From a virus, in IMG/VR virus record IMGVR_UViG_3300044712_000336, positions 32,001 to 96,000 of that record: a DNA stretch of 64,000 bases; one strand, given 5' to 3'. Shown in pieces: positions 1 through 64,000 of the stretch. The number at the start of each line of letters is the position of its first letter. Position 1 is the first letter of the stretch. The notes below the pieces were generated by a model. That model was not told the origin of the DNA. It did no database searches and saw only the letters and a list, made by a program, of their open reading frames with translations. A program made the translations under genes and the position numbers.

Positions 1-1
1 G

Positions 2-523
2 TACGTATCAAAAGAATTAGCTCTGATATTGAAAAAGAAAGGATTACCTCAAGGTAGTAAAAATAAATACCATGAAGTTAAAGATGGACAACCATGCAAT
101 AAAACATGTTTTAATCATATAACTCACCCTTGTGAACATTGTGGTAGATTAAATGGTATATATTATCCACAAAATGAAGAAGTAATAGATTGGGTATTTG
201 AATGGGCTAATACAATGGAGTGTGATTTGAAAGATAATACAGAATGGTTACAATTCTGGTATACTATATTACTTGAACATAAATTCAGTTTAATGTATGA
301 GTTTATTGGAAGATTAGAAGAATGGTTTGAAAATAATGATGTAATAGTTTATCCTGTTATAGCGCATAGAGAAACTATTGGTAATTATTGGGGGTATTAT
401 ATAAATACTAATGCAAAATTCGTAGGTAAATTTAATTATGATGATGAATTTCCCACTAAAAAACAAGCTAAACATGAAGCAATACGTAAATGTTTTGAAT
501 TATTAAAAATAAAACATGATTAA
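2..523 (+). CDS. 5'-truncated conserved Bacteroidota-phage hypothetical protein with Cys/His insert; paralogue of 22082..22507
   Basis: Frame is open from base 2 (YVSKELALILKKKG), matching LISIETAKLAKKAN of 22082..22507; C-terminal TKKQAKHEAIRKCFELL resembles YEEALEDGLQEVLKLI; CxxxCxxHxxHPCxxC insert. Confidence 0.6.
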   Translation, partial: YVSKELALILKKKGLPQGSKNKYHEVKDGQPCNKTCFNHITHPCEHCGRLNGIYYPQNEEVIDWVFEWANTMECDLKDNTEWLQFWYTILLEHKFSLMYEFIGRLEEWFENNDVIVYPVIAHRETIGNYWGYYINTNAKFVGKFNYDDEFPTKKQAKHEAIRKCFELLKIKHD

Positions 524-784
524 ATGGATACATTTAAAAAATTAAAAGCAGAACTAGAACCATTTAAAAATACATTAGTAATAGATGACTTTGATAAAAT
601 TGTACGATTAGTTGATGTTATTGATGGTGAAGATGATTATTATTGGGTATATGATTCACGTAAAGGAATATATCATTCTTCTTGTGTAGGAGGATGGACA
701 CCTTTGAAAGGGTTTATTAAACAAGAAGATTATGATAGAATGGTTCGTATATGGAATCTAAATAATATAGAAAAAGCTATATAA
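524..784 (+). CDS. hypothetical protein
   Basis: 86-aa ORF tightly packed in the operon. Confidence 0.7.
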   Translation: MDTFKKLKAELEPFKNTLVIDDFDKIVRLVDVIDGEDDYYWVYDSRKGIYHSSCVGGWTPLKGFIKQEDYDRMVRIWNLNNIEKAI

Positions 785-785
785 T

Positions 786-1430
786 ATGTGGCAAGAACTA
801 GAACCTATTAATACTATATTATTAGATAGATTATATAAAAAAGGTAATGTATTACCACCAAAAGAAGATGTATTTAAAGTATTTGATTACGTATGTCTTT
901 CAGAAGTTAAGATTATAGTCATTTCCCAAGATCCATACCCTACTATTGGTGATGCACATGGTATTGCATTTAGTACTCTTAATCCTAAACCACCAAAATC
1001 ATTAGTTAATATATTCAATAAATTAAAAGAATATAACCCAGATGTAAAGCTTAAAAGTAATAACTTAACTGAATGGGTTAAACAAGGTATATTCTTATAT
1101 AACACATCATTAACTATTGAACCAGGTAAGATAGGACATTTCCTTCATTGGAAAAACTTTACTAATCTAGTATTATCTCTACTTAACCAACAAGATAGGC
1201 CTATATTATGGGTATTAATGGGTAATCATGCAATAGAATTTGAACATATAATCACAAATCCTAAACATGAGATATTACGAACTACACATCCATCACCATT
1301 AGGTTATAAGAAAGTACATACTCGTAATGATGTATTAACATTTAATAAAATTAATATCTTTAAAATTATGGATGAATTTGATAGAAAACATTATAAACAA
1401 CATATTCCTATATCATGGAACACGTATTAA
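786..1430 (+). CDS. ung: uracil-DNA glycosylase (family 1)
   Basis: SQDPYP, AHGIAFS, PKSLVNI, WVKQGIFLYNT and HPSPL motifs. Confidence 0.93.
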   Translation: MWQELEPINTILLDRLYKKGNVLPPKEDVFKVFDYVCLSEVKIIVISQDPYPTIGDAHGIAFSTLNPKPPKSLVNIFNKLKEYNPDVKLKSNNLTEWVKQGIFLYNTSLTIEPGKIGHFLHWKNFTNLVLSLLNQQDRPILWVLMGNHAIEFEHIITNPKHEILRTTHPSPLGYKKVHTRNDVLTFNKINIFKIMDEFDRKHYKQHIPISWNTY

Positions 1431-2050
1431 ATCCTGTTTCAGATAATGTTGAAAGATTAATTAAGATATATACTAATAATGTAAAAGTAGTAACTGTTAC
1501 TAAGAAAGATGATTTAGGTATATCTTACGAAGAAAAGGAAATAACAGATGTTCCTTTATTAAGAAGAGATGAGGAATTAATGGATAGATATTTACTTAAA
1601 TCTTATTCAGAATACCAAGAGTATATATCAAAATTCTCTCGAAATAATAAAAGAGATATATTAATAAGATTAGATATACTATCAATAGATGGTGATAAAT
1701 TCCAAATTGAGTATATTAATATTAGATCACCTAAAGATATACTAGAAAAAGTATATCAAGACTTTGATATGAATGGTATTCCAGTAAAGGAAATATTCAT
1801 ACGTTCAGTAACAGATATAACATCAAGATTTAGTATTAAAGATATAATTGATATTTTTACTAAATATAATGAATATAAACTTACTCATAGTAATAATGAA
1901 GTAAGATTATATATACAAAAGTTATCTAAAAATATTGCAGATTTAGTTATGTTCCTTGAAGGTGTTATAACTAATAGACAGCTTGATAATATTAAAAGTG
2001 TAGATAAAGATGATGAATCATTAATTGAAGATGATAATGAACTTTTCTGA
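1415..2050 (+). CDS. hypothetical protein
   Basis: 211-aa ORF overlapping neighbours, acidic C-terminus. Confidence 0.65.
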   Translation: MEHVLNPVSDNVERLIKIYTNNVKVVTVTKKDDLGISYEEKEITDVPLLRRDEELMDRYLLKSYSEYQEYISKFSRNNKRDILIRLDILSIDGDKFQIEYINIRSPKDILEKVYQDFDMNGIPVKEIFIRSVTDITSRFSIKDIIDIFTKYNEYKLTHSNNEVRLYIQKLSKNIADLVMFLEGVITNRQLDNIKSVDKDDESLIEDDNELF

Positions 2051-4157
2051 TTATAATTATTATACATTTGATTGGGAAATTAAACCAAATTATGCTTGTG
2101 TAGTATTTAAAAGTAAAGCAGATACTTATGCAACATTTAGAATATATAATTCAAGTAATCCAGATAGTTCCTATAGTAGAAATGATATTAAGAAAATATT
2201 AGGATTACTTCAACATATAATAAGAACAGAAAGTATAATAATTTCCTATAATGGAATAGAATATGATAATCTTATTAATAATTATCTTATAAATAATCAG
2301 AATAAATTACGTGATGCTAATGCTGATTATATAACTAAATTATTATGGGAATACAATAATAAGATTATAAATACAGAAAGACATTATAGTAAAGATAAAT
2401 ATTTCAAATTTATAGATATATATAAAATGAGTGGTTTACATAAGAAGTATAAATCACTAAAAGAAGCACTAATTAATATAAAATGGCATAAAATACAAGA
2501 TTTTCCATTATCATTTAATACACCAATGGAAGATGAACATATAGATATGTTTGAATTATATTGTAAAAATGATGTTGATGGATTAGATGCTTTACGTATA
2601 TTTCTACAAAAACAAATTGATGATAGATTTGCAATATATAAACATACAGGAAATGTTAATGTAATAACTGCTGATGAAAGTAAGTTAGGTGATATAGAAT
2701 TTGAACGTATGTATTGTGAAGAATTAGGTGTATTACCTGACGATATAAAATCATTACGTACAAATAGAGGAATAATAAAATTATCAGAAGTAATTCAATC
2801 TAATGTTAAATTTAATAGTAAAAAAATGAATTTAATATTAGAACAATTACAAAATATAGAAGTGAATTGTGATATGAATATAACTAAACTTACATATGAT
2901 ATACCAACTTTTGAATATGGTGGAATTGCAATACAACTAGGTGCCGGAGGTATCCATTCCGTAGATAAAGGTAATATATTCATTACGACTGATATTTATA
3001 AGATAAAAGATATTGATGTAGCATCTGAATATCCAAATGCTATAGTAAAAATGAATGTTATTCCAGAACATATAAAACAATTAGAGAAAGAGTTAGGTAA
3101 GAATGTATTTATTCCATTAATGGAAAGAATTATAAAAGAGAGAATTGAGTTTAAACATGCTGGAATAGATAGTAAAGCATATTTATATAAAATTATGCTT
3201 AATTCAAGATATGGTAAGTTAGGAAGTATAGATAGTTGGTTATATGATAGAAAATGTGTGCTACAAGTTACTATTAACTGTCAATTATATATGTTAATGT
3301 TAGTTGAAATGTTAGTAGATGCAGGAATACAGGTAATATCTATGAATACTGATGGAATAACTTGTAAATTACATATTGATCAAATTGATAAGTATAGAGA
3401 AATATATCATAATTGGGAAAAATATACAGGATTTCAATTAGAGGAAAATGAGTATATCAAATATATAAGAATGGATATTAATGCTTATATTGCTACATAT
3501 ATAGATAAAGGAAAACTTAAAATAAAACGTAAAGGTAGATTAAATAAAGATTTAGCTACTGATGATTTACGTAAAGCATTTGATATGCCAGTTATTCCAT
3601 TAGCAGTAGAACAATATTTTCTAAATAATATTCCTGTAGTAGAAACAATTACCAATCATAAAGATATATATGATTTTTGTACATCTCAAAAGATTGATAA
3701 AAAGTTTCAAAATAAGATAAGATATATAAATCTTAATGGAACTAATAAAGAAGAAAATATACAAAGATCTGTTAGATTTTATGTAAGTAAAAATGGATAT
3801 AAGTTATATAAAGTTGATTTAGTAAAAAAGAAAGAGTTAGATACTCAAGAAGATGTTATATTACATACTAATGGAAATAGTATGAGTATTAGTAATAGAA
3901 AACTTTTAGTAGGTAAAAAAGAAAAAATACTACATAAAAGAGATACATTTAATACTAATGGTTATACTGATCATTGTGCAGGACAATTTGTTACATTACT
4001 TAATGATTATATTGAATATGATGAATTTAAGAAATATAATATTAATTATGATTATTATATAAATGAAGCAAATAAACTTATACAACAGATAAAACATGAG
4101 AATAATATAACTAAACAAATGTCAATTGAAATACCAACACAATTAAGATTATTTTAA
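2025..4157 (+). CDS. polB: DNA polymerase family B with 3'-5' exonuclease (crAss-type)
   Basis: Exo motifs FDWE, YNGIEYD, YCKNDV; polymerase motifs DIDVASEYPN, KIMLNSRYGK, SMNTDG. Confidence 0.92.
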   Translation: MKMIMNFSDYNYYTFDWEIKPNYACVVFKSKADTYATFRIYNSSNPDSSYSRNDIKKILGLLQHIIRTESIIISYNGIEYDNLINNYLINNQNKLRDANADYITKLLWEYNNKIINTERHYSKDKYFKFIDIYKMSGLHKKYKSLKEALINIKWHKIQDFPLSFNTPMEDEHIDMFELYCKNDVDGLDALRIFLQKQIDDRFAIYKHTGNVNVITADESKLGDIEFERMYCEELGVLPDDIKSLRTNRGIIKLSEVIQSNVKFNSKKMNLILEQLQNIEVNCDMNITKLTYDIPTFEYGGIAIQLGAGGIHSVDKGNIFITTDIYKIKDIDVASEYPNAIVKMNVIPEHIKQLEKELGKNVFIPLMERIIKERIEFKHAGIDSKAYLYKIMLNSRYGKLGSIDSWLYDRKCVLQVTINCQLYMLMLVEMLVDAGIQVISMNTDGITCKLHIDQIDKYREIYHNWEKYTGFQLEENEYIKYIRMDINAYIATYIDKGKLKIKRKGRLNKDLATDDLRKAFDMPVIPLAVEQYFLNNIPVVETITNHKDIYDFCTSQKIDKKFQNKIRYINLNGTNKEENIQRSVRFYVSKNGYKLYKVDLVKKKELDTQEDVILHTNGNSMSISNRKLLVGKKEKILHKRDTFNTNGYTDHCAGQFVTLLNDYIEYDEFKKYNINYDYYINEANKLIQQIKHENNITKQMSIEIPTQLRLF

Positions 4158-4160
4158 ATT

Positions 4161-4349
4161 ATGAAAAATATATTAAAAAACATATTTAATACAATAACTA
4201 TTCCTATATTATTGTATTTATCTATAGCATTTGTTAATTATAGTATAGATCCATATTGCTGGGGGATAGGGGGTAGATATATATTTGTATGTATAGCTTT
4301 AATATGGGCTATAGGATATCAAATATTAACTAAAATAAATAATGATTAA
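4161..4349 (+). CDS. small membrane protein (two hydrophobic helices)
   Basis: Two ~20-aa hydrophobic stretches. Confidence 0.6.
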   Translation: MKNILKNIFNTITIPILLYLSIAFVNYSIDPYCWGIGGRYIFVCIALIWAIGYQILTKINND

Positions 4350-4352
4350 ATT

Positions 4353-4565
4353 ATGAGATTAAAATCAGCAAAGAGAAGTGAACCTAAATGTGAAATTCCC
4401 TTATTAGTGGAATATAAAGGTCATTTATGGTTAGGTAGAAGATATTATCCTAGATATTATCATCCTTTAGATAAAAAGTATAAAGGTAGATATAAATTAT
4501 ACAATAATTATGGTGAATCAAGAACTGTATGGAAACATGATAATATAAAATATAAATATGTATAG
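4353..4565 (+). CDS. small basic Tyr-rich hypothetical protein
   Basis: ORF track, operon packing. Confidence 0.55.
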   Translation: MRLKSAKRSEPKCEIPLLVEYKGHLWLGRRYYPRYYHPLDKKYKGRYKLYNNYGESRTVWKHDNIKYKYV

Positions 4566-4776
4566 TTCACCAGAAAATGAACATGAGTTAGAAGTAATGG
4601 CTACTATTAATATACAATGTTGTATTACATGTATTGTTGATAGAAATACTTTAAAAGATGAGGAACTAGTATTATCAATAAAGGAACAAGCATTACTCCA
4701 AACTAAACAATATATAGAAGAATCATTAAATAAAAGAAATATTTATGTATCTAACATAATAATTGAAAATGAGTAA
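4558..4776 (+). CDS. hypothetical protein
   Basis: ORF track, operon packing. Confidence 0.55.
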   Translation: MYSSPENEHELEVMATINIQCCITCIVDRNTLKDEELVLSIKEQALLQTKQYIEESLNKRNIYVSNIIIENE

Positions 4777-5041
4777 AATATCAATAGAAGTAGAAGAAAA
4801 AGTAATATCTACAAAAGAAGTAGAATTACCATTATATTTAAAACAAGATTGTCATTATTATAAAGTATTAGATAATGTGCATTCTTTATATATAACATAT
4901 TTAGAAGATTGTTTTTGTGATATAGGGAAATGTAGTACTAAATTAGCATTAAACAACTCTGAAGATAAAGAAATTATTACTAAAGAAGAGTTTGATAGTA
5001 TGTTCCATGAAGTAGTAAGTAAATTAACTACGTTATTATAA
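4763..5041 (+). CDS. hypothetical protein
   Basis: ORF track, operon packing. Confidence 0.55.
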   Translation: MKMSKISIEVEEKVISTKEVELPLYLKQDCHYYKVLDNVHSLYITYLEDCFCDIGKCSTKLALNNSEDKEIITKEEFDSMFHEVVSKLTTLL

Positions 5042-5063
5042 GTATTAACATAATTAAACAATA

Positions 5064-5531
5064 ATGAAGAAATGGATAATATTAATTTTAATAACAATTC
5101 TATCATCAAATAAAGGAACACAGTATAACCAAGATATTATAATATACTATCCAGAAAGTGTATCAATTTATGATATAATATCCACACATATAAAGGAATA
5201 TGAAGGATTACATATTAATAATAAGTATTATATTGGATATGGTCATAGAATATTAAACAAAAATGATCATAATATAACTAATTTCGATAGTTTACTTATT
5301 ATTGATTTAAAGAAGAATATAAGTGAATTTAATATGTATAAAGATAGTATTCCATTAGGTATATTATCATATAACATAGGATGTACAAAATTACGTAATT
5401 CTGGTATACTTAAAGTATTACATATTCCATTAATGAGAGATAGTATATGGTTATCTTATATATACTATAATGGAAAACTTAATAAAAAAATGTTAGAAAG
5501 AAGAAAGTTTGAATTAAACTTAATTAAATAA
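5064..5531 (+). CDS. lysozyme-like (GH24-type) protein with N-terminal signal/anchor
   Basis: IKEYEG, YYIGYGH, LSYNIG, LERRKFE motifs; MKKWIILILITIL leader. Confidence 0.7.
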   Translation: MKKWIILILITILSSNKGTQYNQDIIIYYPESVSIYDIISTHIKEYEGLHINNKYYIGYGHRILNKNDHNITNFDSLLIIDLKKNISEFNMYKDSIPLGILSYNIGCTKLRNSGILKVLHIPLMRDSIWLSYIYYNGKLNKKMLERRKFELNLIK

Positions 5532-5532
5532 T

Positions 5533-5685
5533 ATGATAGCAAAAATAAAAATTGAATTAGATATTACAGATTGGGAAGAATATAATCTTACTATTCTTGA
5601 AATGGAGGATATATTAGATAATGAGTTAAGTGTTATATGTGAAAAGTATGGTTATATTAATAATATAAAAATAAATATAGAATAA
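5533..5685 (+). CDS. 50-aa acidic hypothetical protein (not in ORF track)
   Basis: MIAKIKIELDITDWEEY...NIKINIE fills the gap between neighbouring genes. Confidence 0.55.
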   Translation: MIAKIKIELDITDWEEYNLTILEMEDILDNELSVICEKYGYINNIKINIE

Positions 5686-5686
5686 T

Positions 5687-7660
5687 ATGAAAAAAGCAAG
5701 ATTAAAAATTAATTATTATTGTGATAATGAACCTACTTGTTATAAACAAGGTGATATTATAGAGTTTTCAGATAAACATAATATGTATTGTTATCTAAGA
5801 TATATGAATAAATCAGGATTAAGTAAAGAATTTGTAGAATCAAATCCTGATATATTTGAAGTATTTGAAGAAAAAAGTGCTGAAGAATTAGCTAATGAAC
5901 TGGGATTCAAAATTAGTGATAAATGTTATTACAAATTATGTTACTTTGGAGAAATTTTATCATTTGATATTGATGCTGGTAATGTATATGCAAATTTCAA
6001 AAATAAACAAGATTGTGCATATTTACGTAATATTACTAATAAAGTAGCAATATATTGTCCTACTAAAGAAGATTTTGAATTTACGATTAAACAATTAAAT
6101 AGAAGTAAGGGATTAATATATGACAATGATTATAAATATTTTCCAATAAATAGTAGTTTAATGTTAAATGAGAATAATATTGATGATTATTTGATTCTAT
6201 CAATAGATGAATATTGTAAATCACAAGGAATTGAACCATTATTTGTAACTGAAGATAAAATTAATATTTGGTATAAAAAAGAATTATGGGTAATAGATGA
6301 TAATAGTATAAGAAAAGTAGATTTACATTATGCTACAATTCCATATTTACAAGAGTATAAAGTATTTAGTACAGAACAAGCAGCTAAAGACTATTTAGAA
6401 TCTATTAAACCTAAATTTGAAGTAGATAAATGGTATAGTAGTAAAATATATGGTTATATGTGTTATATGTATTATAATAAGCATAATAATTTAGATGGAT
6501 ATCCAGGGTATATTGACGCAATATGGAATGATCATTTAATTTATATAAAAGGTTTAAAGGATTTTAATTGGAAACCTGCTGATATAGACAAAGTAAAAGA
6601 ATTATTACTTAATGAGTGTAAAAAGAGATTTCCTATTGGAACTAAAGTAAGATGTTTATGCGATGATAGAGAATATATAATTAAAACACATAGTTATGAC
6701 CCTTTAATTGAAAGAAATAAAATGAAATTTTGGGGAACAGATATAAGGAGAAATATTGTACTTTTATATAAAGAAGGTAAATTTGCTGAAATTATATCAC
6801 CATCTTGTATAAAATGGTTAGCAGACAAATTTCAAGTATTAAAACTTGAACCTTATTTAGATGAAAAACCAACTAGTTTAAAAGGTAAATTCTTTGATAC
6901 TGAAAAAGAAGCTATTGAATACCATAAAAGTTTACAACCTAAGAATGTAGTAGAAGTTGAGATACCAAAGGGATATAAATATTCACATCAAACATTTGCA
7001 ATAGTACACGATGGTTCAAGACCTATTACTGATGATAGTATAGTAGTTAAATCTACATATTTTAAAAAACAATCTATTAAATCATGTAAAACTTGTTTAT
7101 TTGAATTACATAATTTAGGACAAACTGCAAATAGACCTTGTGATGCTTGTAATAATTTCCTAAAATCTAATAAAACTTCATACTGGCAATCTAAACAAGA
7201 TTTATCTAACACTAAAATATTTATTGGTGATAATCATAAATTAAGTGAATTAGTACAAAAGAAAGCATTTGAATTAGGTTGGGAAGGATATTATACTAAT
7301 CAAATTAAATTTGATAGAAATAATTTATGGTTATTTTTTGATAATAATAAAATGATTAGTTGGGAATTTACAAATAAACCTAGTAATTTATATATAGAAA
7401 TAACACCACAAGATTTAGGTATAAAAGAAAAAGATTATAAAGTAATATTAACTACTGAAGATAGTTTAAATATTTATTATAAATGTCATCCTGATATTTA
7501 CTATGTAAATATAAATACTTTAACTTCTGGTATAGATAAAGCTAATACTTTATATAGCCCTAATAAAATAAATTTTAAATATTTTTCTACTAAACAAGCA
7601 GCAGAAAAATATATCTTTGGTAAAAAACTTGAAGAATTAAAACAACAATACAATCAATAA
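5687..7660 (+). CDS. 657-aa mosaic hypothetical protein with internal repeats
   Basis: Repeated F[SD]TxxxAxxY module, twice preceded by TED; CxxC..CxxC site. Confidence 0.75.
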   Translation: MKKARLKINYYCDNEPTCYKQGDIIEFSDKHNMYCYLRYMNKSGLSKEFVESNPDIFEVFEEKSAEELANELGFKISDKCYYKLCYFGEILSFDIDAGNVYANFKNKQDCAYLRNITNKVAIYCPTKEDFEFTIKQLNRSKGLIYDNDYKYFPINSSLMLNENNIDDYLILSIDEYCKSQGIEPLFVTEDKINIWYKKELWVIDDNSIRKVDLHYATIPYLQEYKVFSTEQAAKDYLESIKPKFEVDKWYSSKIYGYMCYMYYNKHNNLDGYPGYIDAIWNDHLIYIKGLKDFNWKPADIDKVKELLLNECKKRFPIGTKVRCLCDDREYIIKTHSYDPLIERNKMKFWGTDIRRNIVLLYKEGKFAEIISPSCIKWLADKFQVLKLEPYLDEKPTSLKGKFFDTEKEAIEYHKSLQPKNVVEVEIPKGYKYSHQTFAIVHDGSRPITDDSIVVKSTYFKKQSIKSCKTCLFELHNLGQTANRPCDACNNFLKSNKTSYWQSKQDLSNTKIFIGDNHKLSELVQKKAFELGWEGYYTNQIKFDRNNLWLFFDNNKMISWEFTNKPSNLYIEITPQDLGIKEKDYKVILTTEDSLNIYYKCHPDIYYVNINTLTSGIDKANTLYSPNKINFKYFSTKQAAEKYIFGKKLEELKQQYNQ

Positions 7661-8313
7661 TGGTTTATATTGATAGTATCCCATTAATTTCACAAAGTAA
7701 TGGTTTAACATCATTAGAAACAATTTTCCTTTATAGTATATATAATGGTAATATCAAATTTAAAAATGAGATTATAGAAGAATTAACTCAAGCAAGTTTA
7801 ACTAAATTAGCTAAACAAGGATATTTATTATCAGATGTTCCTGTAGTACATGATATGAGTAAAATTAGATCATTATTCCTACAATATGAAGATAATAATA
7901 AAAATGTTCCTGTACTAGATAATAATGTATATAATGTTGACAACTGGATAGATACATATCGTAAATTATTCAAAGGTAAATGTTTTAAAGCAGTACCAAT
8001 GGGTAATAGGCAAACATGTATAGTAAGAATGAAATGGTTCTTAAATAAATATCCAGATTATGCAGATATTGAATTAATTAAACAAGCTACTGAATTAGGA
8101 ATATCTACAATTACATCTAAATATGGTAAAGATTATGTACCACAAGCAGATAACTTTATAGTCGTAGATGAATATAAAACTAGTGGTGGATTTGGTATTG
8201 CTAGTAAATTATATAAAGCAGGTAAAGAATATTTAGTTAATTATTGTGAGATGATCACTGAAGGAAATATTGTTGAAGATAATAATAGACCAATATCTAG
8301 TATTGATTTATGA
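7660..8313 (+). CDS. replication-associated protein (putative helicase loader/initiator)
   Basis: Translationally coupled upstream of DnaB-like gene; function inferred from position only. Confidence 0.5.
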   Translation: MVYIDSIPLISQSNGLTSLETIFLYSIYNGNIKFKNEIIEELTQASLTKLAKQGYLLSDVPVVHDMSKIRSLFLQYEDNNKNVPVLDNNVYNVDNWIDTYRKLFKGKCFKAVPMGNRQTCIVRMKWFLNKYPDYADIELIKQATELGISTITSKYGKDYVPQADNFIVVDEYKTSGGFGIASKLYKAGKEYLVNYCEMITEGNIVEDNNRPISSIDL

Positions 8314-9398
8314 TATATGATAGAGTAAAAGAGTTAGCAATTAAGAATAAGAAATTAAGAGAAGCTGATAAATTAGTATGTATTCCATTTAATAAAGTAT
8401 TACCAAGATTTAGTACTTTAATCCCTGGAATTATAAAAGAAAGATATATAATTGTTACAGCCAACAGTAAAGTAGGTAAAAGTAAATTAACTGATTTCTT
8501 ATTCCTTTACACACCATATAAAGTATTATATGAGCAATATAAAGGTAAATCTAATATTAAATTAAAGATATTTTATTTTACATTAGAATTATCTAAAGAA
8601 AAAAAGATAGCTGAATTATTAGCATATAAATTATATGAGGATAAAAAGTTAAATTTAGATATACAACGTATTAATAGTATGTTTGATGATTACATACTTA
8701 CTGATGAAGTTGTTGGTTATATGGAGGAATATAATGAATGGTTTAAACAATTTGAAACTATAGTAGAATTTATAGATGATATAAGAAATCCTTTTGGTAT
8801 ATACAATCATGTCCGTAGTTATGCTGAATCTCATGGAAAATATGTAAAAAAGACTATAAAGATAGATAAAAAAGATGTAGAAGTAGAAGATTATTATATA
8901 CCAGATGATCCAGATGAACATGTTATAATAATAACAGACCATGTTGGATTATTAACACCTGAAGCTAAGGATAATAATGATGTAAGGACTGCTATAGGAA
9001 GATTTAGTAAAGAATATTGTTTAAAGATGAGAGATAGATGGAAATATACAGTAGTTAATGTACAACAACAAACCTTAGCACAAGAAGGTGTTGATAATAT
9101 AAAATTAAATAAATTACAACCATCTGCTGCTGGATTAGGTGTAAATAAAGAAACAAGTCAAGATGCTAATTTAATATTAGGATTATTTAGTCCAGCTAGA
9201 CATGATATTTCATCATATAAAGGTATAGATATTACTAGATTAGGTGATTCATATAGAGAATTATCTGTAATATATAATAGAGATGGTAGTATGGCTGAAG
9301 TAGGGTTGTTTTTTAATGGTGCAGTTAATTACTTTGAAGAATTACCAAAAAATATAAAAGATACAGATTATCCAAGATATTTAAAAATGTTAAAATAA
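8310..9398 (+). CDS. dnaB: DnaB-like replicative helicase (SF4)
   Basis: ANSKVGKS Walker A, FTLE, IIITDHVGLL Walker B, VQQQ, QDANLILGL, YNRDG. Confidence 0.85.
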   Translation: MIYDRVKELAIKNKKLREADKLVCIPFNKVLPRFSTLIPGIIKERYIIVTANSKVGKSKLTDFLFLYTPYKVLYEQYKGKSNIKLKIFYFTLELSKEKKIAELLAYKLYEDKKLNLDIQRINSMFDDYILTDEVVGYMEEYNEWFKQFETIVEFIDDIRNPFGIYNHVRSYAESHGKYVKKTIKIDKKDVEVEDYYIPDDPDEHVIIITDHVGLLTPEAKDNNDVRTAIGRFSKEYCLKMRDRWKYTVVNVQQQTLAQEGVDNIKLNKLQPSAAGLGVNKETSQDANLILGLFSPARHDISSYKGIDITRLGDSYRELSVIYNRDGSMAEVGLFFNGAVNYFEELPKNIKDTDYPRYLKMLK

Positions 9399-9404
9399 TA
9401 AAAA

Positions 9405-10502
9405 ATGAAAGTATTACAACAAGGTAGTATATATGATTTTATTGACAATTCTATTAATGTTAATTTATTAAATGAATTACCAATAGGTATTTATGATGTA
9501 GTTTCTACAATAAGAGGATTAATGCTTCAAAAAAGAGAAATTTCTATATTTGAAGATATAACTAAAAGTTATGGAAAATTACCATTATTACGAGAAAAAT
9601 TTAAAACTGAAATTAGTTATTATGATAAATTGGGTATATTATTACTAGGTGAAAAAGGCTCTGGTAAAAGTTTATTAGCTAAACAAATATGTAATGATAG
9701 TAATTTACCTATTGTAATAGTTAAAGAGTCTTTTGAAGGTTCTGAATTAAGTGATATATTAAATAATATACCTAATAAATTTATTTTATTTATAGATGAA
9801 TTTGAGAAGCTATTTTCTACAAATAGTAAAGAAAAGAATAATCCACAAGATAAATTTTTATCTATTTTAGATGGAAATGATACTTCTAAATTTATTACGT
9901 TATTAACAGCTAATGATGAAAATAAAATTAATTCTTATTTCAAGAACAGAACTAAAAGAATTAAATATTTTATTGAATTTGAAGTACTGAATAAACAAGA
10001 TGTAGAAGAAGTTCTTATAGATATGAATATTGATAAAGAAATACAAAGTAAGATTATTAATATTCATAGAATTGTTGGAGAATTAAATTATGATGTATTA
10101 ATGGAAGTTATTAACGAATTTAAACGTTACCCTAATTATTCATTAAATGATATTTTATATTTTCTAAATATAGAAATAAAGGAAAGTGAGTATAATTTAA
10201 CAGTTTATTCAGATATTAACGGTAAAGAAGAACCAATTGCAATAGATAAAATTGTATGTAACCCTTATTTAGATATAAATATAGACATATACCCTAGATC
10301 AAAAGGGGATTATATTGTAAATTCTAAGGATAATACTATTAATATTGATGAAACGTTTGATAATAGTAAATATTCAATTATAACAGATAATAATTGTGTT
10401 AGACTTACTTTAAAAGAAGAGTATAGTAAACAAGGAGTTGATTTTGGTAAATTAGAATTTATACTAACACCTTATTTCCCAAACATAAAATTAGCAATTT
10501 AA
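9405..10502 (+). CDS. AAA+ ATPase
   Basis: GEKGSGKS Walker A, LFIDEFEK Walker B, LTAN sensor-1, NRTKR. Confidence 0.85.
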   Translation: MKVLQQGSIYDFIDNSINVNLLNELPIGIYDVVSTIRGLMLQKREISIFEDITKSYGKLPLLREKFKTEISYYDKLGILLLGEKGSGKSLLAKQICNDSNLPIVIVKESFEGSELSDILNNIPNKFILFIDEFEKLFSTNSKEKNNPQDKFLSILDGNDTSKFITLLTANDENKINSYFKNRTKRIKYFIEFEVLNKQDVEEVLIDMNIDKEIQSKIINIHRIVGELNYDVLMEVINEFKRYPNYSLNDILYFLNIEIKESEYNLTVYSDINGKEEPIAIDKIVCNPYLDINIDIYPRSKGDYIVNSKDNTINIDETFDNSKYSIITDNNCVRLTLKEEYSKQGVDFGKLEFILTPYFPNIKLAI

Positions 10503-10516
10503 TAATAAATAATAAC

Positions 10517-10741
10517 ATGGAAGAAAAACAATATTGTGAAGAATGTGGTGAAGAACTAATTAATGGTATATGTTTTAATGATGAATGTGCATCATCACCG
10601 TATTATATAAGTGAAGATGAAGAAAATGATGAAGATTGGTGTGAATTATGTGGTGATGAGATGATTGATGGATATTGTAGTAATCCATCATGTGAAAATT
10701 CAGAAGAATACAATGAAGATAACGAAAATACAGAAGAATAA
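10517..10741 (+). CDS. acidic double zinc-ribbon-like microprotein
   Basis: Two copies of CExCG[DE]E[LM]I[ND]GxCxNxxC. Confidence 0.75.
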   Translation: MEEKQYCEECGEELINGICFNDECASSPYYISEDEENDEDWCELCGDEMIDGYCSNPSCENSEEYNEDNENTEE

Positions 10742-10908
10742 TGGCTAAAGAAGTAACAACAACAGTAAAGAATCCATCAGGAGCAGTAGTTAAACAATGT
10801 TCTTGTAAACATGAATTTCAAGATGAAATACATGGTAAAGGAATGAGAGTTCATAATGTAACAACTAAAGGTAATAAATGTACTGTATGTGGAAATATTA
10901 ATCGTTAA
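10741..10908 (+). CDS. 55-aa Cys/His metal-binding microprotein (not in ORF track)
   Basis: MAKEVTTTVKNPSGAVVKQCSCKHEFQDEIHGKGMRVHNVTTKGNKCTVCGNINR; TAATG coupling to the upstream gene. Confidence 0.75.
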   Translation: MAKEVTTTVKNPSGAVVKQCSCKHEFQDEIHGKGMRVHNVTTKGNKCTVCGNINR

Positions 10909-10918
10909 AATAAGTAAA

Positions 10919-11353
10919 ATGATACAAGTAAGGCAAAATGTATTTGAAACTAATAGTTCAAGTACACATAGTGTTAGTATTTCTTATGAAGGTGATTTAA
11001 CAGATATTCCAATACCAGATGATAATGGAATAGTTCATGTAGATACAGATGAATATGGGTGGGAAGAATGTGAATATAATGATTTATATAGTAGATTATC
11101 TTATGCAGCTACTTATGCTTTAAATTATGGAAGTGAAGAAAATAAAGAGTTATTAACTGAAGTTATTAAACAATACAGTGGTGCAAAAGAAGTATTATAT
11201 GATCATAATAATAATCCAGTTTATTGGAAACATGGTTATATAGACCATCAAAGTACAGACACAGTGGCTGATATATTTGAATCAAGAGAAAGTTTAGTTA
11301 ATTTTCTATTTAATCCAAATTCATATTTTATTACAGATAACGATAATCATTAA
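10919..11353 (+). CDS. FETNSSSTHS-motif protein A
   Basis: ATG at 10919 gives MIQVRQNVFETNSSSTHSVSI; also EYGWE, GYIDHQS and C-terminal DNDNH. Confidence 0.8.
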   Translation: MIQVRQNVFETNSSSTHSVSISYEGDLTDIPIPDDNGIVHVDTDEYGWEECEYNDLYSRLSYAATYALNYGSEENKELLTEVIKQYSGAKEVLYDHNNNPVYWKHGYIDHQSTDTVADIFESRESLVNFLFNPNSYFITDNDNH

Positions 11354-11357
11354 AATT

Positions 11358-11600
11358 ATGATACAAATAAGAAATTCAATTTTCGAAACTAATTCCATTA
11401 GCACACATAGTATTACTATTTGTACACCAGAAGAATGGAGTAAATTAGAGTCTGGTGACTATGATGGATTAGATGAAAGATTAATAGAGAAGTTTGAAAA
11501 TAATTATAGAGATTCATATATGGAAACATATAGTTATGAAACTACTACTCCGGGTGGTGAAAAAATAAGATTATTTGGAGATTATGGAAGGGATGGTTAA
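11358..11600 (+). CDS. FETNSxSTHS-motif protein B
   Basis: MIQIRNSIFETNSISTHSITI; C-terminal TPGGEKIRLFGDYGRDG. Confidence 0.8.
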   Translation: MIQIRNSIFETNSISTHSITICTPEEWSKLESGDYDGLDERLIEKFENNYRDSYMETYSYETTTPGGEKIRLFGDYGRDG

Positions 11601-12063
11601 TATAAGAAAAAATGTGTTTGAAACAAATAGTAGTTCAACACACTCCATTACTATTGGCAATATAAATTCAAAACCATTAGAATTATTAAAAGATGGTATA
11701 TTAAATCCACAACTACTAATTGATAAATATGTTGCTTATAATTATGAATATAAAATAGTATGTTATAATTTAGAAGAGAAATTAGCGTTAGTAACATTAT
11801 GGATTTTGTGTGATAGATGGAATGTTACTGATGAAATTAGAGAAGAATTATTAAATATAATTAAAGAAGAGTTTAATATAGTTAAAATATTAGATTTAAA
11901 AGAGTTAAGATTTTCTTCACAAGATGATGACGATGATATATTATTTGATTATGGTTATGAAGAAGAAATTGATATTATTTCAACAAAAAAGAAGTTATAT
12001 GAATTAATAAATATTATAAAAGATGACAGTAGATTCATTAGTGATATCAAAGAAGAAAGATAA
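11593..12063 (+). CDS. FETNSSSTHS-motif protein C
   Basis: ATG at 11593 gives MVNIRKNVFETNSSSTHSITI, in register with paralogues A and B. Confidence 0.8.
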   Translation: MVNIRKNVFETNSSSTHSITIGNINSKPLELLKDGILNPQLLIDKYVAYNYEYKIVCYNLEEKLALVTLWILCDRWNVTDEIREELLNIIKEEFNIVKILDLKELRFSSQDDDDDILFDYGYEEEIDIISTKKKLYELINIIKDDSRFISDIKEER

Positions 12064-12937
12064 ATTAGTAGAATATAAAAATGGTAATACTACAGTTACT
12101 ATATATAAAGATGGTACAAAAGTAAGAGAGTTTGAAGGTATTCCAGTAGTGGAACATCCTGAAAGTATGGATATTAAAATTACTAATTATTGTGATTTAG
12201 GATGTCCATATTGCCATGAAAATTCTACTATTAAAGGAAAACATTCAGATTTATTCTTACTAAAGGAAAAATTGGATATACTTCCAGCAGGTATTGAATT
12301 AGCATTAGGTGGTGGTAATCCATTATCTCATCCAAATTTAGTACAATTTTTAGAATGGTGTAAAACTAAGGGATTTATAGCTAATATAACTATTAATGAA
12401 AAACATATAAATAAGTATAATGAATTAATTATAGATTTAATAACAAGAGATTTAGTCAAAGGTATTGGTATATCTGTTACTGAAGGAAATATTAATCTTA
12501 TTAAATCATTATATAAATTATCATCAAATATAGTATTACATTTAATTGTGGGAATAAATACTATTGAACAAATTGAAGAATTATGTACTATAAAAGGTAT
12601 AAAAGTATTATTACTTGGGTACAAAACATTTGGTAGAGGAATATCATACTACTCTCAAGATATAACAGATAATATTAATAAATGGTATAAACATCTTCCT
12701 ACATTAGTAGGAAAGTTAGTATTAAGTTTTGATAATCTGGCTATTGAACAATTAAATGTAAAGAGATTATTTACATCAAAAGGATGGGATAGATTTTATA
12801 TGGGGGATGATTTTACTTTTACTATGTATATTGATGCAGTAGAACAACAATATGCTCCTACAAGTAGATCTGATGATAGACAATCTTTTAAAGATTATAA
12901 TGTAATACAATATTTCAAAACATTTAAAAATAAATAA
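12023..12937 (+). CDS. radical SAM enzyme (no SPASM/twitch cysteines)
   Basis: CDLGCPYC at 12191-12214, ALGGGNP (GGE-like), ANITIN, GIGIS; start could be GTG 12041. Confidence 0.9.
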   Translation: MTVDSLVISKKKDKLVEYKNGNTTVTIYKDGTKVREFEGIPVVEHPESMDIKITNYCDLGCPYCHENSTIKGKHSDLFLLKEKLDILPAGIELALGGGNPLSHPNLVQFLEWCKTKGFIANITINEKHINKYNELIIDLITRDLVKGIGISVTEGNINLIKSLYKLSSNIVLHLIVGINTIEQIEELCTIKGIKVLLLGYKTFGRGISYYSQDITDNINKWYKHLPTLVGKLVLSFDNLAIEQLNVKRLFTSKGWDRFYMGDDFTFTMYIDAVEQQYAPTSRSDDRQSFKDYNVIQYFKTFKNK

Positions 12938-13758
12938 TGGCACAAAGGATAGCAATATTAGGTGAACCAAATTCAGGGAAATCTTATAGTAGATCTTTTA
13001 TAACAAATTCAGATAGTGTATTTGTACTAGCTCCTTCAGATAAGAAGTTATATTTAAAGAAATCTGATGGAAATAGATTAGATTATTTTAATATAAGTAC
13101 ACAAAAATTAAAAACTACTGAAGAAGTAGCAAAAGTATGTAATAAAAATACTGATGATATTTGTGGAATAATTGATGTACTTACTAAAAAAGGTATAGAG
13201 TTTTCCTGTACTGGAAATTATATAGTTAATTATCGTATAGAAGATGCAGGAACAATACTTAATATAATTAGTAGTAAAATGATACATATAAATACAGTAA
13301 TAATTCCAGATTTTACACATTTTATTAGTGCAGAAATAAGTGAAATAGATTTTATTAAACGTAAGTCTGGTGGTGATGCTTTTGCTAAATATTTAGAACT
13401 AGCAGCAAACTCATTAAATTCCTTTATTAAGAGTGTAGATTTATTACGTAAAGATTTAATTGTAGTTACAGAGTATCATATAGAGTATGATGAAATTGAT
13501 GGAAATTATCATATATTTGTTCCTGGAGGCAAGATGATGGTAGAGAAGTTTAAATTAGATAGTTATTATGATTATATATTATATACTAAATATATAGATG
13601 ATAATAATGTAAAATTCAATGATAGGTTTAAATTTGTAGTTAGACGTGATGGAAAATATAATGCACGTTCTTCTGGTATATTCGGTGAACAAATACTAGT
13701 TCCAAACAATTTACAAATTGTATTAGAGAAGGTTAGAGAAGATAATGGTATAAAATAA
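12937..13758 (+). CDS. P-loop ATPase (Sak4/AAA_24-like, crAss replication block)
   Basis: ILGEPNSGKS, VIIPDF, EYH, GGKM motifs; lies near SSB-like gene. Confidence 0.75.
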   Translation: MAQRIAILGEPNSGKSYSRSFITNSDSVFVLAPSDKKLYLKKSDGNRLDYFNISTQKLKTTEEVAKVCNKNTDDICGIIDVLTKKGIEFSCTGNYIVNYRIEDAGTILNIISSKMIHINTVIIPDFTHFISAEISEIDFIKRKSGGDAFAKYLELAANSLNSFIKSVDLLRKDLIVVTEYHIEYDEIDGNYHIFVPGGKMMVEKFKLDSYYDYILYTKYIDDNNVKFNDRFKFVVRRDGKYNARSSGIFGEQILVPNNLQIVLEKVREDNGIK

Positions 13759-13775
13759 AAGTTTTATACATATAA

Positions 13776-13807
13776 TTTGCGTATTTAAAATAATACATGT
13801 ACTTTTG
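13776..13807 (+). promoter_or_regulatory. Bacteroidota sigma-A-type promoter (-33/-7)
   Basis: TTTG (13776-79), 20-nt spacer, TACTTTTG (13800-07): exact TTTG-N19-21-TAnnTTTG match in an intergenic gap. Confidence 0.8.
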
Positions 13808-13950
13808 TATCATCAATCAGGGAATACTTAACCAATTAAGGGTTGATGACTTACAAAGGTCGAATTGGTCAAAAACATTGAAAGTTATTAAAAATAAGTA
13901 TAAGGTAATTCATAAACAACATTAAAAATTAAATTAAAAAGTTAAAAATC

Positions 13951-14766
13951 ATGGCTATTTCAAAAAACAATTTGTCAAAAGCATTAGAAGTTAAAGAACG
14001 TAAAGTACGTGAATCTAAAGGTACAGTTAAACCTGAATATAAACCAATTGATAATACAAATAGGTTTGTAATTTCAGCTCAAACAATGAGGGGTTCTGAT
14101 AATATCAAACTTAATGGTCGTATTTATGATCCAACTGTAGCAGAACTTGCTAAATCTAAAGGTAAATTGAAAGATAACTTTGCTTTCCTTCATGGTGAAG
14201 CTGGTAAACTATTCTTAGTTGTAGTTGATGCTGATAAAATGGCACATATTCAAGGTTTGAATGGTAAGAATGCAGTATGTGGGCAAGAATTTGCTGAAAC
14301 TAAAGTAATTAAAGGTGAACGTGCAGGTGAAGTAATGGTAGTTGATCGCAGACGTCAGTTAAACATGGCTAAATTTGGTATGCCTGTATCAGATTCAAGG
14401 AACTGTCAGAAATTTGAAATACCAACAACTGGTAAATTGATTGCTAATACTGTTGCTACAATTGGTAAAGATAATGTAGAACGTATTCTTGATGGTAAGA
14501 ATCTACGTTATGTAATTGGAACTAAAGTAGAACTTAGTATTCCAGTTGATACTAATAAGTTGATTGATCCTTCATTGGAAGGTAAAACTAATGCTCGTTA
14601 TGCTAAAGAAGATGTAACATTTGTAGCATTTGAACTTACACCAAAGTTTAAAACTGAAGTTAAAGGTGAAGAAGTAGTATCGACTACTGAAATTGAAAGT
14701 GAAGAAGTTGAAGTTGAAGTTGAAGTTGAAGTTGAAATTGAAAGTGAAGAAGAAGTAGAAATCTAG
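13951..14766 (+). CDS. probably highly expressed basic protein with Glu/Val acidic tail
   Basis: Own promoter and terminator; frequent CGT/GGT/GCT/AAC codons unlike neighbours; EVEVEVE tail. Confidence 0.8.
   Translation: MAISKNNLSKALEVKERKVRESKGTVKPEYKPIDNTNRFVISAQTMRGSDNIKLNGRIYDPTVAELAKSKGKLKDNFAFLHGEAGKLFLVVVDADKMAHIQGLNGKNAVCGQEFAETKVIKGERAGEVMVVDRRRQLNMAKFGMPVSDSRNCQKFEIPTTGKLIANTVATIGKDNVERILDGKNLRYVIGTKVELSIPVDTNKLIDPSLEGKTNARYAKEDVTFVAFELTPKFKTEVKGEEVVSTTEIESEEVEVEVEVEVEIESEEEVEI
14689..14752 (+). repeat. (GAAGTT)x5 microsatellite flanked by a 19-bp direct repeat
   Basis: GAAGTT x5 at 14704-14733; GAAATTGAAAGTGAAGAAG at 14689 and 14734. Confidence 0.85.
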
Positions 14767-14789
14767 GTTAAACCAACCTATATAACGAT

Positions 14790-14823
14790 GAGGGTATTAT
14801 CTTAATTGGTAATACCCTTTTTT
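14790..14823 (+). terminator. intrinsic terminator
   Basis: GAGGGTATTATC-ttaatt-GGTAATACCCTT followed by T-run. Confidence 0.85.
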
Positions 14824-14877
14824 ATTTGATACAAGTGAAGAATTGATAAATTAATTAAACAAAAATAAATAATAAAC

Positions 14878-15687
14878 ATGGCAAAGATTAAAGAAGGTAC
14901 TGGTAATGGTAAATTTGTTGGTTATGTTCCTGCACAGATTCAAGTAGTAAACCCAACTGTTCAACAAAAGAAAGAAGTATTAGGATTTGAACAAGATCCT
15001 ACTAAAGAAGTAAAAGGGTATACTGGTATTAATAGTAATAGTAATGCTAAATATCTAATGTTACAATTTTGGTTTAGTATTAAATCACCAGAGGTAAGTC
15101 CTAAATATAAGGATTCATTTACAATATTCTTATCCGATGAACAGGATTCAATGGGTAGTCCTGAGAATGGTTTATTAGGATGGATTGATGATGATGGAAA
15201 TATTGATTATGCCCAATCACCAGCAGAAGCAGAAGAAAAAACTAGTGAAAGAGGGTATAAATTCTCAGCAAAAACAGCAAGGAAATTATATAAAGGTGAA
15301 TCTGTTATGATGTCTTTATATAAAGCTATTCATGGTAAAGGAAGTTCTTTTGTATTAGATCAAGAATTAATTGATACTTTATTGAATGATGCAGAAGAAA
15401 GTAATGTATTATTGAATACTTGGTTTATCAGTAAAGGGAAAGATGGTAAAATCAACAAGACTATAGGTATCCTTCTTGGAATGGATGAAAAAGGTAATAC
15501 TAAATTATATGATAAAGCATTTGGTACTTTAGATTGGATTAAAAAGAAATTGGAAAAGAATAATTATTTTAAAGCACAATTTCCGTCTGATTTTGCTCTT
15601 ACATCATGGACTAAAGATGATTTAGTTGGTGATGATGTAGATGAGTTCTTTGAAGAAGATGATGCTGTAAATGAAGATCAATTTTAA
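14878..15687 (+). CDS. putative single-stranded DNA-binding protein
   Basis: Acidic aromatic-ending tail (DDVDEFFEEDDAVNEDQF), VVNPT and LQFWF motifs, location after Sak4-like ATPase. Confidence 0.55.
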   Translation: MAKIKEGTGNGKFVGYVPAQIQVVNPTVQQKKEVLGFEQDPTKEVKGYTGINSNSNAKYLMLQFWFSIKSPEVSPKYKDSFTIFLSDEQDSMGSPENGLLGWIDDDGNIDYAQSPAEAEEKTSERGYKFSAKTARKLYKGESVMMSLYKAIHGKGSSFVLDQELIDTLLNDAEESNVLLNTWFISKGKDGKINKTIGILLGMDEKGNTKLYDKAFGTLDWIKKKLEKNNYFKAQFPSDFALTSWTKDDLVGDDVDEFFEEDDAVNEDQF

Positions 15688-15711
15688 TAATAATTAAATA
15701 AATATAACAAT

Positions 15712-15969
15712 ATGAATTTTGGACAAGCAATTGAAGCCTTAAAAGAAGGTAAAAAATTACAAAGATCTGGATGGAATGGTAAAGGAATGTTTGTATATTA
15801 TGTTCCTGATAATACTTTTAAAACTTTAACAGAAGTAGCTAAAACACATTTTGGTGATGAATTAAAATTTAATGCTTATTTTGCTATAAGGAATGTAAAT
15901 AATACAGTAAGTATGTGGGTTCCATCAATTAATGATTGTTTAGCAGAAGACTGGACAATTATAGAATAA
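15712..15969 (+). CDS. DUF2829 / Thoeris anti-defence Tad2-like protein
   Basis: MNFGQAIEALKEGKKLQRSGWNGKGMFV...WVPSINDCLAEDW family signature. Confidence 0.85.
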   Translation: MNFGQAIEALKEGKKLQRSGWNGKGMFVYYVPDNTFKTLTEVAKTHFGDELKFNAYFAIRNVNNTVSMWVPSINDCLAEDWTIIE

Positions 15970-15980
15970 TTAAACATAAC

Positions 15981-16016
15981 AAGGGTAATTAAGGTAATAC
16001 TTAGTTACCCTTTTTT
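15981..16016 (+). terminator. intrinsic terminator
   Basis: AAGGGTAATTAAG-gtaata-CTTAGTTACCCTT plus T-run. Confidence 0.85.
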
Positions 16017-16115
16017 ATTGGTGCAAGTAGACAAATCTTGCTTAATACTAAGTCGAAGAGGATAGTGAAAACTATAATAAGACATACCAATATTAACAAT
16101 TAAAATTAAATAATT

Positions 16116-16346
16116 ATGTTACCAACACAAGAAGAACAAGATAAGAAATGGACTGAATTAGAAAAAGTATATTGTGAAAAAGATAGTATTTTACATAATC
16201 ATGGATTATTTGCAGAAGAATATGCTAAATGGTTATGCACTGAAGTAATTAAACATTGTGCTGAAGTTGCTAAAATTAAAATGATTGAAGATGGCTTTAT
16301 TGTAGTAGATAAACAAAGTATTTTAAATGTAATAAATGAATTATAA
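16116..16346 (+). CDS. hypothetical protein
   Basis: ORF track, A-rich start context. Confidence 0.6.
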   Translation: MLPTQEEQDKKWTELEKVYCEKDSILHNHGLFAEEYAKWLCTEVIKHCAEVAKIKMIEDGFIVVDKQSILNVINEL

Positions 16347-16366
16347 TAACAAAATAAAACAAAATT

Positions 16367-16768
16367 ATGGAAGAATACATCTTAGTAAAATGGCCAGAAG
16401 TTCAAGAACTAATGGAAAAAGAATGGTTTCAAGAAGAAGCTATATTAGCTTTAGGTAATAAAGAAATAACAGGTGATTCTGCTTATTTTATACCTAAAGA
16501 AAGAATGGATAAATTGCAAAAACAATATATGCAAGATTCATTAAAAGAATTTGATATTATACTTTCTAAAATAACAGATGAACAAATTGAAAAATTAAGG
16601 AAAGAATTTAATATATTTGAAAAAACTGAGAGTGAAGAAGAAATAACTGATACTATGAGGTTAGATTGGTTAGAACAAACTTATTCAGATGATGAGTGGT
16701 TACATGAAGTACCGTTAAATAATTTAACTATAAGAGAATTTATTGATAAACAATTAAAACAAAAATAA
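16367..16768 (+). CDS. hypothetical protein
   Basis: YILVKWPEVQELM and DTMRLDWLE segments typical of phage accessory proteins. Confidence 0.65.
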   Translation: MEEYILVKWPEVQELMEKEWFQEEAILALGNKEITGDSAYFIPKERMDKLQKQYMQDSLKEFDIILSKITDEQIEKLRKEFNIFEKTESEEEITDTMRLDWLEQTYSDDEWLHEVPLNNLTIREFIDKQLKQK

Positions 16769-17013
16769 TGGAAGAACAATTAGAACCATACTTAGATTTC
16801 CAATATCATGGAAATAAAGAAGATATAACAGCAGTTAATAGTTCTTTACAAGTATTAGAGAAGATAATGGATCGTAAATATTTTGAGATAATAAGAAATA
16901 CATTCTCATTACAAAATGAGTACTGGCGTATAAGTAATAAATGTGGTGAATCATTAGAAGCTATGATAAGATTAACTGAGTATGTATCAAATTTAACATC
17001 AAAACAAGAATAG
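16768..17013 (+). CDS. hypothetical protein
   Basis: TAATG coupling. Confidence 0.6.
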   Translation: MEEQLEPYLDFQYHGNKEDITAVNSSLQVLEKIMDRKYFEIIRNTFSLQNEYWRISNKCGESLEAMIRLTEYVSNLTSKQE

Positions 17014-17014
17014 T

Positions 17015-17239
17015 ATGGATATAACAATGTGTACAGGAATAGAATGTCCAATAAAGGAAACCTGTTTAAGGTATAAAGGTGAAGTTAATAAACGTTATCA
17101 AAGTTTCTTTAAATATATTCCAGTAAAAGATGGTAAATGTGAATATTATTGGGAAATAAAAGAACATACACCATTAACAGAAAAAGAAGAAATGGATCAA
17201 TATTTTGATAAATTAATACAATTAGGGTTATGGGAATAA
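17015..17239 (+). CDS. small Cys-rich protein
   Basis: DITMCTGIECPIKETCLRY...CEYYW. Confidence 0.65.
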   Translation: MDITMCTGIECPIKETCLRYKGEVNKRYQSFFKYIPVKDGKCEYYWEIKEHTPLTEKEEMDQYFDKLIQLGLWE

Positions 17240-17781
17240 AATCAAAATTAGTAGATTTGTATTATGATACAAAGAATTTCTTTATAAATGTATGGTTGTA
17301 CAGGAAAACATTAGCTAAAGATAGACATTGGGATTATGTGTATATATTATATATGTTAAAACGTAAGTTAGAATTAACTAGAGATGTTATATTAAAAGAC
17401 GAATATACATGCTCAGAAAGAACTACACAAGATTTAAGATATATTAATATTTGTATAAAATTAATAGATTATTTAGAAAATAGTTATTACTTATCAGAAA
17501 GAGTACGTTACTATAATTTTGATATAAACTGGGAAGACATAAAATACAAATATGGAAGAATACAATTATGTAAAAGTACTGAAATAATAGTAACTTTAGA
17601 TAAATCAGATGAATATATTAAAAAATATAAACATGTTTATAAAGAAGTACTTAAAAATTATCCAGAAGAAAAACATGATACACATTTTATAATGTTATAT
17701 ATGGATGATGCTTTAGAAGATAAAGCATATAAATTATTATTTAACATATTGTATAACAAAATGAGATTTTGGTGGAGGTAA
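17230..17781 (+). CDS. hypothetical protein
   Basis: ORF track; DRHWDY motif, WW C-terminus. Confidence 0.65.
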   Translation: MGIKSKLVDLYYDTKNFFINVWLYRKTLAKDRHWDYVYILYMLKRKLELTRDVILKDEYTCSERTTQDLRYINICIKLIDYLENSYYLSERVRYYNFDINWEDIKYKYGRIQLCKSTEIIVTLDKSDEYIKKYKHVYKEVLKNYPEEKHDTHFIMLYMDDALEDKAYKLLFNILYNKMRFWWR

Positions 17782-17785
17782 TAAT

Positions 17786-18337
17786 ATGGATAAACAGATA
17801 AATAAAGCGTTTGGTAAAAAAATATATTTATTAGGCATTGACCAAGAAGGTACAAAATATTGGTTAGAAGAACCAAAATGGGATTGTGGTTGGTATTGGG
17901 GATTTGGGTATATTGAATCATATACAAATAATGATAATCCATCATTAAGTAGGGATATAAATTCCCATCAACATTGGGAAGGAACATTGCAAGAATTAAA
18001 TATTCCCATGATGTTGGTAGGATATAAAGGAGTAAGTTATATTAACTGGAATAAAGAAGTATTAGAAAGGAAAGAATATGTACATAATCCTTATGATAAT
18101 CCATATTTAGTAGAAAAAACATTTAATGAGAAGGAAGGTTGGGAATTGGGTGAATTATTTGCACAATTTTATTTTCTAAAACAAGCTGCTGAAATGTTTA
18201 ATAGAGGTAAAGCTTATATAAGTAATACAATTATTCCTTTATGGAAAGATGATAATAAAGTTAAAGAAATTAATGAAATTATTATACCAAATGTAACTAA
18301 AAGAATATTAGAAATATTAACCCCAAAGAGTGAGTGA
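17786..18337 (+). CDS. hypothetical protein (Trp-rich WDCGWYWGFGY motif)
   Basis: ORF track. Confidence 0.7.
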   Translation: MDKQINKAFGKKIYLLGIDQEGTKYWLEEPKWDCGWYWGFGYIESYTNNDNPSLSRDINSHQHWEGTLQELNIPMMLVGYKGVSYINWNKEVLERKEYVHNPYDNPYLVEKTFNEKEGWELGELFAQFYFLKQAAEMFNRGKAYISNTIIPLWKDDNKVKEINEIIIPNVTKRILEILTPKSE

Positions 18338-19349
18338 ATACTTATCAACGGATAAAATATTATCATCTGTACAGGAAGAATCATTATATTTCCATTACTT
18401 TGGAATAGATGTAAGTAAAAAGAAATGTAAATCTTTAATACGTGCAGATGATAGTAATGCTTCAATGAAATTTAGAAGGATCAATAATAGAATAAAATGG
18501 TCAGATTTTGGTTCAACATATAGAGATGCTGATATATTTGACTTATTATATATATCTAAAGGTTGGTCTTTCTATGAATCATTAATACATATAAATAATG
18601 ATTTTAATTTAGGATTTAAGTATAGTGATAAATATAACATTGATATTGTTGCAAGTAATCCTGTAAATACAGATTTTCTTATTCCTTCATTAAAGGAAAA
18701 TGAATCAATTGATATACAAGTAGTACTGAATAAATTTAATAACAAACATGTATTTACAAAAGATGACTTAAAATATTGGATTCAAGGTTATATTAATAAG
18801 ACTATACTAATGAAGGAACATGTATTTTCAGTTAATACTGTACTATTAAATAGTGTTCCTATAATGAGGTATCATAAGAAAGACCCTATTTTCCTGTATG
18901 TAGAAATGGTAGATAATATAAAATTCTACAAGATATATCGTCCATTACATATAGGAAAACAAGGTAAATGGTTATCTAATATACAAAATGCAAGTAAAGC
19001 AATTGGTGGATTAAAACATTTACAAGATACTAATTATATAATTATAACTAAATCTAAGAAAGATTACATGGTATTACGATGGGTATTAGGATATAATGTA
19101 GTATATATTCAGTCAGAAAGTACACCAATTGATGTTGATATAATGAGTATGTTATGGAATAAATATGAAACTATATATAGTTTATTTGATAATGATGATG
19201 CAGGATATACTTTAAATGAGAAATTTGCAGAAGTAAATGAAACAATACCTATATTTTATAACACCAATGATGGAAAAGATAGTTGGGATGTTATATTAAA
19301 ATACGGTATGGAAAAAACAAGAACAATAATTAATAAGTTAATGATATGA
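18330..19349 (+). CDS. DnaG-like (TOPRIM) DNA primase
   Basis: SLIRADDSNAS, WSDFG, YRP, IITKSKKD, FDNDDAG, GKDSWD motifs. Confidence 0.85.
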   Translation: MSEYLSTDKILSSVQEESLYFHYFGIDVSKKKCKSLIRADDSNASMKFRRINNRIKWSDFGSTYRDADIFDLLYISKGWSFYESLIHINNDFNLGFKYSDKYNIDIVASNPVNTDFLIPSLKENESIDIQVVLNKFNNKHVFTKDDLKYWIQGYINKTILMKEHVFSVNTVLLNSVPIMRYHKKDPIFLYVEMVDNIKFYKIYRPLHIGKQGKWLSNIQNASKAIGGLKHLQDTNYIIITKSKKDYMVLRWVLGYNVVYIQSESTPIDVDIMSMLWNKYETIYSLFDNDDAGYTLNEKFAEVNETIPIFYNTNDGKDSWDVILKYGMEKTRTIINKLMI

Positions 19350-19840
19350 CACAAAAAGAACAAAATACAGTAGATAGTTTATTACAAGCTATAAAAGATT
19401 TAAGAACTGATAATACACAATATAGAGAGTATATAAATAAACAAGTAGAAAATTTATCTAAATTAGTTGAACATAAGCATGTTCCTTTATCATTAGAAGA
19501 AAATATATTACAAGTTAGTAAGAATGCTATACAAAAGAGTATTAATGATGCTTTATCAGCATATGATAGTCCTTTAAAAAGATATATAACTGTTTCAATT
19601 AGTAAGTATGAAACTGACATTATTAGAGTATTTCAAGATGTGTTTAAAGAGGAAATACATACAGAGCAGTTTAAAGAAGTAGCAAAAGAAGAAATATTGC
19701 GTAAAGTTGTCAAAAGTATTATTTCTGGAATTGATGGTTCTGTAGACAAAGTAGTAAATCAAATGAAACAAGATAGTATATTTAGAAGTAAATTAACTCT
19801 AACAGTTAATACATTAGTAGAGGAATTTTTAAATAAATAA
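19346..19840 (+). CDS. hypothetical helical protein
   Basis: ATGA coupling. Confidence 0.65.
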   Translation: MTQKEQNTVDSLLQAIKDLRTDNTQYREYINKQVENLSKLVEHKHVPLSLEENILQVSKNAIQKSINDALSAYDSPLKRYITVSISKYETDIIRVFQDVFKEEIHTEQFKEVAKEEILRKVVKSIISGIDGSVDKVVNQMKQDSIFRSKLTLTVNTLVEEFLNK

Positions 19841-19841
19841 T

Positions 19842-20021
19842 ATGATACCACTAAGATTAAACTCAGATAATGGTATAGTTATAGTTACTAAAGGTAAAGA
19901 TAGACTATATTATAATTTACCATCAGGAATGACTGGTACTGATTTTATAAAGTTTAAAAGAAAACATAAAAAAGAATTAAAAGAATATCAAGAAAATGAT
20001 ATTGAGATTATTAATAATTAA
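19842..20021 (+). CDS. 59-aa hypothetical protein (not in ORF track)
   Basis: MIPLRLNSDNG...DIEIINN fills the gap. Confidence 0.5.
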   Translation: MIPLRLNSDNGIVIVTKGKDRLYYNLPSGMTGTDFIKFKRKHKKELKEYQENDIEIINN

Positions 20022-20033
20022 TATATTAAAATT

Positions 20034-20156
20034 ATGCCAAAATGTTATGATTGTGGTGATCCACTAGATGATGATATAGTAACATGTACTAATTATGGGA
20101 ATTGTGATGCAGCAGATTTACAAATAGATCAAAGTAATAATACAGATAATGAGTAA
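20034..20156 (+). CDS. 40-aa acidic zinc-ribbon-like microprotein (not in ORF track)
   Basis: MPKCYDCGDPLDDDIVTCTNYGNCDAADLQIDQSNNTDNE; same module as 10517..10741. Confidence 0.65.
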   Translation: MPKCYDCGDPLDDDIVTCTNYGNCDAADLQIDQSNNTDNE

Positions 20157-20679
20157 TATTAAACATGGTATGAGAATACCTAAATCATTCTTTATTACAT
20201 CTGGATATGGTGAAAGTGATAATACATTACATGCAGGATCATATCATATAATGTTAAATATGATGGGTATTGCAGGACAAAATATTATGAATTATAGTAG
20301 TGTATTACCAGCTAATTGTATAGAAATAGAAAAACCTAACTGGTTGTATAAATCAGAAGTAAGAGGTGCTGTAATGGAAGTTATAATGAGCTCCTGTAAT
20401 GGAAGAGCAGAAGAATTACTATCAGCAGGAATTATATATGCTTATACTTATGAAGATGAAGAAATGACAAAATGTACAGGTGGATTAGTATGTGAAATTA
20501 ATGGTAGTTATAGTGATGAATCTCTTGAATATAAATTACAAGAAGCATTGAAGGAAATATATAATAATGGATTTTCACATGAATACTTAGGTAGTCCTAC
20601 TATTATTAAGAAATCATTTACACCTGAATTACAATATGGTAGTGTAGGTGTAGCTTTATGTTTTATTGATTATGAATAA
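20149..20679 (+). CDS. pyruvoyl-dependent arginine decarboxylase-like proenzyme
   Basis: IPKSFFITSGYGES, GIAGQNIMNYSSVLP (Ser-Ser self-cleavage site), SAGI, GGLVCE, ALCF. Confidence 0.85.
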   Translation: MSNIKHGMRIPKSFFITSGYGESDNTLHAGSYHIMLNMMGIAGQNIMNYSSVLPANCIEIEKPNWLYKSEVRGAVMEVIMSSCNGRAEELLSAGIIYAYTYEDEEMTKCTGGLVCEINGSYSDESLEYKLQEALKEIYNNGFSHEYLGSPTIIKKSFTPELQYGSVGVALCFIDYE

Positions 20680-20694
20680 TAAATTATTATAATA

Positions 20695-21051
20695 ATGGAA
20701 AATCAAAGTTTAGATGAACGTAAGTTAGAAATACAAGAAGATATAAATGATTTAAAATCTAAATTATTAAAATTAGAACAAGAGTTAAAACAACTTCAAG
20801 ATATAGTTGAAGTAACTACTAAAGATTTATATTCTAATATAGAACAATATTTTACTGTAGAAGTGTTTTATAAATCTTATGAACGTATATTAGGCGGTGA
20901 TGGAAGATCTAGTCCTTGGAGTGAAACAGTAAAAGGAAATGTTGCTATAGTTAAATTAAATAATAAATATTATATAACAGAACAACAAAAAGAAATTATA
21001 AAAGAGTACATTTATAATGTATATAAACCAAATAGGATTAGCTTTGAATAA
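20695..21051 (+). CDS. hypothetical protein, N-terminal coiled coil
   Basis: ORF track. Confidence 0.6.
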   Translation: MENQSLDERKLEIQEDINDLKSKLLKLEQELKQLQDIVEVTTKDLYSNIEQYFTVEVFYKSYERILGGDGRSSPWSETVKGNVAIVKLNNKYYITEQQKEIIKEYIYNVYKPNRISFE

Positions 21052-21069
21052 TAATACAATAATACAATA

Positions 21070-21252
21070 ATGGAAGAAGAACTACAAAATGAACCAATTA
21101 TTATTGATGGGTATGAATTAGAAGATTGGCCAGATGATGAACCGTCTTGTGAACCAGAGTGTCCAGAATCAACAGAAGATGATGGTATAGAATGTGAATT
21201 TGAAAATAGAGATGGTAGTTGGTGGTGTACTACACATAATTGTTATGCGTAA
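21070..21252 (+). CDS. very acidic Cys-containing microprotein
   Basis: D/E-rich, CEF..WWCTTHNC. Confidence 0.6.
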   Translation: MEEELQNEPIIIDGYELEDWPDDEPSCEPECPESTEDDGIECEFENRDGSWWCTTHNCYA

Positions 21253-21812
21253 TGAATAATATTGAATTAATTAAACCATTGCTTTCCTTTAATAGCGAAG
21301 ATGATTTCTATCATTTACAAATATTAAAGAGAAAAAAAGAACATCCAGAATTAGGAAGTAATAGTTATGTAGTTAAAACATACTATATAAGATCTATTCA
21401 ACATTTAGAAAATATAATGAATGAAGTTATATGTATATGTGATTTTCATAATGCTAGAGCTTGTATAAACTTGAATAAACGAAGTTTTGAGAAGTTAGCC
21501 TATCAAATGTTAAAGAAAGTTACAGATTGTATATTAAATAAAGATTTTAAATCTGTAAGAAAATCTTATGAAAGTGTATGTGGTAGTTTTAGTAATGAGA
21601 AAGATAATAAGAAATGGATTATTGATGTTGATGATAAAACTACACATAAAGTATTAGAAGAGCATTTTAAATGGATTAATGTTCCTATATTAGCTAATAT
21701 TCCTACTAAGAATGGTTGTCATTTAATAGTAAATCCATTTGATATTAAATTATTTATTACTAAAAGTGATATACATAAGAATAATCCAACATTATTATAC
21801 TTTAAAGATTAA
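21252..21812 (+). CDS. putative minimal AEP (primase-polymerase)-fold protein
   Basis: WIIDVD (hhhDhD) and PTKNGCHL (sxH) motifs; likely ATG 21252 coupled to the upstream stop. Confidence 0.5.
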   Translation: MNNIELIKPLLSFNSEDDFYHLQILKRKKEHPELGSNSYVVKTYYIRSIQHLENIMNEVICICDFHNARACINLNKRSFEKLAYQMLKKVTDCILNKDFKSVRKSYESVCGSFSNEKDNKKWIIDVDDKTTHKVLEEHFKWINVPILANIPTKNGCHLIVNPFDIKLFITKSDIHKNNPTLLYFKD

Positions 21813-21818
21813 TTAGTA

Positions 21819-22082
21819 ATGCAACATATAACCAAAGAAGAATTTATCAAACGACTGAAAGAAAATAAAGAAGATTTTCAAAGTTTTGATGAAAAGATTG
21901 ATTATAGATTACCAGTAATACAATATTATATCACCAATTATAGTGATATAACTATAGTAAATAATGGAAAACAATTAAACACTAAGAATATAATAATAAC
22001 TATATCAGATAGAGATTTATCATATCCATTAGTAAATTTAGCATTTGAAGGATTAGTAAAACGATTAAATGAATTTGAATAA
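21819..22082 (+). CDS. hypothetical protein
   Basis: ORF track. Confidence 0.6.
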   Translation: MQHITKEEFIKRLKENKEDFQSFDEKIDYRLPVIQYYITNYSDITIVNNGKQLNTKNIIITISDRDLSYPLVNLAFEGLVKRLNEFE

Positions 22083-22507
22083 TGCAAGAACAATTAATAT
22101 CAATAGAAACAGCTAAATTAGCTAAAAAGGCTAACTTCTATTTAGAAAGAACTTTACTTTTTAGTAAAGAAGATGGTAATGGTACAATATATTTTGGTAA
22201 TAATACTATTGATTCAGATGAAGAAGTAAAAAGAAAATATTTATCTGGTGAATTTACTGATTTTGAAGGTAATCCAGTATATTTAATAGTAACCCAATCA
22301 TTATTACAAAAATGGTTAAGAGAAGTACATAATATTATTATAGCAGTTGATATAAATTGTTTAGAAAATAGTGGATTTACTTATAATATAGGTAATATTT
22401 TAACTAGAGAAACAATACAAGAAGGTGATGATTTTAATATTTATGAAGAAGCATTAGAAGATGGACTACAAGAAGTATTAAAATTAATTGATAATAATGG
22501 AAAATAA
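22082..22507 (+). CDS. conserved Bacteroidota-phage hypothetical protein
   Basis: ETAKLAK, TQSLLQKWLREVH, YEEALE motifs. Confidence 0.7.
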   Translation: MQEQLISIETAKLAKKANFYLERTLLFSKEDGNGTIYFGNNTIDSDEEVKRKYLSGEFTDFEGNPVYLIVTQSLLQKWLREVHNIIIAVDINCLENSGFTYNIGNILTRETIQEGDDFNIYEEALEDGLQEVLKLIDNNGK

Positions 22508-22688
22508 CTATAACACACCAATGACACTTACTATTCAAGTTATTAAAGATAAACTCTTTATTAATGGAATAGAAATAGTAAGAATGGAACAAACTGATGG
22601 AGATATTATATACGTATCTAATATTGTAAATGGTAATACTACTATTGTTAATTTAGGTAGTAGTGCAGGAAAGGGTTATACAACATGA
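22488..22688 (+). CDS. hypothetical protein
   Basis: ORF track. Confidence 0.5.
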   Translation: MIIMENNYNTPMTLTIQVIKDKLFINGIEIVRMEQTDGDIIYVSNIVNGNTTIVNLGSSAGKGYTT

Positions 22689-22846
22689 TAATAGCTGCAA
22701 TAATAATGTATCTTATAGGAATACCAATTGGATATTGGGGGATTGTTGCAATTAATAATATGATTAATATTAATTTTCCAAAATGGTTATGTATATTTAG
22801 TTTATTTATTATAATTTATATACTAATTAAATACACAAAATTATGA
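22685..22846 (+). CDS. 53-aa two-helix membrane protein (not in ORF track)
   Basis: MIIAAIIMYLIGIPIGYWGIVAI...WLCIFSLFIIIYILIKYTKL; ATGA overlaps on both sides. Confidence 0.6.
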   Translation: MIIAAIIMYLIGIPIGYWGIVAINNMININFPKWLCIFSLFIIIYILIKYTKL

Positions 22847-23667
22847 GTAAAGAACTTATGCAATTAAATACAGAAAATTTACTATGGCAAATCCAAACTA
22901 CTACTGATACAAGTAGTGATGATTATAGTAAACTGTATAAACTATATGACAGTGTTACACCTAAAGGAAAATTATCATATTTTCCTGTATCATATAAACA
23001 TTTACATGAACTTACAACTAATTTAATACATAAACATGGTTATATAATATTAGATGTTAAAGTTAAATTAGGTAAATGTAATAAAGATGGCATTATAAAT
23101 ACGTTTATTACTACATTTTCCTTGAGTGGTAAAGGAAATCCATCAGAAGAATATACTAAGATGATAGCAATACAATCATCACATGATAAATCTACAAGTA
23201 TTAGAATTGTTGGTGGGTCTTATGTTAATATATGTACTAATGGAAATATATTTGGTGAAATTATTGAAGTACGTAAACATACTAAAAATGTATTACAGGA
23301 TATAAATGATAAATTTGAATCATGTATTAAAGGATTAGAAAAGAATTATAGTGATTTTGTAATTCTTGCTGATGATTTACGTAAATGTAAAATTACAGCA
23401 AATAGTAGTTACGGTTTAGTAGGTATTATATATTGTTCCTTGAGAGATAATGGGATTGAATTACCATTGAAGATATTAGATAATATTTATAAGAATATGA
23501 CTAAAACTAAACCTACAAATGCTTGGCTACTATATAATATTTATACAGATTGTTTTAAAGAAGTAAATGTAGAATATTATATTAAAGCACATTCAGTATT
23601 ATTAAATGTATTTAAAGACTATGTTGAATTAATTAAAAATAGAAGTAATGGAAGAAAAGAAGGTTAA
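22843..23667 (+). CDS. DUF932/DUF945-like protein
   Basis: SHDKSTS..VGG..ICTNG, RKHT and NAWLLYN motifs. Confidence 0.7.
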   Translation: MSKELMQLNTENLLWQIQTTTDTSSDDYSKLYKLYDSVTPKGKLSYFPVSYKHLHELTTNLIHKHGYIILDVKVKLGKCNKDGIINTFITTFSLSGKGNPSEEYTKMIAIQSSHDKSTSIRIVGGSYVNICTNGNIFGEIIEVRKHTKNVLQDINDKFESCIKGLEKNYSDFVILADDLRKCKITANSSYGLVGIIYCSLRDNGIELPLKILDNIYKNMTKTKPTNAWLLYNIYTDCFKEVNVEYYIKAHSVLLNVFKDYVELIKNRSNGRKEG

Positions 23668-24127
23668 AATAATACCACCAGAAGGTTGGGAAATTGATAT
23701 TGAAAAATCAAATTTAAGTACTGGTGATATAGTATATCAAGAAATTGTTAAAAATAAACTACCTAAAAGTTGGGGGGAATTAAAAACAATACAAGGATGT
23801 TGGATCGCTAAGGGCTCTAAAATAGGATATGATTATAATATAACATGTACTAATGATAATAAAAACATATTCCCAACTAAAGAATATGCAGAAGCAGTAT
23901 TAGCATTAGCCCAATTATTACAATTAAGAGAAAGATATATAGGTGATTGGAAACCTGATTGGACAAATCCTACTATAAAACATGGTATAAGTAATATTAG
24001 TAATAAATTAGATGAATGTTCATCTTATTATACTAATAAAGTATTATCATTTCCTACACAAGAATTAAGAGATGAATTTTATAATAATTTCCAAGAATTG
24101 TTAGAAACAGCTAAACCATTGTTATAA
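23648..24127 (+). CDS. hypothetical protein
   Basis: LAQLLQLR..DWKPDW, LSFPT motifs. Confidence 0.7.
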   Translation: MEEKKVKIIPPEGWEIDIEKSNLSTGDIVYQEIVKNKLPKSWGELKTIQGCWIAKGSKIGYDYNITCTNDNKNIFPTKEYAEAVLALAQLLQLRERYIGDWKPDWTNPTIKHGISNISNKLDECSSYYTNKVLSFPTQELRDEFYNNFQELLETAKPLL

Positions 24128-24807
24128 TGCAGGAAAATAGAATTCCTACATTAACTAGAGATATAGCAGAAAATTGGTTTACTAAAACAGAATTAAAACC
24201 ATTAAAAGATTTAATATCATTTGGTAATAGTAAGTTATCTCGTGATGGTTGGGGTAAAGATATAGCAATATTTAACTTAGGTTCAGCTACTAATTGTTAT
24301 AGTAATTTAACTGGACAATGCACAATTGGTAAAAAATGTTATGCTTTAAAAGCAGAGAGACAATACCCAAGAGTATTAAATTATAGAGAGAATCAATCAG
24401 TATATTGGGATAGTATAGATTACTTACAATTTTATAAAGACTTTATGAATATAGTTCAAAAGAGAATTATTAAAATAAAAGCATTAAGATTTAATGAAAG
24501 TGGTGATATAAGGAATTTGGATGATTTAATTAAAATGAGTAATATTGCTGAATTATTATCATTTGTAGATATTAGAGTATATACTTATACAGCTAATAAG
24601 AATGTAATAGATGAAGCGTTTTCATCTAAATATAAATGGCATAATAATTTGGTTATAAATGGTAGTGGATTTATGGTAGATAATTCATTTACAGCAGTTA
24701 AAGAGTTTCCAAATATACCTAATACAAAACATTGTTTAGGTAATTGTGGAATATGTACATTATGTATGATTAAAGGAAATAGTGATATTTACATTAAATT
24801 ACATTAA
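24127..24807 (+). CDS. GP88-like Cys-rich (probable Fe-S / radical-SAM-like) protein
   Basis: GNSKL, Cx7Cx5CYA, RFNESGD, YTYT, C-terminal CxxxCxxCxxC. Confidence 0.7.
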   Translation: MQENRIPTLTRDIAENWFTKTELKPLKDLISFGNSKLSRDGWGKDIAIFNLGSATNCYSNLTGQCTIGKKCYALKAERQYPRVLNYRENQSVYWDSIDYLQFYKDFMNIVQKRIIKIKALRFNESGDIRNLDDLIKMSNIAELLSFVDIRVYTYTANKNVIDEAFSSKYKWHNNLVINGSGFMVDNSFTAVKEFPNIPNTKHCLGNCGICTLCMIKGNSDIYIKLH

Positions 24808-24830
24808 TAACAATTAAAAAATTAAACAAA

Positions 24831-25160
24831 ATGGGTAAAATAGTAATTATTCCTACAGAGGATAACAAAAAGAAAGTAGCATATAAATCTTCTAATAATG
24901 GAAGAGTTGAAGAGTTATCAGAAATGAATTATAAACATTTTCAAAACGCTTTTGATAAATGGAATAAAGATAATAATACAGATCATACTTATAATGCAAT
25001 TAGACAATATCCTGATGAAGCATTAATTTGTTTAGTATTAAGTGGAGAAGCTGCTAAACGAGTACTACTTGAACGTGATTGGTCTAAAAATAAAGAATTA
25101 GAAGAATTACAAGCAAAAGTAGATGAATTACAAAAACAAATTAATGCTTTTAAAGCATAA
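24831..25160 (+). CDS. hypothetical protein
   Basis: ORF track. Confidence 0.65.
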   Translation: MGKIVIIPTEDNKKKVAYKSSNNGRVEELSEMNYKHFQNAFDKWNKDNNTDHTYNAIRQYPDEALICLVLSGEAAKRVLLERDWSKNKELEELQAKVDELQKQINAFKA

Positions 25161-25181
25161 TAGTTAATTTAAGTAAGCTAT

Positions 25182-26042
25182 ATGTATAATCCAATAATTG
25201 ATGGGGATGGTATAATATATGCCATCTCCTCTACTTTAGATAATCAATATTTAGGATGTATTGATTCCGAAGGTAACTTTCTACCAAAAGTATCAATTGT
25301 AGATAAGTTAGCAAAAGACTATTTACAAAAGAAAATGCGTAGTATATTAAATTTTGTACAAGCAAATAGATATATTATATTATATCATGGCTCAAATGAC
25401 TATAGAACAACTATTGATAAGTCTTATAAATCACATAGAAAAGAAAAACCAATAGGATTAAATAGGGTAAGACAATTATTAATAGATAGATATAAAGCTA
25501 TTAAAGTTGAACATATTGAAACAGATGATGCATGTTGTATTACGTATATTCATTATAATACACCAGAAATGATTAAATTATATGGTATTCCTATATTATG
25601 TCATAGTGATAAAGACTTAAAACAAATTACAGGTAAACACTTAATATTACCAAAAAATCATAATCAAAGTCTTGAAATTCAAGATATTTCTGATAAAGAA
25701 AGTACACATAATTTAATATTACAATTATTAATGGGGGATTCCACAGATACAATACATGGTATTGAAGGAATCGGTGTAGCTAAAGCGTTAGATATTATAA
25801 GGGGTGTAGTTACTAAAGGTATTGATGGAACAATCTATGAGAATGATTTATTTAAATATTTAAAAGATTCAGGAAGAAATGATAGTAAATTATTCCAAAT
25901 AGCATTAGATTGTTATATTAAAAGATATGGTAGTATTAAAGGTACTTATGAATTTGCTACTAACTTTTTACAAGTATTCATGTTAAGAGATACAAGTAAG
26001 AAAGACTTTGAAATCCCTAACTATATAAAGATAAAAAGATGA
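25182..26042 (+). CDS. 5'-3' exonuclease / flap endonuclease (T7 gp6/RNase H-like)
   Basis: IDGD, YKSHR, IETDD, SDKDLKQI, MGDSTDTIHGIEGIG (H3TH). Confidence 0.88.
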   Translation: MYNPIIDGDGIIYAISSTLDNQYLGCIDSEGNFLPKVSIVDKLAKDYLQKKMRSILNFVQANRYIILYHGSNDYRTTIDKSYKSHRKEKPIGLNRVRQLLIDRYKAIKVEHIETDDACCITYIHYNTPEMIKLYGIPILCHSDKDLKQITGKHLILPKNHNQSLEIQDISDKESTHNLILQLLMGDSTDTIHGIEGIGVAKALDIIRGVVTKGIDGTIYENDLFKYLKDSGRNDSKLFQIALDCYIKRYGSIKGTYEFATNFLQVFMLRDTSKKDFEIPNYIKIKR

Positions 26043-26695
26043 TATTCTGCCCTACTTATAATAAAACAACAATGTTAATATTACCATTAACAGGGTTGAG
26101 AATATCTGATTATGAATTTTATTACTATGATGCTTATTTGGGTAATGATAAATTTGAAAGTCTTAATAATAAGAATGTAATATTTTTAAAGTTATCAATT
26201 AATTTACCATTTGAAAGTAGTAATACTTTAAAAGAAATGATAAATTATGTAACAGATTATTCCTACATTGGTAATGATGGAAAAGAGTATCAAATTTATG
26301 TAATGAGAATATTAGATAAATATATAGATTCTTTTAGGATGATATTATTAGGTAATTATTCAGGATTATCAGATGAAGTAAAGATGTTAATACAATCATC
26401 ATTCTCACCAAGTACTTCTAATAATATATATAGAATGTATTTAGCTAAAGTATTATACCCAACACAAAGTGAATTTGAGTATATATTTGAAACATTAATA
26501 AGTAATATAGACCATGTTTCTACTAATTGGCGCAAATATAGAACATTATTAAAACAAGCATTATTAGAAGGAAGACAAGTTGAGTCAAAGATTAACCTTA
26601 CTAAAGAATGGTTAAAATCATATAGTGATATAAATAAACAATTTATTAATAAAGATAATAATTTTAATGATGTATGTACAGCTACTCAAAATTAA
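26039..26695 (+). CDS. hypothetical protein
   Basis: ATGA coupling to the exonuclease gene. Confidence 0.7.
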   Translation: MIFCPTYNKTTMLILPLTGLRISDYEFYYYDAYLGNDKFESLNNKNVIFLKLSINLPFESSNTLKEMINYVTDYSYIGNDGKEYQIYVMRILDKYIDSFRMILLGNYSGLSDEVKMLIQSSFSPSTSNNIYRMYLAKVLYPTQSEFEYIFETLISNIDHVSTNWRKYRTLLKQALLEGRQVESKINLTKEWLKSYSDINKQFINKDNNFNDVCTATQN

Positions 26696-26826
26696 ATGGG
26701 AAATATATGTACTTTTTAGATCGCGCAATTGATTGGTTATTAAAAACTAATATAAATGCAACAACAGGTGATGCAATAAAACTAGCTAATAAAAACTATA
26801 ATACATGGCAAAAGATAAAGGGTTAA
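26674..26826 (+). CDS. 50-aa hypothetical protein (not in ORF track)
   Basis: MYSYSKLNGKYMYFLDRAIDW...WQKIKG bridges the gap. Confidence 0.4.
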   Translation: MYSYSKLNGKYMYFLDRAIDWLLKTNINATTGDAIKLANKNYNTWQKIKG

Positions 26827-27014
26827 TTGAGGTAATAGATATTATATCAAATTCAAAACATATTATATCAGCAACTATAACTACTGATAAAACTAAAACA
26901 ATTATAAATAAAAGTAATGATAAAATTCCATCAAAACCAAAAGGTAATTATGAGTGGAATGGTAAGAATTGGGAAGAAACAGATGAAGATGGTATTTTCT
27001 TAGATCCACATTAA
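26805..27014 (+). CDS. hypothetical protein
   Basis: ORF track. Confidence 0.55.
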   Translation: MAKDKGLIEVIDIISNSKHIISATITTDKTKTIINKSNDKIPSKPKGNYEWNGKNWEETDEDGIFLDPH

Positions 27015-27016
27015 CT

Positions 27017-28195
27017 ATGAATAGAATATCAGCACAAATTATAGCAGATTCTATATCACCACAAGGTGATAGGATTACTACTTATATATTAAAATTTCCA
27101 AGAATAATACTTGCAGAAGCTAAAACACATAGAATAATATCAGGATTACATGGTGATATAGAAATATTGGAAGATATTAGTTTAAATGGTTTTAGAGAAG
27201 GTAGTAAAAATTCAGCGAGTAGTAGAGCAATACCATTTGAAAAGATAGTTAAGATGGTAGAGGAAGAACCATTTATTCCTATAGCATGGCAAAAAGACCA
27301 TAAAGGTATGCAAGGAAGTAAATATTTTACTGATATAGATAAAGCAAGTGTAGTAGATGGACATTATCCTGATAGTTTAAGAGAGTTACAAAGAAATTGG
27401 TTAAAAGCTAGAGATGAAGCTATTAAACAAGCTAAAAAATTAAATTCTTTAGGATTAACTAAACAATTATGTAATAGATTACTTGAACCATATATGTACC
27501 ATACTGTACTTGTAACTGCTACAGAATGGAGTAATTTCTTTGATTTGAGATGTCCTAAATATATAGATCCATCTGGTAAATCGTTTAAAAGTAAGAAAGA
27601 TTATAGAAATAATTCTAAATGGTCTTGTTGTGAAGATAATGAAGATGATATTATAGGATGGTTAGAATGTAATAATTCACAAGCTGAAATACATATACAA
27701 GATTTAGCTGAAAAGATGTGGGATGCTTATAATGCAAGTAAACCTAAAGAATTAAAAGAAGATGAATGGCATATACCATTTGGTGATAAAATGGATTCTG
27801 ATCAAATTTACAAAGCTACTTATTATAGAGAAGGGATAAATAAACTTTCCATTAATAGAACTAAAATTAAGATAGCAACCGCGAGATGTGCCAGATTATC
27901 ATATATGACATTTGATGGTGATATTGATTATGAAAAAGATATTAGATTACATGATCAATTATTAGAGAATCATCATTATAGTTGCTTTGAACATTGTGCT
28001 CGTGTAATGACTGAAAAGGAATATGAATCTTTTTATAAAGGTAAATTACATCCTCGTACAATTACAACTTCTGGAACAGGAAGATTGAGTGCTGATGAAG
28101 ATTGGGAAGTCTTTGAAACAGGTGATGGTATAGGTTGGTGTAATAATTTCAAAGGATTTATTTCATATAGATATTTAATTGAAAATAAATTATGA
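27017..28195 (+). CDS. thyX: flavin-dependent thymidylate synthase (ThyX/Thy1)-like protein
   Basis: IADS, FPRIILAEAKTHR...NSASSRAIP, KQLCNRLLEPY, NFFDLR, QAEI, ARCARLSY, HYSCFEH. Confidence 0.85.
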   Translation: MNRISAQIIADSISPQGDRITTYILKFPRIILAEAKTHRIISGLHGDIEILEDISLNGFREGSKNSASSRAIPFEKIVKMVEEEPFIPIAWQKDHKGMQGSKYFTDIDKASVVDGHYPDSLRELQRNWLKARDEAIKQAKKLNSLGLTKQLCNRLLEPYMYHTVLVTATEWSNFFDLRCPKYIDPSGKSFKSKKDYRNNSKWSCCEDNEDDIIGWLECNNSQAEIHIQDLAEKMWDAYNASKPKELKEDEWHIPFGDKMDSDQIYKATYYREGINKLSINRTKIKIATARCARLSYMTFDGDIDYEKDIRLHDQLLENHHYSCFEHCARVMTEKEYESFYKGKLHPRTITTSGTGRLSADEDWEVFETGDGIGWCNNFKGFISYRYLIENKL

Positions 28196-28527
28196 TTAAA
28201 GAAGTAATACAAGGTAAGATTGATTTATTAATAGAATTTTTAGATTTATCACAAGGTACATTTGATAGTAGAAATTTTATTGAAGATAAAATATTAATAC
28301 TACAAGAACAACTACAACAAGCTAAATCTATTGAAAATATTAAACAAGAAGAGTATCAACGTGGATTTACAGATACTATGAATCAATATAAACAAGTTAT
28401 GTTAGATAATATGGAAAAAGCATTTGAAGCAGGCAGAGAAGAAGAATATACTACTAATTTAGGAAGTAGTGAACAATTAAAATATGAAACATTTGAAGAT
28501 TATTTAAAACGAAATGAAATTAAGTAA
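28192..28527 (+). CDS. hypothetical protein
   Basis: ORF track. Confidence 0.6.
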   Translation: MIKEVIQGKIDLLIEFLDLSQGTFDSRNFIEDKILILQEQLQQAKSIENIKQEEYQRGFTDTMNQYKQVMLDNMEKAFEAGREEEYTTNLGSSEQLKYETFEDYLKRNEIK

Positions 28528-28825
28528 AACTGAACAATTAATATTAAATAGTTTAGTAGTTAGTGAGGGAAAATCATGTCGTTTTCCTTCATTGATTACA
28601 GAAACATTTTATATTGATACAAAAGGTGCAGAATTATATAAATTAATTCAAAGAATTGAATTAGATATAAGACTATTAAGTAAAGAACAATATGGAGATA
28701 ATATAATACCACAAGTGTATAAACAATATAATATTAAATCATATAAAGGATTAATTAAATTCCTTAATACTTGTAGATATTTATTTATGAAATTATATCC
28801 AGAATTAGCAGAAGAAGTACATTAA
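28514..28825 (+). CDS. hypothetical protein
   Basis: ORF track. Confidence 0.6.
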   Translation: MKLSKTEQLILNSLVVSEGKSCRFPSLITETFYIDTKGAELYKLIQRIELDIRLLSKEQYGDNIIPQVYKQYNIKSYKGLIKFLNTCRYLFMKLYPELAEEVH

Positions 28826-28843
28826 TAATAAAAATAAATAACA

Positions 28844-29974
28844 ATGAAACTTAAAGAAAAACAAGAATTAGCAAAAAAGTTAAGTAATTTACATAACTAT
28901 ACATTAGAAGAAATAGTTAATTTAGTAAATACAGGAAAAGCCCCTAAATACTTACTTACTGATACAAGAAAAGTTAGTATTACTGGTATAAAGAAATTTG
29001 TAGATAAATATAGTTTTAATAAGAATATAACAGCTAAAGTGGAACCAACTGTTGTAAATAATTATAATGAGTATGTACTATTAATTGATAATAGTGGTAG
29101 TACTAATAGTATTGCTAAACAAATTGAAAATGGTGTAAACTCGTTTGTAACTAATTTAGCAAAACAAGATAAGGATGCTATGGTTAATTTAGTTAAGTTT
29201 AGTAGTGGTAATTATACACAAACAAGATTAACTAATGTCAATAATATTTATTCTTATCACCATAACGCTTGTGGTAGCACACCATTAACTAAAACAATAT
29301 ATGATTTCCTACAAAAAGGTAATATTAATACTACAATTGTAGTGTTTACTGACGGTGAATGTGATGAAGGAAGACATGGTTCAAATAGAATTAAAGATTT
29401 AGTATCTAACTATAAAGGAACAATTGTATTTATTGGAACAGGAGAACATTACGCTAAAAAAGCTGGTATTAAAGATGGTAATATCTTAACATTTGAAGCA
29501 TCTATATCAGGTACTATTAAAGCATATCAAGAATTAGTTGAAGCTAGTGTAGAACATACTAAAGGTATTAAAGAAGGTAAAGATATGAGTAAAGAAGACT
29601 TCTTCAAAACTAAAACGGAATTAGCCACTATGTTAAAGAAGAGTGCTAATATTGATATGACTGTTTGTTATGAAAAGAAGATGAGTAAAGAACAGAAAGA
29701 AAGTAATATTAAAGAAGCAAAAGAATATTTTGATAATATATCAAGACAGAGGTTGTATAGAATTTCTGATATAGATTATAATAAATTATTTAATATTATG
29801 AATAAAGTAGAAGAACGTGTATTATTTGGTAAACATGATGGAACAATTAACGAATTTGGTAGATATAAATTTATTGAATACAATAGTAAGACACCAAAAA
29901 ATCCACATCGAGAAGTTAATCCAGATACAATTCTTTGGATTGAAGTTAAAGGAAAACGTTACAATAAGAAATAA
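28844..29974 (+). CDS. von Willebrand factor A (vWA) domain protein
   Basis: LLIDNSGS MIDAS, GSTPL, IVVFTDGE, VFIG. Confidence 0.85.
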   Translation: MKLKEKQELAKKLSNLHNYTLEEIVNLVNTGKAPKYLLTDTRKVSITGIKKFVDKYSFNKNITAKVEPTVVNNYNEYVLLIDNSGSTNSIAKQIENGVNSFVTNLAKQDKDAMVNLVKFSSGNYTQTRLTNVNNIYSYHHNACGSTPLTKTIYDFLQKGNINTTIVVFTDGECDEGRHGSNRIKDLVSNYKGTIVFIGTGEHYAKKAGIKDGNILTFEASISGTIKAYQELVEASVEHTKGIKEGKDMSKEDFFKTKTELATMLKKSANIDMTVCYEKKMSKEQKESNIKEAKEYFDNISRQRLYRISDIDYNKLFNIMNKVEERVLFGKHDGTINEFGRYKFIEYNSKTPKNPHREVNPDTILWIEVKGKRYNKK

Positions 29975-29986
29975 TAAAGTATAAAA

Positions 29987-30298
29987 ATGGGTTGGGGAAC
30001 TTCTTTTACAATAGAAATATATCTAAGTAAAAAGATATATAATTCAAAAAGTGAATTAATTGACGAAATAGACCAATTAAAAGATTATATAAATACCAGT
30101 AAGGAAAGAATATTACAATATGCTTCAAGTAATATTAAAGATATATTACCAGAAGAATATAAAAATAATCCTTTAGAATGGGTACATTTAGAAGTTACTG
30201 ATATAATGTCTGATTTAATAGAAAATACAAAAGAGTTACAATTATTAACTTTATACTTAGAGGAATTTGATAATCTAAATAACATAAAGAATGAGTAA
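29987..30298 (+). CDS. hypothetical protein
   Basis: ORF track. Confidence 0.65.
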   Translation: MGWGTSFTIEIYLSKKIYNSKSELIDEIDQLKDYINTSKERILQYASSNIKDILPEEYKNNPLEWVHLEVTDIMSDLIENTKELQLLTLYLEEFDNLNNIKNE

Positions 30299-30848
30299 AA
30301 CAAAAGAAATGTTAGATGAGATACAGGAAAATGTAATGATTCCTATTGAAGATATTCCTATAGTAAAATATACAGAATTATTTGAAGATACATTATCATA
30401 TCGTAAACATCCAGGTGATGCTTGTGATGATATTAAATGTAATTGTGATATTAAATTAGAAGGTGATAATATCATATACATATTACACTTCGGTACTGAA
30501 ATACCTAAAGGATATTCCATTAGGTTACATCCAAGAAGTAGTGTTAGAGATTATGATTTAATACTAACTAATTGTGAAGGGGTAATTGATGCTGAATATA
30601 GGGATAGTTATCAAGTATCATTTAAGATATATACAAATGATATATTCAAATTAATTAAACTTAAATTGTTAAAATTAACTAATAGATGGACTATTAATAA
30701 TATATCGAAGGTTATTAAGATATATGATATTGGTGAACGTATAATTCAAGCAGAGTTAGTTAAGAATTTACAGTTTAAATGGGTATTAGTTGATGAACTT
30801 GATATGACTAATGATAGAGGTGGTGGTCATGGAAGTACAGGAAAATAA
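30291..30848 (+). CDS. dut: trimeric dUTPase
   Basis: GDACDD, PRSS, GVIDAEYR, GERIIQ, RGGGHGSTG motifs. Confidence 0.9.
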   Translation: MSKTKEMLDEIQENVMIPIEDIPIVKYTELFEDTLSYRKHPGDACDDIKCNCDIKLEGDNIIYILHFGTEIPKGYSIRLHPRSSVRDYDLILTNCEGVIDAEYRDSYQVSFKIYTNDIFKLIKLKLLKLTNRWTINNISKVIKIYDIGERIIQAELVKNLQFKWVLVDELDMTNDRGGGHGSTGK

Positions 30849-30857
30849 ATTAATTAT

Positions 30858-31556
30858 ATGAGTAAACATTGCCCAATAATGCAAAGAATGAAATCTAACT
30901 ATGAAGATAGATATAGATTTCATTTAACAAGAAGAACACCAATAATTATAAGATTAGATGGTAAAGCATTTCATACTTATACTAAAAATCTAAATAAACC
31001 ATTTGATATAGGTTTAATTGAGGATATGCAGAATACTACTAAATTTTTATGTGAAAATATACAAGGTACAAAAATAGGTTATACTCAATCTGATGAAATA
31101 AGTATATTAATAACTGATTATGATACTATAGATACAGCAGCGTGGTTTGATTATAACGTACAAAAAATATGTAGTATTAGTAGTAGTTTAGCTACTGCTT
31201 ACTTTAATCAATTAAGGAGAGAAAGAGAAATATATAAATTAGCTTATTTTGATAGTAGAGTATTTAATATTCCAAGAGAAGAAGTATCAAATTATTTTTT
31301 AGCCAGACAAAAAGATGCTGTAAGAAATAGTATATCAATGTTGGCTCAATCATTATATTCACATAAACAATTAGAATATAAGAATATTAATGATATGCAG
31401 GAAATGTGTTTTCAAAAAGGATATAATTGGAATGATTTGGAATATTATAAAAAAAGAGGTAGTACTATTATTAAAAATAATGAATGGATTAATATAGAAA
31501 CACCATTGATATTTACACATGAGTATTTTGAACAATTTGTAAATATTTATATATAA
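30858..31556 (+). CDS. thg1: tRNA(His) guanylyltransferase Thg1-like protein (3'-5' polymerase)
   Basis: IIRLDGKAFHTYT, KPFD, YTQSDEIS, QKICS, FDSR, YFLARQKDAVRNS. Confidence 0.92.
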   Translation: MSKHCPIMQRMKSNYEDRYRFHLTRRTPIIIRLDGKAFHTYTKNLNKPFDIGLIEDMQNTTKFLCENIQGTKIGYTQSDEISILITDYDTIDTAAWFDYNVQKICSISSSLATAYFNQLRREREIYKLAYFDSRVFNIPREEVSNYFLARQKDAVRNSISMLAQSLYSHKQLEYKNINDMQEMCFQKGYNWNDLEYYKKRGSTIIKNNEWINIETPLIFTHEYFEQFVNIYI

Positions 31557-31747
31557 TGCCAAAAAAACAACCAAAGTGGATAGAAGATGAAGTAAATACT
31601 TCTAAATCTAATAATATATTATATATGTTATGTAGATGTGGTGAAATGGTACGTATGTATATTAGTGATAAATTTGGATCATGTCATAATTGTGGAAATG
31701 ATGTACCAAATGATGAGTATAAAGAAAGAATTAGTTACGAAGAATAA
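31556..31747 (+). CDS. small zinc-ribbon protein
   Basis: CRCG...CHNCG. Confidence 0.6.
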   Translation: MPKKQPKWIEDEVNTSKSNNILYMLCRCGEMVRMYISDKFGSCHNCGNDVPNDEYKERISYEE

Positions 31748-31769
31748 ATAATAATTAAATTAAATTAAA

Positions 31770-31985
31770 ATGGATAAAATATTTGAAGGTATTAGTACAA
31801 TATTAGCTTTTATATTGGTCATAATAATATTAGGATTACTATTAGGTTTTCCTATAATGTGGATGTGGAATTATATAATGCCTGCTTTATTTGGGCTTAA
31901 ATGTATAAACTTTTATCAAGCATTAGTACTATATGGTTTAACCAGTATTCTATTTAAAGACGGTATGTCTTCAAAAAAAGAATAA
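31770..31985 (+). CDS. small membrane protein
   Basis: Hydrophobic; WMWNYIMPALFGL..INFYQAL. Confidence 0.7.
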   Translation: MDKIFEGISTILAFILVIIILGLLLGFPIMWMWNYIMPALFGLKCINFYQALVLYGLTSILFKDGMSSKKE

Positions 31986-31990
31986 ACAAT

Positions 31991-32045
31991 AAATCCTCAC
32001 TCAGTCAGCCATTACGGTTGATTTGAGTGAGGATTTTTCTTTTTT
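31991..32045. terminator. terminator at the convergence of the two genome arms (possibly bidirectional)
   Basis: AAATCCTCACTCA..TCAGCC/GGTTGA..TGAGTGAGGATTT long stem with T-run on + strand. Confidence 0.85.
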
Positions 32046-32170
32046 CAATACTATATTCCATTATCAAAATAATTGCTTAATATCAAAGATAAATGATAAT
32101 AAACAATATATCAGATAAGATGTTCAGTGTCAATGAACAGTAATAATTACTGAACTTAACATAATAAACC

Positions 32171-35100
32171 TTATTTCAAAGTTTTGAATGGATTATCACT
32201 AAATAAAGTTTTATCTGATTGAGCATCTTTATACCATTGATTAACCATTGCAGGATATACAAATATATCTAATACTTTTGATTGATATGGTATATTACCT
32301 TTTTCATTACGTAATTCATTCATACCTAGTCCTGCACCCATAACATGAGTTACATATCCAGCAGTATTAGTAATTGCTTTAGATAATTTAGTTACTACAA
32401 CAGGACTCATTGCTGTTTCTAATGTTCTTGCCATATCACTAACATTCCATATTTGAGATGGATTATCTATAGCATATTGTCGCCACCACTTCTTCATAGT
32501 ATCATCATCTGGTTCATCATCATATTTCCATTTCCATAATAATATAAAAGATAAATACATTGCAAAGTTAATACCTAATTCTAATATATTCTTCTTTTGA
32601 TCATTTGTTAATTTTTTCCATTCATGTGATTGTGTATATCTTCCAAGTGAAGCATAAAATACAAATAATTTCCTTAATGTAGTTATTCTACCTTCAGCAG
32701 TTCTAGCTTTCCACTCTAACACTGGTTCTTTTATACCACTAACAGTTCTTACTTTTAATTGATTAAGTTCAGTTTGTATATCTTCATAAGTATAACCATA
32801 ATACCCTAATTCTTCTTTATACCTTAATCCACCAAATTGTCTTCTCAACATTACAGGAAGCCATTTCTTTAAACTCATCATTAGTTCCCCAATAACAGTA
32901 GAACCAAATACACTTACTTCATCCATTCTGTAAGCACCTTGCATACCTTTATATACTTCTTTTAACCTTCTTATTTCTCTTGATGATAGTTCATTAATAG
33001 GTTCATAAGTATTTGGTGCAATTTCTATCACACCTCTAGTACTACCTGACCAATTTACATTACCTTTACCATCAGTAGTATAACTATCATATATAGATTT
33101 AGATTCACCTACTTTTGGTTTAAATAATGATTTACCATATTTTTGTATATCTTCTTCAGTATATTTATCTTTAGTATGTTTCATACCATGTAATTGTGCT
33201 GCTAATACTATATATGACATAGCATCATCTGGTAATGATTGAAATATATATGCCCAATTATTAACATCCCATAATTTATTACGAACAGATACTTGCATAT
33301 CATAAGGAACAGTAAAATTATAATCTTCTGGTAAGTACCTCATATCTCTAGCAAGTAACCATAACTTATTATTAGTATGTGTACCTTTCATATAATCACC
33401 TACAAGTTTTCTATATTCATTAATACCAAATTGTAAATCTGTTGTAGTAAAATCAATTTCATTACCAGTTATTCCTGCAAATGCACGTTTAGCAATACTA
33501 TCTTTAATAGCATTTTGATATGTTATTAATGAACTGTGCATTGCATTACCTATACCTTGTTTAAATCTACCTGCCATCATAGACCTAGTTGACCATGATT
33601 GTAAACCTTTCAATACTTTTAACCAATCTATCTTATATACTCTACTACTACCAAATGATACTTTATTTTCCTTTAATAACTTCTCATTTGTTAATTCTTC
33701 TATCTTTAATCCAGTTAATTCATAAGGTACAGTTCTACGTAAATATTCTAATTCATTCTTTAATATAGGATTATTACTTTGATGTTGTGCCATTTCAACT
33801 ACAGATTTTAATCCTTTACTAAGAATATATATATTATCCATTTGTTTTTTCCACTCAATATTCTTAACAAATGCGTTAAAAGCTAATCCTAAGTTATCAC
33901 TATAAAGAAATTGTTCGTCCATTCTTGAATTACCTAAATACTTCAATGGTAAACCACTTCCAAGATTATCATAATCTTCATAATTATAATCTAAATATCT
34001 TGTAAATCTTCTATTAAACCATTCTTTAAAGTTTATAAATGGATATGCTGCCCAACCTATAATATTATTTAATACACCTGTTCCTTCACCGCCTAATATT
34101 TTATGTCCTGTTTTATACTCTAATTCCTCTGGTTGTTCCCATATCTTTGGAAACCATCCTTCATAGTATTCAAAATGTCGTCCAGAATCTTTGTCATTAT
34201 ATTTTTGTAGTAATGTTTTATCTTTAGATTCATCACCATCTATATTAGATTGATATGGTTGATTTAAGTATGCTATATTATCACCTCTATCTTTAAAATA
34301 ATATGATGATAAATAATTTGCTTCAATAATCCAATCTTTCTTAGTCTGTGTCATTTTAGAACTATTCCATACAGGAACATCTTCATTCTTTACATAATAA
34401 TTACCTATTAAAGTATAATTATCTTTATTCTTAGATTCCATAATTTTATCATCACTCTTATATGCAACTATTAACCTCTTTCTGTTATCAACAGCACTTC
34501 CACCTACTTTTTCCTTTACAGTAGCAAAATCATATAATCCTTTTCCATTATGAGTACTGTAAACTAAATTTTTTAGTATTCTACCTACAGGAACATTATT
34601 CTCTTTACCCCATTCTTTTTGAAGTTTATTCCCAAGTTCTTGAAATTTAGACATCCTAAGTCTATATAATTTATCTGCTCGATTACCATTCTCATCTTTA
34701 TATACTTGAAATGCTTTTAATTCTGGTAACTCAAATTCCTGCAATGATGCAAAATATCCTTCCCAACTTCCTAACATCTTAGATTCATCTAATCTTGACA
34801 TTAAGAACTCTTGTTCATCTACTATACGTTTTTGTATATCTAACTTCTGTCCAGTTAGTAACAATAGTTTTGTTGTAATATCACGTGATTGTCTATTTAA
34901 TGCAGGAACAAGTTTACCATCTTTATGATATGGATCATTTTTAATATCATTTAACTTATCTTGTATTCCTGCAAGTTGTTTTATATATTTATCTTTTAAA
35001 TAATCAGTAGTATGTTCTGTATCCATTGAATTAGTCATAGTATCTTGTATATCTTTCTCTAATGAATCAGCAGTTAATCCTCTAGTATAATCTAATGGAT

Positions 35101-36424
35101 TAAATATATTTGGTGATTTCTTTTTTAATTCCTGTACAACATTACTAGGTATTTGTACTTCTGTACCTTTTTGTAATTCTGCTATAAAATTCTTATCATT
35201 AAATGCAGATTCAATCAATTCAAGAAATGCTGCTACATTATGATTACGTGCATCTTTATTATTACGTAACATTGCATGGTAACTATTAATTAATCCTACA
35301 TAACTATCTCTTATCAACAATGTAGGATCATTATATTTAGCCATTACCATATATAGTGTTAATTGTAATTTTGCTTTATTTAGTTGTGTAGCTTCAATTA
35401 CACCATTCTTAGTTTTACCATATTTAAGTATAGCATTTGATAAACTTTCATCACTTTCATTAGCAATAATACGACCAGATTTTAATTCTACAAATGTAGA
35501 TGTTCCATCATTATGTCTTGCTATTAAGTCAGTATGTCCGCCTATACCTAATATATCTATTGCTAAAGGAACTTCAAATTGTAAATCATCAGATATACCT
35601 TCTTCATATTTACCAGTTGTAGCACTAATGCCCATATTTGATAACATCACAGTTGTAGTATATCTACCTGTTCCATCATTAGATTTAAACTCTAAATGTT
35701 GCATACGTTTGGTAGTTTTAGTATCTATACCTTCTAGTATAATTTTATTTGTTTCAATAGATTCTTCTTTTATTCCTTCATTAACCATATCTACATTACC
35801 TATCCATTTACCATATATTTGTTTTAATATTGGTGTAACTACTCTACCATCTATTTGTGATAATCTCTTTCTATTTTGATTTACTTTAATATACTCTTCC
35901 TTATTTTTATAACTATCATATTGCTTTAATAATGTATTATATACATCTTTAGGATCTTCTGGTTTTAATCCCTCCCACTCTTTATCCGCTTTCTTCTGTA
36001 AATCAAATTTCTCATAGTCAGGTGTTAATGATTCAACTACTGAAGATATACGATTAATTTTCTTTCCATTTAAGTTATGATAAGGTAATTCATTTCCTTT
36101 ATCATCTAACTCATAAGTTAATTCTTGTTTATATATATTCTCACTACCTGTAAATGATTGTGTAGTTTCAGTAATTGTAGGTGAAGTAAATATATTATTA
36201 TAAGCTTGAAGTAATTTAATTGTTACTTCATTATTCTCATCTCTAGCTTTTTCACCTTGATATATCTCTTTACCTTGTACCCATTCTTTAAAAGATAATC
36301 TTTCAGTTTTAATATAATCTTTGAAAGCATTATCTTCATTTCCATTATGGAACTCTGTTAAATCTTTGTATAGAATACTAGGTTTACCATTAGGTGCTTT
36401 AACATCTTTAATTTGACAAATCAT
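32171..36424 (-). CDS. large virion cargo protein with PD-(D/E)xK nuclease-like domain
   Basis: N-terminal APNGKPSILY; FEVPL..GGHTDLI..FVELKSG..QLTLY; C-terminal hydrophobic helix; downstream of vRNAP. Confidence 0.7.
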   Translation of the reverse strand: MICQIKDVKAPNGKPSILYKDLTEFHNGNEDNAFKDYIKTERLSFKEWVQGKEIYQGEKARDENNEVTIKLLQAYNNIFTSPTITETTQSFTGSENIYKQELTYELDDKGNELPYHNLNGKKINRISSVVESLTPDYEKFDLQKKADKEWEGLKPEDPKDVYNTLLKQYDSYKNKEEYIKVNQNRKRLSQIDGRVVTPILKQIYGKWIGNVDMVNEGIKEESIETNKIILEGIDTKTTKRMQHLEFKSNDGTGRYTTTVMLSNMGISATTGKYEEGISDDLQFEVPLAIDILGIGGHTDLIARHNDGTSTFVELKSGRIIANESDESLSNAILKYGKTKNGVIEATQLNKAKLQLTLYMVMAKYNDPTLLIRDSYVGLINSYHAMLRNNKDARNHNVAAFLELIESAFNDKNFIAELQKGTEVQIPSNVVQELKKKSPNIFNPLDYTRGLTADSLEKDIQDTMTNSMDTEHTTDYLKDKYIKQLAGIQDKLNDIKNDPYHKDGKLVPALNRQSRDITTKLLLLTGQKLDIQKRIVDEQEFLMSRLDESKMLGSWEGYFASLQEFELPELKAFQVYKDENGNRADKLYRLRMSKFQELGNKLQKEWGKENNVPVGRILKNLVYSTHNGKGLYDFATVKEKVGGSAVDNRKRLIVAYKSDDKIMESKNKDNYTLIGNYYVKNEDVPVWNSSKMTQTKKDWIIEANYLSSYYFKDRGDNIAYLNQPYQSNIDGDESKDKTLLQKYNDKDSGRHFEYYEGWFPKIWEQPEELEYKTGHKILGGEGTGVLNNIIGWAAYPFINFKEWFNRRFTRYLDYNYEDYDNLGSGLPLKYLGNSRMDEQFLYSDNLGLAFNAFVKNIEWKKQMDNIYILSKGLKSVVEMAQHQSNNPILKNELEYLRRTVPYELTGLKIEELTNEKLLKENKVSFGSSRVYKIDWLKVLKGLQSWSTRSMMAGRFKQGIGNAMHSSLITYQNAIKDSIAKRAFAGITGNEIDFTTTDLQFGINEYRKLVGDYMKGTHTNNKLWLLARDMRYLPEDYNFTVPYDMQVSVRNKLWDVNNWAYIFQSLPDDAMSYIVLAAQLHGMKHTKDKYTEEDIQKYGKSLFKPKVGESKSIYDSYTTDGKGNVNWSGSTRGVIEIAPNTYEPINELSSREIRRLKEVYKGMQGAYRMDEVSVFGSTVIGELMMSLKKWLPVMLRRQFGGLRYKEELGYYGYTYEDIQTELNQLKVRTVSGIKEPVLEWKARTAEGRITTLRKLFVFYASLGRYTQSHEWKKLTNDQKKNILELGINFAMYLSFILLWKWKYDDEPDDDTMKKWWRQYAIDNPSQIWNVSDMARTLETAMSPVVVTKLSKAITNTAGYVTHVMGAGLGMNELRNEKGNIPYQSKVLDIFVYPAMVNQWYKDAQSDKTLFSDNPFKTLK

Positions 36425-36439
36425 GTATGTTTTAATTTA

Positions 36440-36479
36440 AACCCTACTATCTTTCCTTTATTGGATTGATAGTAGGGTT
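36440..36479. terminator. intergenic stem-loop (terminator or processing site)
   Basis: AACCCTACTATC / GATAGTAGGGTT perfect 12-bp inverted repeat; weak U-tract on the coding strand. Confidence 0.55.
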
Positions 36480-36492
36480 ATTGTTTTTAATA

Positions 36493-39400
36493 CTAATCAC
36501 ATTTAGGTTTTTTAATCCTACCTTCTTCTTGAAGTTTTTGTGTATTTTGTACATCTTCTACAGTTTGTTCTAATCCATTATATTTAACTAAGGTTTCATT
36601 CATATTATCCAATGAAGGAACACTTTGTTCTACTTGTTGCTCTGATTTCATGATCAAATTACCTATATTTAAACTATATGTATTATATGTACTACCTTTA
36701 CCTATTTTTCTAAAGTAGTTATCTATTTGATTAGAAGGATTCAATCTCTCATATATACTACTAACCATCTTACCATTAACATCTCTTTCACTAATTTTAA
36801 TGTATTTGTTAATAGTATCAATAGGTTTACCTTCTTTATCTAACCCTTTTATACTAATTCTTAAATCAAAGTTACCATAAGTAGGACTTTCATAATTTCC
36901 TGTATTTGGAATAATATTATATTTACCTTTAATTAACTCATTTATATTCCTATAGTTAATAAGTGCAGTTTGTTTTACAAAATCATTTACCGTTAAATCT
37001 AATCTTATATTCTCTCTTAATATATCATTACTTAATTTTTCTATCCTTTTTGAATAGCTTACACCTTTCTTTCCATCATTTAACCACTTATTATCTCTAT
37101 TATTATAGTTATATAATGCTGATGGAATACCAAGACTATACCCACCACTACCTAATCTATTACCGTTCTTTAAATTCATGTATGCTATAAACTCAGTTTG
37201 AAATTCACTGTATTTAGGTAATGTTTTAATACTATCACTATTTAATACACTAGTATCTAATTCATATCTACCAGTACTTTGATTATAATTAAAGTTAAAC
37301 ATATTCAAACTATTAAAAGCTGTATGTAAATTAGCAGTAATATCAACTGTTTTTTCAGTAGGTTCATTAAATCTAACTTCATGCTCTTTTGTATATGTAT
37401 TAGGTCTTACACTTACTTTATTCATAAATGTAGGAATATAACCTAACATTTCTAATTTATCTTTATTACTACTATAATATGATTTAACTTGTCTAATCTT
37501 ATCTAGGAAATGTTGTATAAATGCTTGCTCACCAGTTAATATTATTCCATCATTAGTGATATAATCATGCTCTTGACTATAGTTAAATAATGATGTATAT
37601 AAATATCTCATTACTTCCTCACGTTGACGGAATCGTTTTTGATACTTACTTCCTTCAAATGCTGGTAATACCGATTCTTCTCTTGCTTCTATATTAGCTG
37701 CAACTGTTCCATCACCAAATATATCATTTTGAAACTTACGAATTACTTCACTATTAATAACAAAATTATCTCTTATAAGTTTATCTTGAAACATCATAGT
37801 TTCAAGTGCTTGTTTAAAATGAGGTAATGTATTTAGTATATTAGATATATCAAACATAAAGGAATCTTTTGATTGTAACTCATTCTTATCGTTTAATTCA
37901 AATACCTCATTAAGTAAATCAATCATTTTATCTAAATCAGCAGATGTTGTTTTTAAATCACGCAATACACCAAGTAATCTCGCTACTTTAGATATTTCTG
38001 TTCCTATATTATCTAATTTGTCTAACTGTTTTAATACTGCTAATTGTATCTTTAAAAATTCAATATCAGTACTTGTATATATAGGATTACCATTTTTAAA
38101 CGAGTATACTTCTTGATTAACTGATTTTAATAACATATCAGTAGTCAATGTTTCTATTTCATTAACTTTTTCACCTTTAGATAGTTCTGCAATCCTTTTA
38201 TTTATTATATTTTTACTAAGTTTCATTTTCTCATTTTTCCACTTAGCATTTACACCAGTATATAATTCAATAGCAGGTTGAGTTATAAATGTATTTCTTA
38301 CTTGACTTTCAACACCTAGTCCTAACATAGCGATATAAGAAAGTAATGTGCTATTAGTTAAATAGAAATTAGGTAATATTTGTAATTTAACATTATCCAA
38401 TGCAGCATTTGCAAGTGCATCAATTATAGTCCATACATCTTCTTTTCCACCATATTCATATTGACTTAACTTATCATATATAACATCATTAAATTGTATA
38501 TTATACTTATTATCAGTAATAGTTGGTAATCCTTTATCTTTAGATGCTCTAACCATGTGAGCTAATGCTTTAATACCATAAGCAACTACAATACCAACAC
38601 CAGCTTTACCTGAGAATACTGATTGGTGGCCATCTAAATTATCTAATACGTCTGATAGATTAAGTGGTTTACTTAACATATTATCTTTAATCCACTTACT
38701 TTCTTTTTCTTTAGACATCTCTAATAATGTAGTTTTCTGTAATTCTTTATATTGTTCTGGATGATTATCTTTCCATAATCTAATCTGTTCATCAGTCATT
38801 GGATCAGTAGATATAGGTTTAGTCATACGAACCCAATTCTTTTCATCCGTAACTACGTCTAATAGATTCTCTGTAATTTTATTCTTTAAATATATTTCTT
38901 TATCTTTGCTTGATAATCCAGTAGTATTAAACTCATTATCAAATTTACCATCTTTATATCCTAATAATTCATATTTAGCTTTATTATTAGCAATCGCATC
39001 TTTCTTTATATTAGAAATATCCTTCATTATAATTTGTTTTTGATCAATTACATCTTCAAGTATTCCTTTACGTTCTTGTTGGTTACTATATATTTCATCA
39101 TATAATTCATTTATACGTTCTTGAAGTACTAATTTATTTTCAGATGAAGCATATTTTAATTGACCTTTTAGTGCTTTTATTTCATCCTTTCTTTCATCAG
39201 TATCTTTTAATATAATCTCTATATCTTTATACTTTTCATATACTTTAGTTAATTCTTCTTCTTTATTTAATATATCTTTCTGTACATCTTCATCATAATT
39301 CCATATTCCTTCACGTGTTATAATAAATAAACTATCAACATCATAATCACAACCATGTTGGAATACAATAAAAGGTGATACAACTACCACATTAGTATCA

Positions 39401-42400
39401 ACAGATTGATAGAATCCCTTTATTTTTAATGCAACAGCACTGTGTAATTCTGATGATGGAATACGAAATCCAAAAGCATCAGCATAAGGTAATACATCTA
39501 TATCTTTACCACTTTCTAAAGCTTTACTAATACTATCTTCAAGTACTTCTGGCAATAATCCTTTTGGAAATAAACATTCAAGATTCATTACTGTTTTACC
39601 AGTTATTTCATCTTTACGTATACTAAATTGTAATCCATCAGCAAGGTTACGTTTATTTTCATCCATACTATACCTTGATATACCAGCACCACTTTGTAAA
39701 ATTAACTTACTTCCTTTAAGACGTTGTTGTATAACATTCTTTTCCAACATAGAGGAAAATGATGATATAAACTTATTACTCAATGTAGGAAAATTATGTA
39801 CATTATCCATATCCAAATCTTTAGTAAGTAAGGCAAATGACATGTTAATATCATCTTTCTCTAATCTTGATAATATAGCTTGTTTAAATTTCTTATTATC
39901 AAGTTTACCATTCTTATCTAATATTTGTTTCTGTACTTTTTCTAATCCTAATTTCATTAAATCTGCAACTGCACCATATATAATATCAGCACTTGCATCA
40001 TTTGTACCTAATACATTTAAGAATGATAATATCTGATTAGGTTGTGCTGTAGTACTATCTATCTCATGTACAGGATTAAATGGTACTCTTAATCCTTTAT
40101 TATCATAAATTATAAGATTGTCTGTATTTACTGTCATATCACCATCCATTATAGATTGCGTATCATATAATGATTTTCTAACAGGTGTTGCAATTTTAAC
40201 AGTAGATTGCATTGTATATAATAACGCACCATGATTACGCATTGACTGTCTTAAATTATTTAACTGTGGATTTGATTTACATAATTCATCAGTAAGTATA
40301 ACAATAGATGATTTAATATCTAATGGAACACCATCTTCACCAATGAAGGAATATACTGTTTTATTAATATTTCCTACACCATAGGATAACCCCATACCTT
40401 TATTTAACTCTTCTTTATATTCAGGTAATCCATAAGTCTGTCCATCTGTTACAGTTACATCATCATTTATATTATTTAATACTTCTTGTATTAACTTTTC
40501 ATTAGTATTATTTTTTCTTAACTGTTCTTCTACTTGTTTCTTTATATCATCCTTTTTCCATTTTATATCACTACCTACCATTACTTTCATATATTCCTTC
40601 ATACCATATTCATCATTAATTAAAGGTTGTCTTCCTGATGATGATTCTAATTGTAACCTCTTTAACATGTTTTCACCAGTATTAAAGAAATTAGCATCAC
40701 CAGCAGTTAAATTTTCAATTAAATATGAATTAATATAATTGTTAATATAGAAAGAATTTACTAATGCTTTAAATATAGGTAAATTTAATACTGTAGGATC
40801 ATATTCATATTTCTTTGTATCATTATTATATTTAGTATAAGTTGTTCCTTTACCATCTTTCTTATTATTTAACTTTTGTATATCTTCTCTAGTAAACTTA
40901 AATCTGCTTCCATCCAAATATCTAAATTTATCTTTTCCATCAATAGTATCAATTTTAAATAATCCTTCAAGTTTCTTTGGATTTATCCTACTTACTAAAT
41001 CTTTAGGTATAGGCATTTCTTTTTGAATCATTACATTCACTAATCTTTCAGTTCTATTAGCAAATTGATTTAATATATTATCAATAAATTGTTTTCTTAT
41101 CTTATCATTACTTGCTAATTCTTTATATGCCTTTTGTGTTGATTCAGTATTATTTAGTATATCTTGTTTACTAATTTCAAATATCTTACTAAACGCTTCA
41201 TTAAATACTCTAAAGTTAGTATCATTATTTTTATTATAGTTTTTGAAATTTCTTATATCTTGTAAATTATCATTATGTCTTTGTATAAACATATCAATAA
41301 TACCATCAAGGTATTTATTGATTTTATCTCTATCAAGTATATCCATTTCTGCACCCATTCTATTTACACGATGTGCTTGTGTATAGAAATACTGTATATA
41401 AGTGGGAACTTCTTGTCTATGTTTTAATCTACTATGATGTAGGAAAGATGCTGAGAATACTGTTTCAAGATAATTACTAGGTGATTCTTGTGTATAATCA
41501 TACCCATAAGTAGAGTTTTTAGTTTTAGTTCTATTTCCATCATGGTCAACTGCTTGATATACATGTTGTGTTCCATCAATTACAGATTTAAGTAATGGAT
41601 TTTTACTATAAGTATGTGTATTCCAATACTTAGGTATATTCTTTTGTATATACGAACTATCTTCATTAACTTCCGATAATGATACTACTTTATATAATAC
41701 CTCTCTTGCCCATGTACTAGGTGTTGATGGAAATACTCTCTCATTTTTAGAATTGACTATTGATGAATATTCATCTTTTACTCTACTATTTATAGGTTTA
41801 AGTAATGCAAAGAAAGCATTAATAACATCGTTATCTTTATATAGTACATCATACATATCAACAGTATATTCACTAACATTACCATCTTCATCTGTTTCCT
41901 CTACTTTCTTACCATAATTCTTTAAACTATCATTACTAGTATTATTAACTAATAAATCTCTAAACTTAGATTGTATATCAGCTTGTACTCTTGAATCTAT
42001 AATCATAATCTTACCATTATCATTAGTGATAAGATGTTCCATTCCTACAAACTTAAAGAAATTACCTACAAAGTTAGTATTAGTACTATTATTAATTACT
42101 TTTATTAAATTATCTACATCAGTTTGATCTTTAATTCTTTCAATTAAATTTAATCTTATATCGTCTACAAGTGTTCTTTGTACACCACTTGCATTTTGCA
42201 TCTTGTTGTTATAAGTAGTAGTACCACCTTGATATAACATTTCAATAATACTAGAACTTAAATTATTATAACTTCCAATTGCTGATGTAATTTCTAATAA
42301 ACTTTGTAAACTTTGTTTTAATTTAAACTCATTAAATAACTCAGTATAATCGACATTTATATTTTTCTTTAATAATTCAACTCGTATTTCTTTATGTAAA

Positions 42401-45400
42401 TCATCTATATTTTGATTCTTTTTTAATTCTATAATCTTTACATTATCTTTACTTCTTAATACAGATAAATCATTACGTAAATCTATAGTTGTTCCATCAG
42501 TAGTATATACAAATGTATTAGTATCATACCATCCGTGTTTAGTTATAGGATTTATCTTTTGTACATCATTAAACAATTTATCCATAAATCTCTTAATAGC
42601 AACTACATCATTATTATCTTTAGCAGATAAAGATAATCTATCAGATAGTTGATTTTGCATATTAACTATATTAGTTGTATCCAAATGTGGTAATACTTCT
42701 AACATTTGTTTAAATACAAACTTTCTATTAACAAATCCATTTGGTATTTCTTCCCATTGTCCTTCTGATGTTTTCTTTACTTTAGGAACAAAACTAAACA
42801 AATGTTTAACTAATGCAGTTACATTTTCAACATTAGTAAATTTAGGATTAGTAATCTCATCTTTTAAGCCTTCTCGTGTTGATTCATAATCTTCGTATAC
42901 ATTTTCAATATCGTCAACTTGTACATCACTATCTTCATCATTATTAGTTTCTATATTTTCTGTAAACTCTTTTACTTCTGTTTTTAACTCTTGTTTAATT
43001 ACTGGGAATATTTGTTTCATCATATAATCAAATCCAGTCATCTTTTCCTTTATGCCAAGTAAATTACGTACTTCATATTCCTTTACTAACATATTATATA
43101 ATTTATCTTTCTCTAGGAAATCTGCACGTTTTACTGGATCTTCTTGTTTATCTGCTAATAGTTTATATTGTTTTGCGCCCTCTTTAAATAGTCTATGTAA
43201 AACATTACCTAAATTATTCTCCACTACAGGAACAATTACTTTCCTACTATGTTGTACACCATCTTTTGTATAAGTCTCTGTAATGGTATATCCTTGTTCT
43301 TTTAACTTTTTAGCTTGTCTAAATATTTCTTGTTTTAGTTTATTAAAGTTATCCACACCATCATTTACAATATCACCTTTAGCATCCCTATCACCTAATA
43401 TTTCCTGTATAGTAATTAAATCATAACTATTTTTTACATTAGCATTCTCAATAATTCTATGACTATATTTACCTTGTTCAATATCTCTATATATAGTATC
43501 TAAGGATGACATGTTTTTGTATGTAAACTTAAACAATTTAGATAACCAATTAAAGAATCGTTTTAACCAGTTTTCTTTTATACTATTATGATCTTTATTC
43601 CAATTCATAAAATCATTAGCAAGAACCTCAGTCAACTCATTGAAGGAATATGGTAGGTATCCATGTTCTTTTTCAAATGCTTTTGCTAATTGTTCTTGTT
43701 CCTTCACAGTCATATATTGTGTATGAATCTTATGGAATGCTTCATGTCGTATAATCTCTTTAAATGTTCCTTTACCTTCTTCACCTTCAACTTGTAAACT
43801 ATACATAATACCTTGTTTTAATGTACCATATACATTTGCACCACGTACATCATTTAACATCATTTGAGTTAGTATTTGTAACTCTTCTTCCTTTACATCA
43901 GGTATTAATTGTTTAACTAATTTAGTAGCTTCATTAACAGTAATATATGTTCCTTTATTAATGTCAAATTCTGACATATCAAACATACCAATATTGAAGG
44001 AATCATCTGTATTACTAATGTCTGTAATATCTGAAGATGTAGGAACATCTTGTTCTCCTTCTAATGGAACACCTTGTTCTTCTGATTTCTTTGGTTCTTT
44101 CTGTACATTTGATATATTATCATTAATTCTAACTTGTATTTTAGCTTGATCTATTCTCTTTACATGTGTTACAAGATTATTCTCAATAGTAGATAATTGT
44201 TGTTTAACAGTACTATTATCTTCAGCAATATTATAAGTCCCAGTTATACTATTTTTCTTTAGTTTAATTGGTTCTTTAAATACTGTATCAACTCTATCTT
44301 TAGATATAGGTAATCTTAATTTCTTATTATTAATTATTTTATTTAATAAATCAGTAGTTACAGGCTCTTGTACAAGTTCTTCTTTCTTTTTATATATAAG
44401 TTTCATTATATCACCTTTATTATTTGTATAATTAGATACTTGATCTTCTAACCATTTTGCTATATCTTGTTGTGATTTCTTTTCAACAACTTGACCTCTA
44501 TATGTTCCTGTATTGAATGATCCAAGTATTCTCTTTAATTCAGCAATACTTATATCTTCAGATAATAATTGTCCAGTTACAGGATTTTGTACAGGTATTT
44601 TATTTTCATATATAATATCACGTATAAAGTTTTCATAATTAGAATAAGAAGTATTACTACTTAATATTGATTTAAAACTTATGAATTTATTTTTACCTTT
44701 TTCCTGTACAGTACGAAGATTAGTTTTACTACCATCTTCATTAAACATTACAGCATTTGTAACTGCAATAGAACTCAGTTGATTTGCCATATCACCAGAG
44801 TTTAAATCTAACTCTGTTTTAAGTAACGTTTCCTCACCATTACCCATATCAACTTTAACAATTCCATTATCTAATCTATAAGATATTCCTGTACCTTCAT
44901 GTTTATACATAGGTGATGTATATATATTTTCACGTATTGTACGTAACACACCTAATCTAAATATATCTGAGTTTGATAAAAATTTATTATCTAATTTATC
45001 TTGTAAATACTTTAGTAAATCCTCATCATTTTTAGTACGTAATCCATTTACAAATTCACCAACTTTAGCTGGATAATTTCTTATATGTTTATATAACTGT
45101 TGCTCTAATGTTCCAGATTTAGTAGCTCTACTATCTGTACCTTCTCTATCATTTTTACGTTTTAATCCAGCACCATATTTAATAACCTTATCAATTGCTT
45201 CTGCTAATGATATTGTAGTATATTCATCTGAAGTTAAATCATCTCTATATTCTACTTGTATTTGATCTAATGATTTATCAGACTTAATTGTTCCTACATT
45301 GGGATCAGCAAGTATCTTATTAACTCTTTGATTTGGTGTTGAACCTTCTATAAATTGTACTTTATTCCATTGTTTAACTTTATTTAAAGTACCTTTATCT

Positions 45401-48400
45401 TTTGAAAATCCTAAATCTTCTGATACAAAATCTCTACTTACATCAATTTGACCATTACTTCTTAAATCAGCTACAACTATATTTATAAAATCATCTACAC
45501 TTTCTGCATGTGAATCTTTAATAGTTGCTGTTGCTACTAATGGAATAAATTCAATAGCTGCATTTCTGAATAAATTATATAAATCCTTCTTATTATCATC
45601 ACTTATATCAGTAGGTGTTATATTGGAATATTTAGCAAGTAACCCATCTAATTTAACATTAAACCTTTCATAATCAAAATCAGTAGATTCTTTACCTGAT
45701 GGATATTGTACTGGTAATACATCACCTTTCTTAATTTGACCAATTGGTTCAAATTCATCTTTAAATGATGATAGTAAACTATCAAATACAGGATTACCTA
45801 ACTTAAACTCAAGTTGATTATATCCTTTATCACTAAGTAATTGTTCAAGATTATTTAATATAGATGTTCCTAGACCAGTTTGATAATATTTACCAGTATT
45901 ATTGAAATCTTCAGTAGTCATTCTTCTCGGATCTAATGGAAAAGATAACTTAGCTTTTTTATCAGTAATAAACTCTACTTGTGGGATACCATATTGATTT
46001 TCTTTAAATCCTTCACTTGAAGCTTTAGTCGGTATTACTACTCTAAAGGAAACAACATTCATACCTGTTCCAACAGTATATTGATCTATAAGTTTAATAA
46101 TAGTATTAACTAAATCGTTTGATTGATTTGGTTCACTACTATAGGAATATGATAATGAATTTGCATATTGTATATTACCAGTTTTAATAATATCTTTACT
46201 TAAAGTATTAATATTACTATTAGTTAATATATTATCATCAAATGTAATTTCATTTAATTTCTTATTCCATTTTACTTTATTATATCCTTTATCAGTTAAT
46301 ATATCTTCCTCTACAGGATTAGGTATAATACCAATTACTCTTAATGTATTTTCAGTTTGACCGGTAGTTTTATCATTTCCTTCAGCAACTATAAATGTGT
46401 GATTACCTGTAAAATCATTACTTGTATTGTTAAGATTTACATACCATACTTTATTATTCTCACTCACTAATGGAAATTCTTCACCTTCAAATGTTACAAC
46501 ATTAGCTTCAACATGATCTACATTCTCAACTAAAGGATCATTTGATTCCTTACCGATAAATTCTTTCTTACGTTCTTCTTTCTTAATCCTATTAGTCAAA
46601 CTGTTTAAATCTTCAAATGTTCCATCAGGATTAATTCTAATCCTACTATCCACTACGGATAATAATTTAACACTACCTTTTGTATCAGCTAATGAATTAT
46701 CAGTAATAACTTCACCAGATTTAGTAACTTGTATTACTGTTCCTAATGTACTACCAATAGTAGTTAAACTATCTTTATATCTAGTTTCATTCTGCTGAAG
46801 GAATTTGTTAAATTTTTCTAATTTATTAACTGATTCTTTTATACCATTTATATCAGTACGTTCTTCTATATTAGAAAATCCATTACCTAATTTAACTAAA
46901 GCATAAGTAGTTGGACGAGTAAGCATAGTGTACATTATCTCATTATATGGTGAGTAATCAACTTTCTTAGTTAATTGATTATATATGACAGTTTTTCCTT
47001 CAATAGGTTGAACATCTATAAATATTGCTTGTACAGTTTTACCTACTAATTCTTGTGGTAAAAATACTACTTGCTTAGATTCATCTGGTAATCTTAACTG
47101 TTGTAAATATGCTTGTCTTTCTTTCTCTGTCCCTACAACAATAGCACATGACATTAAGTCTTTTCTTTTATTATAAGTATCAATAATATTCATTATATTA
47201 TTTGTAACTTGTATTCCTGTAGTGGAAGATGTTATATCATTTCCAGTAGAGGATTTAGCTACACCACTATCTACTTGTTTATCATTCATTTGATACATAC
47301 TTGCGAAATCAGATATATAATTAATAGCTGTTCTCATAGTAGTATTTAATGGTTGTATTTCCGTAGCTTCTCTTAATGTATGTGTAGGTTCTTCTAATGT
47401 CTTATTTATATTAGTTTCACCAATCTGTGTGCTATCGCCAATTAGTATTAAATGTGAATTTTTAATAAGTGATAAATCATCTAAATCATAATCACTAAAT
47501 TGGCCTATCTCATCAATTATTATATGTGAATATTTATTCTTTTCTTCTTCGCTTAATTTACTAAAATCACTTACTAACATTCCATTCTTTATATTTGCTT
47601 CACTTTGTAAGTTATCTAACTGTTCTTTATTCTTACATAATGCTAATACTTTATCAGATTGACCGTCTATATTATTAAGTAATAATGTTTGTTTTGCTAC
47701 AATAGTAGTTTTACCTGTTCCTGCATTAGCTTTAAGTAATGATACTGTTTTAGTAGGTTTACTTAGTTTAATACTTAACTGTTCTAAAGCTAACTCTTGT
47801 TCTATTGTAGGAAATTTGTCAATACTTAATTTTGCTTTATTTTCAATATATTGTTTATATGTAAAATCACTATGTAATAATTCATTAATCCAGAATAATT
47901 CGTGTACTTCTGATTGTGTTTCTACATATTTAAGTAGTCTATTTTTATTAGCATTGAAGGAATTTTCTGTAAATCCTAATCCTTCTAATTCTATTTGATA
48001 TTTATTCCAACCACCATTTACATATTCTCTAATAGTACTTAACAATTCATTTATATTACCTGTTTGTGCATACTTTAGAAATGGATTGTTTATTCCTTTA
48101 TTGGGGAAGAATACATGTTTAGATACACCTGGAATTAATGGTTGCATGCCACTAGGATTATACTTAGCATTAATTGATGGTGTAGATAATATAGTATTAA
48201 CAAAGAATAATCCTCTATTTGGTGATAACAAATACCCTATCTCTGGGTCATTGTGTATATAATCTTTTCCTTCAACTTGTGATTTTACTTTACTCTTTAG
48301 AAGCTCATTTACTTTATCAGTAAGATTATATTGTTTTAACTCGTCAAGGAATTTGTATAGTAATCCTTGTCTTACTACAGTATTAGTTTCTGATACAATA

Positions 48401-51400
48401 TCATTAAAACTATCCTTTAACTCTGTAGGAATTATTCCTTTATTAGATAATTCAATTAACCCATTTACTTGATTAGTAATATGTCTTTCTAATGATGCTT
48501 TCTGTTGAGCAATCTTATTATCAAGATGTTTGGATAATTCTTTTATAATTTCAGTAAGTTTACTTATTTGATTTTCCAATGTAGGAATATAATCATTATC
48601 TTTAAATAGTTCATTATCCTTTAAATCATTATCTATCCTATATTCATATAGTACTTTATCTTGTCTTAACTTCTGTAATTGATTTACCAAGTTTTGTAAA
48701 TCATCTTCATCTACTGATAAAGCATCAGGATTAGAAAGTTTTCCTGTATTGGAATTACCCCATTCCTTTAATGACATATTAACATTATTATAATTAATCA
48801 TTGCTCTATCATATTGAAATGCTTTATATCTATTTTCTGGAAGTTTATATTTATTGTATTCTTCTTCTTGTTTATATTTTACTGAAGTTGTACCATCAAG
48901 TAATTTAACCCTTTTTTTCTCACTAATGGAATATTCATCTTCTAACTCTTTAAGTTTACTTAATTCAACTTTAGTAGATTGTATATCTGTTCCTTCAGGA
49001 TTAGAAAAGAAATCACTAGATGAAGCATTATCTAAATCATCACTTAATGTATCTTCATTAAATTCAAACATCTCATTATTATTCCTATACTTCTCTATTA
49101 AATCCGATATAATTAATTTCTGCCCATCTATCTCTTTGCGTAAAGAATCAAATCCTTGTTCAATATTATTTACATCAGTATTAGTAATAAGAGTTTTATC
49201 ATTATACATATCAAGTATATTTGATAACTTTGTTCCATTATTATAAGATGATTTTATATTATTATATAGTACGTAATCTTTACCGACTTTATAGAAGTAT
49301 TTATTAGCTTCATCAATTTGAGGTTGAAGTTTATTTTTTAATGGGGAATTAACCATTTTAAAATAATTATTCATATTATTGAATAATATTTCTTCATCCA
49401 ATTTACTATTCTTAGCTAGATACTCTATTGCAGTTTGTTTAGTTGATTCTTCTTTATATAATCTATTAAATACATCATTACGTAAATTCTTATATTGTAA
49501 ATCTAATAATTGATGTTTAGTTAAATCTTTATCTTCTAATTTAGTACGTTCTTCTTCTAATAATGATAATTTGTTCTTTTCATCTTCATTATAATATTGT
49601 TCCAAATCAAAGTAATGTTCTTTAAAGTTATTATATAAAGCTTCATCAGCTGCTTTATATTCATTCATTACTTTATTTCTACCTTTTACATCTTCTAATT
49701 GTGCAAGTGCATCTTTCTTATCATCAATAAGTTTTTGTATATCTTCTTTTTCCTGTACATCATTAGTGTTATTTTTAATATGTTCTAACGATTGACGTTG
49801 TATATCAAGTTTATAGTAAGCTTTAATTAGTTCATCATTATATAAAGCTTTATCATCTTCAGTTTTACTAGTTAATCCAGCTTGTTTACGTAAGTTGTAT
49901 AATAACATATCTTCTGTAAAGGAACTAGTTTGTAATGCTTTTTCATAAGACCTTGCATAATCCTTTACTCTATCAATATTATCTTTATAGTATTTCTGTA
50001 ATTCTGGATCTTCTATACTTTCTATATTTTTACTTAATTGCGTAATTGCTTTATTAACGGCATCATCTTTAGATTTAGATAATGGATTAGTAAGTTCTGC
50101 AAATAATGTATTAGCGATATTATCTGACATTATGTAATCAATAGTATTAACATTACCAACTATTGTACTCATTATTCCATCACTTACACCTTGTTTATTC
50201 TTTAATGTAGAAAATTCAAGATTAAATATCCCATTATCTCTATCTTTCATTTTTATAACTGGTTTACCTTCATCATCAAGTTTTAACGATTTAGTAACTT
50301 TTCCATCAGCATCAGTAGAAGTTTCATATTCATATAAATCATTAACATTTCCAATGAAGGAAAAAGCATTACCTTCTCTTACTTTAAGTAAATTATCATA
50401 TATCTTTTTAGTAGTTTCAATATCTTGTCTTTCTTCTTTAGCTTCACTTTTTGCACCTATTCCAGCACCGCCAATTCCAACTAAAGATCCAATTAATACA
50501 CTACGTTGTTTATCAATATCAGACCAATTTGTTACTGCATAATTTAATTCTTTACCAATAGTAGTGATTAAATTGTCATTTATTTTATTAGATGCTTTCT
50601 TAGTTTCTATATTTTGTATAGCATCTTGTATATTTTCTTCATATAAACCTTCACTTATTACACCTGTAGGAATACTATGTTTTGTTTTATTTAACCAACT
50701 TGCTGTTTTTAACAGTTCTTCTTTAGCAATATCACTTTCTAGTTTACTACCTAATTCTTTTATAGTATTAGATTTTACCTTTAATGGATTACCAAAGAAT
50801 AGTGAACTTTCAATAAGATTACTTACTGACAATGCAGCAATGTTTTGACCATATACCTCATATACATTCTTACCTATGTTCTTATTTAATTCTTGTGTTG
50901 TTTTAGCTGAAAGCTCGTTTAACTTTCTATTATACCAATCATTAAGTTCTTGTATAGCTTTTTTATTATCTACAGATAATCCTTCCCCTTCTATACCTTG
51001 TGATTGTTTAGTAAGTTTATCTAAAGTATTCTTATATTGTTCATCTAACTTTAACTTATCAGATTTATACTGACGTGTATAATAATTATCTTTAGATAAA
51101 TCCCATGTTCCATCATCAGATAATCCAGCACTATTTTTTGCTGATTTATAGAAATCTTTAGCTTCCTGTCCAGCTTCACTTATAGTTTGTGGTATAGCTG
51201 CACCTAATACTTGTAATGCTTTTGCACCTATTCCTGTAGCACCAAATGCTTTACCTATCATACCTACTCCACCACCATATAACATTGATGATGCACTATA
51301 TGCTACACCATCTAATAAGTTTTCATAGAATTTAGCACTACTTAATTGGTCTAATATATTACCTTTATTATAATCAGCATCAGCGTATACTTTTAAATTC

Positions 51401-51843
51401 TCACTTAAATACTTATCACTTTTATCCATTAAATCAATAAGTTCATTATTCCATATATCTTCAGCATTTCCAGTAGCTAATGTTTTTCCTGCACCATATA
51501 TATAACCTAATGTTGATAATGCTTTTAATGGAACAGATGCAGTTCTACTTATAACCATTTTCCATCCTGCATCAATTACACCTTGATTTTCTGCACGTAA
51601 TTCTTCTTGATTATATTCAGCACCAGTAGGATCTTGATATGACATATATGTAGGATCATACTTATTAAAATCATCTAATCCAAAACTACCAACATTACTA
51701 CCATATTTAATACTTTGACGAGTACTTAAATCTGGACTAATAGTAGTCTTAACAGCATTTGGATCATTACGTATCTCTTGTAAATAAGAACTATAAGGGT
51801 CTTTTTCAACCCTTATAGCATTATCATTTAATTCTTCATTCAT
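36493..51843 (-). CDS. giant virion-packaged RNA polymerase polyprotein (SF1 helicase-like + zincin + two-barrel RNAP)
   Basis: GCDYDVD catalytic motif (39334-39348) preceded by FRIPS; HEAFH zincin (43732-43746); NAGTGKTT / IIIDE / IGDSTQ helicase motifs (~47430-47730). Confidence 0.85.
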   Translation of the reverse strand: MNEELNDNAIRVEKDPYSSYLQEIRNDPNAVKTTISPDLSTRQSIKYGSNVGSFGLDDFNKYDPTYMSYQDPTGAEYNQEELRAENQGVIDAGWKMVISRTASVPLKALSTLGYIYGAGKTLATGNAEDIWNNELIDLMDKSDKYLSENLKVYADADYNKGNILDQLSSAKFYENLLDGVAYSASSMLYGGGVGMIGKAFGATGIGAKALQVLGAAIPQTISEAGQEAKDFYKSAKNSAGLSDDGTWDLSKDNYYTRQYKSDKLKLDEQYKNTLDKLTKQSQGIEGEGLSVDNKKAIQELNDWYNRKLNELSAKTTQELNKNIGKNVYEVYGQNIAALSVSNLIESSLFFGNPLKVKSNTIKELGSKLESDIAKEELLKTASWLNKTKHSIPTGVISEGLYEENIQDAIQNIETKKASNKINDNLITTIGKELNYAVTNWSDIDKQRSVLIGSLVGIGGAGIGAKSEAKEERQDIETTKKIYDNLLKVREGNAFSFIGNVNDLYEYETSTDADGKVTKSLKLDDEGKPVIKMKDRDNGIFNLEFSTLKNKQGVSDGIMSTIVGNVNTIDYIMSDNIANTLFAELTNPLSKSKDDAVNKAITQLSKNIESIEDPELQKYYKDNIDRVKDYARSYEKALQTSSFTEDMLLYNLRKQAGLTSKTEDDKALYNDELIKAYYKLDIQRQSLEHIKNNTNDVQEKEDIQKLIDDKKDALAQLEDVKGRNKVMNEYKAADEALYNNFKEHYFDLEQYYNEDEKNKLSLLEEERTKLEDKDLTKHQLLDLQYKNLRNDVFNRLYKEESTKQTAIEYLAKNSKLDEEILFNNMNNYFKMVNSPLKNKLQPQIDEANKYFYKVGKDYVLYNNIKSSYNNGTKLSNILDMYNDKTLITNTDVNNIEQGFDSLRKEIDGQKLIISDLIEKYRNNNEMFEFNEDTLSDDLDNASSSDFFSNPEGTDIQSTKVELSKLKELEDEYSISEKKRVKLLDGTTSVKYKQEEEYNKYKLPENRYKAFQYDRAMINYNNVNMSLKEWGNSNTGKLSNPDALSVDEDDLQNLVNQLQKLRQDKVLYEYRIDNDLKDNELFKDNDYIPTLENQISKLTEIIKELSKHLDNKIAQQKASLERHITNQVNGLIELSNKGIIPTELKDSFNDIVSETNTVVRQGLLYKFLDELKQYNLTDKVNELLKSKVKSQVEGKDYIHNDPEIGYLLSPNRGLFFVNTILSTPSINAKYNPSGMQPLIPGVSKHVFFPNKGINNPFLKYAQTGNINELLSTIREYVNGGWNKYQIELEGLGFTENSFNANKNRLLKYVETQSEVHELFWINELLHSDFTYKQYIENKAKLSIDKFPTIEQELALEQLSIKLSKPTKTVSLLKANAGTGKTTIVAKQTLLLNNIDGQSDKVLALCKNKEQLDNLQSEANIKNGMLVSDFSKLSEEEKNKYSHIIIDEIGQFSDYDLDDLSLIKNSHLILIGDSTQIGETNINKTLEEPTHTLREATEIQPLNTTMRTAINYISDFASMYQMNDKQVDSGVAKSSTGNDITSSTTGIQVTNNIMNIIDTYNKRKDLMSCAIVVGTEKERQAYLQQLRLPDESKQVVFLPQELVGKTVQAIFIDVQPIEGKTVIYNQLTKKVDYSPYNEIMYTMLTRPTTYALVKLGNGFSNIEERTDINGIKESVNKLEKFNKFLQQNETRYKDSLTTIGSTLGTVIQVTKSGEVITDNSLADTKGSVKLLSVVDSRIRINPDGTFEDLNSLTNRIKKEERKKEFIGKESNDPLVENVDHVEANVVTFEGEEFPLVSENNKVWYVNLNNTSNDFTGNHTFIVAEGNDKTTGQTENTLRVIGIIPNPVEEDILTDKGYNKVKWNKKLNEITFDDNILTNSNINTLSKDIIKTGNIQYANSLSYSYSSEPNQSNDLVNTIIKLIDQYTVGTGMNVVSFRVVIPTKASSEGFKENQYGIPQVEFITDKKAKLSFPLDPRRMTTEDFNNTGKYYQTGLGTSILNNLEQLLSDKGYNQLEFKLGNPVFDSLLSSFKDEFEPIGQIKKGDVLPVQYPSGKESTDFDYERFNVKLDGLLAKYSNITPTDISDDNKKDLYNLFRNAAIEFIPLVATATIKDSHAESVDDFINIVVADLRSNGQIDVSRDFVSEDLGFSKDKGTLNKVKQWNKVQFIEGSTPNQRVNKILADPNVGTIKSDKSLDQIQVEYRDDLTSDEYTTISLAEAIDKVIKYGAGLKRKNDREGTDSRATKSGTLEQQLYKHIRNYPAKVGEFVNGLRTKNDEDLLKYLQDKLDNKFLSNSDIFRLGVLRTIRENIYTSPMYKHEGTGISYRLDNGIVKVDMGNGEETLLKTELDLNSGDMANQLSSIAVTNAVMFNEDGSKTNLRTVQEKGKNKFISFKSILSSNTSYSNYENFIRDIIYENKIPVQNPVTGQLLSEDISIAELKRILGSFNTGTYRGQVVEKKSQQDIAKWLEDQVSNYTNNKGDIMKLIYKKKEELVQEPVTTDLLNKIINNKKLRLPISKDRVDTVFKEPIKLKKNSITGTYNIAEDNSTVKQQLSTIENNLVTHVKRIDQAKIQVRINDNISNVQKEPKKSEEQGVPLEGEQDVPTSSDITDISNTDDSFNIGMFDMSEFDINKGTYITVNEATKLVKQLIPDVKEEELQILTQMMLNDVRGANVYGTLKQGIMYSLQVEGEEGKGTFKEIIRHEAFHKIHTQYMTVKEQEQLAKAFEKEHGYLPYSFNELTEVLANDFMNWNKDHNSIKENWLKRFFNWLSKLFKFTYKNMSSLDTIYRDIEQGKYSHRIIENANVKNSYDLITIQEILGDRDAKGDIVNDGVDNFNKLKQEIFRQAKKLKEQGYTITETYTKDGVQHSRKVIVPVVENNLGNVLHRLFKEGAKQYKLLADKQEDPVKRADFLEKDKLYNMLVKEYEVRNLLGIKEKMTGFDYMMKQIFPVIKQELKTEVKEFTENIETNNDEDSDVQVDDIENVYEDYESTREGLKDEITNPKFTNVENVTALVKHLFSFVPKVKKTSEGQWEEIPNGFVNRKFVFKQMLEVLPHLDTTNIVNMQNQLSDRLSLSAKDNNDVVAIKRFMDKLFNDVQKINPITKHGWYDTNTFVYTTDGTTIDLRNDLSVLRSKDNVKIIELKKNQNIDDLHKEIRVELLKKNINVDYTELFNEFKLKQSLQSLLEITSAIGSYNNLSSSIIEMLYQGGTTTYNNKMQNASGVQRTLVDDIRLNLIERIKDQTDVDNLIKVINNSTNTNFVGNFFKFVGMEHLITNDNGKIMIIDSRVQADIQSKFRDLLVNNTSNDSLKNYGKKVEETDEDGNVSEYTVDMYDVLYKDNDVINAFFALLKPINSRVKDEYSSIVNSKNERVFPSTPSTWAREVLYKVVSLSEVNEDSSYIQKNIPKYWNTHTYSKNPLLKSVIDGTQHVYQAVDHDGNRTKTKNSTYGYDYTQESPSNYLETVFSASFLHHSRLKHRQEVPTYIQYFYTQAHRVNRMGAEMDILDRDKINKYLDGIIDMFIQRHNDNLQDIRNFKNYNKNNDTNFRVFNEAFSKIFEISKQDILNNTESTQKAYKELASNDKIRKQFIDNILNQFANRTERLVNVMIQKEMPIPKDLVSRINPKKLEGLFKIDTIDGKDKFRYLDGSRFKFTREDIQKLNNKKDGKGTTYTKYNNDTKKYEYDPTVLNLPIFKALVNSFYINNYINSYLIENLTAGDANFFNTGENMLKRLQLESSSGRQPLINDEYGMKEYMKVMVGSDIKWKKDDIKKQVEEQLRKNNTNEKLIQEVLNNINDDVTVTDGQTYGLPEYKEELNKGMGLSYGVGNINKTVYSFIGEDGVPLDIKSSIVILTDELCKSNPQLNNLRQSMRNHGALLYTMQSTVKIATPVRKSLYDTQSIMDGDMTVNTDNLIIYDNKGLRVPFNPVHEIDSTTAQPNQILSFLNVLGTNDASADIIYGAVADLMKLGLEKVQKQILDKNGKLDNKKFKQAILSRLEKDDINMSFALLTKDLDMDNVHNFPTLSNKFISSFSSMLEKNVIQQRLKGSKLILQSGAGISRYSMDENKRNLADGLQFSIRKDEITGKTVMNLECLFPKGLLPEVLEDSISKALESGKDIDVLPYADAFGFRIPSSELHSAVALKIKGFYQSVDTNVVVVSPFIVFQHGCDYDVDSLFIITREGIWNYDEDVQKDILNKEEELTKVYEKYKDIEIILKDTDERKDEIKALKGQLKYASSENKLVLQERINELYDEIYSNQQERKGILEDVIDQKQIIMKDISNIKKDAIANNKAKYELLGYKDGKFDNEFNTTGLSSKDKEIYLKNKITENLLDVVTDEKNWVRMTKPISTDPMTDEQIRLWKDNHPEQYKELQKTTLLEMSKEKESKWIKDNMLSKPLNLSDVLDNLDGHQSVFSGKAGVGIVVAYGIKALAHMVRASKDKGLPTITDNKYNIQFNDVIYDKLSQYEYGGKEDVWTIIDALANAALDNVKLQILPNFYLTNSTLLSYIAMLGLGVESQVRNTFITQPAIELYTGVNAKWKNEKMKLSKNIINKRIAELSKGEKVNEIETLTTDMLLKSVNQEVYSFKNGNPIYTSTDIEFLKIQLAVLKQLDKLDNIGTEISKVARLLGVLRDLKTTSADLDKMIDLLNEVFELNDKNELQSKDSFMFDISNILNTLPHFKQALETMMFQDKLIRDNFVINSEVIRKFQNDIFGDGTVAANIEAREESVLPAFEGSKYQKRFRQREEVMRYLYTSLFNYSQEHDYITNDGIILTGEQAFIQHFLDKIRQVKSYYSSNKDKLEMLGYIPTFMNKVSVRPNTYTKEHEVRFNEPTEKTVDITANLHTAFNSLNMFNFNYNQSTGRYELDTSVLNSDSIKTLPKYSEFQTEFIAYMNLKNGNRLGSGGYSLGIPSALYNYNNRDNKWLNDGKKGVSYSKRIEKLSNDILRENIRLDLTVNDFVKQTALINYRNINELIKGKYNIIPNTGNYESPTYGNFDLRISIKGLDKEGKPIDTINKYIKISERDVNGKMVSSIYERLNPSNQIDNYFRKIGKGSTYNTYSLNIGNLIMKSEQQVEQSVPSLDNMNETLVKYNGLEQTVEDVQNTQKLQEEGRIKKPKCD

Positions 51844-51854
51844 TTGTATTTATT

Positions 51855-53924
51855 TTATTTAGTAGGAATATTCCATTGACTTTCCCCTTTAACTGGTATA
51901 CCTGCATTTTTATAACCATCTTTAAGATACTGTGTATTTCTAAATGGATCTGCACTATTAACAGAATAATCTACAAAGTCTTTTGATAAAGTTTCTGGTT
52001 CACCTTTTGCATTCTTAACTATATTTTTACCTGCTTTATCTACTTTTACATACTCTATCTCAAATGGGTTATTTTCATCTAACCTAGCCCCTACATCACT
52101 TTCTGAAACTTTATCACCACTAGGATTCTTCCAATTATATTTCTTTACAGCCATTACATTATATGTAGCAAATTCATTATTACCAATAGGTACTGTTACT
52201 TGTTCTATACCACTAGCATTTTTAGTAGGATCATAAGCTATCTGATTAATTTTCCATAAACCTTTAGCATATTCATTTTGTTCTTGTGTACTATTTTGTA
52301 CTATAACCTTTTGATTCTTTCCATCAGCATCTTTATATGATATATAATAAGCACCAGGTGCTACACTATTATTAACTGCTAATTTACCAACAACTGCTGT
52401 TTTTCTAAAAGCATTTAAAGCCTCTTCTGCATCACTTCCTGTACCACCAAAAGTATATCCCATTTGTTTTACTATATAATCATTTAATGGAATTTTTTTA
52501 TCACCTTCTCTAACTACACCATTATTCATTAATAATCCATCTCTCCATACTTTTTGTTCTGGGTCATAATTAGATACTAATCTTGCTCTCATATCTTCTT
52601 CTTTTCCTTTAGTTGGAAAGAACACAACATCATCTTTTTTACTATGAGCCTTTTGAATTTGATTATAATTATTAACACTAAACTTTATAATATCTTCAGC
52701 AGTTAAATTAGGATTCTTATTACTCATATTTAATGCAATCTCTTTTAATTTAGGATTTTTATCAAATTGCATAAATATTTTATTACCAGTTGGATCAGTC
52801 TTAAAATAGTTGCCTGATAACATTTGATTTAATTGACTACCCTTAATTCCTTTATAATTAATTGGTACAGTTTCTTTTTGTATTTGCGTGCCTGTTACTT
52901 CACCATATCTAGGTGTTCCAGGAATAGTCTTATCTCCAATAACAATATCACCTTTTAGTAGATCGTTTGGATCTAATTCTTTATAAGTTTGTCCTTCTAA
53001 TGGAACTCTATACGTTTGTTCTTCTTCTATAATTTTATTAGCTGCATTTACACCAGATTGATAACCTTTACCTGTTTCCTTCATATCTTCATTATGAGTA
53101 ATATCGTATTTACCATATATTTTTGCGGCTTCTAATGCTTTATTTTTTATAATATTATTTACATCATATCCAACATTTTGTCCAAATCTCATATATGCTT
53201 GAACTTCTGGATCTGATTTCATTGCATGTTCTACTATACTTCTTATTTTTTCTTCTGGTCTAATTTCTGTCCCATCACGTAATGTCCATATTTGTTCACC
53301 ATTAACTATTTTAACTCTTTGTATATCTCGTTTTTGATCCTCAATATCTCTACCTACTTTTTGCATAAATTCTGTCATCTTTATATTTTGTGGTAAAGTA
53401 TATTGATTCATTAAATTATATGAACCTGTTTGTGGATTATATGATGTACCACCACTAGTCTTAAAATCATTATATAACTTCTGTTTAGCTAACTCCTTCA
53501 TATCAGAAGGTAATTCTGATTTATCTAATTGTTCCAATTGTTTTTGATATGTTTCGTAATTCTGTTTAATTATACCAAACTCACCTGTTGGTTTTAACAT
53601 ATCTTGTTTCCACCTATTTACATTAATTATATCCCTACTTAATCCAGATATATCACCTTCTGTTTTAGCTTCTAAAAACTTATTAAGTAATTCATCTCTT
53701 TTCTGTTTATATTGCTGTTGTCCTTGTAATACACGTTGTTCATCAGCAGTCTTACGTATATAAGGGGTACTTATATCATCATCCCTCATGGAATATATTT
53801 GAGATTCTGTTAAATCTTTTTTCTGTTGTTTTTCTTCTAATCTCTTTTGCATAAAATCCAATGGTAATGGAACAAATTTTTCCACTGGATTATGTTCAAT
53901 ACTTTGCCAATATCTACTTGCCAT
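51855..53924 (-). CDS. virion cargo (ejected) protein
   Basis: Between muzzle and vRNAP genes; FVPLPLD N-terminus, coiled coils. Confidence 0.6.
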   Translation of the reverse strand: MASRYWQSIEHNPVEKFVPLPLDFMQKRLEEKQQKKDLTESQIYSMRDDDISTPYIRKTADEQRVLQGQQQYKQKRDELLNKFLEAKTEGDISGLSRDIINVNRWKQDMLKPTGEFGIIKQNYETYQKQLEQLDKSELPSDMKELAKQKLYNDFKTSGGTSYNPQTGSYNLMNQYTLPQNIKMTEFMQKVGRDIEDQKRDIQRVKIVNGEQIWTLRDGTEIRPEEKIRSIVEHAMKSDPEVQAYMRFGQNVGYDVNNIIKNKALEAAKIYGKYDITHNEDMKETGKGYQSGVNAANKIIEEEQTYRVPLEGQTYKELDPNDLLKGDIVIGDKTIPGTPRYGEVTGTQIQKETVPINYKGIKGSQLNQMLSGNYFKTDPTGNKIFMQFDKNPKLKEIALNMSNKNPNLTAEDIIKFSVNNYNQIQKAHSKKDDVVFFPTKGKEEDMRARLVSNYDPEQKVWRDGLLMNNGVVREGDKKIPLNDYIVKQMGYTFGGTGSDAEEALNAFRKTAVVGKLAVNNSVAPGAYYISYKDADGKNQKVIVQNSTQEQNEYAKGLWKINQIAYDPTKNASGIEQVTVPIGNNEFATYNVMAVKKYNWKNPSGDKVSESDVGARLDENNPFEIEYVKVDKAGKNIVKNAKGEPETLSKDFVDYSVNSADPFRNTQYLKDGYKNAGIPVKGESQWNIPTK

Positions 53925-53951
53925 ATTAATTATGTTATTTATTTATACTAA

Positions 53952-53989
53952 TAAAGGGTAGTATAATTATTACATCATACTACCCTTTA
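53952..53989 (-). terminator. intergenic stem-loop
   Basis: Minus strand TAAAGGGTAGTATGAT-gtaata-ATTATACTACCCTTTA, 16-bp stem with one G-U. Confidence 0.65.
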
Positions 53990-53992
53990 CAT

Positions 53993-56026
53993 TTATTCTA
54001 AGGTTTCTTTACCGTTTCTTACTACTAATACTTTTCCATTCGATAATGGAACACTTCTTAATATACCATCACTACCTCTAAACATTGGTATTGTTTTACC
54101 TAATGTTGTACTAGTATATGGTGTATAATCTTTAGTACCAAACCAACCGGATTTAATTAAATCATCTTGCATCTTGTATTTCATATTTGTTAAATCATTA
54201 ACTGCAATACTTTGAGATGTTTTATCTAATCCTTGTTGTAATATATTCATTGCTTGTGCTTTATTTCTATCATTCAAATCTTGTTCAGTTGCATATATTC
54301 CTTGATTGATTTGATTTGTTCTAGCACGTTCTGTTGCATTTAAACTTGCTTGTTGATTTGATATTCCTACATTCTGTTGATTTGCTTGTCCATATATATT
54401 ACTTTCAGCTTCTGCTTGTGCATTTGCTATACCTAATCGATTATTAAGGTATTGTGCTAATGTTACACCACTATTTTTTAAGTCTTCACTTGCACCTCTA
54501 TAAGTAGTACCAACTTGTTTAATTGCTTGTGTTGGGTCTATTTTATCAAGATTAACTTGTTGTGCTTGTATTCGTCCTAAATTCTCTTTTTCAGGAAATA
54601 TACTTCCAATTAATCCTCTTCCAACATCAAATAAATTACCCATATTTTCAGCAAGGAATTGACCAGTAGGATTACTATTACTTACCTCTTGTATCCCATT
54701 ATTCCTAACTGATGAAATATTTCCTTTATTACCTAATACTTGATTAACCCTATTTTGTAGTAATGAGTTACTATTTCCTGTAGATGGAATATTACCAGAT
54801 ATACTTTGTAATGGATTAACATTTCCTACTGCATTCTCACGTACACCTGCATTTGTTATATATAATGGATTAGTACTTTGAGTAGCATCTACCATTCCTG
54901 GAATACTTTGTATAGGATTAACCGTATTATTTCTATTAGAAATATTAGTAAATATATCTCTCATATTTTGAGATGATTCTGGTATGTAATCATATCCATT
55001 AGGAATAACTTCATTAAGATCAATCTCACCTTGTTGAGGGGGTCTGAACTTAATTTCGTTTGGATCGTACTCAATACCAAATGCTGCTTTAACTTGTCCC
55101 ATAAAGTTTTCCATCATTGTAGGATCTTTAGTAAAGTTTTCCATATTCTTACTATATATAATATCTTTATTTGCATTTATAAGTTTATTCTTTATTTGTT
55201 CCTGATATTCCATTGTAAATGGATCTGCTTTACGTAAATCTGTTTTATGTAATTCTCTCTTATATATATCTGCAATAGTTTTACCAATATACTTATCCTC
55301 TATTTGATGTTTTTGTGCAAGTTCTGGTGTAAGTGTTGCGTTATCACTAAGTACAAACTTTTTTCCATCATTAGTATTAACACTAACCTCATCTTTTTCA
55401 ACCTCTATTCCTGTATTACCTAAAGGTATTCCACCATCTTCGTGTTTATATCCTTTAAATACTGTTGTTCCTTCAGGTGTATTATTTATATCATTATGTA
55501 AATTCTTATCAAAGAATCCTCTTGGATATGTCCCACCAGTATCATATTTATTTTTACCATATACTCGTGATGATAACATTTCCATTATATTTACATCTCC
55601 ACCAGCAGGATAACCACCATCTCTTAATAATCTTGCATCTTGTGGTTGTGGGTTTAACTTTGATCTTAACTGTTCCATCATCATTTGATGGTTCGCTTTA
55701 TCTTGATCATTAGCTTTAACCTGTGTTTCCACTTGTGATTGCATTTGTGATAGTGGTAATCCAGTTGCAGTTCCAGCAACCGATACAGTTGCTTTACCCA
55801 TTACATCCTGTGTTTTATCCATTATATTATTATATCCTGAAAAGAATTTAGTGTTAAAATCTTCTTTCCCGTATATTGGATCTTTACCAACTATTCCTAA
55901 TACTGGGTTAGTTGTAGCATTAACAAATGTTTTACCAATATCCTTTATAAATCCACCAAAGGATAACTCTATATTATCCTCATCAACTTGTCTTATATTT
56001 TTACTTACCTTTTTCTTATCTTTCAT
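53993..56026 (-). CDS. virion cargo (ejected) protein
   Basis: GYKHEDGGI..EVEKDEV motif, repeated xxGG motifs, Q/N/A-rich C-terminal helices; follows muzzle gene. Confidence 0.65.
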   Translation of the reverse strand: MKDKKKVSKNIRQVDEDNIELSFGGFIKDIGKTFVNATTNPVLGIVGKDPIYGKEDFNTKFFSGYNNIMDKTQDVMGKATVSVAGTATGLPLSQMQSQVETQVKANDQDKANHQMMMEQLRSKLNPQPQDARLLRDGGYPAGGDVNIMEMLSSRVYGKNKYDTGGTYPRGFFDKNLHNDINNTPEGTTVFKGYKHEDGGIPLGNTGIEVEKDEVSVNTNDGKKFVLSDNATLTPELAQKHQIEDKYIGKTIADIYKRELHKTDLRKADPFTMEYQEQIKNKLINANKDIIYSKNMENFTKDPTMMENFMGQVKAAFGIEYDPNEIKFRPPQQGEIDLNEVIPNGYDYIPESSQNMRDIFTNISNRNNTVNPIQSIPGMVDATQSTNPLYITNAGVRENAVGNVNPLQSISGNIPSTGNSNSLLQNRVNQVLGNKGNISSVRNNGIQEVSNSNPTGQFLAENMGNLFDVGRGLIGSIFPEKENLGRIQAQQVNLDKIDPTQAIKQVGTTYRGASEDLKNSGVTLAQYLNNRLGIANAQAEAESNIYGQANQQNVGISNQQASLNATERARTNQINQGIYATEQDLNDRNKAQAMNILQQGLDKTSQSIAVNDLTNMKYKMQDDLIKSGWFGTKDYTPYTSTTLGKTIPMFRGSDGILRSVPLSNGKVLVVRNGKETLE

Positions 56027-56049
56027 TGTAATGAATTTGATTAATTTTA

Positions 56050-56080
56050 CAAATTTAATTATTAATTATGTAATATCAAA
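56050..56080 (-). promoter_or_regulatory. Bacteroidota sigma-A-type promoter for cargo/vRNAP genes
   Basis: Minus strand TTTG-N19-TAAATTTG ending 23 nt upstream of the ATG at 56026. Confidence 0.7.
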
Positions 56081-56088
56081 ATTCTATG

Positions 56089-59000
56089 TTATACTCTTTC
56101 ATAATTAGTGCGTATATCATGTAACATTAGTTTCTTTGTTCCATCATTGACAAATACAAATCTAATCTTTACATAAAAATCACGAAGTCTATTATGTTTA
56201 GTTATAATAGTATCAACATTATTAATTAAATCTCTCTCAGTATAACTATATGTACGAGGCATCATTGTAGACCAATTTCGCACAGTTCTTCTACAATTAT
56301 ATAAATTATAAGTTTCCCAATTTATATGATCATTTGATGGAATAGTTGTGTTACTATTTTTTAGTGATATATAGTTATTTCCATTATATGTAACAACTTC
56401 ATATTTATTATATGTTCCTGCACTATATGATAGAAATGTAGGAATATTAAATCCTTCATCATACTCAATATCATTATCATTTTGTATAGGATATAATTTT
56501 ATTAATTCTGACTGTTGGTAAGTATTCTCACCTTGTATATAATGTAAACTTTCATTTATAATATCTTGACTATTACTAGTTACTTCACATAACCATTCAA
56601 CATTATTAAACTCTAGTATATCATTTCCACCTACATTAACTATAATTTCTAATATTAAATTATCATAAGAAGTACTATTATAAAATTTACCAAAATATCC
56701 TATATTGTGTAACCATAATCTATTATTGTATGAATTATTCTTAGTATTAACATTAAGGTATGTAAATAATGATTGATTATTCTTAATGTATATATCTGGA
56801 TATATCGTTTGAAATCCTTCAAATTCTTGTAATAATTCACTATATAGTAATGTAAATTCATTAGGATATTTTACATAATCTCTTATATCAATTAAATCCC
56901 CATCGTTTATTGTAGATGTTCCTGTAACATCATATATTTTAATATAATATCTTCCTATATCTGTAACCAAATAATCTTTTCCATTAATGGAATATGTATT
57001 ACCTACAAAAAATGTAGTATTCTCATAAGTATCTTTATTTGTAAATGTATCTTTTACAATAGAACCATTATCAAATAGTAATTTATAATATCTTGGCTCA
57101 GCATCTAATTTATCTACTAATGCTACGTAATTTGGATATGTATTTTTTACAGATAAAAATACTGTATTATTATAATATATTCCATGTAACCATGAGTAAT
57201 TATCTATGGATTCCTTAAATATAGATGATACAAGTTTATTATCCCCATAACTTTCAAATCCAGTCGGTGATATTCTATATAGTTTTTTCCTATATACATC
57301 TATCCAAAATAAAGATGATGGTGTCTTTACTATTTGACTTTTTAATATACATCCTATTTCTGTAGATAAATAATCAAATCTATCTAATACACCACCTTTA
57401 CCTAATACAATAGTTGTACCACTAGAACCAGTTGTTAATTCTTGTCTATTTATGGAACATAATGATATAGCATTGGTTTGGAAACAATATACTTGATTAT
57501 TTAATTCTTGTAAATGTGATATTTCACCATAATTACCTATTACGGAATTATTATTATTAGTTCTAAAACTTAACCAACTATCTTTAATTTCATTGTCATA
57601 TTTAAAATCACTATATTTAATTTCAGATGGTTTAACTATTACATTTAGTACGGTAGATGGTTTAGGAATAGATATATTAGTATTATTTACTCTTGAGTAT
57701 GCTGAATTATATTTATACAAATTGTCTTCAGATACCCAATAGTAATCTGTACTACTATACCTATCTAATATATCTGCGCTAGGTGATGGAACACTTTGAT
57801 TTAATGCTCTACTGTTAGTATTTATATCTTGTCTATATATTAAATTAAATGATGTTTCTAATGGTATATATACCCAATCTTGTGTAGGCTCACCATGACC
57901 TAACCCATCTGACCATAAAGTTCTTAAACATTCATAATAACATATATATGTATCACCATAGTAACAAGTGGTTGTTATAGGATTTGTATTATTTATAAAC
58001 TGAATCTCACTTGCAGGAATATATGTATTTGTTTGTCTAGCAATATAAGTATATCCACCATAAGGATATATTTTTTTTCTTATATTAAACATACCCCAAT
58101 CAGTAGATCCTGCATCCCAATTACTATTTACATTTACTATAATAGATGTTCCTCTAATACCGGCCCATCCACCACTTCTATTATCATCTGATTCATTTAC
58201 ATAAGCTATTTGACTTAATCCATTTATTACAGTATATTGTAATGGTTTTAATTTTTGCATATCTGATATAGTTTTTCTTTCTATACCACTATTTAAAGCG
58301 GTTATGTTTCTATATTTAACTGTTCTTGCTCTTTCAGCATAAGGTGCTTGTACAGAAGTATAATCTGACCTTAAATATTTACCTATTAAATCTATCCTAT
58401 CAGCTACATTAAAACTATTACTAAATGTTACATAAGGAGTTAATATATCAACAGTAGGTTGTGTTTTTAATACATCTAAATGCCCATCATCAGGATAGTC
58501 AATATTAGCAATAGCGTTATATCTTCCAACACTTGAATTATAATATAAAGCTAATCCTAATCCTTGTGCTACTACAGTTTTATCCCATTCTTCTCTTTTT
58601 ACATATACTATTTGAAATGCTATTGCTGATGTAGGAAAATTACTTACTGTAAATATTGGACACATTGTATTTGCATAAGTTGTATTTATAGACCTATTTA
58701 TAATATTTCTATCATATAAATTAGGCATACGTATATCACCTATCCATTTAACAAATGATTGTTGCATTTTCTTATTAAAGAACACTATACCAAATCTATA
58801 TATCTCATCTCGTTGGAAATTACGTTTAATACCTAATACCCAATCTTTATCACTAGATGATTTTGATTGAGATAATGATCTTTTAAATAAATCACTTCCA
58901 TCATCATTATCTAAATTATAAGATTCATAAGTATTAAAATTATAAGATATATTAACACCAGTACCACCAATGGTTGACCCATTTATTTGGTATTTATATA

Positions 59001-60147
59001 CATAGTTAGAATCCCCATCATTGTCAAGTATGTTATATGGATTAAGTGAATCTTCTGTTTCTAATGGATTACCTACATAAGTATTACCATTAGAATTATA
59101 TCTATATGATTGAGCATCCCAATTTTCTAATTCGTCATCCCAATATATAGTTTCTTTTATATTCCCTATAAATAATCTGTTATCTCTAACAGTCATAGTT
59201 TTAGCATATATTGGATTTTTTACCATTGTATATTCATCCAATGTTAATGTTCCTATATATGAATTTCCTGTATCGACAATATTAATTGTATTTGCAATTG
59301 GATATTTACCAACTATATTAATAACTGGTGTACTTTCCTTTTCATTATAGTGTAATGCTATTACTTCTATATTATCATATTTACTAGTATCTTGTACTAA
59401 TGTAATTGTTAAATTAATACCTTTTCCTGTATCTGTATTAGCACTACTTCCTTGAAAAACTGCACTATATATACTAGATTGAAATAATGGAATTACTTGA
59501 GATAATGGACTAAATACTGTTTCAATACCATAATTATTATATAAACGATAAGCATATTGTATAGTACCTGATAATAAATTGCCACTAGTATATGAACTAA
59601 ATACAGGTTCATTTAATTTAATATCTTGTACAATATCTAATCTCTCTGGTTCTATTCCAGATCCCCCAACAATATTAAAAAATCGTAAATTATTGCGATG
59701 TGTTCCATCATCATTAAGATCTATAAAATATACTTTCTGTATATCCTCAGATTCATATCTACCAATAGCAATTACTTTTTCACCTAAATCTAAGTTACCT
59801 TGATATACGTAATTATTAACATCAAAATCAAATACTAATTCATTTATTTGAATTAATCTATATATACGTGCTGATGTAGTACTAATATGTTTATAAAACA
59901 ATATAATATCATTATTAATAGTACACCATCCTACCAGTTTGTAATTAGTTACTGCTGTATTTATATTTGTTCCTTCATCATCTAATAATTCTATATTCCC
60001 TCTTATATTAAATATTGATGAAGATGATATTTCATCGTTCCAATTCAATCTACCATTAACTAAATTGTAATACTTATGTGGGGCAAACTTATTCTTTGAT
60101 GTATCTCTATCTAATCCACCTATAAATGTATTTATAGTTTGTTCCAT
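56089..60147 (-). CDS. tail muzzle / stabilisation protein (crAss-type)
   Basis: NTFIGGLDRD start, YAYRLY, DNRLFIGN, RDEIYRFGIVF..WIGDIRMP, GDTYI, RLRDFY end; beta-rich. Confidence 0.8.
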   Translation of the reverse strand: MEQTINTFIGGLDRDTSKNKFAPHKYYNLVNGRLNWNDEISSSSIFNIRGNIELLDDEGTNINTAVTNYKLVGWCTINNDIILFYKHISTTSARIYRLIQINELVFDFDVNNYVYQGNLDLGEKVIAIGRYESEDIQKVYFIDLNDDGTHRNNLRFFNIVGGSGIEPERLDIVQDIKLNEPVFSSYTSGNLLSGTIQYAYRLYNNYGIETVFSPLSQVIPLFQSSIYSAVFQGSSANTDTGKGINLTITLVQDTSKYDNIEVIALHYNEKESTPVINIVGKYPIANTINIVDTGNSYIGTLTLDEYTMVKNPIYAKTMTVRDNRLFIGNIKETIYWDDELENWDAQSYRYNSNGNTYVGNPLETEDSLNPYNILDNDGDSNYVYKYQINGSTIGGTGVNISYNFNTYESYNLDNDDGSDLFKRSLSQSKSSSDKDWVLGIKRNFQRDEIYRFGIVFFNKKMQQSFVKWIGDIRMPNLYDRNIINRSINTTYANTMCPIFTVSNFPTSAIAFQIVYVKREEWDKTVVAQGLGLALYYNSSVGRYNAIANIDYPDDGHLDVLKTQPTVDILTPYVTFSNSFNVADRIDLIGKYLRSDYTSVQAPYAERARTVKYRNITALNSGIERKTISDMQKLKPLQYTVINGLSQIAYVNESDDNRSGGWAGIRGTSIIVNVNSNWDAGSTDWGMFNIRKKIYPYGGYTYIARQTNTYIPASEIQFINNTNPITTTCYYGDTYICYYECLRTLWSDGLGHGEPTQDWVYIPLETSFNLIYRQDINTNSRALNQSVPSPSADILDRYSSTDYYWVSEDNLYKYNSAYSRVNNTNISIPKPSTVLNVIVKPSEIKYSDFKYDNEIKDSWLSFRTNNNNSVIGNYGEISHLQELNNQVYCFQTNAISLCSINRQELTTGSSGTTIVLGKGGVLDRFDYLSTEIGCILKSQIVKTPSSLFWIDVYRKKLYRISPTGFESYGDNKLVSSIFKESIDNYSWLHGIYYNNTVFLSVKNTYPNYVALVDKLDAEPRYYKLLFDNGSIVKDTFTNKDTYENTTFFVGNTYSINGKDYLVTDIGRYYIKIYDVTGTSTINDGDLIDIRDYVKYPNEFTLLYSELLQEFEGFQTIYPDIYIKNNQSLFTYLNVNTKNNSYNNRLWLHNIGYFGKFYNSTSYDNLILEIIVNVGGNDILEFNNVEWLCEVTSNSQDIINESLHYIQGENTYQQSELIKLYPIQNDNDIEYDEGFNIPTFLSYSAGTYNKYEVVTYNGNNYISLKNSNTTIPSNDHINWETYNLYNCRRTVRNWSTMMPRTYSYTERDLINNVDTIITKHNRLRDFYVKIRFVFVNDGTKKLMLHDIRTNYERV

Positions 60148-60153
60148 TAGTGA

Positions 60154-60861
60154 TTAAGTATTATATTGTTTTGTAACTAAATCATTAAGATCTTGTATAG
60201 GAACTTGTTGTATACTTCTATCATCTTTACTTAAAGTCATTCTACCTCTAGTTAATTTAGGTAATACTCTTAGCATTGAGTTTGATAGTTTATATTCTTC
60301 TTCTACTGAAGGAAGAAGTGATGATACTCTTGCTTGTCCAGAATAGAATAACCATTCTTGTTTAGCTCGTTCATATTTATGTTCATTTATAAGATCTTGC
60401 CAATATAATTTATTACATAATTTTTCTTTTAAATATGCTTTAATAGCATTGATTGCATATATTTTATTTATTATTAATGGATCACCATTCTCATCTAATG
60501 GTAATGATGATATTTTCATATACACATCCTTATCTGTTTTATCTGAGATGATATATCCATCTTCTATAGTATAGGAATACATATCTCTATTCATATCCAA
60601 TATATCTACACGATTCATAATTATATCATCACATGATAAATATATTATATTTTCTACAAATTCTGGAATCTTTGCTTTATTCTCTTCTAATCTTAACTTT
60701 ATAATTTCAGTTTCATTACCTTTTATCATACCTATAATTCGCATACAATCATATACATGTGTTGATATTTCAGCAGGATTCATATACTTCTGTATCATAA
60801 AAGTAGGTAATTCAGAAGTTAATCTCTCTAATATTTCATTTATTGTAACGTATATATACAT
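60154..60861 (-). CDS. tail ring / tubular protein
   Basis: LPLDENGDPLI, W..Y..QAR motifs; adjacent to muzzle gene. Confidence 0.65.
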   Translation of the reverse strand: MYIYVTINEILERLTSELPTFMIQKYMNPAEISTHVYDCMRIIGMIKGNETEIIKLRLEENKAKIPEFVENIIYLSCDDIIMNRVDILDMNRDMYSYTIEDGYIISDKTDKDVYMKISSLPLDENGDPLIINKIYAINAIKAYLKEKLCNKLYWQDLINEHKYERAKQEWLFYSGQARVSSLLPSVEEEYKLSNSMLRVLPKLTRGRMTLSKDDRSIQQVPIQDLNDLVTKQYNT

Positions 60862-61340
60862 TTGCGTTGTAGTATTGGGAAATCGTTAAATGGAAGTTTA
60901 TTATCTTTAATTAATTTAGATAAGTATTGTTTATTATCTCTACTCATCTTTAGAGAAAACCATTTAATATGTCGTATTTTACCATTATTATTTAGTTTAT
61001 TCCAACGAAATATATACTGTAATCCATCAGAATGATAGTTCTCAAAGAATACGTGTTTACCTGCCTTTAAAGTTTCTGGCCAATTTATGTAACTATAATG
61101 TTTAACTATTTGAGTTTTATCTTTGTTCATACGATAATAATCTTTTTTATATATTGATAATGTTCCTAGACCGTATGGGAATCTATACTCAAATCCTGTA
61201 TCTATTAACATTTTTATAATAGCACTGTTTATTTCAGTACATATATTGATATAATTTGTACTTCCTATATCTGTTTTAGTTATATGATTGTACATTTTAT
61301 AAGCATCTACTATTTTAAGATATTGTCTCTTTTTTGACAT
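60840..61340 (-). CDS. IHF/HU-like conserved crAss protein
   Basis: FPYGLGTLSI, INWPET, N.HSDG, basic; typical position among ring genes. Confidence 0.6.
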   Translation of the reverse strand: MSKKRQYLKIVDAYKMYNHITKTDIGSTNYINICTEINSAIIKMLIDTGFEYRFPYGLGTLSIYKKDYYRMNKDKTQIVKHYSYINWPETLKAGKHVFFENYHSDGLQYIFRWNKLNNNGKIRHIKWFSLKMSRDNKQYLSKLIKDNKLPFNDFPILQRKCIYTLQ

Positions 61341-62031
61341 CTAGTTCTAATTCTTTAAGTTTACTATTTATTACAACTTGTATATCTGTTTGTAATATTG
61401 CATTTTTAATATATGTCCACATTGCTTGTGATACTGGATATTTTTCTGCGAATACATCATTTATACCAATTGTTCCAGTATTATAAATATATGAATTATT
61501 CTTATAGGAATATACAAGCTCAGGTTGTTCAAATATTCCTTCAATGGACAGATAATCTATCATATTATATTTAAAACTAAACTTGTTAGTAATTAACCAA
61601 ATATATCCATCATATATAGTTACAAACGGTTTATTCTTACTAAATCGTGTATGACCTACATAAGGTATTCTATCTCGATGAACATAACTTAGTTTAGTTT
61701 CTTTTATTCCACTAGTACGTATAAATAGTACATTATAATCGTGAGATAATTCAACCAATGTAGGAATACGTAATTCTGTCCTAAAGATATTATAACTAGA
61801 GGGATCATCTATAAATGTAGAACCATTAACTGCCTTTAGTTTTAATCCATCAATAGGTTGTCTTATATTATCTTCTATACTTCTACCTTTATTTAATTCA
61901 TTTTTTAACCATAATGATCTTTGATTATTCATAAATTGAAGGATTAACCTCCGACTTAATTTATTGTCAGAGGTTAATCCATGTATTCTTATAAGTTCTT
62001 CTATTTCATTAACGCATTGTAATATTGTCAT
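61315..62031 (-). CDS. tail ring protein
   Basis: Position; EGIFEQP and YPVS motifs. Confidence 0.55.
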   Translation of the reverse strand: MTILQCVNEIEELIRIHGLTSDNKLSRRLILQFMNNQRSLWLKNELNKGRSIEDNIRQPIDGLKLKAVNGSTFIDDPSSYNIFRTELRIPTLVELSHDYNVLFIRTSGIKETKLSYVHRDRIPYVGHTRFSKNKPFVTIYDGYIWLITNKFSFKYNMIDYLSIEGIFEQPELVYSYKNNSYIYNTGTIGINDVFAEKYPVSQAMWTYIKNAILQTDIQVVINSKLKELELDVKKETIS

Positions 62032-62812
62032 CTTCTTTAAGTTTTATATATATTTTTAAACCATTATTATACATATTTGTTACAAATGTTGTTATTGTTG
62101 ATAAAAATATTTCATTAGTTTTACCATTCCAATAATTATCAGATATTTTCTTTAATTCTGCTTTAAATGCTTCTATATGTGCATATGCTCTTGAATTACT
62201 TTTTAATTCATTTATAAATCTATTATCCATATATCTTTCTGCAACTATTCGTAATGAATCAAATATAGATGATATTCCTATATCTAAATCTTTTATATCT
62301 AAACCTTTTAATCCTGAATTTATACAGTCATTTGCAAATATTATACTAGCATCTCTACCATGATATATTAATGATACAAACTGTTCATCTTTAACTGTAT
62401 TTAAGTTATTATCTCGTATAAATTCAGATGTTACTTTTTTTATTTCTCTACGTACTTTATTTTCATAAACTGTTCGTTCTGCATGAACTTTTAAATCTAA
62501 CATTGATATATTTATATGTTTTATTTGTTCCTTTATATCAGAAACTTCACTAGATATAACATTACTCTTTTTACTAATAGTTTCAATATTTGTTTCTAAT
62601 TGTTTTACTTTAGTACTAAGTATATCTAACTTTTCATTAGTTTGTTTAAATTGTTCTAATACTTTATTTGTATTATCATTATCTCTATTTACATACTTCT
62701 TTTTCTGACGTTTTAATCCATAAAGTACACTAACTATAGCACCTGTTACTGTTGTAATTATAGTTGTTATGTACTTTAAAGATTCTGGTGTAGTTAAATC
62801 TTTTAAATCCAT
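62009..62812 (-). CDS. membrane-anchored coiled-coil protein (possibly lysis-related)
   Basis: N-terminal hydrophobic helix, basic patch, then coiled coil. Confidence 0.45.
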   Translation of the reverse strand: MDLKDLTTPESLKYITTIITTVTGAIVSVLYGLKRQKKKYVNRDNDNTNKVLEQFKQTNEKLDILSTKVKQLETNIETISKKSNVISSEVSDIKEQIKHINISMLDLKVHAERTVYENKVRREIKKVTSEFIRDNNLNTVKDEQFVSLIYHGRDASIIFANDCINSGLKGLDIKDLDIGISSIFDSLRIVAERYMDNRFINELKSNSRAYAHIEAFKAELKKISDNYWNGKTNEIFLSTITTFVTNMYNNGLKIYIKLKEDDNITMR

Positions 62813-62892
62813 TATTGTAATACTAATTTAGTTAATAAGTATATAGTCATAACATTACTCAATATTATATTAATTATAGACTTTATAATAGT

Positions 62893-63348
62893 TTATGGTC
62901 TATCTTGTATAATTACCCCTAAATTCTCAAGTATAGGAATAGCTTCTGGATCTGGATTATTCATATATACTTCAAACCCACCATCTATTTTTACAAATGG
63001 GTTTTCATTATTATACACTTGGTCTATAAATGTTTTAGCATTAGCAGTAAACCAAGCTATCTGATCATTAGTTAAAAATATTCTTTTTAGTTTATCTGGA
63101 TATAACCAATCGTTAAAATTACTAATTATTGTATAATCAGGATTACTATCTAAAAAGTTATTAACTACAACACTTAATATTTTAGCTTTATCATTTTCTG
63201 ATAACGTATTTATTAGTATCTCTTCTTTTGGGGAATTATATCTACTCTGTTGTACATTTATACAAACAGTATTTCTAATAGAATCTACACCAGTGAAATC
63301 AATTATTTTTTGATAATTATCACCTTGTACAGTATTTATTACTTTCAT
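62893..63348 (-). CDS. hypothetical protein (tail region)
   Basis: ORF track. Confidence 0.6.
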   Translation of the reverse strand: MKVINTVQGDNYQKIIDFTGVDSIRNTVCINVQQSRYNSPKEEILINTLSENDKAKILSVVVNNFLDSNPDYTIISNFNDWLYPDKLKRIFLTNDQIAWFTANAKTFIDQVYNNENPFVKIDGGFEVYMNNPDPEAIPILENLGVIIQDRP

Positions 63349-63349
63349 G

Positions 63350-63889
63350 TTAATATCTTATTGTGAAATTAAATATTTTTAGTATGTTACTTGCATTTAT
63401 CGCTTCAAACCTGTAAGTAAGTTGTATTGTATTATCAATTGTAGTATTTATAAGTTGTGGAGTGGATTGTGTTAATTGTCTATATTTAGTAGAAGCAGGA
63501 TCATATATTTTTGAACCACCACATACAACACATGTACCAGTAGAACCTATTGTTAATATTTTAACTACTAAATTTAATTCTACATTAATCGTAGTTAGTC
63601 CATTTGGTAATGCGAATCCAGAAGAAACTATAATATCATTTCCACCTATCTTTAATTTTTGAGTAGCAGTTTGAGCGTTAAAAGTAGATAGTACACCGTT
63701 TGTTTGTAAGAATATACTACTACCAACTTTAAGGTAATTAGATTTTATTATATTACTTCCAAAATAAGTAGTACTCATTTGATCAGTTTCAACATCTGTG
63801 TTTTCAATAGTTCTTATCTCATTATTTTGCTGTAAAATTGTTAAAAGATTAGGAGCAAATGAGTAAGAATTAGTATCATTTTTATTCAT
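63350..63889 (-). CDS. beta-rich tail-fibre-associated protein
   Basis: T/S/N/I-rich beta-strand composition, tail region. Confidence 0.5.
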   Translation of the reverse strand: MNKNDTNSYSFAPNLLTILQQNNEIRTIENTDVETDQMSTTYFGSNIIKSNYLKVGSSIFLQTNGVLSTFNAQTATQKLKIGGNDIIVSSGFALPNGLTTINVELNLVVKILTIGSTGTCVVCGGSKIYDPASTKYRQLTQSTPQLINTTIDNTIQLTYRFEAINASNILKIFNFTIRY

Positions 63890-63893
63890 TATG

Positions 63894-64000
63894 TTAATAT
63901 GTTACATTATTAGCAAATTCATTACCAGCTACATTGATTATATCAGTATCACATAGATTATCAGTAACTATATTTCCTGTAACTGATCCAAGTACAATTG
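63894..64000 (-). CDS. 3' end of a gene running off the window (possible beta-helix tail spike)
   Basis: IVLGSVTGNIVTDNLCDTDIINVAGNEFANNVTY-stop. Confidence 0.45.
   Translation of the reverse strand, partial: IVLGSVTGNIVTDNLCDTDIINVAGNEFANNVTY

Follow-up and report, generated by a model that had tools for sequence, protein, structure and literature searches.

The described systems closest to the one considered here include the anSME/AtsB enzymes (e.g. PDB 4K37-4K39), in which one radical SAM enzyme (rSAM) serves several whole-protein clients, the sulfatases, whose short and highly conserved near-N-terminal motif (C/S-x-P/A-x-R) serves for recognition and itself becomes the functional site. 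In these enzymes, a SPASM domain holds two auxiliary 4Fe-4S clusters. The glycyl radical enzyme activases PFL-AE and NrdG, the latter common in phages, are compact rSAMs that lack auxiliary clusters; their target is a conserved loop within a folded protein (an RVxG-type C-terminal loop) that must swing into the barrel, with one activase for one or several clients. The RiPP maturases, such as SuiB (5V1Q/5V1T), SkfB (6EFN), CteB (5WHY) and EpeE, have SPASM/twitch auxiliary clusters and mostly an RRE (PqqD-like) domain, act on short peptides with variable cores, and hold those peptides in part through beta-strand addition to an element at the N-terminus.

We analyzed a viral DNA window of 64,000 nucleotides (positions 32,001 to 96,000 of IMG/VR record IMGVR_UViG_3300044712_000336), in which three consecutive genes encoding a common N-terminal sequence (the ‘tag’) stand in front of an rSAM gene. 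As in the anSME systems, one rSAM accompanies several whole proteins with a short, highly conserved motif near the N-terminus, and the core folds of the enzymes are related. The motif C/S-x-P/A-x-R is absent, however, the tag reading F-E-T-N-S-S-S-x-H-S, and the clients are acidic proteins without a known fold rather than sulfatases. The enzyme resembles PFL-AE and NrdG in its compactness, but differs in an additional hairpin at its N-terminus and in a long, conserved C-terminal half, while its putative clients lack the RVxG-type loop and their tag contains no conserved Gly (as seen in the tag logo). Beta-strand addition like that of the RiPP maturases is predicted here as well (a functional likeness, not a sign of membership), although sequence similarity to those enzymes is confined to the SAM-cluster core, and the putative substrates are proteins of 80-290 aa with an invariant tag at residue 1. 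The families to which the rSAM and the first client belong, phrog_16999 (‘Fe-S oxidoreductase’; 6e-76) and phrog_28997 (unknown function; 6e-14), respectively, are bare sequence families for which neither a function nor a mutual link has been described.

A tag shared by three consecutive genes

All four genes lie on the plus strand, and the ORF list and the DNA bear out the arrangement given in a preliminary description of this sequence, including the overlap of the third tagged gene with the rSAM gene. Client A (10919..11353; 144 aa, pI 4.25) starts with MIQVRQNVFETNSSSTHSVSI; its tag (residues 1-21, 10919..10981), the segment predicted to dock on the rSAM, is followed by an A-type body. Client B (11358..11600; 80 aa, pI 4.43) starts with MIQIRNSIFETNSISTHSITI, carries Ile at the middle Ser of its tag (residues 1-21, 11358..11420) and has a short acidic body (B-type) ending in FGDYGRDG; its orthologues in Lak phages end in FGKYGYDG. 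Client C (11596..12063, with its ATG at 11596; 155 aa, pI 4.56) overlaps gene B by 5 nt and starts with MVNIRKNVFETNSSSTHSITI; its tag (residues 1-21, 11596..11658) precedes a rare type of body that has an acidic stretch with FDYGYEEE. The rSAM gene (12023..12937), which overlaps gene C by 41 nt, encodes a compact protein of 304 aa with an N-terminal beta-hairpin (Y18-R35), the cysteine motif C57x3C61x2C64 and a GGGNP motif (residues 96-100). Neighboring genes encode a DnaB-like helicase, an ATPase and a Sak4-like protein.

Clients A, B and C all begin with M-x-x-[IV]-R-x-x-[VI]-F-E-T-N-S-[SI]-S-T-H-S, a serine-rich and near-invariant stretch of 18 residues, and the same motif thus recurs at the same distance from the start Met in three consecutive genes, with its Glu 9 residues after Met1 in each. 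The codons of the motif differ among the copies (A: ttt gaa act aat agt tca agt aca cat agt; B: ttc gaa act aat tcc att agc aca cat agt; C: ttt gaa aca aat agt agt tca aca cac tcc). The tag is therefore conserved at the level of protein, and the earlier view that it is not a recent DNA repeat stands.

Out of 1.84 billion cluster representatives, a 34-column profile of the tag matched 7180 at E<=1e-3 and 875 at the stricter threshold of E<=1e-10, a number of matches from which, on sequence grounds, we judge the sharing of the tag to be far beyond chance. In nearly all of the 150 best profile matches listed, the tag occupies residues 1-33. Among 295 tags, the spacing from Met to Glu is 9 in 224, 10 in 46 and 11 in 16, and the tag logo indicates ∼100% conservation of R-5, E, N, S, S, S and H. 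Of the 239 distinct tags sampled, only that of client B has Ile at the middle Ser.

A compact radical SAM enzyme

Assignment of the enzyme to the radical SAM superfamily follows from a match to PF04055 (31.3 bits, against a cutoff of 29.5), from the motif C57-x3-C61-x2-C64, which is invariant in 44 sequences, and from a conserved glycine-rich SAM-binding motif (A94-x-G96-G97-G98-N-P100). We found 4302 homologues at E<=1e-10, with identities of 57-65% across very different phages. The only conserved cysteines are C57, C61 and C64 (other Cys columns reach at most 48%), in contrast to the two auxiliary clusters of anSMEs. Searches for SPASM/twitch features returned no match to SPASM or Fer4 domains at cutoffs, and there was no Pfam match for a PqqD/RRE domain.

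The enzyme also reaches none of the cutoffs of the named rSAM families. Its 22 listed NCBIfam matches all score far below cutoff and include no anSME model, nor does any anSME model of NCBIfam or Pfam match at cutoff. The glycyl radical enzyme activase model TIGR02495 (NrdG2) gave 23.5 bits against a cutoff of 131.15, and the viperin/pVip model NF038283 gave 21.3 bits against 180; the PADLOC pVip model scored 30.6 bits, over the cluster-binding core only. When the rSAM domain of a fused homologue was compared with the PDB, the best folds were CteB (5WHY), SkfB (6EFN), SuiB (5V1T), EpeE and anSME (4K39), with E-values of 4e-8 to 3e-5 for the RiPP maturases; all of these are peptide- or protein-modifying rSAMs. 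Inteins, which are usually located in highly constrained genes, are present in ∼45 of 59 long forms of the enzyme.

Co-occurrence of enzyme and tag

The preliminary description had proposed asking, with a profile of the motif, whether the tag and the enzyme occur together. They do so reciprocally. In 79 of the 80 best IMG/VR rSAM loci, the enzyme is accompanied by one or more tagged ORFs of the same strand, in most cases immediately upstream, and the sole locus without one ends at a contig edge. Conversely, 74 of 78 viral loci chosen by the tag alone have an rSAM within 10 kb; two of the other four have one 13-14 kb away and two are fragments (3% and 35% complete), so that tagged proteins do not commonly occur without the enzyme. 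Across the neighborhoods of 155 loci, the rSAM and the tagged families are the only common ones (154 and 155 loci), the next family being found in no more than 14.

Each locus encodes one to six clients. A-type clients occur in 142 of the 155 loci and B-type clients in 74, whereas the C-type body is found in only 4. The tag, a body and the rSAM are also fused naturally in one chain (P0425, P0435, P0436 and P0438-P0440), and two further fusions, P0444 and P0449, have variant tags. A few Christensenellaceae genomes contain rSAM and tagged genes that are unlinked. Carriers of the module include phages of cyanobacteria and Prevotella, as well as MAG contigs assigned to Clostridia, Mollicutes and Bacteroidota, and both genes are also found in a cultured Microcystis phage, Ma-LMM01 (gp128/gp130), and in Lak megaphages. 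RNA-repair genes (Thg1, Rnl1, RlaP, RNA ligase, TROVE-like) recur beside the module in a minority of other phages. We also considered upstream Cys-rich microproteins as obligatory electron carriers and rejected this as a general rule, as no such family is common across loci.

We conclude that the rSAM and the tagged proteins are a real and widespread module of two gene families. The window carries this module, defined as an rSAM of this clade together with at least one protein tagged at residue 1 in the same genome. A full-text literature search for strings of the tag motif returned nothing relevant, and in the literature on radical SAM enzymes and phages we found no description of the module. 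The main text of a paper on the Ma-LMM01 transcriptome does not mention gp128-130 (PMC5780444).

The bodies of the tagged proteins

Past the tag, the clients are strongly acidic (median pI 4.57, with 93.5% below 5.5) and diverse. An alignment of 375 homologues of client A revealed the invariant features G47 W48, Y62, Y107-I-D-H-Q111, F131 and D142 N143, and the GYIDHQS and terminal DNDN segments, which had been singled out beforehand as possible ligands, are accordingly invariant features of the family. The family has no Pfam match, and PADLOC gave no matches for the clients. B-type clients extend only ∼60-100 residues past the tag and may be the sole client of a locus.

Profile-profile comparisons of the A, B and C bodies (hhalign) gave no significant homology, with probabilities of at most 4%, and no single ordinary fold is common to the three. 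The earlier statement that they show no visible similarity holds to that extent, but needs to be amended for a second short motif (aromatic-G-aromatic/R-acidic) that is common to all three (Y45GWE in A, Y75GRD in B and Y119GYE in C). This motif is present in 62% of tagged proteins versus 7% of untagged neighbors or shuffled bodies.

Client A alone was modeled by AF2 with an overall pLDDT of 91.6; residues 1-10, at 59, are the sole low-confidence part, and in this model they would fit a free arm. The confident model found no match at E<=1e-3 in a Foldseek search of the PDB, its best Z-score in a VIA-align comparison with 48,161 chains was 2.4, and the best E-value of the A profile against PDB sequences was 0.5. 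The A model also resembles (TM 0.66) a cluster of 261 aa that has a Tad2-like domain, but a Tad2-like reading of A found no support: long A-type proteins have no Pfam domain, and the Tad2-like segment is absent from every tagged ORF in the loci examined.

Predicted complex of enzyme and client

Co-folding of the rSAM with client A, a 4Fe-4S cluster and SAM, as the preliminary description had suggested, gave an ipSAE of 0.88 (0.90, 0.88 and 0.87 in individual runs), against 0.00 for the best of three controls; the score is the model's own confidence, obtained with our own alignments and riding ligands, unlike the calibration of the tool. The corresponding mark is attained by 58 of 80 solved complexes and by 2 of 110 mismatched pairs. 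The runs had at least 70% of their contacts in common, and the pLDDT of the partner was at least 78. The prediction thus passes its controls, and it places the N-terminal tag in the barrel of the enzyme.

The predicted interface comprises residues 1-23 of A and, on the rSAM, residues 30-39, positions in all six barrel strands (48, 50, 92, 94, 119-123, 146-149, 169-173 and 194-198) and residues 219-269. Client residues 2-5 are predicted to be bound by strand addition to the N-terminal hairpin at residues 30-39 (rSAM residues 32-36). Fifteen of 26 invariant rSAM columns fall within the interface (Fisher p = 3.6e-5), whereas the invariant polar cluster of A (YIDHQ and DNDN) lies outside it. When the natural fusion P0438 was modeled as one chain by AF2, to see if the tag would become ordered beside the enzyme, the pLDDT of the tag was below 50; this part was covered by only 6 alignment rows. 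Taken with the reciprocal co-occurrence and the natural fusions, the co-fold, with its tag in the conserved barrel, supports the initial view of the rSAM and tagged proteins as one functional unit.

Proposed function of the module

The reading that we favor, with a probability of roughly 55%, is that the tag is a substrate rather than a mere docking peptide and that the rSAM modifies it on several acidic clients; the pairing is probably an undescribed protein-modification system. The extreme N-terminus of the client would be clamped by beta-strand addition between the rSAM hairpin (30-39) and a conserved C-terminal segment (256-263). This clamp would act as a ruler, which would explain the fixed distance of 9-11 residues from Met1 to the motif. 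The T-N-S-S-S-x-H loop would then enter the barrel beside SAM and the 4Fe-4S cluster, where the 5'-deoxyadenosyl radical could abstract hydrogen at a single position of the tag (candidates being the His, the Thr and either the first or the third Ser) and lead to a covalent change that would make each client active.

Oxidation of the anSME type and crosslinks of the SPASM type, both within the range of chemistries first proposed for this locus, are weighed against by the absence of auxiliary-cluster cysteines. Because the enzyme has no auxiliary cluster, we favor chemistry that needs no extra electron path, such as activase-like installation of a radical, viperin-like loss of water from Ser/Thr to give a dehydro residue, or epimerization. 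Early or middle infection functions, for example in host takeover or counter-defense, are suggested for the clients.

Some features of the module sit less easily with modification of the tag. Known protein-modifying relatives use auxiliary clusters, which this rSAM does not have; the tag has a low pLDDT in the P0438 model, and rSAM and tagged genes are unlinked in a few Christensenellaceae genomes; the ten contiguous invariant polar residues of the tag also resemble an active-site or ligand-binding loop, and A has an invariant polar cluster of its own outside the interface; and fusions of an enzyme with its substrate are rarer than fusions of subunits.

This last point bears on the alternative that survives best, although we consider it rather unlikely: the tag would be an unmodified peptide that docks on the enzyme or completes its active site, with the tagged proteins as interchangeable specificity or regulatory subunits of one shared rSAM acting on a nucleotide, RNA, DNA or host protein. 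Body and rSAM joined in one chain are typical of subunits, one enzyme with many partners would be accommodated, and the invariant polar residues of the tag could supply the rest of an active site; protein A, moreover, has a conserved pocket of its own. In the predicted complex, however, the tag spans all six barrel strands beside SAM and would leave little space for another substrate. The location of the module within replication and nucleic-acid modules, and the RNA-repair genes that recur beside it elsewhere, are in keeping with such a holoenzyme, but the acidity of the clients suits nucleic-acid binding poorly, the small B-type proteins can be the only client present, and no third gene is conserved among the 155 loci.

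It is considerably less probable that the enzyme and the tagged proteins share a pathway without contact, with the tag serving as a catalytic or ligand-binding loop in small binding proteins or enzymes that act on a small-molecule product of the rSAM, using or removing it. Such an arrangement would leave the strict distance from Met1 unexplained, and the predicted interface that separates so clearly from its controls is centered on the tag, the unpacked part of A when modeled alone. The invariant D, H, Q, D and N of the A-type body could belong to a protein of this kind, and the identity of the rSAM across very different phages is what would be expected of a small-molecule enzyme. The polar string T-N-S-S-S-x-H-S after the first strand resembles the phosphate- or metal-binding loops of many enzyme folds, in resemblance only. 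Against these points, the same tag occurs on bodies without detectable homology, including 80-aa proteins too small for enzymes.

Least probable of all is that the tag forms the core of a ribosomal peptide or of a cofactor, modified by the rSAM and then cleaved from a C-terminal follower (as in bottromycin precursors) or released as a cofactor (as with PqqA/PqqE): the RiPP maturases among the structural neighbors of the enzyme, the predicted position of the tag within the barrel and the invariant core segments of PQQ or mycofactocin precursors are compatible with it, but no protease or tailoring gene is conserved nearby in the 155 loci, fusions to the enzyme exist, and the large bodies of as many as six paralogues, conserved within their families and bearing an invariant polar cluster in A, would be superfluous for one small product.

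Returning to modification of the tag, we tentatively extend it to a phage-wide post-translational system, possible though not the likeliest outcome, in which a minimal rSAM would install a new reactive or catalytic residue at a fixed N-terminal distance on diversifying acidic effectors for host takeover or counter-defense (‘one warhead, many bodies’). Candidates for that residue are a modified His and a Ser/Thr in dehydro or radical-bearing form.

Implications

The module is very common yet unnamed, recurring in thousands of highly diverse phages, with more than 4300 rSAM clusters and 7180 tag clusters; its clients have no Pfam family and its main client has no solved fold. Whether the tag is modified is directly testable, because a cultured phage, Microcystis phage Ma-LMM01, has the pair (gp130/gp128). 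If the enzyme does modify the tag, this would represent a new radical SAM reaction on whole proteins, carried out without auxiliary clusters, and a portable 20-residue recognition tag that may be of use as a tool; it would also provide a function for thousands of phage ‘hypothetical proteins’. Should the more tentative effector reading prove true, the module would bring a new class of protein modification together with a phage effector family, likewise new, that extends from crAss-like phages to Lak megaphages and cyanophages.

Gene arrangement around the radical SAM enzyme

The source record is a complete virus of 104,710 bp with terminal repeats and ~25% G+C, whose DNA polymerase is nearest to those of crAss-like phages (28–30% identity). 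Four genes on the + strand, tightly packed, are flanked by a DnaB-like helicase, an ATPase and a Sak4-like gene. They encode three small proteins with a shared N-terminal tag, A (10919–11353), B (11358–11600) and C (11596–12063), and a 304-residue radical SAM protein (rSAM; 12023–12937). The overlaps are 5 nt (B–C) and 41 nt (C–rSAM), and downstream of the block the sequence as far as position 14790 shows no terminator-like site. The leader reported in the preliminary description on the three genes preceding rSAM was borne out: A, B and C share their first 18–21 residues, with differing codons.

Two Cys-rich proteins are encoded directly upstream of A: an acidic protein of 74 residues with two CxxC...C pairs (10517–10741) and a zinc-ribbon-like protein of 55 residues (10741–10908). 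A different Cys-rich protein (57 residues; cluster 7) directly precedes rSAM in 9 other unique loci, and no Cys-rich neighbour family is general to the module across 155 viral loci. Downstream, the window also contains a DUF2829/Tad2-like gene (15712–15969), 2.8 kb from the module, and a pyruvoyl-dependent arginine decarboxylase, unusual for a phage (20149–20679; PF01862, E 1e-21).

The tag and its linkage to rSAM

We compared 295 tagged ORFs (239 distinct) taken from related loci. R −5 and F −1 (numbered relative to the Glu), the E, T and N, the three S and the H are conserved at 98–100%, with the limitation that E, N and the first S were preset by the collecting pattern and are not independent measurements. 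The residue between the third S and the H varies (T 73%, S 18%), and the S after the H is 83% conserved. The window's B is the sole member of this sample with Ile in place of the middle Ser; if B is functional, the middle Ser is not the essential atom. The spacing from Met1 to the Glu is 9, 10 or 11 residues in 286 of the 295, and a tag-only profile searched against 1.84 billion proteins retrieved 7180 cluster representatives (E≤1e-3), with the match beginning at residue 1–3 for almost every one of the 150 top hits listed. Three proteins (P0241, P0385 and P0409) carry the tag twice, or carry it internally after a Met. They resemble readthrough of two neighbouring genes more than genuine internal tagging; recoded stop codons, as in Lak-type phages, or an error in gene calling could be the cause.

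A tagged ORF shares the rSAM strand in 79 of the 80 best rSAM-selected IMG/VR loci; the remaining one is cut at a contig end. Conversely, 74 of 78 loci selected by the tag alone have rSAM within 10 kb and two more have it 13–14 kb away; the remaining two loci lie on fragments with a completeness of 3% and 35%. When all neighbours in the 155 loci were clustered, rSAM and the tagged proteins were the sole shared families. The same pair occurs in Microcystis phage Ma-LMM01 (gp130 and gp128), and in Lak megaphages four or five tagged genes lie in tandem after rSAM. Natural fusions join tag, body and rSAM in a single chain.

The commonest other neighbours are GIY-YIG/NUMOD3 homing endonucleases (12 loci). 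RNA-repair-type genes lie within 5 kb in a minority of 129 unique loci (L096, L116, L029, L042, L164, L008 and others; L001, 2965–3765), several of them from related phages: Thg1 in 10, T4 Rnl1-type ligase in 8, RlaP in 8 and 7, RNA_ligase PF09414 in 7 and DUF2828/DUF7788/VWA TROVE-like genes in 9. A HisRS-like gene adjoins the module in Ma-LMM01; no RNA-repair-type gene adjoins it in the window.

Cellular genomes seldom carry rSAM: 185,579 species genomes yielded 147 relatives, mostly on MAG contigs, and a tag lies nearby in 71 of the 80 relatives kept. In four Christensenellaceae-type MAGs (L191, L203, L216 and L217), rSAM looks chromosomal: its neighbours are ordinary genes of metabolism, and no tag-bearing gene lies within 10 kb. 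Tagged proteins are encoded elsewhere in three of these genomes. Such copies may reflect use of the module by cells rather than phages.

The enzyme and the bodies of the tagged proteins

rSAM scores above the PF04055 cutoff and belongs to phrog_16999, reaches no cutoff among the NCBIfam named families, and falls far under those of the PqqE, NrdG, viperin, MoaA and SPASM maturase models. Its family (4302 clusters at E≤1e-10) is unusually conserved, with 57–65% identity among the 120 best hits; the window's copy is 54% identical to that of Ma-LMM01 and 40–41% to those of Lak phages. Many genes are interrupted by inteins (PF14528, PF14890 and PF05203; P0391–P0441), which are present in ~45 of 59 long forms. 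The only conserved cysteines are the three of the SAM cluster, and rSAM therefore lacks a SPASM or twitch cluster. The best structural neighbours of the rSAM domain of a fused homologue are the peptide- or protein-modifying enzymes CteB, SkfB, SuiB, EpeE and anSME, together with DesII.

The bodies beyond the tag show no detectable homology between families. The A-type body (142 of 155 loci; 375 homologues) has invariant G47 W48, Y62, Y107-I-D-H-Q111, F131 and D142 N143; the B-type (74 loci) is short and ends in F-G-x-Y-G-x-D-G; the C-type is rare (4 loci). Of the tagged proteins, 62% share a further short motif, aromatic-G-aromatic/R-acidic, vs 7% of controls; A, B and C all carry it. The AF2 model of A has high confidence (pLDDT 91.6), apart from residues 1–10 (59). 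Comparison of that model with solved folds returned nothing in Foldseek and a best Z of only 2.4 in VIA-align, and the A profile matched no PDB sequence. A 261-residue Tad2-like cluster in a protein atlas has a model resembling A (TM 0.66); no tag–Tad2 fusion was confirmed among the tagged ORFs of the loci.

Predicted rSAM–A complex and interpretation

When the window's rSAM was co-folded with A in the presence of SAM and a 4Fe-4S cluster, the ipSAE came to 0.88 (runs 0.90, 0.88 and 0.87), vs 0.00 for the best of three controls. Of 80 solved complexes 58 reach this mark, as do 2 of 110 mismatched pairs; our own alignments and the ligands depart from that calibration, and the score remains a prediction. 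The runs agreed in at least 70% of contacts, with partner pLDDT of at least 78. Because no similar complex has been solved for these families, the model is unlikely to be reproducing a known structure. The predicted interface comprises A residues 1–23 (with minor contacts at 25–37, 85–89 and 132–133) and, on rSAM, the N-terminal hairpin 30–39, residues from each of the six barrel strands and, towards the C-terminus, the conserved segment 219–269. It includes 15 of 26 invariant rSAM positions (p = 3.6e-5). The tightest pairs place A residues 2–5 against rSAM 32–36 and 256–260, and F9 of A touches residues 31, 121 and 147.

There is good support for a direct partnership of rSAM and tag. The most economical reading (probability roughly 0.55) takes the tag to be the substrate of rSAM, since the tag is predicted to fill the substrate cavity, is the only region of the client to be disordered, and is served on up to six unrelated bodies by a single enzyme; in addition, rSAM would clamp the client's extreme N-terminus, explaining the fixed distance from Met1. 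The tag might instead be a docking peptide, itself unmodified, within a holoenzyme; we consider this distinctly less probable. A link between rSAM and the tagged proteins through a shared pathway only is improbable. A small product derived from the peptide is the least likely explanation.

With the tag as substrate, the absence of an auxiliary cluster argues against anSME-type oxidation or a SPASM-type crosslink, and would favour activase-, dehydratase- or epimerase-like chemistry. In its operation the module would resemble the pairing of anSME and sulfatases, or that of a glycyl-radical activase and its targets, and its enzyme shares the structural look of RiPP maturases. It falls outside the defining tests of the anSME and glycyl-radical activase families and, as regards RiPP maturases, lacks the auxiliary-cluster cysteines of the SPASM type. 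Our literature search found no publication on the combination, which we class among rSAM enzymes whose protein clients carry a motif. Those clients are acidic (pI <5.5 in 93.5% of tagged proteins) and located in early or middle replication-type regions, and the A-type body has a conserved polar pocket outside the predicted interface that could act jointly with the modified tag.
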